Assembly (NCBI GenBank): GCA_965285935.1
Contig: OZ260664.1
Coordinates: 53,506,001 to 53,570,000, forward strand
Length of the DNA: 64,000 nt
Source: Ophelia neglecta
Taxonomy: Eukaryota
Direction: 5' to 3'
The notes under the pieces are model-generated. The model saw nothing but the letters and a program-made list of their open reading frames with translations, had not been told where the DNA came from and did not search any database. A program made the translations under genes and the position numbers. Shown in pieces: positions 1 to 64,000 of the stretch (position 1 is the stretch's first letter; every line of letters begins with the position of its first letter).

Positions 1-1481
1 TAAAATCTTTAATATCCTTTATTTAAGAGAGTGTTAACCAGGAAAAATTGTACAGTAATTGTTACTGTCAATTTACTGGAAGGTTTTAAGATTTCCCCGA
101 GAATAATTGTTCTTGTTTTCTAAACTTTATTGAAGCAGGATGAACTTATTTGACCAAAGCTTCGATTTTGTATGGTACTGTCCCCTGCTACCTATGTATA
201 CCTAGTTACTTATATGTAGCAGAGGACAGGCGCCTCGCGTACTTAGATGTGGCCGGCAGTGAAAATCTCTAGCCAGTCCTGAGCAGATATAGTGATATGC
301 ATTTTGGTTGAAATTCAATATATAATAAAATGTATAAAAACTTCTATTACTAATTCATGCATTTATAATCTTATCTAACATCGTTTAACCCCTGCTAATG
401 GGAAGAGATTTATTTTGGAGGATCTAGTTAAATTTAAAATAAAAAAACCAATGTCTGCGCATTTTCTGGTAGATGATTTTATTAATAGTGTCTAAAAAGC
501 AACCCCCTCCTCCCCACCAACCCATAAATAATGATCACTCACTTATAACTGGATGCATACATGTTGAATATTATGTTAAATGTACTTACGGATTGTCATC
601 TTTTGGCTTTCTTCATCTTTCAATTCTCCTTAATTTTTGCAACTGGGACACGATTGTCATATTGCTAGTATCTTCTCTTTCGTTTTTTCCCCATGTTTTG
701 TTGTTTACGAGTTTCCTGGAATACAAGGAGAGAGTCAGAACTCTTATACGTTGATAGCAAACAAGAATTTAACCTCGAACACTGCAGAAACAAAGTAATT
801 AGTCCATTACAAAATATTGATAAAAAAAAACATTTCGTATCCATAACGGTTAAAAACGTTTATAAATGATTTGTCACTTTGTGCACGTGACATTTCCAGA
901 GATCTATTGACCTAGTTTGGGTCTACAGAATGTTCCCTACTACAGCAAAAAATTTTCGATTAATTTCAAAATGAGTCTCTGTATTGTCCAAATCTAAACT
1001 AAATTTCTCTGTTATCGCGAACACTTGTTGCTATCAACTTGTACGCAGTTTTGCAAAACATTCCTAAATTTTGTTAAAAATAAAAATATTTACTCGGGCG
1101 CGTAACCCTTTAGTTCGAATTGTGATCATTTCTTTGAGTTTACTAGTACTTCCCTGTTATTAGTTGATTGGATTCTTAAGCAGTTACTTAACTAAAAGCA
1201 ATTTCTTCATGGGTCTATTAAGACATTTAGCATCAAAACCATACTATCTTGCCTCAATAGAAAGGGAAATATGTAGCGGATTGCCCTGTAAAGACAGTGT
1301 ATAATCAATGCATCACGTTTGGTAATGCACAGAGCATTATCACAAACAACACCAAACGAGATTGAACGGATTCGGATTTTAAGTACAAGACACGCTAGCG
1401 GTGCATAATCTAGCTGTCTATCAGTATGCTCTAAATAATAATTGTAAATGGCATCAGGGTTTAAATATCCGATGAAAACAA

Positions 1482-1650
1482 CCGGGAGTGGATACCTGGC
1501 AGACATAACCAAATCATAAGTCAAGAATAGTCCATAAAATCTACTCGAAATCACCAGGAACCAGCGGCCACAGGCTCTAACACATCAATACATCAATCTC
1601 CAGCTCCTAAACAGTAAATTAACATGTAAAAAAATAAAATACTGTAAAAC
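1482..1650. repeat. Diverged interspersed repeat, homologous to 29307-29470
   Basis: GGATACCTGGCAGACATAACCAAATC...CGAAATCACCAGGAACCA aligns with GGATACCCGGCAGACAATACTAAATC...CGAAATCGCCAGAAACCA. Confidence 0.7.
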
Positions 1651-4600
1651 AAGTAATATGATCAATGATGAGAAGTATTAGAAACATGCAATGTGGCCGA
1701 CCAGCCCTGTCGAAAACCTCCAAACGCCAACATCTTAATAGTTTCTAAACTTTAAGAACCAGAACCACCATGACTGAAAGTCAAAATGCAACCTGTGAAG
1801 CATTGAAAAACGAATATATGCTGCCTATTCAAAATAGTCAATTGCAAGACGTCATCAGCAGCGCAAGTTAATTCTTTAGTGCGCATTTGGAAGAAAAAAT
1901 ATAACAAAACTTTTCCTGAATGGTCCTTCCATCTGCCTAATGAGTTTGCAAATAATATCAATGAAAATACTAACGTGCATTGAGCAAACACTTATAACTG
2001 CGCTTGATTGATTAATATTCAGGCCTTGAATTAGGATTCAAGGAAATAGGAAAACTGTTATGCAACGGACTGTTTGTCTGTGTGCCCAAAGCTCACTGCT
2101 CCGGTACCAAATACAAGGGAAATATGTATTCCTTTCTCAGTATCCGTTCCGCAGTGACTGCTGCTCGGTGCATGAAGGTTAGAAGAACTACAATTATTTC
2201 GTTTGATACTGGTAGTAATGAGGTTGTAGTCAGTACTTCAATTTTACTGGAAAAACTCTTAAGAAGGTTCTTTGGAAATGCAACTACTCTTCCGTTTAAG
2301 AAGAAATCGATTATACGCGGGTCAACACTAGTCGTTGGTCAAAGCAAAAGATCATATTTGGGAAGCAATTAGCTAATTAACTGACTTTCAATGTCCGTTG
2401 ACTTTCTAATTCATTCCATGGGTCTCTAGTGTACCTAAAGGTTTGAATTTATGCATCGGTCATCCTTCTTGGTGTAACAAAATACACGTTACTGTCGTCA
2501 TGATGTATACTACTTGCCCGAGAAAGTCAAGCATGAAATACAATGAGCTATTTGAAAAATCACAAGAAATGATAACTCCCTTCGCTCCAAACCTGCATTC
2601 ATGTTTAATAAAAAGAAATTTCATATATTTTGGTATCCCATGCAACATATACAAGACAAATTATTTATAAAAGTTTTTAAAGGGAAGAAGCGTTCCTACC
2701 GTAGGCGAGTATGTATTGTATGTAACATGTATGATGGCTATTTTAACAAAACATATTCATATTCATGAGAACAGGGCCAAGAAACACTTTTAACGACTTC
2801 AGTTATACTTAGTTTTTGGCTGATTCTTCTGCCATAGCCTAGATTTTTGTCCAAATTTATGTTTATACTCATGTACACAAATTTGTCATAGAATATAATT
2901 TGATGCAAAATGAGTGCAACATCGGGTCTGCCAGATCCTGATGAATTTGGTTCTGTTTGATTGACAGTTCTTGATTTTTTGTCTGTCGTGTATCCAATCC
3001 CGTTTTCTCAGAGCAACGACTACTACGTTTAAGAAAAAGATGGCAAAACCTGAGACCATTGCCTTCCTGGAGGTTAGACTATATAATCATCCTTCTTATA
3101 ACACGTTACATGCACAAAATTGTTACATATAAATCTCAAGATTGAAATGGCCAGAGCAGCCGTCCAAAACCAAAACTGATGTTTGTCTTTGATTACCAAG
3201 AATCACATACAGTTCCATTGGTTGAACAGGAGACAGCACAAATTAAAACTATCTTCGAAGGAATGTTTCGTTCTCTTAACTTCTAGGTGATTAACCATTA
3301 AGCATTGCAGGCCGTCGTACTGATTACGAACCAGCAATTACAGCCGGCTCTTTCAGCTTAAATCAAACCCGGGCATGACTAATAACGCGGCCAACTGGAA
3401 GAACCGTGGATTCCGTGTAATCCAGTAGGAAGTCTGGAGGGAATGCTCATCGTGAGATTAGACGAGCATCAGAGGGGTCAATTTTATAACTTTAATACTA
3501 CCTTACCTCATAATCGTGATTAATATACCGTTTTACACACGAGTCGCTGTGTTTTTTTAAACCTGACCCGCGACAGGGTTTCAAACAATTCACAATTTCT
3601 ATTTTAAATCAAGCTGCCAGCCTACGTTATAATGTTTCCCCAACACATCTTCATTATAAATGTATGCCAACTTTGCGGTATATTAACTGCTGTGCGTGGT
3701 ATAATAATACACATATAAATTGCAGTTTTTTAAATGGAATAGGGTAAAGGATCACATTTATTTGTCATAAATTATTTTGAGGTGCTTCGAATTTTTAAAA
3801 AGTTGTTATTTACTCAATTAACCTTGGGTATCAGCAGACCCAAGTCAGATAATTTGCTTTGTATAATTTGATTGTTGAAATAGTATTTCAACCTTGGCAT
3901 TCGCTGCTCGATTAGTGCTTTCAAGGCCATGATGGTCTTAATGACTCCGTTTTAGAGACCGGGAGAAACAATTAATGATTGATGAATTGCAGAATAGAAG
4001 CCCCCGTGGTTATTCTAAATTCAGGACATGGGAATAAGAGAATTTGTCCTTTCTTAAGATTAACTTACAGGTTGGCGCGTCGGAACTGAGCAAACAGTCC
4101 CTGGATGTAACATAGGCTGAGAAGGAAGGGACTCTCTGGGTCGTGTCGAAAGGAAATCCTCTCTGCAGTCCCTCTGCGATGTCACATCGTATCTTTTTGT
4201 AAACGCGTACAAAGTTTTAAATTAATTCTTAGTCCGACTTAGATCTTTTCATGAAAAAGGGAGTGAACTCAGTGGTGTTTCGTAACTCTAAGTAAATGTC
4301 AACTGCTTTAATGGTGAAATTGAAAGCGCCTGGATAATGGGAAAGAAAGACATGTTTAAAGGGAGGGACACTGCAAAATGTTCAGAATTCCAGTGTTTCA
4401 TTGAAATACATGCATGTGGCTCCTTGAAAATATTGATGCATGAACAACCTTCTCAACCCTTGAGTTTTGGCAAGAACTTTAGGATAAGCTCAAATTACGA
4501 GTTGTATGTTTATCTTTCAACCTGACTGCAGGGCATATCGGTTCCCCAAATAAACATTCAAAATGTGTATATTTGCCTATGTATTTTGCTTTCTTGGAAA

Positions 4601-5448
4601 CCCGTCCACGTTTAAGTGTATTGATTTGAAATTATTTAAATTAACATTGACCCAAATATTTGCATCTAAACATTCATAACTTGACTCAATGCCTCGTTCT
4701 GTACAGAAATGTGCTATTTTTCATTACCAGCGAAAGCTAATCTTCAAATTGTTTTCATAATATCCTCAGTTGATTATATATCCCTGCCGTGTTATCAGCC
4801 CAAACGGATCCTTTTTATACATAAATGTATATATCTGCGACAAATTGTAAAACCCTTTTACTATTTCACTATCATTATCTTGAAAACGTTGACACATCTT
4901 GTCACTGGAGTGCAAACCAATATTTCAACAACACGTATGATATGGTACGTCATATGTTGTGATACGTTTGATAAAACTGCATATGTATTTATATATCTTA
5001 AACTGCTTTATTATTGTTTGGTATCGTTTCCATGGCAACCATAACAAATGGTAAAATAACTTTATTATTGTTGGACATCGTTTTCATAGTATGCATGGTT
5101 ACTCAAGCACCCTCACGATGTCTTTTCGATTTTATTCGGTAACCAAATCTCAAGGTCCGTGCGGCGCCAGTACCTAATGTGACCACTACCCTTGTAATAT
5201 CGGAGACGTTTAAACATGTCTTAAAAAATCACCGGCGCGCCGGGGAAATATTCGGCCGAGCCGGGAAAATGTCACTAAGGATTAAGGTGGATATCATGGC
5301 AAATATGCAGGAGCAGCCTGCCTTGATACAGCTATCAAATAGAATGCAATTATGCTCAAGAATAGAGTCAAAAAACTACCTATGAACCATCATCATTTAT
5401 AGTTAAATGAAGATTTACTTGTGTCTTTAGACTCTTTTGCATACGAGT

Positions 5449-5728
5449 ATTCAACGAGTATTCACGCTGAAATACATTTTGGGTAAAGTTCAGTCTTAAA
5501 TGTTAACATCGTTGTTAAAAGATATAAGCCAACATTGTTAGGACTGCTGAGGGGTTGTGGCATTTCTCTAAAGGCTGGTCACAATTTATTTCCAAACAAT
5601 GAGTTTGACTAGCCATTTCACACCACACCACTGAGCACGGTAAAACCAGATATTGTATACCCTTAATGGCGAGCGGCAAAATACCACAAGATGGTTACTT
5701 AGGTTTTCTGCTCTTGTGATATTACTCA
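5449..5728 (+). repeat. Left copy of a ~280-bp inverted repeat pair (partner 10688-10975)
   Basis: For example TTGTTAGGACTGCTGAGGGGTTG and CACCACACCACTGAGCACGGTA are reverse complements of sequence within 10773-10881; moderately diverged. Confidence 0.9.
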
Positions 5729-8700
5729 GGCGTTAATGTTGCGATAACGGCCAATGTCCGGAAGGTGAAAGGAAGGTGAAAAATTGAACTTGGGAATAGT
5801 ATCTCTTTTCGACAATAACCGTCTCTTTCGTTTTCAGATACCTTCTCTGAATTTGAAATACAACTAAGGGTGTAATTATTTTAAAAATATCACTTGATAC
5901 AATATGGCTAGCGACAGAAGCGCAGTCAGTAATATTGAAGAATCGTTTGCAAAGCTGTGAACAATTTGTCGATGAAATTATGCTTAAATATTGCGGCTCG
6001 CCATAAAGGAAACGGTATCTGTCGTTACCGTGCTCATGCAGTGATGCGGGTGTGGTTTTGTCGTCCATCATACAAGGCTATTCTGGTTATCATTCATAAA
6101 GTCGTCAGCAATAAAGTCTTGAAAAGTGAAGCACGTATGGTAAGTATATAGGAAAATTTCATTGGTCAGGAGTTTGATTGTATCTTACTATTTATCCTCA
6201 AATAGAAAAGAGAGGCCTTAGAGGGCTGACTTAAGGTGCAGTTGTTCCTTTGAACAGATATAGTCAGTTCACTGGAGGTGATCCATCCTTCGATAGTGGA
6301 TCGACTAATACAATTACATTGTATTGACAAGGAATGCTGGTTTATCCGAAAGCAGGTCGTGTGCCAATTTAGTGTCCTTGATTAATATCAGATAAACCCA
6401 AAAGTGTCCAGGGAGAGAGAATCGCCCGAGGGACGTGTAGACAACAATATATATGAATGCACACACCAGTATGGAATGGTTGAATGGTAGACAACATTTC
6501 ATAGATTTAAGGGCTTGTTCTACATTCAGGGGCCACCAACGACCACTGGGGTTAATTTGGTCAAAAATGCCAGGACAAGTAATATCCGCGATGTAACACT
6601 TGTATAAGAGTTTCTAAACCACTTTTCTATATAATTAATCAGTTCTTGTTTGCCACCTGTAGATCTAAGAGCATCCAGCAGCATATATCGCGGTTCCTAA
6701 AAAGCACATACAGTGCATTATAGTTACATTACACATAAAGATTTATATAGTGGTCTCTAAATGATCTGATCTGATGGTAGCTAGCGAAGAAGTTTATATG
6801 CTGATCTGATCAAATGAGATTAATTTGCCAGCCAGCAGAAACAGACATCAGAACAGATATGCATCAGAACAGATCGTTGGGTACACCCTACATTGTTCAA
6901 TAGTTTGCTCGTGCTGCGGATAAAATGGATTGATAGATAAGAAGTAGTATCTACTAAACGTGTAGTCTGGAGCGTTAAGCATAGTACGTAGTTTTTTTTA
7001 GGGACCAGCATTAAACATGTTCAAATGATTACAAGGTTGAAACATAGAAGCAGCAAGTGCCGATAATTACACTTGGTCGAGACGAGCATCTTATGAAAAT
7101 GGAGGAAAACGACAACGGTCGATATTTCCTCCATATTGACCTTCATATAGATGGCGAAGACTGCATCGATTTAGCATTTGCACTAGTGACAACATTTTAA
7201 GTCCCCTTACCCAAAAAGGGATAACCTGTTGATATCATGTAACAGATACTCGAGAAGGTAATACGAACAGTGCTTGCTGATTTCTGCCACTTAGTGCTCC
7301 ACGACAACACGCAAAATGGGATCCCAATCCCGAGCGTATTGCAGTCTGCCAATAACTTACACCCTTCAAGTTGGTAAATTGGTACAAGGTTCCCTATTAC
7401 CAATAATTGCAACACAAGACTAAGATTCCTGGTAAAAAAGATCGTCTAGTGTCCATATCTAATATAGACCTAGATTGTCTTATAAAACAACGAGAGTTTG
7501 CAATATTGAATTTAATATCGCTTGGAGGTGGGGGGGGGGGGGGGCAGTATCACCAAAATGTTGTACTATTAACCACAATTGGCGGCCCTAGCATGTTTTA
7601 CAAAACTCCCAAAACTATATGAAATATAACTTGTGGAGCCTGGTAAAAAAAAACTTGGGTTTGCAATTAAGACTAAATTCTATAAGTGAATGTTTCCCCC
7701 TAGATCTAACTTTCATCATTTTCCTGGTAATGTAGCAACACTAAAGTGACTTACAAATTATAGCAACTCTTTGTTTTCATAAACGAAGAAAGAAGCTCGT
7801 GCCTCAACAAGAGAATAACAATGGGTCCAATTGTCCTCATGTGCATGAGACATAACAATACTTTTTCTTCAAGAAAAATAATTGTTCTCAAGAAATTTAA
7901 AGAAACCTCTTTATAAAGAAGCCAATCGACATATCAGTTTCAAAAATAATAAACTGGTAATCATGCCACATTCATTTATAAAGCCACAAGCGCGTGTTCA
8001 CCTGTTCTTAATCATAACAGTCGAGGACCCCTTCACCCCTACTCCATCAATATCACCTGCTACCTAGCTCATTTGTTTCCTTTTTGCCCCTGCTATTTAT
8101 AAAGGTAGTATATTGTGACATCCACCTCAATCTCTTCTACTGCATGTATTATTCTCGTACAACATTTACTCATGGATCATTCGTTTTGTAGCTTGAACCA
8201 ATTATCATATCAAGCGGTCTCACGTATAATTATTTTCTCCTTGCTGTTCTTTGCAGTTGTTAAACTGAATATATATTTTGAGTGTTTTCTCATTCAGCTG
8301 ACGGTTCATGGTTGATTAAGATTTAGTCTCAATCAGCCGGTCGATGACTTATGTCGGGAGACCCATGTCTGTTCTAGTTTTCGAATGATAGCCCAGTTTA
8401 TACTAGCTAGCTGTTTGGAGAAAGATTAAGAAGGTTTGGAAGCCTTATATCAATGTCTCTGATATAAAACGTGTGCATTAAACAAGCTTTAAATGATTAT
8501 TAACTGTTCACAAATATAAACGGAAGTTAAAACGACAACAATGTTCTGGAATTATCGCATTTTAAATTCTTTTTCGTTAACTCGGTCTTCGCAGATCCGG
8601 GCGAATTTTTACTATATGTACCAAACTAGTAGGTGATTCCACTAATTACCTAGTGTTCCGTTTGTATACACCCGTACTACTAAGATTATAAACACTTGAA

Positions 8701-10687
8701 CGCTTTCTTATTCTGCGTTTTAGTGTGAAAATTTTGTATTGGTGTTCTTTTGTCTAATCCACCCGTTTGGGTATATTTCAGCAAAAACCGAATTTAAGAT
8801 GCATGTCTTATTATATATTCCCTTCTGCCTTGACAGCTTTTATTGATGGGGGTAGTTTTGTGGAAGACACATTCATTCGGACGATAATATATCCATCTAT
8901 TGAATTCTTCCAAACACATAAGGAACCGTCGACGGTTTACTTCAGAATCATAAAACACCGATATCCTGTTCTACAAAAAAATAGAAGCAAGGACGGACGT
9001 GATCAATTTGGACTGAATCAAAATGCTATCACTTACCATGAGAGGCTCTGTACGGCTCTGCACATTGCCAGAAAACCAATGAGGTCAAATTTGAGCAAAC
9101 AGGAAATTTGCTTGGGGAGATTTTGAGACGGACTTATCTGTCTTTTAGAATATATGAATATAGTCATTATATGTGTGGTATTCGGGCGCATGCCTGGTTG
9201 TACACCGTATCTGTGCGTGTTGTTAGGTCACGGGGTTGTTTCCCCATCAGTTCCGTAAACTGTAATAAACTGTATAAGAATTGCTCTCTACGTTTATATT
9301 GTTTTTGATTATGATCCTTTATCTAGAGGCTGCCGGTAACAGTGGTGGTAGCGTTGATTCTATTACGAATGTTTGCCAACACATCTGGTACTAAATTGGG
9401 CTATATTTTTTGAGGACATGTTTTAGTGTAAACTTAGTTTCCTTTCATAATATCACTTGTTTGCACTTTTACTTTGGACAGTGTAGCTCTAGTATTATAC
9501 CCAATTATGCACGGGTTCATGTTCATGATATTGCATCAACTGATGCGAATGTTTACATGCTTCTATGCGGAGGTTTCGTGTTGTGGTAGTACTCTAACGT
9601 GACACTGCATAGCTGAACACATGATCTCCATCAGTTTCTGTCGTCCTCACTCCTTCTTGGAACAGCCTTACGGTTATATTTTTAAATTAAGAGGCGGTAA
9701 ATAGAAGCTATACAGTGTCTGAAGCATTCGTGTAGTTGAAGATAGGATTAAGGATGTGTGCGAACTTATTGAAACAGAAATTCGTATAGTCTGTGAGTGT
9801 CTCATTTACTCAACGCTAAGAGTGCTATAATGTGGAAAACAACAGTCGAGTGTCAATGGGCCAATTGCCTATCAGAGTAAAGTCCTATGTAAATTAATAT
9901 AATATGCGAACAACGGATTCGGACTGGTTTGATATCAAGATATCATAAACTAGCACTTACAATAAAATTTCTTATGTTTCGCGAGCCCTTATTTCGCGAA
10001 TTTCTCGAGAAGAAAAAAACTGTAATTAAAAGGAAATGTGTACATCATAGCCACAGTGTGAACAGGTCGGGACATAACTAGTGTCCTTACTATTCCTTTT
10101 TGCTAATCGCCATCAACAGTTAAATTTAAATTCCAAAACAGAAAACAACTTATTTTCTGATTGTGATATACTGATTTAACAACTCCCTTGTACAATGAAA
10201 ACGGAATGACCTAAGTTCAGTTTGTTAAGTAAAACGACTTAAAGAAATACCGACGTCATTATACAGGTAGTTTATTGTCACGAGCCTTAAGGATGGCTCT
10301 CGAGGCCAGCTCCTTAGGGATTAGATCTCCAGCTTTGGGTAAGGCCGTTAATACCCTGGCAAATAATGAACCATGAACTGTTAATTAGGAAATGACAGTT
10401 CCTGGTACACCAGGATTTTCGCCGGGAAATTATGCCACTCACCAATCGTTTGTTTGTAGGTCTCAGGCTAAGGTGGCTTCTAGATGGTCTATTTTACGTA
10501 TCATTTGTCAGCATACCTTTCTTTCTATTTATGTCACCGAGAAGTGACATATATATGCTGCCCAGGGCATGGTAATCATTTATAGGTGGCCGATTACTAC
10601 CAACCCGCGGTGCATGCCTTGCGAAAGGAGTCAAAACGCCTTCTACTACATGAACAGTTGGTAGAACATGAACACGATTCCAACACA

Positions 10688-10975
10688 TGAGTAATATCGC
10701 AAGACCAGGAAAACTAGGTAACCATCTCGTGGAATTATGCCGCTCAACATTAAGGGTTTAGGTATCTGCCGCTACCGTGCTCAGTGGTGTGGTGTAAAAT
10801 GGCTAGTTAACCTCATGGTTTCGAAATAAATTGTGACCAGCCTTCAGATAAATGCAACAACCCCTCAGCAGTCCTAACAATTTTAGCCTTTTCAACCTGT
10901 AGCCTGTAGACAACGATGTTAACATTCAAGACTGACCTTTACCCAAAATTATTTCGGCGTGAATACTTGTTGAAT
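10688..10975 (-). repeat. Right copy of a ~280-bp inverted repeat pair (partner 5449-5728)
   Basis: Reverse complement aligns end to end with 5449-5728, with small indels. Confidence 0.9.
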
Positions 10976-11010
10976 TTTTTTTTATTTGCACACAAAAAAC
11001 CAAAAAAGTC

Positions 11011-11703
11011 GATAATAACTAGCGCCATGAAGAAGGTGGTAAATGCACTCACTAGTAATAACTAGTGCCATGAAGAAGGTGGTAAATGCGCTTACTAGTG
11101 ATAGTCAGTGCCATGAAGAAGGTGGTGAATGCACTCACTAGTGATAACTAGTGCAATGAAGAAGGTGGTAAATGCGCTTACTAGTGATAGCCAGTGCCAT
11201 GAAGAAGGTGGTAAATGCACTCACTAGTAATAACTAGTGCCATGAAGAAGGTGGTAAATGCGCTTACTAGTGATAGCCAGTGCCATGAAGAAGGTGGTAA
11301 ATGCGCTTACTAGTGATAGCCAGTGCCATGAAGAAGGTGGTAAATGCACTCACTAGTAATAACTAGTGCAATGAAGAAGGTGGTAAATGCGCTTACTAGT
11401 GATAGCCAGTGCCATGAAGAAGGTGGTAAATGCACTCACTAGTAATAACTAGTGCCATGAAGAAGGTGGTAAATGCGCTTACTAGTGATAGCCAGTGCCA
11501 TGAAGAAGGTGGTGAATGCACTCACTAGTGATAACTAGTGCAATGAAGAAGGTGGTAAATGCGCTTACTAGTGATAGCCAGTGCCATGAAGAAGGTGGTA
11601 AATGCGCTTACTAGTGATAGCCAGTGCCATGAAGAAGGTGGTGAATGCACACACTAGTGATAACTAGTGCCATCAAGAAGGTGGTAAATGCTCTCACTAG
11701 TGA
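11011..11703. repeat. 43-bp minisatellite, ~16 copies, with two interleaved variants
   Basis: Unit GATAACTAGTGCCATGAAGAAGGTGGTAAATGCACTCACTAGT and variant GATAGCCAGTGCCATGAAGAAGGTGGTAAATGCGCTTACTAGT; no unique spacers. Confidence 0.97.
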
Positions 11704-14609
11704 CTGTGACTCCCGTCTGGTGTCTCTTCAGCTGTGTCTAAATAGTTGCAGAGAGAGCAAAGTTTCAGTGCTATATTGGTTGCTTATAGCAAATTCCGGC
11801 CCCTATTCCGACGGGGATATTTAACTTCACTTGCTTGGCAGTGGAACACCAAATCGATTTAAACTTCACGGTGTACAAGACCCTGTATTGTGATATGCTC
11901 ATATGCACATCTTCGAAGATTTTGGTTCTACCGAAAAAATAGACTATCCATAGCTGGTGATCGATTTTTAGGAGCAAACGATCCTACTATCCGAAATTCT
12001 TTGCGGGCCAATTAATTGGTTCATCTGCTGAGTACATAATTTTGCTTAAGAAACAATTTTAATTTAACCAACTTGCTTCTACGCGCTTCAAATTCTGACG
12101 GCTACTTTAAATTAATCAATCTTCGTATTTGTATCCGTGACTGTTTGGTAGTATCATATTGCAAAGAGCATTTGGGTTGACATTCCTTGGTAGACCTACT
12201 GAGCATCATAATGCTATATACTATTCCTATTCTTATCATATCATAGGCCTCGTATTATTTATTTAGGTAAGTGTTTTTATGATGATTCAGAGCTTTAAAG
12301 TGGGCCACTTGATAATAGTCATAAAAAATACCTTATTAGCAGGACCAGCGCAGCAGGTCCACCGAAGCAGGACCACCGCAGCAGGTCCAGCCGGAAAGTC
12401 AGCATGCTTACAGCGGAGAAGCTGCATGTACAGCAGGACAACCTGCAGCAAGCAGAAAAAATCACAGTTAAAAGCTTTTAAGATAATTCATATTATTTTC
12501 CTACATAGAGTTACAGTTTCTTCTACAAATTCATATACGATCTAGAAATACATGGCCGGATTGTGTACTTCCAGGAATTCATATATATCACTAAGTTTAG
12601 AGTAAAGTGTTCTAAGGGCCAGAAATAGTTGAACGTATAAGCATCCAGAGTTTATATAGGAGGCAATGCTAGTTATTGTATTCTATCTACAGTATAAATG
12701 TAAAAACAAATCGTTATTCAGTGTGGCGATGGCATCCCACAGGTTGAGCCGAAGATAACCCTGACCTATAAAGCACCTTTAATACACCATACAACCAAAA
12801 TCTACCATTAGGCCTATATTCAATGTTGAAAGGATGAAGTCAATGTTCAAGGAAATTTGGTTAAATTTGTAGCCATTAACTGAAAATGAAAAAAAAGCTT
12901 ATTTGGCTACTTTTGGCGTCATTTTTTAAAAACTTTAAAAAAAGGCAACACTTTTCATTTATTTCTAAAATTAACTTCCTAATTATCAAAACATCATTCA
13001 CTGGAATTAGAGAGCTGAATCTGGGATTATTAAACAGATAGAGCTAAAATTGTTGACCCCCTATATACACAAACACAGTTAGTATTACAGTATATAAGGA
13101 TGTAGACTTAAGAGATTTTACACAAGTCAGCCAAATTTCTATCAAATGGGTTCCAACTTTCCAAACCCAATCAATCAGGTATAATTCTGATTATTTTTCA
13201 GATTAATCAGAATATTATGCGTTATCCTATATATAAATGTAGGAATAACCTTCAGGAAGCTGACTGAAAATGGGTGGAGAAGTGCTGAACTTATTTAATA
13301 ATTTATTGACGATGATTGCAAAGTAGCAATATTGTAACTAACAACACACTTAACTTACTGTAAATCATGACAATAAACACTTAATATTAACGTTATGTTT
13401 TCGAATACCACAAACATTTCATTCAGCACCAATGTCATTTGCTTTTTAATGCTTTAATATAAGTACCTATATCTAGTACGTAGTAGTGTGTTCCCACGCA
13501 CATAAGTTGGTAAATCATTTACTCATTATTACCAACAATTACGTCTTTTGCCATTGTTTTATTGCCGTCTTGCACATCATGCAAAATGACCTCCGCGCCC
13601 GCCTCTTCCGCGCCCGCGCTTAATCAAACGCCACTTTATGTAAATAAATTGTCACTTTTACCAAAGAGTTTGAAGATAGTAACAGCGTCCTAACCGCAGC
13701 ACAGAGATGGGTATTTAATTAAGCCCCAGCCGCCTAGATGGGGCCAATAACTAGAAAGGTGGATGGGTTTATGTCAAACCAAGCCCTTAGCTACCCACTT
13801 ATTTATGGTCTAATTTGTTTTTGCTTGCGGTACTGAAACAATAATTGTAGTGAAAGCAGCCCAAGTCTTTGACATGAAATAGGCAATAAATTTGTTAACA
13901 AGGCTCTGATAAAAAGAAAGCATGACGATCTTCCGGTGTTATTAAAGCAGGTTAAAAGTTTCCACGTTTCTCGAAAATGTATTGGCACATAAATATGGCA
14001 GTTAGAATAGAAGAGTACGGCCATCCTTCATTGTTTATTGTGTTTTCATTTTTCCTTCCTCTCGAGCCGCTCATCAAGGAGAACACTCGGATCTTTCTTG
14101 ATGTCAGATCTAAATCATATTCTTGGTCGTAAATGAGTTCCACGGTGGTTGAAACAAGTGTATCTTAAAAGCCACAATGCGGGGTCAGAACTACACAATA
14201 TATCCAGGCCATGATTAAGTAATGGTCCATCAAGTAATGAGCGTTAAGCAGCAGAAATATGGCGTTGACCACTGTATATAAGTGTGTTATACAAATTCCA
14301 TCAGTTTGGATATATTGGATTCAATTGTGGACCCTGCCTTTGTAAATGGGAATGAAGTAAAACAAAAGGGAAACAATTATTAGATCTGCCGGGCATTAGC
14401 CAACAGTGTTGGGGGGGGGGGAGACAATGTGACAGGAACACAGTTGAAGCCAAAGTACAGCTAACGAGTACAAATCAATAACTGAACGGTCATCAGTTTA
14501 CAATGTATACAAAGGAAATCTACACAGGGGGGATCTGGATAGTCCACACTAAGAATTCACCTAAAGGAGGTCCCAAATATTCCTGGAAAAACAGAAACAA
14601 AAGTTAGAA

Positions 14610-14700
14610 CAGTAGGGCCCACTGTCACAAGTAGGCACCGAGGCGATATGACCAAGTGTTGCAAGCCACTTAAACCTAAAATAACCAACCAACCCAAGCC
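14610..14700 (+). mobile_element. Probable SINE 3' end
   Basis: ...CGATATGACC...TTAAACCTAAAATAACCAACCAACC resembles the simple-repeat tail of invertebrate tRNA-derived SINEs; no 5' tRNA head recognised. Confidence 0.4.
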
Positions 14701-15973
14701 ATGTAAATATCGGAAAATAGTGTGTGCATTTTCCAATCGATAAATAGAACTTAAGGGACATGACGATTCGCTCAAAAATGGTAACAATGATTCTCTCTCA
14801 AATTACAATATGAAAGATTGCAGATCATTTTGCCAGAATTTTAGACCAGTACAACACGCCTACGAATGTTCAAAAGCCACAAGCAGAGCAGAAAATAAGG
14901 TAGCTGTTAACATCCTGAAAAAAGCTATCCGGTTTATGCAAACGCCCAGTCGAAAAACATGATTACCAAACTGAAGATAGAAGAAAGTTTGATGATACAA
15001 GTATTAAAGGCCAATATACAAAAGTCTATTCCATCAAGAAAAACACATGTGGATATTCATAAGATAGTAGACGCCTCAAAATATCCTTTTTAGGGGAACG
15101 ACCTCTAAATGCTTCAAAAAACCATTGAAGAAGGACTAGCCTGGTGTCTCAATCGTAAAATGGAAGTCAGTGGCACAGTGTAGATGAGGATACAGAATGT
15201 TGTGTACACTGGATCTCTAAGCAGATCATGGCAACTCTGAATGTAAGGATTAAATGAAATTGAAAAAATATTTAAACAAAATAGCAAAAATGTAGACTGT
15301 GGGAAAAAACATTCTAGAAATGTTCAAGTCTGTTTTATTCACAAATATATATAGCAGTACAAATGCTTTTATAAAGAAACTCTAGGGCATACTTGTTGAT
15401 CTAACGCATAACTCACTCAGCAAGCACGTATACATGTAGGAGACATATGCCGCGGTCAACACTAAACAATTTAATTTATTGTTAAGCAACCATTATAGAT
15501 ATTATGGGGCGTGGGTTCTTTTGACCAGCATCAGAAATACTTTTGCTCCAAGTTTTGAACAGCAGAAGCACACAATTTGATTTCTCTTAGTAGGGCCAAT
15601 GCCACATAACATATGCATAACGAAACAACTAATGAACCATTAGATCCTTAACGTTTGCATTCTGTTAAAATATACATAACTAGGCCTACTATCCGACGGA
15701 ATTTCTTGAATGATAAGTTTTAACCGACCCGGGTTTATAAGGCGATGGCCGTTACCGGAGACTCAGATTGTGTCCCTGGAGCTGGTAAACTGTATAATTC
15801 ATGAGGTTCTGGCATAGTTTTTGTGGTCCTTCAAAGACAAACTGTACTGCCTGACACTAAACTTTGACATCAATTTTCCCACACATATTTCATGCATGCA
15901 AATCCTTGTAATCCGTAATATAGTTTATTCTTATTCACCTTTGCTAAATGGTCATCCTTTCCCGTTTGTGCAT

Positions 15974-16080
15974 GTATGTCAGACTCAACCCACACAAATG
16001 TAAGTCGGACTCAAGCCTTACAAATGTATATCAGACTCAACCCTTACAAGAGTAAGTCAGCTAGACTCAACCCCTACAAG
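15974..16080. repeat. 26-bp tandem repeat, ~4 diverged copies
   Basis: GTAAGTCAGACTCAACCCTTACAAAT-like units. Confidence 0.85.
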
Positions 16081-19000
16081 TCGCTACACTAGACTATCAC
16101 ACAGTCATATACATTATAAACGATAACAGTCTAAGACCCTGTACAACGTCTTGACTAAGATCAAAGATATCTTGGGCGACCTAGACCCGGTATTTTCGTG
16201 GTTTTATGCCCTTATTATGCTTCTAGGTGTTAGGTTATGCTTGTAGATTGTCTCGGCGGCTGGTTTGTTTGTTTCTCCTTTGACAAACATCCTCATTGAA
16301 GATAATACAACAATTTATTAAATGTAAATATATATTACATGGTTGTGTCAAATACAATAACTGCAATGTTTGGCTCCCACACTATGTTTTCTGCGAAATT
16401 GACTGTTTGAATGTTTCTGCGAGAGTTGATTGCTGGGAAGGTAGCGCTGAGCACGTTAGAGTAGGTGTCGGCACGAATCACTCTCCTCTTACGAGATGTA
16501 CAATCGTCTTACATTGCTTCAGCAAACGAAGGCGATTTCCAACAGCATTCCACCATTTATTTTGTTTGCTGAGCTTGGGGTAATGAATGAGTACTTGCCA
16601 TTTTCATCCGTCAATCTGCCTCAATCCAATCACATATTTGACTTTTCTGTTTCCATGATTCCTTTCCGGAGCCTCCACCGATTGAAACCCCAGGCTCTAT
16701 TAAACCGAACTTTTATTCATGATGCTAATACCAGTAAAATGTCCACCATTTTTGTTTTTGATGCAATTACGTTGCTTAGGAACTAAACACTGCAAGACAG
16801 CATAACATGAATAATTCATGGTTTAAACTTTCCAAACTTGTTCCTTATCATCTCTTTCTTTTACTGCGGAGACTCTTTATCGACACAGTATGGTGTCGAC
16901 TTCATTTAACTGTCTCTAACTAATGGGTATCGTTTTCATAATGATTCTATCTAATGGAGCTTTTTTTTTAAATTATGCCATCCAATGGGTCAGCACATGT
17001 TTATGCCTATCAAAATGTTCTTATTCTCTATTATATTATTATAAGTCATGCTGACCGGGAGGCCAATGCAAAACCTTGGGATCGCATTGAATTAATCCGG
17101 TACCGCCTGATGAACCTTCATCGCAAAAGGGTTAGGGGAGCTTCTCGGAGATTTTTCTAACAAAAGTTTTTTATGACTATTTTCTGCAACTTGGAGCTTA
17201 ATAGAAGATTTCCTTGCAGATAGCTAGCATTTTGATAAGTTACTGTCATAATGACTTTCCTTTACAACCCTGCGTGGAGCAACCCCACTCTAAAATGTAG
17301 AAAGCACCCCCACCCCCATCCCCCTCCCCCTCCATGTTCCAGGCAGCGTGTGTAAGACAAATCTTAGCTACAGTTGTCAAAGAAAATAATTCAATAGTAA
17401 TCTGTTATACACGTCAAAAGTAAGCAAGCTGCCACTGACATCCATGCCAAAATGGAACAGTTTTTTCTACACCACCCGGTGCCATGAGAGGTTGGAGCAC
17501 TGATAAGATGGGTGGGTGTAGTCGAGTGCCTGTGGTGTAGCCTACCTGTTGTACAATTGTACGTGTACCACGTGTCTTTTTGGGCAAGAGTGGCCTAGGC
17601 TAGAACCGTGTGCCCGGTCGACTATGAGTGTGATTTGATTAGCATATTTCATATTTACCTCATCATCCGCCTGAATGCGGAGATCAGTTGATCAAACACG
17701 GACAGGGGGGATTCCGCCAGCTGTTATTTGCCGACTGCCTGGAAGAGGAGATGAACTAGCGTGTTATTCGTAATAAAATCCCTTTCAAAATAGAAACCAA
17801 TTTGATTCGTGCTGTTCACTGAATAATTTGTCATATCTACCTACAACGCAAGATTATGGCAAAATGTGAGTTTAATATTCAAATATAAAACTATGATGGT
17901 GTTCCATATAGATAACTTGTCGAAACTGAAAATATACTGCTACTCCTAAAAACGCTTGCAAATAGTAATATACATGTATAAGGAATTTAACCTATCGGCT
18001 AATCACGATGTTCCCGAAAACTCACGCAGAACCTTTTGGGCGAGTTCCTGTCCAGTTATGAATTTGTCAACAAATTATTCAATCTTGATCAAATGTACGA
18101 CTGCCGTTGATAAATAGAGAGACAAAACTGGAACATCGTTGTTTACGATTACGGGTTGACCTTTTTAAGTCAGATATAAAGGAAAAATTGAACATCATTA
18201 GTTGTGCTTGGGGCATCAATTACCTTCTTGCCTAGAGTATATTTTGCTGAATGTCAACTGATTTGTAAGGAATATATACCCATGGGGGGGGGGGGGATAC
18301 TCTCCATATACCTTGGTTAGTACATATGTGCCCCGTCATTGACAGAGTAACAAATAGAGTAACAAATAAACCAATCAGGACATCATCAAAAGTCAGGTGT
18401 TGCCTAATGAGAATTATTTATCACAAGCAGCCGACGTTTTTCAAATATCAAAAACATGCCAAGAAACAACACTTTGTAAAGTTTTTTTTGTTTTTTTTTA
18501 ACGGCATTTCCTTAACCTGTTGGCAGTGGATCGTCTGGTTCAAACGTCGCTGTATCAACAGGCTATTTCTATTTTTTGCCAATCTGGCTTATATTGCATG
18601 GAAATGTATATGAAGGTAGTGCACCAATATGGGCAGTGGCCCTATGCAAAATTAACTCTCTTCTGCACAATAAAGCTACAATTCCGTAGCTTATAGGCGT
18701 CTAAAGGCCTAGACACCAACAACAATTCGCCTTCATTCCTGCAGTTAATCCCGGAATTGTTCGTTTCTGTCTTTCTTTATTTTACTTCTTCCCGGTAAAT
18801 AATACAACAATTTGTAAATTCAAAATATATAACACATACTTCATTTTTTTATGGCTAGGCCATATATATACAAAGCAATTCCAAGTTAAGCAGTCGCTGG
18901 ACGATTAAAGATCACTCAGGTTTGACCATATTAGTCACTAGTCTGACGGTCATTAATTAATTTGAACCTGTTCTTCAAATTCTATGTAAAATAATGGCAA

Positions 19001-21429
19001 TGTCTGATATCCTACACGTTAAGATTTCAACACAAACCATATTATAGGCTGCCCTGTTTTTGTTTGCAAATGACTGCGAATGCTTCTCAGTTCTGGGAGA
19101 GGTGACAGCGAGAGATGGGCATGGTATGCTGCAAATTAGGCTGCCCTTGACATGTTGTATGTGTCTGGCCGAATCCACCATTTATAACGCATGCTTTTGT
19201 CTTATTGCTTCAGTGTGTGGAAGGAAGGGGGTTCGCAGTGATCCACCATACATAGTACTGCTGTGAAGCACTCAAAAAATAATTTTCCCATATAACATAT
19301 GAAAATATTACCCCTACATCTAGCTAATACCTTTTCGCATCAGTTCAGGGCGAGCAAACAAGGGAGTATGTTACTACCGTATACGGAATGTGCTGTGTAG
19401 ACTGGTTATGTGCCATTTCTTACCTGCATCGAGCAGCCTAGAGCGGACAAGAGATTAATAAACAGATGTCGTAAAAGCTTCCTCTCCGTGAAAATGATAC
19501 ATGCGACCGGCAATGATATTACTGTGAATTGACATGTCTGAGACCATAAACGGGCTGTACTGAGAGCAGACTATATCAACAAGAAGGAAATTGACTATAA
19601 TATTATATCAACAATATTCTTAAAGCACCAGGCTATGCCATAAACGCTTTAATAACATTGTATTACTGCACTTACTATGAATCATTTGGCACCTAAGCAC
19701 AAGTAAGAGCGGACACTATGGACCAAATACCCGAACTCAATAGAAGAAAAACCTACAATTATTTAGGCTAATATAGTCTAGCCGGGATCGAAACAAAATC
19801 CTACCTGAAACACTATAAGCCGGTTAACATCTTTTATTTCTGCGGAAGAGACTTCCCCATTATTTCTGCCTCCCTAATACAAGTAATCACAGTCTTGAAT
19901 GAACGCTGCATGAGCTAAAGGCTCTTCGATGAAAATAGGCACTACAAACAAAATCGGTTATCTTTCGGATCGTTTTAATTTGAAAAAAGGGAATATCACG
20001 CTACATTATGTCGGCAACACCAACTATTTTGGCTATATGATGAATGAACACATTTCAAGTAACATTCAAATATCAGTCATATGCCAGCAGTTATCACATG
20101 AAAACTGTACTGTATCGTTAAATAAGCTGAAACGCAAATCTGGGAACCTTGCGGATAATTAACATTACGGTCGACTAACTACTTTACAACGACCTGGTGG
20201 CTAACAAAGAAAAACATGAAGTAATCACATAACAGGTGATTTAGACAAAACTTCTTGTGCAACTAGACTCCATCTATGTTGGCTGGTGGGTGTCTTGTAA
20301 CAGGAAGAGGGACGTAATTATTTTCTTGCCTTGTTAAACTTTAGATGCCTCAGTGATTCGGCATCTTTTGAACAGTTTATCAGAAAGAAAAAAACGTACG
20401 TCTGCTGCAGTTTAGCATTATCGCGGTACCAGAACTAGTCAAAATAACAAATTGATCGCTAGCTAAGCTGCGTGTGTTCGTGACATCATTACTGTTTTAA
20501 TGATGATATATGCTGACTCCATGGCCAAGAACCATCCAGTGAATGCATCTTCCTCGGATATCTCAGGCTGCTCCAAAAGCCGAACTAGAGCCGCTGACCG
20601 CCAAAGTCAGCATAAGTATACATCCTCCAGGTAGGCTACAAGGTATGACGAATTGAAGATAGAAATGTCTACTTAATAAGTGTTAGAGTTGATGGCCTAT
20701 TTCATCGGAATGTCGATTTATGCGCTATGCCTCGTATGCAGCTTAGAGTTGCCATTCTTTCATTAGAATGCTGGGCTACAGAACAAAGTGCCTGGGTCAT
20801 TGGTGTATTGTAAGTTTACAATTGGCCGATGATAAATAAAAGATAATGAATATACCATATCAATGTATTCTTCTCATTGAATTTATTTATTATTAAAAAG
20901 AGAACAACCGTTCTTTACATTTCAAACTGCCGCAAAAACTAAACAGGAAACTCTAAAAATGGAAGCCCTGCGACTAAAATGTTTCTTGAAAAGAAATGGA
21001 ACTGTGCCATCCATAATGGGCTAGAAGATATTTAATTATTTAGCACCACACCCTAGTGAGTTAAGCGAAACCAGAAATATATCTATTTTTCTGTAAATGA
21101 CTTACGAAATGTTGTTTTTACGATTAAAACGTACTTCTTAATAGGCCTGCTATTTTTTTAATGCGTTAGCATACATTTGAAGAAAAACCCACGTCATTGT
21201 AAAGGCTTATTTGGAACTATATTAAAACTATTTTAACCTCTTTTGTGATTTTATTGCGTTTGTATTCATTGTTTATATTAAGATTTTTACAGGACATTTC
21301 GGAAAACAACGTGGATGCGCGATCCACACCAGGGTAAGATGTAAACATAAATTAAGAAGTCAATATGATTACACTACACTGAGACGTGTATCCTATGTAC
21401 TCACAGCCACATGGAGGGCAATGGTATTT

Positions 21430-21565
21430 TCAGTTTAATTCTTATCTGACTAAATGCCCGACCACATAGTTTGCTCGTAGAGGATAGAAGCAGTTGCTCG
21501 CCTGGTGCTCTTACTGTAAGGAGTTCCGCAGGGATCATTATGGGGCCGACCCTCTTCCCTGTGCC
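21430..21565 (+). mobile_element. Decayed non-LTR (CR1/L2-like) reverse transcriptase fragment
   Basis: GGA GTT CCG CAG GGA TCA, a 1-nt frameshift, then ATG GGG CCG ACC CTC TTC give GVPQGS.MGPTLF, the LINE RT motif; upstream SYLT-like remnant. Confidence 0.6.
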
Positions 21566-22878
21566 GTGAGTCATGTCATTTGTTGTCATAACCTTAGCCT
21601 CAGGAGATTCACCTGTTACAAAAGATGGATAGCACGAAACCGCCAATGGCCAAAAGTAGCTTCTGCTAGGAGTATGTTTTAACAGTCTAAAAAAATGTTA
21701 TTAACCTGAAGAAACCCTAAGGGAGAAAATATGCAAGGAAAACGTTTAAATAATGGGATAGTTACACAAAGAGCTGCAAAAAACAGTATGCAAAAAAACT
21801 ATATTTCAGAAAACTGGTACTAAAGTGTGTGTGCCTTTAGTGCGTGTCTTCGCGCCCCTAGCCATAAAACAGACTACCCAATGAATGTAGGAGTAGAATG
21901 AGAAATACTCTGTCAATTGAAATATATTGTAAATGGCCATTTGCACAACCCTAAGACTGATCTTCATTTTGATCTTGACTTCTTGTACTCAATAAATCAA
22001 CAGACTGTCACTTGCTTTTCTGGCTTCAGGATATGAAATGAACATCTATATAATCTTTACTTGTGATATAAAAACATTCCTAAATGTATGCGCAGCACTA
22101 GATCTAAATATATTATCATAACGTGGTTTACAATGTGAATCTTGTTTTGATGTAAATTGAGTGAGTAGATAAATTTGAATTTATATAAACTTGAATGTGT
22201 GTATGTCGCAAGCCATGAGACGCAATATCCAAGGAGAGCGTCCTGCATGCTTGCTACCAGAATATATGGGTATGTGTATGTCCACGAGTCCCAGGGGTAC
22301 ATCCGTTGACTAGCAAATTTGACAAAGTAGAGTTTCATAAGAGCATCATAAATTTTCGTTTTTCCTGAACTGGAAAGACGAAAACGTCTATTCCCTTTGG
22401 AATGAATAATTCGCATATTTGTATTCTCGTGCCTCCTATGTAGAGCACCAAAACAGTATAAAAATCTGTTTTTAAGTCATCCAACTACATCAAGATGTTG
22501 CCAATGTGTTGGCCTCTAAAAGTCTTGCAATGTGTGGGAAATTGGAGTCGAACTTAAATTGTAAAATGTCCTCAGCCTATATACATTGTAGGCCTAGTAT
22601 AATAGTTCAATAGTGTATATTGCTGTGTTGTTAATTAACCTGCAGCCCTAAGATGATTAATTAAATAATTGCGTAGTGGTCCTGACGCCAAATAATTTGG
22701 CTTTTGTCATTTTTATTATTCAATACTCAATATTCAATATTCAAATATTAATATCTCCCGCATTTATCAGTCGATGTTATATATATATATATATTAATCA
22801 CAATATTTGTACCTGAAATTTGAGGGGTGGGGGCCACGATATTTTTATCGAGATATGCAAAATTACCGCTTCACCATG

Positions 22879-22926
22879 CCCCCCCCCACACACACACACA
22901 CACACGCAACCCCCCCCCCCCCCCCC
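22879..22926. repeat. Poly-C / (CA)n compound microsatellite
   Basis: A C-run, about nine AC units and a second C-run, seen directly. Confidence 0.9.
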
Positions 22927-24587
22927 TGGCATGAATCATGATAAATCCCTAACACCCGCGAATGGCTTGACCCGTTTCGTCTTGTAATAATATTGAAGTT
23001 TCCGTCTTTTGGCAATGTCGGGCTGGCTCATTGTTTCTTCCATTCATAAAAAAATCTCTGGCGGTTAAACCATTCTACGTGACGCAAGGGCCGTGTAGGT
23101 ATTGAAATGTGACCCATATTCTCTTAAAGACAAAAAAAAGTAACAATACACATAAATGAAGTTCTTATATCTTAAGTAATTCTATCGATAAATATTACTT
23201 GGTCATTTAAAATAGTAAATTGAAATAAAGTATTCAGTTTTGACAATCGAAATGAAATTGTTAGTAATAAACTCCCCCCAGACGAAAGTTGACAATAGCC
23301 CAGTCCATCGGCTCTCATGTCTGTCGACATGGCAACCGTGACGTCATGCGGTCTGAGTTGGTTGTGGTATCCACGATGTTGCTAAGGGTTTGTAAAAGTT
23401 TGTTGTCGTAACTATAAACGTCGCTAAGGCTTGCGGTTACTTTAACATAAACAAATGACGTGTGACCTGTCACGATTTTAAAAAGGTCACACTGACCAAA
23501 TTAATGTCATTTTCATATGTAGAACGGCCTCAAAGGAGTTTAGAGCGATAATAGAATTCGTAAGACACTGTATCATATATCTACCTTGTAGGGCCTTCGA
23601 TATTTATACTATAAATATCATTGCCCTTTTTAGCACTAAAAACAACGTGACAAAACTATGATCCTACCTCTTTTATATTCCTACTCAAGTAAACTAAGTT
23701 GAAACAAAAGGGACTGTATACCAGCCCCCTCCATCCTCCATCCCTCCTCCCTCCTCCATCCCTTCACGTTCACACATATGATTCCGGATATGAAGTCTTT
23801 AATTAATTGGCTTCCCAAGACTAATCTACCTTTTAAGCAGGATGGGACTCACACCCGTCCCACCGAGCACGGTAACGGCATACACTATAACGGATCCTTC
23901 ATGCGGTATTATAACAAAGTTTGTTTTAAAAGTGCAGTTGTAGTTTGGACGTTTTTATCAGCTGAAAATACTACGTGTATCGTTAATAGCAATGACCTAT
24001 GAGCATTCGGTCATCAGCTTTGTGATATTAATTACAGAAACGACTTTAACTGGAAACAAATGACAGGCTTGAAGCATTGAGAAGGACCTTTGAAAATGAG
24101 TCAAACAAGATGCAGCGGAAAATAAATCCCTAGTAGGTGAAAACAAAACATCAGTCAAAGTGCTCGGCGATACCTACCAACATACAAACTGGAACGATTG
24201 AGAAAGTATTAACGGTCTGAACAGGAACGAATGGTGGCAAAGCCCAAGCAGCTACTACCATACTAACAGACGGCCTATCTGGGTCGACCGCGCCAATAAC
24301 GGACGGGACAAATCCAAAAGCCACCATGTCTAAAGACCACTGTATGATCATCACTTAGACGCCCGTTCTGTAGACCGACCCAATGACACGGAATGACACC
24401 ACTCCACCAAGGGATGGCTAAAAGATCGAAAGAAAACTGAAAAACACAACTAACATCCACAGAAAGAAGGAAACCACATAATGAAAGAGATGAGAAGAGA
24501 AATCGCGGCTTGAGGGATAAAAGAGAAAATACAATGCTGTGCTTACAGCACATCCTGCCTGTTTGGGGCGCTCCCGGGAGTCGTGTA

Positions 24588-25588
24588 GGCAGGTGACGCT
24601 CACCAACAGGGTTTTCATTATTAGATATCCTATTAATATAGTGTTTGTTTCACACAACTTGTTAACATTGCATTATTAATTATTGACCATATTGTCTGTA
24701 TCTTGTCATTTTCACCTGTTAATAATCTAATAAATGACCATATCAATTGCAGTTAAGCTTCAGTTTTATGGTTTAATTTCTAGAGGCAAGCTGGCCTCAA
24801 TAAATCAATAGTTGTACAACAAATATTTTTATTGTAAGCGGCTTCCCAGCTTCATTTGTGACCGGAAGGGCCTAGCAGAAATCGCCTCCGCTTGGCCTTT
24901 CCGGGAAACTTTTTATCACCATCTGATCAATCAGAATTCCGGGAAACTCTTTACCACCATCTGACCACTGAGAACCATTCGCGGGTCTCTTGTTGCCTCT
25001 CGGCCAGCAGTATCACTCTCTTGTTCCCTCTTGGCCAGCAGCATAAAGACGTTCTTTTACATCTCTCCATATCGTAGATCGATAACACACTGCTGCCCGT
25101 TAATCAAAGTTAACCCGCCCTCCTCCCTTCTCACTGCGGGGTTGGCCTATCAGGTAGATATTTTATCCATAGTTCAACTCTCTTAGTGGCCTTTGGTAAC
25201 TTTTCTTTAAAGTACATTTGAAAATCGTTTATTCCTTCAGCTTGCCTTAGGCAAAGCACCTGTATATATGTCCATATTGTGCTGCTATTATATGTCACCT
25301 CATTGTAACATTCATTTAACTTACTACTTGTTCTATGAACCTTGTTCTGCTCACTATTGTTTCTCGTCCCAGGGCAGGTGACGCCCTCACACGGGGTTTA
25401 TTATCAGATATCCTATAAATATAGTGTTTGTTTCACATTACTTGTTAAAATTGTCATTATTAATTATTGACCATATTGTCTGTATCTTGTCACTTTACCC
25501 TGTCAATAATCTAATAAATGACCATATCAATCACAGTTAAGCTTCAGTTTAATGGTTTAATTTCTAGAGGCAAGCTGACCTAAATAAA
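24588..25588. repeat. ~217-bp direct repeats (24588-24804 and 25373-25588) flanking a ~570-bp non-coding core; possible small non-autonomous LTR-type element
   Basis: Both copies run GGCAGGTGACG...TTTCTAGAGGCAAGCTG.CCT.AATAAA with high identity. The core contains a 38-bp tandem duplication (TTCCGGGAAACT...CCATCTGA). Confidence 0.8.
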
Positions 25589-28500
25589 GACTATAATGAT
25601 GATGATATCGTGCGCGATATTAGTGACTTTGCTAAAGAGAAATGTGAGAAATGTGAAAATGTGAGCCAATTGGATGAGATACTTCAATATGGTTTGTTGC
25701 TAAGAATAAAAGATATGCCTGACTATTTACTCATTGTACTATATGACTACGTTATACAAACCATGAGTATATAGTAGCTGCAAAGGTTGCCATAACCCAT
25801 GAATTGCCCAATTCACGATTTCTAAAACGGAAATTGGGGGTACCATTGTATATTGAGCCAAGAACGGAAGTCCAACCCAAAATATGCAATGTTAACATAT
25901 ATTTTCCTTTTCAGCATGTCCTTAACGCTGTTGGGAACCTGGGGGGGTTCGGTGAGCCTGTTTGGCCCTCGGACTAAGTCAAACAAATAAAGGAAAGTGA
26001 TCCTGAGGAATCACACTTTGAATAAGTTCTATGAGGTTAACAAATTTGCAACAAACAAATCCTTTTTTTTTGTACAAGACAAGGGCGCATTGGCATATAT
26101 TTTCTTTTAACAGTGTAAAGCCAAATAAAAAGAAATTACTGAGATAGAAATTGACTGAAATTAATAAAAAAAAAACCGGTGAATTAATATCAAATAAATT
26201 TCTTTCGTCGCTATTGGAGACGTCAAGGGATGTTTACCTCCATTAAGGCAGTCCCAATAATTATCATTAAAAAAAAATCTAACATGTTTGGAATTTCCCT
26301 AAAAATTGATGGAAAGTGGGACGGCCTAACATAAAATAGTATTTTATTGGGTTGTTTGATCTGTTTGATCCTATTAGAACTTTACTCACAAACCCATATC
26401 CTAAATCAAAATATAATTGCCATTACATCTTTAACAAATAAGATCTGCCCGGCATTTCTGTCCGTTTAACTGACAGCCGCCGGGCGTTGCATTATGAAGA
26501 CGGTGTGTTGAGACGGTGTGTTGGGGTAATGTTGCTTGGCAAATTAAATAAAAACTTTTCCAGGTCCACTGTATCGCCTCGGTCTCGCCTGCTGGAGTTA
26601 GATTAAACAGTGGCACCAAGATGATCATGCATATTTAACTGGAAACGATTTTTCAGATTACCGCTCATAGTGAAGCCCAGGCCAAAATAAAGTTTATATA
26701 AAATCTAAATAACAGAGTTTGATAAGATTTCGTTGATCCGTAATTAATCATGACGGAGGGACTTGGGGTGATACTGGGAGTTGAGTGTTGCATACATCAA
26801 TCGGATCCTATATGCAACACACTTAAATACAGATCATTTAAACTATTGTTCTGAACCACGATGTTTGTTATCTGCGATATTTTATTGGTTAGAGTGGTCG
26901 TTTTCGCATTCAGGACACTATTTCTCTGTCATTCTTCAATCAAAAGTTGCAAATGAGGTGAATTTGGAGTAGTGTTTTGTTTTTCACTTAAATAGGTTAA
27001 ATCACTTGTACAATGGTGCAGGCACTTGAGAATGTCTGACACGAGAGTTTTAAAAGGCATTCATAAAATAAAAAAGGCCTAAATGTCATTTTATGATGTC
27101 TCTACCTACATTATCGTGATTATATAATGTTGAACTGATAAAACAAAACGACATTTTTATCCATTGTCGCTTCATCTTTTGATTAAACATGCGGATATCA
27201 ATCAGGTAATAGCAACACTTAGAAAACAGTTCCCGATATACTTTGGCATTCCTTCTGGTTACAATCATTCCACATTTTATTCCTCTTGATTTAATCAGTC
27301 AGTCAAAAACACGTATTAGATTGGAACCCCTGTAGCTGTGAATTCATCGTGCAATCATCCTTAGAGCCCAAAAGGCGGTAATCATTCTTGCAGACAGCCT
27401 CAAGCGCCAATCTGCTATACGACAGTTCTTTGAACGCCTCGCTTCTCACTTCGATCAAGCCCGTGGAGTACCAATGTTTCAAGTTCCGCTGTGCTTGAAA
27501 CCTATAACAAGTAAATGCTTCCGACTGACTAACAAGCACTCCCTCCCTTTTTTTAACGATAATTGTTTTCCTTCTTGCTACAGAGAACTGAGAACTAATG
27601 TTCAACCTCGAAAGTCAATGAAGCTTTTATTCCAGGTGCCTTGGCATTTAACAAAAAGCATTGGAACCTTGGAGCTCAAAGAGGCGAAAACGTTCCACTC
27701 ATAAAAGGCTCGGCAAGAGAGAGTAAGTTTTGTGGGACAGCGTTTTATTTATTTAAAATGATCAAAACAGTTCGCAACAGAAACAGTACCATGCCATGAA
27801 GTTCACTTTATAAGCTCTCGAGTTTATCAAGATACACGTTTGGTGGTATTTACAAATAAGCAATTTGTGTTTATTCAGTATGTACAGGTATGGTCGATAC
27901 GGTTTTTAATCCAGGATTTTCTCGTAATAAACGTTGATTCGGAAACGTGCACAAAATAAAGGAAAAAACTATCTTATTCAGGTCACTAGCAAATCAGACC
28001 CTCTTTTTCGCGTCGACTGAGCTTTGATTACACAGTTCGTGCATAAATCCAATAACATTTAACTCCAAGTATTGTGTCCTCTCAGAACATTGGCGGTCTT
28101 TATAACCTGTTGGTGGTAAAGAAATTATATTTTTCTTGAGATGAAATTTGGGTAAAACACCTATATAAAGGTCCCGGGTATCCAAAAAAAGTGTGTCTGC
28201 AAAGGTATTTTCATATTATTTTTGCTCATTAGATCTCAGTCGACAAATAAGAGCTTTTCCAGAAATTGTCCTCAGGTGGGGGGGGGGGGGTCGTGGGGGT
28301 AGGTATTTAATTTTGGTCCCACTCCCATGCAGACTCGCTTGAAACGCCCCTTTCCTAACCCCCCGACACATACGACTTATAAACATCCTACCCCCAGACA
28401 CAGGCTATTTATAGGTTTCAACCCCTTTCCTACTGGTCGAAAATTTTCAAAAATTCTTCAAAATTAACTTGCTTTAAAACGAGAAGTGAGTTTTAGCAGC

Positions 28501-29306
28501 ATTTCTGTTTTAGGTTGGCGTAGACCTTATCGCAACTTAAGTAACCATTGGAATTGAAATGTTGATATCCCAATTGGCAATAAGTTACTGAGTTATTCCG
28601 ACCTCAACTAGTGGAGATGGCAGTAGACTTCTGGGGCTGATAACTTGCAGGGCAAGAGGCCTCCTCAAACGGCACACGTAGCTCCTGGATTTTCCGCTTC
28701 CGTACATTTTTGCCTCCCTCTATTAGGTCAATGGCTTATATGTGCCAAGTGTAAAAGGGGGAATGGCAGTCCTGAATTGAAGAACAGGCAGCATTCATTC
28801 TTGATATTCCCGAAAAATTGTGTAATGGGCTTCCCGCTCCTGTTATGAAAGACTTGTAACAAGCTAGCTATTTTAATAGTGAAACTGACTGCCGTGAGGG
28901 GAGCTGCATTTAGAAGGTCAGCTTTCCAATAAGTTATAGGTAAGATTTTATAGCTAATGATGAAGAAGGTTGAAAAATAGGATGCTAGGAATGTCCCAAT
29001 TCTAATCGTAGCCAAAATGTCAAAAAAAAAACTTTAAATTTGAAAATGACACATGCATGGACATACATGAAGAATACCGGGATATACATGTGCCAAAACA
29101 AAATGTTTCACTTCGCAGTTTTAACTATCGGTATGAACATGGCGGACCAAAAGCTCACGTGCCTATTATGAGGTCTCTAGTGTAACAATGTGATCAAGCA
29201 TCCACCAACAGACTTCTAGTGGCACAATGAAACGAGGCATTCATCAAGAGGTCTCTGGTGACACAATGGAATCAGGCAACATCTAGTGGCACAATGGAGT
29301 TAAACA

Positions 29307-29470
29307 GCGGGTGAGGATACCCGGCAGACAATACTAAATCGTGAATCAAGTACTGACAATTAAATCGGCCCGAAATCGCCAGAAACCATCCTGCAGACCC
29401 ATAAACATTAATTACCAGTTCCCTAACTGTAAATAAGCTTGTAAACATAAAAGTGATAAAAGAAAATCTC
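29307..29470. repeat. Diverged interspersed repeat, homologous to 1482-1650
   Basis: Same-orientation alignment with 1482-1650. Confidence 0.7.
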
Positions 29471-31636
29471 AAATCACTTGCTCTAGGAGAGTCTATTATT
29501 TACTAAGCTCTCTCTCTTACTTGTGGACTGTGGATGATTTTTTTTCGAAAAAATTAAGACCAAACAAAATCGAATAAGGTCCTTTGCATACTAGGCCTAA
29601 TAGAGCATCGATTGAGCAGAAATATGGTTACTATGTAAAGTGAACTAACTACGCTTTATTGTGACTGGACTTGTGCATCTGCATCACGGGCATACCATGT
29701 TATATCAGAATAAAGCAGATGCATATGGTCCTTAGTCATTGGGTGTCCGGAATAGATCCCTCAAAGCTATTCCACTCTTTTCCCGCGTAGCTGTTTAACC
29801 AATGGTAACTATACCTTCACATGAATAGTCTAAAAGATGGTCATCGATTGTACTTTTACCCTCCTCAATCGTCTATAGGAGTGTCCAAGTCCAAAAGGAT
29901 TGTGTTATACATACACAGGTTGGTGGAATATTAATCTGTGTTTTTGGTAATTGCTCATATTTTGCTAAAACCTGACAGAATCGCTAATGATTTGATGGAG
30001 GCCATAGTATCGAAGTAAAAGACCCCAAACTATGTCGTATTTCTGCATTTATTAGCTTTTCCCATGGATCTGCATGCTTGTCGCTCAATCATGGCCCAAT
30101 CCTTGGTATGCTTTGCATATGGCTGTTTCCCTAGCTGCTTATAAAGTTAATAATTAATGTTGGGCATTGCCTCTGCAACGACACTGCCATCATCTATGCC
30201 CCCTGGCCCGCAAATGACCCCGACAAGGAGTCTGCCAAGGGTGCCGTCAATTCATTGCTCTGGTCCAAGGTCCGAAATGCAATAGGGCCAAATTATCAGG
30301 GTTCTGGCAAATGTTCGCGGTTCGTCCCAGGGCTTTTTCAACGACTCGACTAAGCCCCATAAATGGCTCCTCTAGGTGTTTTGCCAACCGTTCTGACAAA
30401 TTTGAAAACGGCTCTAACAATGGTTATGCCGATAACTGTGCTAATCGCACTACTTATAGCAAAACACCAGGCCCTGCGTGTGGTTTCTTCCAATTGCCCG
30501 GCTGATAACCATACCTAAAGTTAGCGCTGAAATTGGCCAAGGTCTGCTAATGGCTCTTCTTAAACCATGCCAATGACCGCAAACCATGCCAATGACCCCG
30601 TGGCTTGTTTATGTAAAGCATGAGGAGCACAGTGTAATTGTGGCACGCTGGCAAAGCATTAGAAATAGCTAGAAAGAAGAAAACTCTGGATTCAAATAGA
30701 AGAAATGAATTCGCACACCGCCCCAATTTTCTATTTTCCATTTTCTTGCCTTACCCATGAGGACTTTTTAGTTTAAATACAGGTAATTTTTAGCAGAATA
30801 ATTAAACAAATTTCATTTTAAATTTCAAAAAAGTAAATTTGGTGCGATTCTTAAAAACATTCTATCTGTATTTCCTGTAATTTTCATGTCAACTGAACCG
30901 CTCGTTTCGGTTCTATCAGTGCAAAAAATACGCAAGGGTTTAAAACCGTTTTACCCATGACTACCCATGACTCTTAGGGCTCTGCATATAACCCAGCCTT
31001 CGGCAGTGCTAAATGCATCACCAATTTTCGTTCTGCAAAATGATCCCCGTAATTGCAATGAAAACGGTTCATCAAATGTATTATTACAATTTCCTATCAA
31101 AGAGGTGTCCCCCTACAACACCAATTGCACTGCTTGGCAAAATACGAATAACTTTACTGTATAGGCGTGCTAATATCGAGGCATAAAGTATGGCATATTG
31201 TAATAAATGATACGAGATGAAAATACGATATGAACTGATTCAAAACTCTAAGTTAAAGTTGGGTTGTGACGGATCAGGGATGGCGTTTTGATTACAATAT
31301 AATAGAAACATATTTCAATACACAACCCTATCTCAAACTTTATCTACATAATATTAGGTACGTTTTAAATACCTCGTATGTCGCATCTATGTATCGTATG
31401 TGGAACTTTGTATGGGGTTTACAGTATGCCCATTGCATATGACTGCTTTGTTTAATTGTGTGCTCGATTTTCCATTTGTACAATATAAAACATTCGGTTT
31501 GCTATTTTTATTGAATAAAATTCAGTATTTTGATGTCAACCTGAAAAAAAAAGACAAAATAACACCAGCGCAAAATTGGTTTCCGGTTCCAAATTTGTCT
31601 AATTTATCCACACGAATGGGCGTGAAATTGGTGTTA

Positions 31637-33727
31637 CAGTGACAACTATAGCTTGTTGCCGGTCAAACTGCAGCTAGCCGCACTTTGGCCTTCACTTAGC
31701 GGCAGATTGGCCTTCACCGAGCCGCACCCCGAGCTTCACCCACACTCAGTTTCAGCCGCAGGTCACACTCACTTCAGCCGCACCGTCAGCCGCACCTGTC
31801 AGCCGCACCTCTAACCGCACTTATTGACAGCTTCATAGACGAACGGCAGCCTGCTCTGAACCGCTGTTAGCAAGTTAAGTGGCTTACCCGACAACCAATG
31901 GTACATACACGGAGCATTCACACTTGCTATTAGATGGGAAAGCACCTTTTTGAACACTAACAGGAGATCAAATTAAATCGAATGCGTCTTTATCAAAAAT
32001 ACACAAGCAATGATCTACAGAAGTATTTATACCGAGGTCGGCCATTACAACCAGCGGGCCATGTACAGTGTGGGGAAAAAACCAAGTCTATAAATAAAGT
32101 GTTGAATACTGTTCATCGCAATCACAATCAATGCTTATTTGGTACCAATGGTACATACACGGAGCATTCACACTTGCTATTAGATGGGAAAGCACCTTTT
32201 TGAACACTAACAGGAGATCAAATTAAATCGAATGCGTCTTTATCAAAAATACACAAGCAATGATCTCCAGAAATATTTATACCGAGGTCGGCCATTACAA
32301 CCAGCGGGCCATGTACAGTGTGGGGGAAAACCAAGTCTATAAATAAAGTGTTGAATACTGTTCATCGCAATCACAATCTAGCTTATTTGGTACCAATGGT
32401 ACATACACGGAGCATTCACACTTGCTATTACATGGGAAAGCGCCTTTTTGAACACTAAGAAGAGGTCAAATTATATTTGATGTTTGTTCACCTTTATTTT
32501 AATAATTGTCAGATTAATATCAGGAACAATTGTGTATATATTGGCAATGGCAGTGTGTGCTATATAATAAAATATACATAAGTAATTATTCGCCTTTTTT
32601 GTATATAGTAAACTGTACAAACAGTGTTCAAATTATTTATTTGTACGAGACAAACAATTAAAACATTAGAAAAGGAATACACATTTTTAGCCCATCGAGC
32701 CTTTAAATCGCGACTTACATGTCACGAGTCCAGCAACTTAACCGTTACGCTATCGCGGCTTATGGCGGTCACAGGGGCTTGTGTCAACATACCTATCATT
32801 GTTAACTTTATCGTCGGACTATTGTGTAATCTTTGAGTACATCATAGTTAATTGATTGCTACACTGCATGGAAACAAATATCCGTACCATTGTAATATTT
32901 ATAAATCTTTGTGTATGTACATATTTAGAGGCCATCTATAACTGACTTATCGCGTTTAGAAATTGAGAAAACGAGAGGAAAAGTGGCTTAATCATTCATT
33001 ATAAAACCGTCTGTACTGCCCGCCTTTATTGCCCGGAGATTCAAGTCTACAAAATGTCAAACCTACCTAAATATAGGTAAAGACAGAGCTAGCCATATCT
33101 AGCTAGAGTTATCGTACATTATATAATCTTTGCACACACTGACATGGCAACAGTGACGAGTCCCGGCTTGTGACGTCAACGGCTGCGAAATACTACCAGG
33201 CCAGTTGAAGGCGGCATCTCTTTGATCTTTTGTGAGCAGTTCGACTGACACGTGCGCTTTGGATATCAGGTTTCAACTAGCGATCGTTAACACTATATTA
33301 TCTGAATGCAACACAACTAGGCGGTGTGAAATGGCAAAGGGGAATACTTTTTTCATATGGTATAGCTAATGAATAAAATTGTTCATGCTAGGAACTGTCA
33401 AGACTATATTTGATGACTTCTTAAGATAAAACTGGTCTGTTTTTAATTAGCTAGTTTCCCCGTCAATTTATGATGTGAAAGATACATGGGTGCAGTATTA
33501 AGCCGCAGCCGTAGAATTAACCGGGGCTTCCACTCGCACTGGCACCTTGCAGTTGCTGGCGGTCTAACTGCAGCGCCAGCCGCACCTCCAACCGCACCTG
33601 AACTTCACTTCAACCGCAGGTAGCTTCCCCTCCAGCCGCACCTGTTGTCACTGTCAGCCGCACCTAGCCACACTTTGAGGTGCGGTTTCACACGCACGTG
33701 GCCGGCAACAAGCTATAGTTGTCACTG
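31637..33727. mobile_element. Non-autonomous DNA transposon with 26-bp TIRs and TA target duplication (Tc1/mariner/pogo-like termini)
   Basis: TA|CAGTGACAACTATAGCTTGTTGCCGG (31637-31662) is the perfect reverse complement of CCGGCAACAAGCTATAGTTGTCACTG|TA (33702-33727). Many subterminal AGCCGCAC motifs; no transposase ORF. Confidence 0.88.
31894..32473. repeat. ~250-bp tandem repeat, ~2.3 copies, inside the TIR element
   Basis: ACCAATGGTACATACACGGAGCATTCACAC... starts at 31894, 32144 and 32392; copies are near-identical. Confidence 0.95.
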
Positions 33728-36700
33728 TAGATCTTAGATGTATGCTCCACTTTTACATTCAACGAATTCAGAGCTGGTGTCAGGTTCCAGTTTGTTTTTT
33801 AACCCAATGTTTGTCCAATAGGATATGGGTCCCGGGATTCACAACCATATCCTCGCTCAGCTCCAAATTATATCTAAGCTCCACATTTAAATCTCTAGAC
33901 CAGATTTACATTTCCACACTAGATTCAAACCTCTGCGACATAGTTTAGTGAATCTACTAGGTAAATAAAGTGTACTTATAGTTTAGTTGTTAGACGATAT
34001 TAATTATTAAAAAATGAATTTAAACAATATAACATTAAGAAATAATCAAATACCTGTATCCATGTCTATATCAATTGGTGTCACGAGAACTACTAACACT
34101 AGTAGCTGGTTATCCGTTACACTCAACCGGATGATTACCAACCACCATTTCCCTCCGCCTTAAGATTCCTACGCCACTAAATCAATTATTCTCAGCGTTT
34201 CTCGCCGCTTAACAATAGCCCGTCGCCTGAAAAAGAAAGGGAATAGATATGTTTAAACAAAACTATAAAAAGAAGTTGGTTTATGGTTCCTTTAATGAAG
34301 TGTCAGTCAAACATGTAGCTATCCATTTATGCTAATCCTTACGGTTATCCCTCTTTCTAAATCCAGTAGTGGACAGTTACTGTTATTATTTTAACCTATT
34401 CTTAAGATAAATGACTAAACAAATTATTCTCAACAAGGGGCTGCAAGGGAAGACTTGCTTAAATGATATTGTCCAAAGCTGATCCCATGGCAGGTGTATT
34501 AGAAATAGCTCGAGTAGAAACTCAGGATCGAGGCTCCAGGACAAGGATTGATTAAACACGTCAGAATGGACGTTCTCATCAGGTAAGTTATATTTTCCAA
34601 TTACTAGCCTGTCTCTGTTAGAGTTTTTATTGCGTACATAAAAAAAGTAATGCCCGCTAAAGAGCGGAAACAATCAAGGTACATCACAAACTGTCTTTCC
34701 GTTTGCGCACAGCCCTAATTACACTTAAAGTCAACGACAATAGCTTTATTATTGCCTACGGGTTTTACAAACCAAATATGTGATATACCTGTAGATTCAG
34801 TTCATTTGGTGATTTTTATTTATTCAATGAATAATGACTTATAAACCGTCGGAGGATTACATTCCAGGCTGTGTTCGGTACATCTTATTGATTTGTGTGT
34901 CTGTTCTTGTGTTTATACGCTATTTTATTAGACTTTATATGATAATTATACATATATTTTATTAGACTCTTATATATAATTATACGCCAAATGTTTATCA
35001 TTTCCTAATCACTGGTTTGATTTTACTTGCGTTATATTTAACAAAGTCCACTTTGTTTCTGATTGAAAGTTCGATATTGGTTACTAGTCGAGTCAATTTA
35101 GTTGCTGGGTCCCAGTCCAACATACATAATTTTTTTCTATATCTACGCCAAGTTAGGCCTATTCAAGTTTAATATTCTAGATTTTAAATAAAATGCCAAT
35201 TCCGTTCGTATTTCCTCGTCTGATATTAGTTTAGTATATGTCGTGATGGCTATATAAATCTACCCTTTGAAAGATGCGTAGTAGTATGAACTGCTACCTT
35301 ATTCTAGAGTCACAGTGTGCGAATATATCCGTGTATACTGCTCACTTCGAAGAAATAATGGTATTTGAAGCCTAAATTTATTGTTTCAAAACTTCTCTAG
35401 GCTATACCTCCCCAACAAACGTCAAAATGTTTGCCCTGAACAGCATGCTTATTGGACGTGATATGGACCCTTGTCTGTAAATCCTATTGGTAATTCAAGA
35501 TCAAATTGAGACGATTGGTAGTCTATATCTATAACAGTATTGTATTTTGACCTTGACCTCCTTATGAAAGTCAAAATTTGACGGCGAAACCGTTGGTGGA
35601 TTCTAAATGATTAACGGTGCAAGATATGTGATCGAATTCATCCACTACTAGTAATAAGTCATAGCAAGCAATCCATTGGCAGTCTTAAATTTGAACTGAA
35701 CTTGGTATCACGTTCAAGGTCAAATGGTGATTACGGGTGTGATATTCTTCACTATGTGTTCTGATGTATTTTGTAGGTACGAAGAAAGAAGACACGTGTT
35801 CCTCCTCAGCGATGGATCGGTATTTGTTAATGTCTTCACACGCAATGTACAATTGTAATAAGGCAAGGAAATGCAAGTAGTACGATCAAGTGGTACGAAT
35901 TTACTGTGCATGTAACTACTCTCTGCTTTTACTACTTTCAAGATCTCTATTTTTAAAAATTCCAAATGTGGGAGGGGGAAGTTACTTCCCATATTTTAGG
36001 GTAGGGTACAGCCCTCACCTTTGAAAAAGAGGGTCATTCTGATTGAAAACCCTTAAATATTATCCAAATTATAGTTATTTTTCAAAAAAAAAAAAACTTT
36101 AGATTGAAATACAATTATCAGAAAAGCAAACCATAATGTGAACGGCAGCTTTACATTTACCGGTTGCTACTTTTTACAATCTCAAACTATGGTCTATATT
36201 ATATATCAAGGGAAAATCATATCTTTTTGACAGACCTAAAAATGTGATGACCCTTTGAATAGGATAATTGTAAAAAAAAAAGGACGCATTTGATAGCATC
36301 CGGATTATGAAAAGGGGTTTTGTAGACCTTCGCCAATTTATTTGCACATGAAGTTTAAGCCAAAATATTATCTCTTTATTTATTAGATTTAAGCTACGAA
36401 TTTTCTGAAAAAACGTGACTTGTAAACCTTAGTCATAACATAGATAGGCCTATAGAGAATAGATTATACATATATATGGTCTCAGTGACAAACTATCATT
36501 TTGCCATTTTTCCGCCGCAGTCAAATGAGGACAACTAGATTTGCTTAGCTAAATTAGTTTAAGTGTAAACGGGATTTTAAGTCGTTCGAGAAAAAACACA
36601 TCGGACATTGGTCTGTTTGACTAAGGCATTATTAGTCACAAGCCTATTTAATAGACAGTTAGAGTGGTGCATTTTGATTTCGGGTGTGCTTTATTCTCAT

Positions 36701-37149
36701 TTGGAACCTTTAACCCTAAGAATGGAATATTGATCGAAGACTAGGAAAGTGAGAATGACAAAAGGTGATTTTGAGAATTGAGAATGTGATATATGATGTA
36801 CTGAGCATGAACGTACCAAACTGGATACACATTTCATTTCAAATTTTATTTGGCCTAATTTATGTACTAGTGCTTCCAACATATAATAGTAAATAGAAAC
36901 TGCGTGTCTATACGTTGTTACAACAGGAACATTTGTCTAATCAATTGCTTTAAAAAATATTAATTTTTCTAAACCTTTTCTTAGATTAATAAAATCCAAT
37001 TAGGCCTATTAGGTTGAAATAGCCTACAATTAAGATTTAAAACTAGCGTGTACCTAGACCCACAAGATCGTATTGATTATATTGATTAACACCTCTCCAT
37101 ATGCGCCAATGCTTTACATGTATTTACCCCTGCAACCTCTGGAGATACC

Positions 37150-37436
37150 TCTGCAGTTTAGCGCGTACGTACTTCTAACCTATATTCGCTATCCGCCGAT
37201 GCGCAGTCCGTAACTCCGAGAAACGGTTTTTCCATACCATCCGGGTACCGGACCTAGCGGCTTGGAAGCCATATTGGAAATGCGGTAGAGGGTGATCGCA
37301 TGTGATTGAGATTTAATTTCAACTGTAGGACCTGAATAAATGTCGTTTTGTTAGTTCTTATTTCTGGCGATTCCGTAGCCGAAGATATATTTTTATTGTA
37401 ATAGGCCTTCGCTGCCATCAAATTGAAATTGTCATC
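37150..37436 (+). promoter_or_regulatory. Putative CSTF3 core promoter / 5' UTR, possibly bidirectional
   Basis: Local CpG enrichment (GCGCGTACGT, TGCGCA, CCGGGTACCGG) immediately upstream of the ATG in an AT-rich background. The TSS cannot be determined. Confidence 0.5.
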
Positions 37437-40400
37437 ATGGCAGCAACGCAATCGTCGGAACTACCACCAGAGGTGAGCTCATTATTATCACTAGATCAGA
37501 TATTAAATGGTAACAACCAGCTGAGCCCCGGTTTCTTTAGTATTTAGTATCACAGATATTCACTAGTCGAATACAAAAGCCCATATATACTTCGTAGCTG
37601 GATTGCCCCCCCCCCCCTCCCTCCCCCCATGGGCCATCATCTGATCTCGAAAACCTGTCACGAGTAGTTTATCACCTCCACTAATTAAAAAGAATTACAG
37701 CCCTATTTTATAAATCTAATATTTTATGTACTACCACATACTAAATAGTAAATGCTTTATATTAGTTGTATCAAAAGCAGAATAGTAGCCTATAAGATAG
37801 TACAGAAAATATATGTATAAGGAAAAAAATGGGACTTACTTAATTTTTAAGTGGTGGAAGTGATAAAAAATCGTTTGAAAGCTTTCTATGACCAAAATAT
37901 GATATATTATGGAAGCTTTTTACAGATGCTATGGTATTCAACTGTTTTATAAATTTTTCATAATCATATATTATATAATGCTGTCAATTCTCTTCTAGCT
38001 GCCCAGGTTGTCTCTGTGAGCGATTGATTGGTTCATCGTGGATCATGGAATGACATATTATTTATTAAACTGTTCTCTTTTGTTGTTAATTATGCAGCCT
38101 TGTTTAATTACATTTTTTTATAGAATATTTAGCATTAGTTGCGATAAAAGGCTAAAAGATATAAAATCCTACATTTTATTATTCACCCCTAAATTGGGTC
38201 AAATTTCAATTTAAATCAAATTTGGAAACTTAGAATTGAATGTGTAGTTGTGCTTGTGATTTTAGAATTCAACCAAATAAAAAAGTCAAGTTTTACAGAA
38301 TGTTATGATTTTTTGTTACCATGAAAACCTAATGAGAATGGCGGTTATGCATATATATACTGCCCAACAAGTCAACACTGTCAGTATCACTACAACAAGT
38401 TCTTAATTGAATAATAGAACATAGACTGGGTTTGTCAATACTACAGCGTCGACATTAGTGGTTGGATTGCCTGACTGCCAGGGGCAAGGAAAAATTTAAG
38501 TTGGGCAAGTGAATAACAGCTTCAGTTACATACATGTGTAATATGTCAGCAATGCCCTAACATTAAGTTATGGGCAAGTAGTTTTTAAAAGATATGTCAG
38601 GCCCTGCATTATTAACTGGTATGATGTCTACTGCACTGAGCAGTTCAAATCTGACCAAATTATGTCCATTCATGTGCCAAAACTGAACTTATCATTTCCC
38701 CCAAGGTTTACGTACCGGTAATATCATTTCCCAACTTTTGCATACCAGTCAGTTATTTCAAAGAACATGGGCATAGTTCTCAATTATGCAAGTTTTTTTT
38801 TAAATGAAAAATTTCAGTTTGGAACAAATTTTGTTCATTGCACCAAACTGCAGGCAAAGTATGGTGTTCTCTTTATTGTGCAAGAAGTACCATGTATTCC
38901 AAAGAATTAACAGGCGTCCTGGCCAAATTACATTGATCGATTCACCATCTAAATAAATATATGGAAACAAGCAGTGAAAGCGGTGATTAGTATATGTTTC
39001 TTGTTAGCAAAGCTCATCTTCTGCAGAAGCTTCGAGAATTGGAGGAATGGCATGCTTCAGGTTTCTTTCACTTTTGCCTATGTTAAATCTGTACATACTG
39101 TTTTATTTAAAAGTAAATCAATAAAGTTGAAAAATTGACAGTTTTGGTTTTGATTTGTTGTACATAGGAAGTTGGTTACATACCTGACAAAGTAGTCAAA
39201 GCAGAGAGGAGAATTGCAAATCAACCCTATGACACAGAAGCATGGAGTGTGCTCATCAGAGATGCCCAGGTATTTGGAATATTACTGTAACAGTAAAAAT
39301 GTTCGCGTGATTTTAATTTGCAAATTTTGAGTAAAAGCACACGGTCGAAAAATTGTATTCACAAAAATTTTATTCTCATTTATATTTACTGCCTACCTAT
39401 ATTTTGGTGTGAACTTCAAATCAGACATTGTCTTATTTGGTAAAAACGCAAACGTTCTTCCCAAAACAATATACGATAGGCTTATATGAAAAACATGATT
39501 ATATGATTTTGAAAGTAAATACAAAATTTTAATTGATCTTGTTACTCTAAGCATTTATATGTTGACAAAAAGTAATAAGAAGTTTAGTGACTGGACTTGT
39601 TGCTTTGTATGCAAAATCTATCTATGCACATATAAAATAACTGAACTGTTCTGTCGCTGCATTTACAGGGGAAATTAATTGTATGTCACTTTTCGTTTTG
39701 CAGATGAAGGATATTGAAGATGCACGATCAGTCTACGAGAGGCTTGTGAGTCAGTTCCCAAACGCAGGACGCTACTGGAAGATCTACATTGAACATGAGG
39801 TTTTACAATTTTGTTTTATGTTAGGTGACAGTAATTAAATAGATACTTGGGAGCATGATTGTGTAGGGAATAAATTTATTTTGTGGTTTGAAGAAGAAAA
39901 TCATCTAAATTCAGAAAACCCTACAATCAAGTTAACAAGTATTTTCAAAAATAAAATTAGCTGAATTGCATCAGAAGTTTTAAGTGATAGTAGACCTACC
40001 ATATTCCTTTCATAAATGGCCTAGAATCTAAATGCACTTTTTACTTAGAATTGCTAAGTTCAAGTTGTATTTTGTAATATATTTTGTAATGTTCTTGCCA
40101 TAATTATCAAATCACAAATAATGAGCACAAGTTTTCTGTTGGTTTCTATGAAATGTACTTTGAAAACTTGTGTAAGGTGTTTCATATATAAACACCAATT
40201 TACAAAGATCTGACTTTGTTGCCTTTTTGATTGTGTTGGTGTTTTTCATCTGTGTTTGTGTTATTTGATTCTACAAAAAACAGTGTACATGTACGAGGTC
40301 AACGCATTAGTTTACTACAGTAAATATATGCATTAAATTGATATGGTTAACACACCCCCCACCCCACCCCCAGTCCAAAAGCTATCATGGTATTGTGGTG

Positions 40401-43400
40401 TTTATATAAGAGGATTATAATGACATAAACCTTTCAAGCATTGTTTACTTAATTAATACATTTATTTGACAGGGTTTAAATGGTTAGATGACTTTTTTTG
40501 CTACACTTTTCAACACTGCCAATTGTAACACACTTTTAGGTCAGGTCAAAGATTACTGGAAATACTGAATTTCTGCAATGGAATTAAAACATGCTATTCT
40601 TTAATGGAGCATATTCATCTAGTGCGATTTATTGGGGATATGAAAATCAAAGTTTGGTGTAGGGCTTCATTCCAATATGCAAGAAACAGAATACAGAAAT
40701 GGTAAAAATGTTTGTGCAGGATAAAATTAATGCACAAATTGAAACTACACTACTTTTTAATTTCTTGGCGAGAGATCTGTAGGATCTACATGCATATAGC
40801 TATGTACATGGTAATAAGATATTCACATTTCTAATCTTATCCTTTTTTTTTTTGCACATTTATCCCATTTTTACCATTACAACTTTTGTGTACACTGTGA
40901 ATACAAGTGTGAATGGGTATTTTGAATGCACACCAAAAATGTCCTGATAGAGTGATTTGTATGAATATGAGCTGCCTGTCTGAACGTGTGCATGAGTCTA
41001 TTTTACGCTTAGCATATTTTTGCCTTATCACCATATTGTTTATTCCTTGAGAAACAAATTCATGTAGAACTGGGATGATGGCCCCATGTTACAATCAACC
41101 AATGGACATTATTGGTTTTCATTGAATCACAGTAAATAGAGTAAGGTACCCACATACCTTTGTTGAATGATAAAAAAAACCATTGTCATTTTTTTTCCAT
41201 TTTTAGAATATGCCAAAATCAGAACTTGGGCTTGTTTCTAAGCTGCCTTTGAACATATATAGATGCATCGCAGTAGAAATTTTAAGTAATCAATGAATTA
41301 CTTTGTAGTTCAACTTTTTAACATGACACTTAGATCTTGGATTACTAATGAGATGCTTTAGAAATGTAAGTGCTGTGAATTCAGTAGTGTTTCCAGATTT
41401 GACTTCGACCTACAAGGCCAAGGTTAAAATAACTGAAATCGTGATTTTGGCCATAATTATAAGAAAAAGAAGCTAGAATAACATTGGAAGCACACAGTAT
41501 ACAACATCTTGAACATCGTATTGGGTTCTCAAATCCCATCTTAGTGTGAATTTTCAGTATTTTACACATGTGCATGTGTTCACTGACATTGGAATAGATT
41601 AGTATAGCTCTAGATTCTCAGTGTTTGGCAAAAGGTTAAGCATGGACATGCACATACCAGAGAACAATCAGCTAGCTCTATAGCATCATACAAAACACTG
41701 AAACTGAAACAGTCTCACTTCCCTTTTTTGATTGTGTATACTGATATATACTTCTAGGCAATGGAACCTGCCATTACTTTAACACTGTAAAGCCCTATAA
41801 TCTTGTTGTCCTTAATGTTTGCAGTGTTGGAACACAAATAGTTTTGCTATGCTAGTTTTTTTCTTTGTACTATTATCGGTGAAAGTCTACTATTATATTC
41901 ATGTAGGGTTTTGATGTGTATCCAATCCATCAGCCTACGACAGCCACCTACAAAGTGAATTCTCCTATGTGAATTATCATCTTTTAAGTTTTAACATGTT
42001 AATTCTTTATGTGATGACAAAGTGGACACCACTTTGATTCCATTCAAACAATTCTACTACTGTTGGCCAGGTGCCACGGGTAGCGAAATGTCACACGCTA
42101 GGCCAGGGGTAGCTAAGTCACATCCTAGGCCAGGGGTAGCTAAATGTCACATGCTAGGCCAGGGGTAGCTAAATGTCACATCATAGGCCAGGGGTAGCTA
42201 AATGTCACATCATAGGCCAGGGGTAGCTAAATGTCACATCATAGGCCAGGGGTAGCTGTATGTCACACCATAGGCCAGGTGCCAGGGGTAGCTAAATGAG
42301 TTATGGTTCACACTGACACCTCATTGTAATACTAGTATAAAAAAAAAACACAAACTACCACCCAGGTAAAACTACCCAGGTATAAAATAAGTTTACTTTG
42401 ACTCTTGTATGTTTTTGGGAAAAAAAGCTGAAGATATCAGGAAAGATTTATAGACTTTATCCATCCTACTGAGCTTATAGGGGCAAAAACTAAGCTTGAG
42501 GGACACACCAAGGTTGAATAAATCATAATACTTTTCTATTTAATTCCATTATTATTTTGTAAAATTTAGTTTAACTGGAACATGCAAAAAATGCCATGCC
42601 AAAATGTTCACAACATTGCTACTAATTGTTCCCATAACTCAAGTTGCCATTATAAGAAGATTTTCTTGCACCCTATTCTGATAGATCTACAGGGTAGCAA
42701 GCTATCTATGGACAAACCATACCTGCATTTATCTGATCACTTGTATGCTTATGTTTCCTCTTGGAGGAAGCAAGGCACACTGGGTAATTAACCCTACACT
42801 AATGACAGTATAATCAATGGGCTGGTAATAAGCTGGATACCAGTTTCTGGCTGTATGATCAGGCTTGTTCTGAAGTTGTTGGCTTAACTCTGTGACAGAG
42901 ACACAGGGGGGTAAATTAGGGTGACAAGTAGGCTTATCTGTGTGGGATACATGCAGTTGTGAGGAATCAACCCTATTTCTTGAATTTCATTTGGTGGCAT
43001 GGCGAATAAAATATTGTACGCATCTTACATAAATATACATGCCTAACATTTCTGACCCCAGTATATCAATATAATTGATATTTGCAATACTCCAATAGCT
43101 TTATAAAGTTTTTAGTAATACAGTGTTATGTTAAAGTAGTAAAATCATTACAAACTCAACTGAACACTAGTGCTGCCATCTCTTGAATGAATTTTTGTTT
43201 GGTTTGTCTTCACTACTGTCAAAGGAGGTGTTACAGCAAAACAAGGCTTAAAAAGGCACTAGGTTTGTGTCTGATTTAACCTTTATGGATGATGATGCTG
43301 CAGGTGGGCGGTTTTTATTATTTTTCATTTTCACTTTTTTTTTTTTTAAGTAATCTTTTTTTTGTGCACTAATATAATTCAGGGCATTCTCCCAATTTTA

Positions 43401-46400
43401 TCCACTCTCAAAATGGCTTTCCAGCTGTTAAACTACAAGCTCATGCTGTCCTCTTGTCAGTCAGGTTAATTTCATGTAGCACATCTTGTGGACAGGAAGT
43501 AATAATATCATAGGCACTTTTTTTTAATTAAAATACTATTCAGTGATGTAATCACCACTTTTTTTTAAATTGAACATTCGCTTCAAAAACTGATGCACCT
43601 GCTCAGAAGAACCTAAATGGTCAACCAGGTTTACATCGAATTTAAATGTGACCTTGGCCTGGGATACATGTCACTATGATATATATACATTATTGGCTTA
43701 AACCATGCCCTGCCATCTCAAATAGCATAGTTATTTAAAATAATAAATTAAAATACACATAATTATGTAATTTTCCTGTTAAGCATCAACTTTCTATAAT
43801 ACGTTGAAAAACTTCTACAACATGAAGAAAATAACAAAGTTTGTGACCTTGGTCGTGTTTACAGTGTAAGGGAACCCGTAAGATTTTGGCAGTTCAGTCT
43901 ATGAGCCACTGTCTAGGAATTGTGCATTTATTTGTAAAATTTACAAACAAAAAGCTTGATTACAACATAATTTATGAACGAAATTATGGATTTGTAAACA
44001 ACCGAGGAACATGATTCATAAAATCTCCTCTGTTCTTGAAACAAACGTACAAGAAACCTACCAGTAAACATGCATTGTCCTTTGACTTAGAGAAACAAGT
44101 GTGTTGATGATGATGATTCCATTGTTTGGGTTAAACTTATCCACACATAAAAAAAAAAAACCAATGAACCTTTTAACCAAGTATTAAAATTATTTGTTTT
44201 AGCTTTTAACACGCAGGAAATCGGTCAATTTAATATTTGTTAATCCCTAACTTGCAAGAGAGCAGACTGTTAAGAGTGTCTGTTTACATTAAATAAAGGA
44301 CTTAAATTAAAATCTGGGCAGTATATTTTTTTACGGTTTACTTTTTTTAACCAGTGAACTAAGTACTTTTTAAATATAACCCTCCCATTTCCTTTTTTGG
44401 TTTGAAATTATGGGATAGACCTAATCCATTTAAGGTGGCATGGCATACATGCAATTCTAAATATCTTGTTTATCTTGTTCACTGCTGAATAACTTGATAA
44501 ATCTGTGTGTTCTGGGTAAAAAAACTCGGTTGTTAGCAGTTACTGAGTTAAGGTGTTCTTTGTTCCTTAGCCGACTGCATGATGGTAGTAGTGACCCTGT
44601 ACACCTTTGAACCAATGTACCAATTGTTAGTGGTTCATTGCATGAACATTTTGCAAGATTTAAAAATACACTACATTCAAAAGCAAGGTGTGACAAATTT
44701 TTAAAAATCCTTGTTTGGACTTTTGAGAGCTTGAGGATATTATATGATTTTTAATAGCATGACATGTTCATTTAAGGATAACTTTAAGGTACAATTTTAT
44801 TATTTTACTTAACTAATTTCAAACTCAAGATAACCATTTCAAAATGTTTACTTTCCACTTGGTTGATTTGTATTATAAAGTTGTTAAAAAATTAAAAGGA
44901 AACTGAATATAATTTGGATGTGTGTTGTCATCTTTGCATCTCTCCTTTAAGGCCCTTGACATGCTTTCTGACATGACCATTTGGTTGACCATTTGTGAGG
45001 TACTATACTGCCGAAATGAAAAAGGCGTGCCATCAGAGCATATATGTGATGATGCTGGAGACAGCCCTGCTTGGTTAAAAAAGTCTAAATTGGAAATAAT
45101 CAGAAAGAGTTAAATATAGGGGAGATTTATTAGCTGGTGTGGCAGAGCAGGCGAAACCCATAAATTGCACGGTCCTTGGCAAACGTTTTCACATATAACG
45201 AAATAACAGGTTTCGGTGAAAGTGATTAAATGGGTTGGAGATGAGTTAGATTCTTGATTATGGCAATAATTCTAGATCTAGGGTTAATACAATTTAGGCA
45301 AAATGACACTATCTTAGGATAATGTCAAATTCCCTCACCGATTGAGAAAACCTTAGCCTTCAACATTTTTCATATGTTAATTTCTACAGAAGTTGCTTAT
45401 TTGCAGATTCCAATTTATTATGAAAATATTCATTCAATAAATGAAAAGTTTGAAATATCTAAATCAGAAATAACAGATGTCCGCAATTTAGATTCAGAAG
45501 CAAGACATTCATCTATTTAAAGCAAAAAAAAATTCACAAGAAAAAATCAATACTCTAAAATAATTGTTTTTATTCTAAATAATGTTTAACCTCCTGGTAA
45601 TCATGGCCAACAAATAACAACACAACAGTGAACCACATTTAATCCTTCATAGCAGTAGGGTCAAGAACCTATGTAGCTTGGAGCAATTAGAACTTAGAAT
45701 ATACTCAAGGTTATTAATTTAAAATAGCAAAGTGCCTTTTTAAACATTTTTTAATTTTCTCTTTGCCAGGAATCTCATGGCTTGATCAAGGGATAAGGGT
45801 GCCATTTTGGGCTTGAAATCCATTCACTTCAGTAGCAGTTATTGCCATTGCTGAGTGTATGGTATGATACCAGACATTATGATATATAATGTAGTGTTAG
45901 GTAGTTTAGTATTTTTTGAAGGCTGATGGGGGGGGGGAGGGGCTTGAAGGCAGTAATCAATAAAATTGTGCCTAAAGGCCTGTGGTACATAAGCTGTGTA
46001 AATTGGTCATTTATTTTCTAATTCATTCACCAATCAGTATCAGTCCTATTAGTTTGTAAAACTAATCATCTTATTTAGTGGACATCAACTCAAACTATTT
46101 GCTTAGTATTGATTTTTTGTACATTGATATTCATTTACCATTATCCCAAAAAAAAATCATTTGTGATTATTAGTTACCCAATCTAGAATGACAGTCAAGG
46201 AAATTCTATTGATTTTCTTTAAATACTGAAGCCCAATTTGTTTGTTTCTCTCTGGAAATATACTAGAAGATGCTTTAGGAAAAAGGGTTTGAATTAGCAG
46301 ACATTGTATGATATGACATGCAGGTTTAATTGTATCCGGCATTGATGAGAATTAGCCTCTAGGTACACTTGCTTCCTGTATTCAGCATTGTGCTGTTTGG

Positions 46401-49400
46401 CGCTGCACTTTGGGAGAATATAAGACTAATCCTATCCTAACCCTGGTGACACCAGACTCTCAGTGCAGAGCCAGAGAAGCAGTGCCCAGTCATACAGAGC
46501 AGCGCTACAGCGCCGAATATAGAGACCCGGGTAAACTTCTTCCCCATAAACTTTCATGACAAAATAGCAGGTGTACGTTATTAACTAAACTTGAGTGTGT
46601 TTGATTAAGGCACTTAATCATGTTTATAAGAGTGCTCATCTGGACAATTCATTAATAATAAAAGAACGAGCGATATGAGTCCTCCTGAATTATGGGTAAG
46701 TAGTTCATATCCTCTTTGCCAAGATTGACATTCACTTCCTAAACCAAATCACACCTGATCAAAGTCAGTTAATTAGATTGTATCAGTCCAACACAATCAA
46801 GATTGCAAATAAAGCATGTTATACCCAGTGTGGCTTACAAAGTCTGTTTCCAAATGTTGTATTCTGTTCATAATATACATATATTTTTCATTGTGACTTT
46901 CAGATGAAAGCAAGGAACTATGAGAGAGTTGAAAAGGTGAGTATCCTTTATGGTTCTAGTAAATTTTTAGTCTTGTCTCCATTATATCATCACCCTTTTG
47001 CAGTATGAAACAAAAGCATGCTCAGCAAATATTTCTTGACATTCTAGTTAAGACCATGTAAATTCAACTAGTTCTGTCAGTTGAAGTTTGGTACTGAGGA
47101 TTTTAAGTCCAATAAAAGTCCGACTAAACATATAAATTAATTCCAGTGGGAGGTTCACAATTTTAGGCTAGAAGGTTCTAGACCTTAACATATACAGATA
47201 AAGATTGGTGACAAATAATTGAAGAAAACAAAACAAATATATATTAGATTGCTACCTTTCCCAAGAAAATGATATTTCGTATGTCTGTTTGACTTCTTGT
47301 TTTTAGGCACAGGCTTCCCAAATGGATTGTAAGTTATATCAATATATTGGTTTATAGTCCCTAGTTCCCTTGGGTCCTGCCAGTAGGAGCCACTCCATAT
47401 CTTCACTCAATGCAGGCATTCTTGCTTCCGCATGTAAACAAACCCATTTAAAACATCATGGCACCGGTTCCGATCGAGAAAATTTAGACAGGAAAGACCA
47501 TATCCTGGCTGCAAAATTTTGAACTTTCATTTTGCAGTTGTTCCAGAGATGTCTAATGAAAGTTTTGAACATAGACCTGTGGAAAACCTACCTACACTAC
47601 ATTAAAGAGACGAAGGGTAGCTTGCCATCATACAGGTAACCTAGAGGATGCATACAGCGTAAAGCACTGTGTAACATACTAAGTTAACTTATCTCTAGGA
47701 ACATTACAAAAAAGGTTTAATATTGCTTAAATTTGGCCATTAGGCCTCGTATTGGCTTAATATATCAAATTTGTCCCCCTATTAATCTAATAAATGTTAC
47801 TTTAATATTTAATAACCCTGTATTTATAACAGATAGTCTGTCCCCATTAATTGGGTCTTTCTAAAAAGCATATTACTGTTTGTATGAGGTGGGACATTGT
47901 ATATTGCCAACATTGATGGCCTTGACCTCTATCTCCAAGGATAATATGCACTGTGTCTTCTTGATTATTTCATTGGTTTATACTGGGGCTGACCAAATCT
48001 TTGAAAATGTGTTTGTGTAAATTTAATTTTTCATGTTTCATTTTAAACTATTGTACTGATATATCATCCTGATTTTTTTTTAGAGAAAAGATGGCCCAGG
48101 CATATGATTTTGCACTTGATAAAATAGGAATGGATATCATGTCTTATCAGATTTGGATGGATTATATCAACTTTTTAAAATCAGTGTAAGTTGCTAATTC
48201 AGATAGATTGGACCAGTAGCTTTCTAAAAAAATCTTCTTGAAATGTTTGGCTTCTAAAAAAAGTGAACTAGATTATTATATTATTAAAGTAAGCTATATG
48301 TTGCCAGAGTAATATTTATATATTATAACATGTCTTAGAGCTCTTGTTTCTTATTACAAACTTAACCTTTTACAGAGAGGCTGTTGGGTCGTATGCAGAG
48401 AACCAGCGTATCACGGCAGTCAGGAAGGTGTACCAGCGTGGAGTCATTAACCCCATGATAAACATCGAACTTCTATGGAAGGAATACTGCACATTTGAAA
48501 ATGTAATCTTCTAGCTTCATATGAATATTTAGACTTTGACCCCTGCTTGAAGGTCAAATTTGGCGCATTCCTGCACGTTATCAAGTGGATTAAACAAAAC
48601 GATTGAGTTTATGGTTATCAAACTTGACATGCCTTTAAAGCGTTCCAACACCGCGAATAGTATTGTATTTCGGCTAAATCCAAAAAAGAGGGTCTTCATA
48701 ATGTAATAAGTGTGTTAAGTGTCCATCCATCTTGAAAATACTGTTTAAAGACTTACAGATATATTAACCTCATTTAATCAAATTTGATGGCACAAGGGAA
48801 ATTGGCGTCATTGCCACATCTTGTTCAAGTCTAAAAAAGTCTAATTAACTCTAAAAATGAGCAATCCTCTTTATAAAATTTGGCCTTACCAGGGGGAATA
48901 AATTTGACTGAAAATAAGTACTCAAGAAACATGATGCAACAAAGAGTCAGAGTCAAATAATCCTACTTGTAATTGTTGTGGCATATGCAACAGATTAATC
49001 TGAGCCCTGGATACCCAGACGGTCTTGTCCAGTGATAATCATAACCATGCTCTGTACATTGTAGAATATTAACCCCCTCATTGCCAAGAAGATGCAGGAA
49101 GACAGAGGCAGGGATTACATGAATGCTAGGAGAGTGGCCAAGGAATATGAGGTGGTTACAAAAGGGTTAAATAGAAACTCGCCTTCTGTACCCCCTGCCA
49201 ACTCTCCTGATGAGGCGAAACAGGTAACAAGTTAAATTTAATTCTATGCACCTACCAATAATATTCTTTTTTTTGTAGAACTTTATTTAATTTAACATAT
49301 ATTAATTGCAACCTATGTGTAAGCAAAGGCTGATTGGACAGTCAATTCAGAATAGATCTTTTATATTATATTCAGGTGGACCTCTGGAAAAAATACATTT

Positions 49401-52400
49401 TGTGGGAGAAAAATAATCCTCTGAGGACCGAAGACCCTGCTACAATAACTAAAAGAGGTAAATATAATGTACTCTTCTCACCATACCTGTACACTTCAGA
49501 TATAAACCAGTAAATTTAAACTTGACTATTGACAAGAATTCTTTTCCAATGAGTAGTAGGAAGTAACAGTACATTCAAAAGTGCATACACGAAAACTACA
49601 CAGTTAAAATATTAATAGTCTTTCAGCCCAGTTAAAATATTAATAGTCTTTTAGCCCTAAAACTTGTTATATGACTTCGATTTGAGTCTTTGTTCTCTCC
49701 ATAGAAATGAAGAATTGATGTACTTTAATAAATGATAGTAGTAAGTTTGTGTGTTTGCTTCTTTCCAGTGATGTTTGCCTATGAACAGTGTCTGTTGTGT
49801 CTCGGTCACCACCCAGATATCTGGATTGAAGCAGCATCCTACCTAGAACAGTCCAGTAAACTTCTGGCTGAGAAAGGCGTAAGCATAACTTAATATGCTT
49901 TTCTAGGTTATTGGAAATAAATATTCCCCAGGTTATCGGGTTGATTAATAGATTATGATTGATAAATTATTGACATTTTAAGTACTGTGTTTGTCATTTT
50001 TAGGACCAGAATGCTGGAAAGCTGTTTGCTGATGAGGCAGCGGCAATGTATGAACGTGCCGTCACCAGTCTGCTGAAAAATAACATGCTCATCTACTTTG
50101 CCTATGCAGATTTTGAGGAGGTATGAAAAACTGTAATACTATATGAGTTTTTTGCAATTTATTAATTGTTTATTGAATAATTCGATACATGGTCCCTAAT
50201 GATTAAAATTGTCCATATTTAAATGATTGTTTTGGTTCTGTAGAGTCGAATGAAGCATGAGAAGGTTCACAGCATATACAAGAGACTGATGCAACTTGAA
50301 GATATAGATCCGTCGCTGGTAGGTAACAATAATTTAGGGGATCTAAATACACATAATTTCTACATCTTTGATAACATTCATTAAAATTCTGGAGAGAAAG
50401 TGTGTCGAAGATTTCAGCATCATGCAATATTTAAAAATACTTATATATGGTCATGATTTTTTGTCTGCCTAGTTTATGCTGGGAATACTTAGTACGAAGT
50501 ATTCAAGTGCTGTTTTTTCAGGCTTATGTGCAATACATGAAGTTTGCCCGTCGAGCAGAGGGCATTAAATCTGCACGTAATGTGTTCAAGCTGGCTCGGG
50601 AAGACCCTAGGAGTCAGTACCATGTCTTTATTGCAGCAGCCATGATGGAGTATTACAACAGTAAGGTAAGTCTGTCACCCAAATGGCAATTTAAAATGCC
50701 AGGCAATGTAATACTCCCGGCAGTGTTAATCACCTGGCAATTTAAAACTCCTTGCAATGTAAAATACCTGGCTATGTAAAACCTATGGAGTACAAGGTTT
50801 TTATAAGTTCAAAGCAAATGCATGTAGTTAGAGTCCATGTTCCTCTTGCCTAGAAGTGAAGGATAGCCCTTCAATTCAAATGAAAAAATCCCAAAATATC
50901 TAAACACTATTAGACTACCAATTTTTGTATTTATACCTGTTTTGATTTGTTTTGTAGGATAGAAATATTGCTTTGAAGATATTTGAATTGGGGTTAAAGA
51001 AGTATGGGCAGCATCCAGAATACATCCTAGCCTATGTTGACTACATGTCTCATATAAATGGTAAGCTTGAAGAATGCCTTCCCCTGGGGAATGCCATACT
51101 CTGCACCTAGAGGGTTTTCATGAAAACATCAAAAGTTAATTAAAATATTCGGTTCAAAAACCTGAGGGACCCCAGGGAATGACGCTCTGGGTCATACATT
51201 TATTTTTAAAATATTATTGTTTACTTATGTTTATTTATTTCACCAGAGGACAACAACACAAGAGTCCTGTTCGAGAGGGTCCTGTCATCAGGACAGTTAG
51301 AGGGAGACAAAACCCAGTAAGTAGTATTTTACTCTAGTCATATCAACTCTCAACCAGGTATTTGGTTAATTTCTTGTATATAAAGCATGGTTTTTTACAG
51401 TATAAGAATTCATTCCAAAACAATTTGCAATTGTGTATTTTTGACTACCTAAATAAAATACTATATTTTAAGACTATTTTGCTTTAATTGCTTTTCGTTT
51501 GGTAATTATACTACAGACAAACAGTGGATGGAGGTATGTGTGTATTTATATTTTTGGAATGTTATCATATGGAGAGATAAAGCAAGTTCTTAATGTTCTT
51601 CTACAGTGAAGTGTGGAACAAGTTTTTAGAGTTCGAGTCCAATGTGGGGGATCTGGCCAGTATATTGAAAGTGGAAAGGAGAAGAGCTCAGGTCATAGGA
51701 AATGTGAGTCCCATCTTAGCTTAAAATATATTGACAAAAAGATTATTTATGGAGACTTTGATATATTATATTTATAGTTTCAGTTATAAAATGCATATTT
51801 TGAACAAATATGGGGCCAACTTATGTATGACAATTGTTGCATATTGTATAAAATTAGTTGCAAGAGAATGAATAAATAATAAATAATTCAGATTAGAATG
51901 TTTATAACATACTGATTATTTTGTAAGTACCCATGTTTTTTTTTTAATAATAGGAGTTTGAAGGCAAGGAGACAGCTTTGTTAATAGACAGATACAGATA
52001 CTGTGATCTGTTCCCATGTTCCACAATAGAACTCAAATCACTTGGATATCGGGTATGTAGGCTCAACTCATGTCCATGATCTTTTACTAGCCTTTATGCT
52101 TTTCTATCCTTCTTTCCCTTTACAATCTATTTGCTGCTGTAAGAATGTTTAAAAGTATGTACGTGTGGCAATGTATTAGTTGGCAATGATTTGAATATTG
52201 AGACTCCAAATATTGCTCTTAGTGAAATTACTACCCTTCAGGATAATCTAGACAAATCAGATTATTTTTGACTAGTTTCTTGAGTTTAAAGTAAGTTATG
52301 TCGTAACTGTTTGTATTGTAGGATCTTGCCAAGGCCTTGGGAGGGTCAGTGCCCTTATTGTTACAGCTAGGAGACTCGGTGAGAAGTGCAGCAGAAGAAG

Positions 52401-53491
52401 AGGAACAGAAGACATCTCGGCCAAAATACCCGATGCCAGATACAGCCCAGATGATACCCTTCAAGCCTAGGGTCATTGTCCGTAAGCATGTTTTCGTAAT
52501 ATATTTTATCAAAACTTATGTATTGGAGATGAAAGGGCCATTATGGAGACATTTTGCCAATCAAAACAGGAGCTCAACAGGGAAAAAGGAAACCAAAGGG
52601 ATCTAAATGAATGGGAAGCACTTTTATATGATATGATTTACACATGCTCAAAACACTGATTTGATTGATACTACTTTACAGCCACTGATGCACATCCCAT
52701 CCCGGGAGGAACCTTTCCTCCACCCCCAGCTGCATCAGAACTACTAACTAAACTGCCACCACCAACATCATTCCAGGTAAACTCTAGAAATTGTGGTTCA
52801 TTCTGTGTATATGAATGTTTCAATGTTCTTACTTTATTGAAATTTGTATGGAAATTTTTGCTTTTGCTTTGAGGCTGAATGTTGCAATCTAATTATTTAT
52901 TAAAATTCATCATTGAGGAGAATTATACAGGCCTTTGACATCTCATTAAAAAACTTTTTCTTTAGGAATTAGATATTTTAATGTAGTATCTCACATATAT
53001 ATCTGATATACATGTACCGGTTTCATTTCAGGGACCTTTCCTACAGATCGACAAGTTCATAGAACACTTGCAGAGATTGAGACTGCCTGATGGTAAAGAA
53101 AATATATTATTACTTTGAATTAAATAATAAGTACTTGTACCAACAGCACTTGCCAGTTATTCTGTGGGAGATTAAATATGTTCTGTTAAAAATGAATATT
53201 CCACTGATACCTTTATGATTTTTCATTAATAGCTTTTATATTTTCTCCAGCATAACTTGTTTTGGACTTCTGATTAACATGTATTCTGTTATTATCTCAG
53301 AGCCCCCTAAGATGGAGAATGGCTTTGATGGACGTGTTGACCCAGGCACACAGTACTCCATGGACATAGCCATGGGCAGGAAACGAAAACAGATGGAGTC
53401 CGAAAACGCGGAAAGTGATGATGAAGACACCTTGGCTGTGCCACCTGCACATGACCTATACAGGGCAAGACAGCAGAAAAAAGTCAGATAG
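37437..53491 (+). CDS. CSTF3: Cleavage stimulation factor 77 kDa subunit (CstF-77 / suppressor of forked), 21 coding exons, 718 aa
   Basis: Manually spliced GT-AG exons: 37437-37472, 39168-39269, 39704-39799, 46904-46936, 47538-47635, 48084-48185, 48376-48502, 49065-49223, 49376-49457, 49769-49878, 50004-50120, 50244-50318, 50522-50665, 50958-51060, 51247-51316, 51607-51703, 51954-52052, 52322-52481, 52682-52776, 53032-53092, 53301-53491. Total 2157 nt with consistent phases. The peptide has CstF-77 HAT-repeat segments ([86 protein letters not shown]), the Pro-rich [11 protein letters not shown] / GGTFPPPP region and the C-terminal [16 protein letters not shown]. Confidence 0.97.
39800..40270 (+). 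promoter_or_regulatory. Weak intron-3 5' splice site and candidate intronic polyadenylation signals of CSTF3
   Basis: Donor is GAG|GTTTTA. Read-through adds [12 protein letters not shown] (stop 39836-39838). Hexamers: ATTAAA 39834, AATAAA 39869 and 39950, and TATAAA 40187 followed by a U/GU-rich tract at ~40215-40270. This is the intron position of the known vertebrate CSTF3 intronic poly(A) site. Confidence 0.65.
42065..42298. repeat. 29-bp minisatellite, ~7.5 copies, in CSTF3 intron 3
   Basis: Unit AGGCCAGGGGTAGCTAAATGTCACATCAT in tandem. Confidence 0.95.
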
Positions 53492-54015
53492 GAACTTCAA
53501 GATATGATCTCATCCTATTTTACAGAAACAATAACCTAGAATCTAGGTGGCTTTCAGTGCACAGTTGACACAGAAATCTCACCAATAATGAAACAGTTTA
53601 CATGGACACTATGGTCCAATCTGCCCAATGTTGTGTATTGGTTATGACAAATTAAAAAGATTGGGCATTCATGTTGTCTTGGATATGTAAAACATTAGGA
53701 TCGTTTTAAATCAAAATTAAACATTAGCTGATCCTCAGGGAGGAGGACTTTTGGATTTGTGGTTGTTAAGACCCTGTCCAACTTGATTCTCCTTGAAATC
53801 AGAATACATCAGGAGCAGCGCATGCCTTTCATTTTATATGAGAATTCAAGAAGACTTGGGGATACCATTGGTTTAAGCACCATATATTTTTAATCACTAC
53901 ATTTCAACTCAATTTAAATACAGACAGATTCATTGTTGATTTGTTTAATCTTCTTTGTCTGACTTTGAAAACCTATGTGGGGTAATATTCGAGTGTTCAG
54001 GACCTAACACTAACC

Positions 54016-55068
54016 CAGACTTTGGTTCAGTACTTTTAATCAAATGCAAATGCCAATAGTTTAGTTTTCATCAAATGCCAATGCAAATATCACTATTTTC
54101 AAGATACAAATGCATATTAAAATACTTCAAATACTTTTAAATAGTTCTAAATATTTTTTCTAGCAACAACAGTTTTTGATATCTTGGGCACATCATCTAT
54201 GATGTTTGTCAACTGAATAGCCATTTGCATAATCCACCTCACTCACTTTGGGTTATAATTGTGAGCAAATCTAAAATGCCACACTCTTTAAAGTTCAATT
54301 GCTATCTTATTATCTTATTACTTGCTTGGAGCTGATCCGACGTGAGCAAATATAAAGTAAGATATCCTTTAATGTTCAATTGCTACCACCTATCCTCAGT
54401 TACTTGGAGCTATCTACCATTAGCAAATATAAAGTGCCACATTCTTTAATTTTCAATTGCAGTCTAAGCTGTGAACCCCAGTATAGCAATATTCAACTAA
54501 CTGTGAAGTGACAAACATCCCATTACATGATTATACATTTCCCTCAAATTATTTGATTGGAGTGTCTCAAAGCATATATCATGAGATATAAACTGAATGT
54601 TATAAAAAATGAGATTTGCTCTGTCAATCTTTGAATGAATTATATTCATATGGACTGTTTTTTGGGGGAGGAGGGGGGGGGCACACCTTTACCCAGGTAT
54701 TATTGGGGAATGCTGGACTTGACTTGGTAACTCCATTATACAACTTGGTTGATCATCAAGTAATACATGTCATCATGGTTAAAGCACCTGGACATACTTA
54801 AAAGGATTCTTTGCTCTATAACAATGAAACACTAGCCTTATCAACATTGCCGACTGCAAAGTATACATGCCCAGATAAACTGTCACAAATTCACACAATT
54901 GTGCAAACATAGCCTGTGTCTTTAGACACAATAAAAACAATAAACTTCCTCAACACACATATAAACCCAGTTCTAAAGTACAAAATGCCAGAGACTTTGA
55001 GTGCTAAATATTATTTGATAACTATTTGAAATGTATTTTATGTTTTCAAATAGTTGACCCTAGGTCTG
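54016..55068. mobile_element. Non-autonomous hAT-like element with 8-bp TSD, downstream of the CSTF3 stop codon
   Basis: TSD CACTAACC at 54008-54015 and 55069-55076. Imperfect TIRs CAGACTTTGGTTCA / TGACCCTAGGTCTG. Subterminal CAAATGC/TATTTG motifs and an internal ~80-bp tandem x3 at ~54260-54460. Confidence 0.8.
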
Positions 55069-55651
55069 CACTAACCAATCACATGCCAGCATACATTTAG
55101 CAAAGGACAGCTGTTTAAATCCTTGCCAGTGCCGGGCTTTATTCTTTGGTTCACCTTAACACTGGGCTCGTGATATAAGGGTTTTTTAGAAAAGGAATGG
55201 TGAAACCTGAGTTGATGTAGTGCTCAAAGTCAACTTGATTTGCATGGATTTGTACTTTATTTTTAATTCATTCAATTTTCCAATCTCAAAATACTGATTT
55301 AATTTTGACAGTCCAAATAATTCATTAATTTGATTTTGGTGTATCCAATAGTAAAAATATGAATCATTCGTAAACATAAAAGTATTTTATTTTATTACCA
55401 GAGCTGCAATTGAGGTCAGTTGGTTTCCGAGAACCATACCAAAAAAGGACCGGCTCACATGATCACATGCCATGTGAATATATCTGTTGTAAGATATTTG
55501 GTCATTTATCAATACATTTAACTCCTACAACTGGCTTGTTGAACAATTTTTTGGATTAAATCCATGTCATGATGTGGTATAATGTTCAGTGCATGATAAT
55601 GTGTAAAGTTTTATGTACATGTCTGTAGCAAATGAAAATACTACTATGTAA

Positions 55652-55657
55652 AATAAA
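55652..55657 (+). terminator. Candidate distal poly(A) signal of CSTF3
   Basis: AATAAA preceded by several TGTA motifs (55600-55650). Other hexamers exist at 53651, 54930 and 54939, so the assignment is tentative. Confidence 0.35.
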
Positions 55658-58111
55658 TGGTATGTATCCAAAAATAGACCTATTATTGCTGTTAATTACT
55701 TTAAAACCAGATGTAATAATGTTGCCAAGGCTGTTATTTCAAAGATCACGTATTAATTATATATGAAGGTTTGTATCATATCAGTTAGCTTGATCTGGCC
55801 ACATTTTCAATATGTGGATGGGAAAATTAAACATTTAATTATTTGCAGGTACATGTATGTAGAAATAAGTTTGTTACATACCTACAAAGAAGACCAGTTC
55901 ATCTGGAGTAATGAGTCACCGAGTATTAATTTCATACTGAAGATGTAGCTCACTGCACACACAGAATTTAGTCACTATTTTTACATATTTTTGCCATTTA
56001 AGGAGATTTATATTTGCTGTCTGTGACTGAAAAAAGGAGACGCCAGCTATGAGCATAAGTTTTCCAGGATTTTTTTTTTGGTGTGAGGTCAAGGTCAATA
56101 GGTGACACAAATGTCTGTCATTCACCAATATGCAATCATTAGGTATTACCAGTACTCTTTAACAACCGCGCAGAAATGACTGTGATAGCATCATTTATCA
56201 AGTATATAAAATGAGATGCCTTGTGTTATGATCCTACTCCGGTTCCATGAGTGTAGTTTGTTTGTTTCCCCCAGCACACTGATTCCAGTCTGAGCGCAGG
56301 AAGTAGTGTAGCAGAGAGTAGTAACAAAACACAGCCCAAAGGAAGTAGTACATTATTGAGTGCCTGTGACATCATGTTTTAAATTTAAAAGTTCACTAGA
56401 ATCATGATGAAGGTCATAATAGATTGTTTTAGAATCAACATTGGAAGCCTAAAAATGAGTTACTGAAACTGAAGCTTGCAAGGCATTCAAACTCTTACTG
56501 AAGGCTTCAAACAGCCCAAGGAGGCTCTCAAACAAACTGCCATGCCCATGATTTGTATAGCACAACATGTTCATGCCTGCCTAATTCGTATCATCATGCC
56601 CTTACAGCTACCAATCCTATGGCCTTAATTCAGGTCTTTGCTGTGCAATTCCACAGTGACCTTGACCAATTTAGGATTCAGTGAGCTAGTTATATCAAAT
56701 GGCATTGCCTTCCAAAATCATACAAACACTATTCCTGTCATCTAAACACATCCAAACACAGTTTGCATGCACACCAGGGTGTCATTCCAGAATCTTCCAA
56801 ATTCCCTCCCCTGATTGTGTTATGAACATATAGGTAACATCCTACCATGTATTAGGATCTATGTATTACCAGTATAAATGTAAGATCATGGTAAGTAATT
56901 CTAATTATATCGGATTATCCTATTGGAATAATTTTGTATCCTTTATCAAAGCCCTATGAGAGCAAAGTTAAATAAGCAAGCATTACAGTTCACCAAATAT
57001 GCCCCAATTCTTTAAATCAGGTCTGTTGCTACAATGCCTACATTTCTGATTAGATTAGTTTCTTGAACCTTAGTAGGGAAAACCTAGATATAAAACAGGA
57101 TCAAAAGCTCCTTACAGCCATAACCAGTATGATATTGCTAGCACCAATAAAGAAGTAAGTTGCAAACAACATACTAGTTCAAGCATGCCACAAGAAATCC
57201 ACATTTCCTAAACACTTTAGCTGGAAGCCAAATAAAACTAGTGGGGATTTACCATCACAACTTACATGGCAAGCCTTAACCTAATCACATTAACAAATAT
57301 TGCGCAAACAGTTAGTTAACTGTTCAAAATTACCCTGGAGTAGATTATAGAGTATGTACAAATGATCTGGGGGTGGTGGGTTTTACAGCCTGTTTGGACG
57401 GGGTGAGCGTCTGGATGTTTAAAACCAAACCCATAAAATATAGACCCAAATGAAGCAAATAGTGGAGCCACTTCAGATCTAATGAACCGTGATGTAAGCA
57501 GTGACAGGAAATTCTGAAACCAAATCTGCATGAATCTGCTTCTAACTTCATTTAATGATTTTTAATGGCAACAGGCTCTGACTAGACCATTTTCTGCAAT
57601 TCCTCTGAAATAATCTTGAAAACACACACATTCAAGTAAGAGGAGCAAATTATTAGACCCCATACATGTAAATTCATACCCTGTAAAACCTACCAATGTA
57701 AGCAGCACATATGATGTGCCTAAACAAGGAGTAACCTTCCCCAAGATAAAGGAAAGTTGGTATATCATACGGCCTTGGGCTTGGGAAAAAAATAGACATT
57801 TAATAATAGCTTTTGAAATTAGTTCTCTTTCTGGAGGAAAATGAAACACAAATATTAAAAATTCATTTTTTTATTATAATGATTGTAACAAACCCTGCTT
57901 CTTTATCTTTTAAAGTTTATTAGATCTACTACAAAATCTTTTCATAATTACACATACACACAATTAAAAAGTCTGCTTTTGTAGATCTGACTTTAAAAAT
58001 GAAAAAGTTTGTATTACTCCTATATGAAAAGTGTGCCAAATTATAAATAAATTGAAAATAATCTTGTTCATTGTCTAGATTTTATTTTAGAGGTTTGTAT
58101 TAAAGTCATAA

Positions 58112-59422
58112 CTATTGTCTTTTTTTGACAGCTTTTGTTCTTGGCACTGATTTCTTAGGCTGCCCACCGCTGAACCAACTGGTCATCAATTCAGACATGT
58201 CAGGCATACTTTGTTTAGGGTTGTTTAAAAAGTTCATCTGTTGTTGCATTTCCTAAAATGAGAGAAAATGTGAGATTAATTAAAGAGAAGGTACAGCTTC
58301 ATAATGTAGTAAACAAACCATAACCCCAGACACATGTACTAAGGTTGAATACATGTAGGACTTAAATAAAATCAAATAGTTGGTTGGTTTAAATGTGACA
58401 AGGTGAGATGCTAGTGTTGGATGGTCGTTTATCAAAACCTATTTGAAGCAGTCCAGACTCTAACCATTAAGATCTTGGCCAATCAAATATGATGTTTGGT
58501 AAACTAGAATATGCAAATTACTGGGATATACTTTGGATTCTATAGGTTTTGCTTAGTTTTACCAAATATTTTTATATAGTTGAAAATGTCCAGTTTGGGT
58601 TAATTTAGCAAATGGTCATTTGGCTATCATGTTACTAAAATATTCCTTGCACTTTGGTCCACATTGCACTATACCAGACCTTAGCACAAAGCAGTGGGGG
58701 CAATGAGCAATATTAAAAACATTGTCAATGGGCATCAGACCACAGCATTGTTTAAGAATATTCTTAACAGAAGTAAATTAAACTTGTGGTTATTCCACTA
58801 GGTGTAACAAATAAATATTCTACTCATACCTTTTGTGTTTCAGGGTCTTGTGTGTTGACTAGCTTGGGTAAAACCATGATCATTATGAAAGGGAGTACCA
58901 TCATCAGTACCTGAAAATAATAAATACATTTGCCATTACAATCTGACAGATTGTCACTGTTTGGTATACATGCACAATGGTGGGAGGCCTTATTACCGGG
59001 TTGACTCTAAGAGATGAAAACAAAATAAGATTACCACATCTCTCTGATGTCTGGATATTTTGGTAAAAATAACTATACAGCATATCAATATGGATCAAAA
59101 TTACACAGATTTTGACTACACTTTAATATCATGGATAATGGTGAATAATTCTGTTCTTCCTACCATTGGACTATAAAGGAAATCTGTTATTCTCCACTGC
59201 TCTCGAGCCTGGAAATAGGCATGCTTTCCCTTGGCTTTGAACTTTAGAGGATAGGTTACAGTTTCAACCTTAGAGGGCTGGATATTGTTCAGTCGCCTTG
59301 CCCTGATTTTCCCTTTAGCATTTACATCCACTCTTACTGGGTCAAAAGCATAAGTGGGGCTAACGATTTCAATTGTATATGATCCTGATGGGATGCTGTT
59401 TAGTGTAAAGCTGCCATCCCCC
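58112..59422 (-). CDS. EMC7: ER membrane protein complex subunit 7, last three coding exons (5' exons lie beyond the window, past the retrotransposon)
   Basis: Exons 59422-59164 (GDGSFTLNSIPSGSYTIEIVSPTYAFDPVRVDVNAKGKIRAR...WRITDFLYSPM), 58910-58830 (VLMMVLPFIMIMVLPKLVNTQDPETQK, TM helix) and 58252-58112 (EMQQQMNFL...MPDMSELMTSWF...KKRQ*). Canonical AG/GT sites and consistent phases; matches the recognisable EMC7 sequence. Confidence 0.93.
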
Positions 59423-59570
59423 CTGAAAAGTAAAATGATGAATTGATTAAAAGTTAAGATTGAAGTAGACATAACAAAGGAAAACAAATGAAAATATGTT
59501 TTTACTTCTAAGGATAGTACAATTTGTGCAAGTCAAAATACTTTTAAAACATTTTAGATTACTTATATAC

Positions 59571-62500
59571 TGTGTTTAGAGAATACTACAATTTTATACT
59601 ATGTCTTGCCTGTAGTGACAATATGTGTTCCTCTTATACCTTTGCATGTAGTATTTGAGTAGATTGTTAGAATAGACTATCTGTTGTGCTTACATCTATT
59701 TCCTTTGTGTTACAGATTGAGTGTGATCATTGTCTCTAATGGAAATAAAGCACAAAGAGTAGTCTAGTACTTATTTATGATCACACTCTCTACCTGATCT
59801 CTGCAAACCTTCTCAGTCCTCACCTTAGTGACTGACTCTAACTCCTCTACCACTAATTCACCATGCCACAGGTCGGATGTCCATTCCCTGACTGTGAATA
59901 TGAGACTGACGATGTCTCAGAAACAGTGGTCGTCGCACTGCTCAACCTCCATGCCAAAAGTCACGAGCCCCCAGTCCCACCGCGACAGGCTGAGGCAGCA
60001 GTGAAGGCAGAGAAAGTGAAGCGCCCAACTGTGTCCACTGCAGGCACAAATGAGGAATGGACTTATTTCCTCACACGATGGAAGGAGTACAAAGATGCCA
60101 CTAAGGTCACTGGCAAGGACAAACTCATTCAGCTATTGGAATGTTGTGATGAACCTTTACGAAAGGACCTCACACGCTCAGTTGGTGGCAGCCTCACTGA
60201 CAAGAGTGAGGATGACGTTCTTGCTGCAATCAAAAAACTTGCTGTACGAGAAGAGAATGCCATGGTGGCTAGAGTTATCCTGCATGACATGAGGCAGGAC
60301 AAAGATGAAGCAATACGGTCATTTGGTGCCAGGATTCGCGGCCAAGCAGGAGTGTGTAAGTTCACCGTGGACTGCCCCAGATGCCAAGCAAATGTGGACT
60401 ACACAGACTGCATCTTGCGAGATGTGTTATCCCGTGGACTTGCGGATCCTGAAATCCAGCTGGACCTTCTTGGTGACTCTAATCAGGACAGGACACTAGA
60501 GGAGGTTTTCCAGTTCATTTATTCAAAGGAAGCAGGCAAACGTTCAGCCTCACGCCTACATGACTCTCAAGGGGCCCAGGCAGCTGCCAGTTCATATCGA
60601 CATGCCAAAAAACAGACTGCTACAAGACCAGACACTGATGTATGTACATATTGTGGCAAGAAAGGGCATGGCATTAGGGCACCCCCTCGTACCCGTAAAT
60701 CTGAATGTTCAGCATACAATCATACATGTGCACACTGTGGCATAAAGCACCACCTCGAGAGTGTTTGCCGCAGTAGGGACAAGCCACAGAAACCACGCAC
60801 ACCAGCAGCAGCTAACAGAGGTCAGTCTGCGCTTCTGGAATGCGAGGGTGCCGCCTCTGACACATGTGAGGGTGCCACCTTCAATACACTCTGCACAGTG
60901 ACTGCAGCCAGCAACCAACAGGGTGGACAATCACTCATGATCGAGCACCATGTGTACAACCAACTTTGTGACATGTGGATGCGCCAGGGCTCAAGACCTC
61001 AGCCTTTTATTCAGGTCAGATGCACTGTGCGCCCAGAAGACTACACTGCCCTAAGCTGTAAGCTAGACAGGCAAACTGGATCAGCCACCCTCTCCGTTAT
61101 GGCCGATACTGGCTGCCAGAGCTGCCTCGCAGGTTTAGATGCCATCCGGTATCTTGGCCTATCGCGCAAGGATCTCATCCCAGTCACTATGAGAATGCAT
61201 GCCGCCAACAATGCTGGTATTAATATCCTGGGCGCAGTGATTCTTCGATTCTCAGGGAAGGTTGCATCTGGCAAAATGTTGGAGACCCGTCAGTTGGTAT
61301 ACATCACGGATAGCTCGGACAAAGTCTTTCTCAGTCGAGAGGCATGTTCTGACCTAGGAATGATACCACTTGACTTCCCAAAAGTCGGTGGGGCCTTAAG
61401 AGTCAGCTCCATACCTTCAGGCTCCAAGCAAGGTACCCAGAACTCACAGGTTACTGTTAGCCCCAACCAACTCGAGAAGCTCTTGGCCACTGACAATGGT
61501 CTGACAGCCCCATGTGACTGCCCGCGGCGCCAACTCCCACCTCCACCGCCCACTTCACTCCCCTTCGCACCAACAGAAGGAAACAGGGCGAAACTCCAGC
61601 AATGGCTGGTAGACTATTACAGATCCAGCACATTTAACATGTGTGAGCATCAACCCCCACCAATGAGACTCATGGTGGATCCCAGTGCCACACCAGTCAC
61701 TCATCACAAGCCTCTCCCAGTCCCCCTACACTGGCGGGATGAGATCAAGGCAGGACTGGACCAGGATGTCAGACTGGGAGTGATCGAACCTGTACCCATT
61801 GGGGAGCCAGCCACCTGGTGTCACCGCATGGTTGTGTGTGCCAAGAAAAATGGCAAGCCACGCAGAACTGTTGACCTTCAGGCACTCAACCTCCATGCAA
61901 CACGTGAGACACACCATACTCAGTCTCCATTCCACCAGGCTAGGTCGGTACCACATCATACCAAAAAGACCGTGTTTTATGCCTGGAATGGTTATCACAG
62001 TGTGCCAATACATGAGGATGATCGCCACCTCACAACCTTCATCACCCCATGGGGCAGATACAGGTACCGTACTGCACCACAAGGCTACATTGCATCTGGT
62101 GATGGCTACACACGTCGCTATGATGAAATCATTGCCCATATACCACAGAAAACTAAATGTGTCGATGACTCCTTGCTATGGTCAAACACTACAGAAGAGA
62201 GCTTCTGGCAGGCAGTCAACTGGCTTGATCTCTGTGGTCGGAACGGCATCACCTTCAATGTGGAGAAGTTTGTCTTTGCTGCGGACACTGTTGAATTTGC
62301 TGGCTTCGAGATCACCCTTGACAGTGTACGCCCCTGTAGCAGGTACCTTCAGGCTATCCTAGACTTCCCAACACCCAAGAACATCACAGATGTCCGTTCA
62401 TGGTTTGGGTTGGTCAATCAAGTCTCTTATGCCTTCAGCATGGCAGGCAGAATGCTGCCTTTCCGACAGCTTCTTAAACCTGGCACACCATTCCATTGGT

Positions 62501-64000
62501 CTGAAGAACTCGACAGTGCCTTCGAAGAATCAAAGCACGCCATTGTGAGTGAGATTGAGGAAGGTGTTCAAATATATGACAAGCGCAGACCCACCTGCAT
62601 TGCCACAGATTGGGCCAAGACTGGCATCGGCTTCTGGTTGTTCCAGAAGCACTGCGATTGTCCAGGTACCAAACCATTTTGCTGTCGAGATGGCTGGAAA
62701 ATAACACTTGTAGGCAGCCGATTCACACATTCCGCGGAATCCCGCTATGCACCCATTGAGGGAGAAGCCCTTGCTGTTGCCTATGCTCTGGATAATGCTC
62801 GCTTCTTTGTCCTGGGCTGCAATGACCTCATCCTTGCAGTAGACCATAAGCCTTTGCTCAAGGTCTTTGGAAACCGTTCACTTGATGAGATAGCCAACGG
62901 CCGCCTGAGAAACCTCAAGGAAAAAACCCTGCGCTATAAGTTTCGCATTGTGCACATCCCTGGCGCAAAACACAAAGCAGCCGATGCCGTGTCCAGACAC
63001 CCAACAGGCTCAGAGTTACCCGAGAAATTACATCTGGAGGATGACATTGCATCTATCTGGGCTTCATTCGACCTGTTCCCCATGAATGAATTCCGCCACT
63101 CATTCTTGGGAGGGATTCGAGTAACAGACTGCACCAGTTACCCCAGCAATGTAGATGATGAAGTCAGAGGCTCTGCTTTATCTGCCCTGGACTCGCTGCA
63201 GTCTGTAACCTGGGACCAAGTGCGATTAGGAACAGCAAGTGATGAAAATATGAACCTGCTCCTGTCTATTATTGAAGCTGGTATGCCACAATTCCGCCAC
63301 GAGCTCCCTGCACCACTACGTGAATATCACCAGCTCAGGGAGCACCTGTACACGTCGGATGGAGTCATTCTTTATAAGGACCGTGTTGTCATCCCCCCGA
63401 GCCTTCGTGAAGCCATCCTGTCAGCACTCCATTCTGCTCACCAGGGGGTCACAGCGATGACAGCACGGGCAGAGTCCTCTGTCTTCTGGCCAGGCATCAC
63501 CCAAGCTATCAATTCGACCCGACTGAACTGTACCCACTGTAACCGTATGGCTCCCTCTCAGCCTAGTGCTCCACCAACCCCACCTGTCCTCCCGGCCTAC
63601 CCATTTCAGTGCATATGTGCAGACTTTTTCACCTACAGAGGTGTCAACTACCTCGTGATGGTTGACAGATACTCCAACTGGCCTATCGTGGAGAGAACAA
63701 CAGGTGGTGCCAAGGCCCTCGTTGACAGCCTGCGTCGTACCTTTGCCACATATGGCATACCTGATGAACTCGCCTCCGATGGTGGCCCTGAGTTCACTTC
63801 CACCCAGACTAGGCAGTTTCTCAAGGACTGGGGTGTGCACCATAGGCTCTCCTCTGTTGCTTTCCCCCACAGTAACTGTCGTGCTGAGGTGGGCGTTAAG
63901 ACAGTGAAGAGAATGATCACTGATAACACTGGACCCAATGGAGAGCTGGACACGGACGCTGTGCAACTTGCCATCCTCCAATATCGGAACACACCTGATC
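59571..64000 (+). mobile_element. Ty3/Gypsy LTR retrotransposon inserted antisense in an EMC7 intron; 3' part outside the window
   Basis: Composition shifts abruptly to GC-richer coding sequence with domain order gag-PR-RT-RH-IN. An upstream LTR-like segment has AATAAA at 59744-59749. The exact left boundary is uncertain (TG starts at 59571, 59611 or 59722) because the 3' LTR is not visible. Confidence 0.93.
59863..64000 (+). CDS. Single-frame Gag-Pol polyprotein, at least 1379 codons, open to the window end
   Basis: Read codon by codon with no stop; it is probably absent from the ORF track because it does not terminate. Motifs: Gag CCHC knuckles (CTYCGKKGH-x12-[15 protein letters not shown]), protease MADTGCQSC (~61099-61125), RT APQGY and CVDD (62158-62169), RNase [10 protein letters not shown] / VDHKPL / ADAVSR, integrase HSAH..CTHC and ICADFF / SDGGPEF / SNCRAE. 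Confidence 0.95.

What the first reader, a model, noticed from the sequence alone, without database searches (positions are those of the whole stretch)
39800..46903. CSTF3 intron 3 looks like a multi-layer autoregulatory module: weak donor, intronic poly(A), structured RNA domains and candidate poison exons
Seen: intron 3 is 7.1 kb, while introns 4-20 are all about 600 bp or less. It has a non-consensus donor (GTTTTA) and, apart from one minisatellite, little obvious TE debris. It holds at least four multi-helix fold-back domains and two exon-like segments with in-frame or frameshift stops. Established: vertebrate CSTF3 intron 3 and Drosophila su(f) use an intronic poly(A) site for negative feedback on CstF-77 level, with a weak 5' splice site and a large intron in vertebrates. 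Inference: this lineage may add an RNA-structure and poison-exon layer that I do not recognise as described.
Basis: partly seen in the sequence, partly recalled or inferred. Interest (0 to 1): 0.82.

Follow-up and report, generated by a model that had tools for sequence, protein, structure and literature searches.

The report
Conserved weak-donor long intron in CSTF3

Summary
Anatomy confirmed. CSTF3 has 21 exons here. Intron 3 (39800-46903) is 7,104 nt, 44% of the coding span; introns 4-20 are 123-601 nt. Its donor GAG|GTTTTA is the weakest of 20.

The arrangement matches the known vertebrate intron-3 module. The intron position is the same. GAG|GTT holds in all 11 non-vertebrate lineages I could read and in the published vertebrate alignment (GAG|GTTAAT). 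Intron 3 is also outsized in relatives: about 16 kb in a scallop and 1.9 kb in the compact annelid Dimorphilus, whose other introns are at most about 355 nt. RNA contigs from molluscs and unnamed relatives carry exons 1-3 spliced and then run 0.6-1.9 kb into intron 3.

The added layers fail:
- Fold z-scores match controls and the antisense strand.
- The named stem-loop at 46376-46530 is a MITE copy.
- The domain at 44938-45126 has z -1.75.
- Exon-like segments occur at chance frequency.
- No island is conserved with relatives.

One feature stands out: a 106-nt hairpin at +41..+146 beside a textbook-looking ATTAAA/GU-rich site (z -5.3). It is unproven.

The poly(A) site and the feedback are therefore inferred. 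Earlier scan notes on this gene were on this window only.

The parts
37437..53491 (+). CSTF3 (CstF-77) coding span, 21 exons, 718 codons
   Evidence: Splice-site and frame analysis. The exon-3 ORF hits proteins named cleavage stimulation factor subunit 3, Pfam Suf PF05843.
39704..39799 (+). Exon 3 (32 codons, ends in phase 0 after ...YIEHE)
   Evidence: Aligns to exon 3 of relatives and vertebrates.
39797..39805 (+). Weak 5' splice site GAG|GTTTTA, with U at +3
   Evidence: Weakest of 20 donors. GAG|GTT is shared by 11 non-vertebrate lineages and by the vertebrate alignment.
39800..46903 (+). Intron 3, 7,104 nt, 44% of the coding span
   Evidence: Mostly single-copy in the genome. No Rfam family, no tRNA, and one ORF of at least 70 aa (a 79-aa TTG-started ORF on the minus strand).
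39800..39835 (+). Read-through extension of the exon-3 frame: 12 codons, then TAA at 39833-39835. Predicted 90-codon ORF.
   Evidence: Relatives' read-through ORFs stop after 2-41 codons.
39834..39839 (+). Candidate poly(A) signal ATTAAA at +35. CA lies 15 nt downstream at 39854-39855.
   Evidence: downstream-element score at the 91st percentile of 295 hexamers in the window. Use in vivo not tested.
39856..39890 (+). GU-rich then U/GU-rich tract (UGAUUGUGUAGGG ... UUUAUUUUGUGGUUUG), with AATAAA at 39869-39874 inside it
   Evidence: Read from the sequence. Resembles the vertebrate AUUAAA plus U-rich/GUGU layout.
39840..39945 (+). 106-nt hairpin at +41..+146. Its 5' arm contains the GU-rich tract. 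A further AATAAA follows at 39950-39955.
   Evidence: MFE -30.7 against -15.2 +/- 2.9 kcal/mol for shuffles, z -5.28, 0 of 200 shuffles as good; antisense z -3.49. Second-lowest GC-adjusted energy of 3,973 windows. Single-copy.
41204..41556 (.). Dispersed repeat family copy
   Evidence: At least 12 scored matches at 69-74% identity elsewhere in the genome.
42073..42279 (.). Minisatellite, 29 nt x 7.2 copies
42513..42870 (.). Low-copy repeat with inverted-repeat character
   Evidence: Low fold z on both strands.
44938..45126 (+).
   Evidence: z -1.75, 12 of 200 shuffles as good; antisense z +0.27. Single-copy.
46375..46530 (.). MITE copy (about 156 nt in this copy, terminal inverted repeats CTGTATTC[A/G]GCGCTG).
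   Evidence: 27 of the 40 scored non-self matches at 73-85% identity; counts are lower bounds, with 123 first-look candidates for the whole intron. Alignment of 9 copies has sharp ends and unrelated flanks. z -2.46 sense, -1.49 antisense.
46879..46903 (+). 3' splice site of intron 3. Pyrimidine count 15 of 20; range in the gene is 12-16.
46904..46936 (+). Exon 4, a 33-nt micro-exon with strong donor AAG|GTGAGT
   Evidence: An orthologous 33-nt exon was found in Argopecten and Dimorphilus.

Best explanation
Intron 3 of this invertebrate CSTF3 gene is the orthologue of vertebrate CSTF3 intron 3. The closest named relatives are molluscs and an annelid. Selection appears to keep the intron long and its donor very weak (GAG|GUU).

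Proposed mechanism: removal of the intron is slow, so it competes with premature 3' end formation, or with persistence of the unspliced intron. That yields a short RNA with exons 1-3 and a 90-codon ORF that stops 12 codons into the intron. The yield of full-length CstF-77 mRNA then falls when cleavage/polyadenylation activity is high or U1 activity is low.

Shown here: the anatomy, its conservation across phyla, and read-through transcripts in relatives.
Inferred: use of a poly(A) site in this species (best candidate ATTAAA at +35 with CA and a GU/U-rich tract) and the feedback itself.
For: Gene model and donor:
- 21 exons as in human; intron 3 is 44% of the coding span, against 43% of the gene in human.
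- The donor is the weakest of 20.
- The intron position is the same as in vertebrates: after ...YIE-x-E in phase 0, followed by the 33-nt exon.
- GAG|GTT holds in window, L002, L003, Tegillarca, Argopecten, Dimorphilus, two octopods, Trichonephila, L037 and L038, while +4..+6 vary freely. None of the other 19 donors of this gene has T at +3.

Intron 3 size in relatives:
- More than 10 kb in Tegillarca, 15,994 nt in Argopecten, more than 10 kb in a spider.
- 1,906 nt in Dimorphilus, about a third of that gene's ATG-to-stop span; its other introns are 0 to about 355 nt by exon mapping.

Transcripts in relatives: RNA-derived contigs have introns 1 and 2 removed and 0.6-1.9 kb of intron 3 attached. 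They come from 2 JGI samples, a Tegillarca run, contigs from at least 24 runs for one octopod protein and 13 for another, and 2 further runs.

The vertebrate mechanism (weak 5'SS, intron length and a suboptimal AUUAAA site giving feedback) is experimentally established.
Against:
- No contig from any relative ends in a poly(A) tail. The shared contig ends are (TA)n assembly breaks. Read-through RNA could therefore be slowly spliced or detained pre-mRNA.
- Canonical hexamers are not enriched in the intron: 2.8 per kb against 2.5 per kb background. Five of 20 have downstream scores at or above the 91st percentile, so the +35 site is not singled out.
- Relatives' contigs read past their first hexamers.
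- The vertebrate pA core sequence is absent.
Confidence: 0.55

Rival explanations
1. Detained or slowly spliced intron without polyadenylation. The weak donor and the length make intron 3 a rate-limiting splice. Unspliced RNA is held in the nucleus or degraded (the read-through frame stops after 12 codons). Output is tuned by U1/splicing activity, not by CstF.
For: Read-through contigs in relatives run 0.6-1.9 kb past several hexamers and show no poly(A) tails. One relative's RNA contig joins exon 3 directly to exon 6, which suggests error-prone splicing around the micro-exon. In vertebrates U1 level dominates the use of this intron.
Against: The orthologous vertebrate intron works through a mapped poly(A) site. 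Assembled contigs cannot show 3' ends, so the missing tails are weak evidence.
Confidence: 0.2
2. One reading: besides the weak donor and the poly(A) site, several structured RNA domains and poison exons inside intron 3 regulate the gene.
For: One strong hairpin lies at +41..+146 (z -5.28). The first ~430 nt of intron 3 fold somewhat better than interior control segments across 11 lineages: median residual -2.59 against -1.76, one-sided p 0.013, in a post-hoc test. A spider has a sense-specific hairpin at +51..+156 (z -3.66).
Against: - Intron-wide z-scores equal controls and the antisense strand.
- The named domains have z -1.75 and -2.46, and the latter is a MITE present in many copies.
- Pseudo-exons are at or below chance density, and one lies in a repeat.
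- There is no Rfam match.
- No conserved island is shared with any relative.
- The -40..+150 region of relatives has z between -1.0 and +1.5.
Confidence: 0.07
3. Neutral architecture: the intron is long and its donor poor by drift, and the read-through RNAs are noise.
For: Intron interiors do not align between relatives. No function has been tested in any invertebrate.
Against: - T at +3 is invariant in 11 lineages plus vertebrates, while +4..+6 are saturated.
- Intron 3 stays about 5-fold larger than any other intron in the miniaturised Dimorphilus gene, where several introns have been lost.
- About 85% of the intron here is not recognisable repeat.
Confidence: 0.1

Closest known systems
Vertebrate CSTF3 (CstF-77) intron-3 poly(A) autoregulatory module (Luo et al. 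2013, PMC3708835, and the earlier report of the site that it cites)
   Same: 21-exon gene. Same intron position. Intron 3 is about 43-44% of the gene. Large intron 1 and small intron 2. Donor GAG|GUU with U at +3. The read-through ORF soon hits a stop. An A(U/A)UAAA hexamer with GU/U-rich tracts lies near the donor.
   Different: Intron 3 is 7.1 kb against 33 kb. The candidate signal is at +35, against about +225. The vertebrate pA-flanking sequence, including its hairpin next to AUUAAA, is not present. Usage and feedback are untested here. That paper treats the site as vertebrate-conserved and its resemblance to fly as convergent.
Drosophila su(f) intronic poly(A) autoregulation
   Same: The same protein family limits its own mRNA by premature 3' end formation in an intron.
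   Different: The fly site is reported to share no surrounding sequence or adjacent exon/intron structure with the vertebrate site, and its short RNA lacks an in-frame stop. The window follows the vertebrate layout.
IgM heavy-chain composite terminal exon (secreted vs membrane switch)
   Same: Competition between a weak 5' splice site in a sizeable intron and an intronic poly(A) site sensitive to CstF level.
   Different: IgM makes two functional proteins. Here the short form is a 90-codon N-terminal stub, presumably non-functional.
Poison-exon autoregulation of splicing factors (SR proteins; own knowledge)
   Different: Such cassettes are typically highly conserved. No conserved or above-chance exon-like segment was found in this intron.

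Membership tests
Vertebrate-type CSTF3 intron-3 autoregulatory module | Intron at the homologous position (phase 0 after ...YIE-x-E, before the 33-nt exon) | tested here: met
Vertebrate-type CSTF3 intron-3 autoregulatory module | Intron 3 disproportionately large within the gene | tested here: met
   7,104 nt, 44% of the coding span; the next largest are 1,695 and 601 nt. Also large in Argopecten, Tegillarca, Dimorphilus and Trichonephila.
Vertebrate-type CSTF3 intron-3 autoregulatory module | Very weak 5' splice site | tested here: met
   GAG|GTTTTA, PWM -1.6, the lowest of 20. It shares GAG|GTT with the vertebrate GAG|GTTAAT. MaxEnt was not available; a simple PWM built from my own approximate frequencies was used.
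Vertebrate-type CSTF3 intron-3 autoregulatory module | Strong 3' splice site | tested here: inconclusive
   Pyrimidine count 15 of 20, near the top of the gene's range of 12-16. No calibrated score.
Vertebrate-type CSTF3 intron-3 autoregulatory module | Intronic poly(A) site of medium strength that is used in vivo | not testable with these tools
   Sequence candidates exist (ATTAAA +35, CA +55, GU/U-rich tract).
Vertebrate-type CSTF3 intron-3 autoregulatory module | Short RNA isoform with exons 1-3 plus intron-3 sequence | tested here: inconclusive
   Found in relatives: L002, L003, L005, L008-L027, L037, L038. Not testable for this species. 3' ends are not visible in contigs.
Vertebrate-type CSTF3 intron-3 autoregulatory module | Sequence conservation of the pA-flanking elements with vertebrates | tested here: not met
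   The vertebrate PAS core has no match in the intron at up to 3 mismatches. Intron interiors do not align even among lophotrochozoans.
Vertebrate-type CSTF3 intron-3 autoregulatory module | Negative feedback by CstF-77 / cleavage-polyadenylation activity and by U1 snRNP | not testable with these tools
   Requires knock-down or reporter experiments.
Poison-exon (NMD cassette) autoregulation | Cassette with usable splice sites, a premature stop and junction reads, usually conserved | tested here: not met
   Pseudo-exon density of 0.42 per kb equals the antisense strand and is at or below controls. No conserved island. Junction reads were not testable.
Structured regulatory RNA domains | Folding beyond dinucleotide shuffles, strand-specific, with conservation or covariation | tested here: not met
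   For the intron as a whole and for the named domains. The exception is hairpin 39840-39945. Covariation was not testable because no close relative was available.

The most novel reading that the evidence does not exclude
The 106-nt hairpin at +41..+146 is a working part of the sensor. Its 5' arm holds the GU-rich downstream element of the ATTAAA(+35) site. CstF could therefore bind only in the interval before the 3' arm, 60-90 nt further on, is transcribed. That would make use of the site a kinetic read-out of CstF concentration. Comparable 5'-proximal hairpins in a spider and some molluscs would be analogues.
Probability: 0.12. Interest if true: 0.75.

Novelty: new member of a known kind. 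Interest (0 to 1): 0.5.

Why it matters
The vertebrate CstF-77 intron-3 switch is a textbook case of a 3'-end processing factor sensing its own activity. The literature I could search treats it as vertebrate-conserved and as convergent with the fly mechanism. No held paper describes it outside vertebrates and fly.

The same intron, the same odd GAG|GUU donor and the same outsized length occur in this genome, in molluscs, in an annelid and in a spider. That points to a module dating back at least to the common ancestor of protostomes and deuterostomes. It also offers small natural versions, such as the 1.9-kb intron in Dimorphilus, for experiments.

For this window the practical result is sobering. 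The proposed new RNA-structure and poison-exon layers mostly dissolve into a MITE, chance folds and chance splice-site pairs.

Tried and rejected
I replaced it with coordinate-based scripts.
- Joined protein: the joined spliced protein was not searched anywhere. Exons were searched separately. In one search the exons were concatenated inside a script only to count length, frame and stops.
- RNA families: no Rfam match and no tRNA in or near the intron.
- Nested gene: rejected. The only ORF of at least 70 aa is a 79-aa TTG ORF on the minus strand.
- TE inflation: rejected as the main cause of length. Only about 1.1 kb is repeat or minisatellite.
- Octopod contig ends: the common ends about 887 nt after the stop first looked like a poly(A) site. 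They are (TA)n assembly breaks. Two longer contigs end within 2 nt of each other, 15-18 nt after CATAAA and before a U/GU-rich tract. That is suggestive only.
- First-hexamer test: a hexamer lies within +239 in 9 of 11 lineages. This is marginal, about 0.03 by my rough binomial against the measured densities. I do not rely on it.
- Two fold scans timed out and were re-run at a smaller size.
- The Nezara protein was not on record.
- The organism could not be named. SRR12737824 is in no held paper.
Full report
**What is there**

The + strand of 37437-53491 encodes a CstF-77 (CSTF3) orthologue.
- I placed 21 exons from stop-free segments, splice-site scores and phase bookkeeping. Together they give 718 codons and one terminal stop.
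- The exon-3 ORF hits proteins named cleavage stimulation factor subunit 3, with Pfam Suf, at 82-86% identity.
- Exon 3 is 39704-39799 and exon 4 is a 33-nt micro-exon at 46904-46936. Intron 3 is therefore 39800-46903, 7,104 nt, or 44% of the ATG-to-stop span.
- Intron 1 is 1,695 nt, intron 2 is 434 nt, and introns 4-20 are 123-601 nt.
- The intron-3 donor GAG|GTTTTA scores -1.6 with a generic donor matrix. The other 19 donors score 2.6-12.2. It matches the U1-complementary consensus at 4 of 9 positions, and 57% of all GT dinucleotides in the gene region score as well.

Method notes: the exons were joined inside a script only to count frame and stops. The joined protein was not searched in any tool.

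**Content of the intron**

- There is one minisatellite of 29 nt x 7.2 copies at 42073-42279.
- Whole-assembly searches (762 Mb) find repeats only at four places: 41204-41556, 42513-42870, 46371-46530 (whose element core is 46375-46530) and a few stubs of about 50 nt. The stretch 43300-46370 is entirely single-copy at that sensitivity.
- There is no Rfam family and no tRNA. The only ORF of at least 70 aa is a 79-aa TTG-started one on the minus strand.

**Comparison with the known module**

Luo et al. 2013 (PMC3708835) describe human CSTF3 as follows:
- It has 21 exons, and intron 3 makes up 43% of the gene.
- Introns 1 and 3 are large and intron 2 is small.
- The intron-3 5' splice site sits at the 0.7th percentile of human introns.
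- There is a suboptimal AUUAAA site with U-rich and GUGU downstream elements.
- Experiments show that donor strength, intron length and site strength set the usage of the intronic site, with feedback from CstF-77 and control by U1.

Their Figure S1 gives the vertebrate boundary as GAG|GTTAAT, with the signal about 225 nt into the intron. The paper regards the site as vertebrate-conserved, sees the fly su(f) site as convergent, and found nothing similar in C. elegans. I found no held paper that extends the module to other invertebrates.

**Relatives**

A word search with the exon-3 ORF, then with a four-sequence profile, returned 216 short N-terminal CstF-77 proteins. The closest named ones are:
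- molluscs: Tegillarca, Octopus, Argopecten, Arion and Mytilus;
- the annelid Dimorphilus.

The host of this window is therefore probably a lophotrochozoan. I could not name it.

Many of these proteins run ...YIE-x-E and then V..., which means they read through the intron-3 donor. The vertebrate 103-aa isoform does the same.

I fetched the DNA or RNA contigs behind them. Eleven non-vertebrate lineages begin intron 3 with GAG|GTT:

| Lineage | Intron-3 donor |
|---|---|
| window | GTTTTA |
| L002 | GTTCAC |
| L003 | GTTTTG |
| Tegillarca | GTTAAT |
| Argopecten | GTTATA |
| Dimorphilus | GTTGGG |
| two octopods | GTTTAT |
| spider Trichonephila | GTTTTT |
| L037 | GTTTAT |
| L038 | GTTACT |

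Positions +4 to +6 vary freely, whereas T at +3 never changes. None of the other 19 donors of this gene has T at +3. T there is rare in donors generally (own knowledge).

Intron 3 size in relatives:
- Argopecten: 15,994 nt.
- Tegillarca and the spider: more than 10 kb.
- Dimorphilus: 1,906 nt. Its remaining introns are 0 to about 355 nt and several have been lost. The annotation there even splits the gene at this intron.

**Transcripts in relatives**

Many contigs have introns 1 and 2 removed yet continue 0.6-1.9 kb into intron 3:
- two JGI contigs (L002, L003);
- a Tegillarca run (L005);
- at least 24 contigs for one octopod protein and 13 for another;
- L037 and L038.

None ends in a poly(A) tail. 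The recurrent contig ends are (TA)n tracts, which are assembly breaks. These contigs show stable or abundant read-through RNA. They do not show where, or whether, it is polyadenylated.

One relative's RNA contig (L001) joins exon 3 straight to exon 6. That skips 131 nt and shifts the frame.

**Poly(A) candidates in the window**

- Reading through the donor gives 12 codons and a TAA at 39833-39835.
- That TAA overlaps ATTAAA (39834-39839).
- A CA lies 15 nt further on.
- Then come UGAUUGUGUAGGG and, after an AATAAA, UUUAUUUUGUGGUUUG.

This looks like a textbook site and echoes the vertebrate AUUAAA/U-rich/GUGU layout. The statistics are weak, however:
- Canonical hexamers occur at 2.8 per kb in the intron, against 2.5 per kb in the window.
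- The +35 site's downstream score is at the 91st percentile.
- Four other hexamers in the intron score as high or higher.
- The vertebrate core sequence itself is absent.

**The structure layer**

A 150-nt scan of the intron against dinucleotide shuffles gives these mean z-scores:
- sense strand: -0.16;
- antisense strand: -0.25;
- flanking non-coding controls: +0.08 (Mann-Whitney p 0.087).

The two domains with known coordinates do poorly:
- 44938-45126 has z -1.75, with 12 of 200 shuffles as good.
- 46376-46530 has z -2.46. It is a copy of a MITE, about 156 nt here, with terminal inverted repeats CTGTATTC[A/G]GCGCTG. Copies have sharp ends and unrelated flanks, and 27 of the 40 scored non-self matches were to this family. 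Its hairpin belongs to the element, so the suggested ADAR-gated poison-exon acceptor rests on a mobile element.

One feature does stand out: a single long hairpin at 39840-39945, which is +41..+146 of the intron.
- Its energy is -30.7 kcal/mol, against -15.2 +/- 2.9 for shuffles. That is z -5.28, with 0 of 200 shuffles as good. The antisense strand has z -3.49.
- After correction for GC it is the second most stable of 3,973 windows on this strand.
- It is single-copy.
- Its 5' arm contains the GU-rich tract just described. ATTAAA sits immediately before it and another AATAAA immediately after.

In relatives the -40..+150 region is unremarkable, with z from -1.0 to +1.5. The best 106-nt window within the first ~430 nt tells a slightly different story:
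- It is somewhat more stable across the 11 lineages than in 52 interior control segments of the same introns. The medians are -2.59 and -1.76 SD, one-sided p 0.013. The test is post hoc and the two octopods are not independent.
- The spider has a sense-specific hairpin at +51..+156, with z -3.66 against -0.47 on the antisense strand.

I treat this as a lead, not a finding.

**The poison-exon layer**

- Acceptor/donor pairs 40-250 nt apart occur at 0.42 per kb on the sense strand. The antisense strand has the same density, and controls have 0.48-1.59 per kb. One of the three sense pairs lies in a repeat.
- blastn and tblastx find no island shared with the introns of any fetched relative.
- Junction reads could not be examined.

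**Verdict**

The anatomy is real, and it is the known CstF-77 intron-3 module in a new phylum-level setting. Its hallmark donor and relative length are conserved from lophotrochozoans and a chelicerate to vertebrates. That argues for an ancient origin, not a vertebrate invention.

The mechanism in this species is inferred. It would be competition between slow splicing at GAG|GUU and premature 3' end formation or detention, lowering full-length CstF-77 mRNA. I give it about 0.55. Detention without polyadenylation is the main rival.

Only the 5'-proximal hairpin deserves follow-up.

Noticed in passing
window 59857-63999 (+): Open frame of 1,381 codons running off the window end. It carries zinc-knuckle-like and polymerase/integrase-like motifs in a block of about 50% GC, against about 36% elsewhere. 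It looks like an LTR retrotransposon gag-pol just downstream of CSTF3. Described only.
   Followed up: no
window 46375-46530; copies L029-L036: MITE family, about 156 nt in the window copy, with terminal inverted repeats CTGTATTC[A/G]GCGCTG and an internal palindrome. 27 of the 40 scored non-self matches across several chromosomes were to it, and counts are lower bounds.
   Followed up: yes
window 39746: A strong-looking cryptic donor (CTT|GTGAGT, PWM 7.1) lies inside exon 3 in frame. Spliced to exon 4 it would remove 18 codons. The one relative I checked by eye (L003) lacks the GTGAGT, so it is probably a codon accident.
   Followed up: partly
L001:300-345: An RNA contig of an unnamed relative (Logan SRR12737824) joins exon 3 directly to exon 6. 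It skips the 33-nt exon 4 and exon 5 (131 nt), shifts the frame and gives a 77-aa ORF followed by a 592-aa ORF.
   Followed up: partly
P0012, P0044, P0048, P0051, P0055, P0063, P0094, P0118; L006: A second class of short CstF-77 models, in a scallop, insects and nematodes, includes the micro-exon 4 and then reads through the intron-4 donor. In Argopecten, exon 5 was not found within 10 kb after exon 4. Both introns flanking the micro-exon may matter, and this could bear on how the fly su(f) site relates to the vertebrate one.
   Followed up: no
L007:10001-15362: In Dimorphilus gyrociliatus the public annotation splits CSTF3 into an 85-aa and a 588-aa model at intron 3. Several downstream introns are lost while intron 3 stays at 1.9 kb.
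   Followed up: partly
Luo et al. 2013 Figure S1: In the vertebrate alignment an 8-bp inverted repeat (TTGTTGCA ... TGCAACAA) sits directly upstream of the conserved ATTAAA. Its stems are kept from mammals to fish while the loop varies. In the extracted text of the figure I saw labels only for exon/intron, 5'SS, stop codon, UGUA, PAS, pA and U-rich/GUGU elements, and none for this repeat.
   Followed up: no
L008, L010, L009 3' ends: Two octopod contigs end within 2 nt of each other, 15-18 nt after CATAAA. A third continues into a U/GU-rich tract. This may be an intronic poly(A) site about 1.8 kb into octopod intron 3.
   Followed up: partly
window 41204-41556: Copy of a dispersed repeat of about 350 nt, with at least 12 scored matches at 69-74% identity, many of them clustered on contig C5 near 113-115 Mb.
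   Followed up: no
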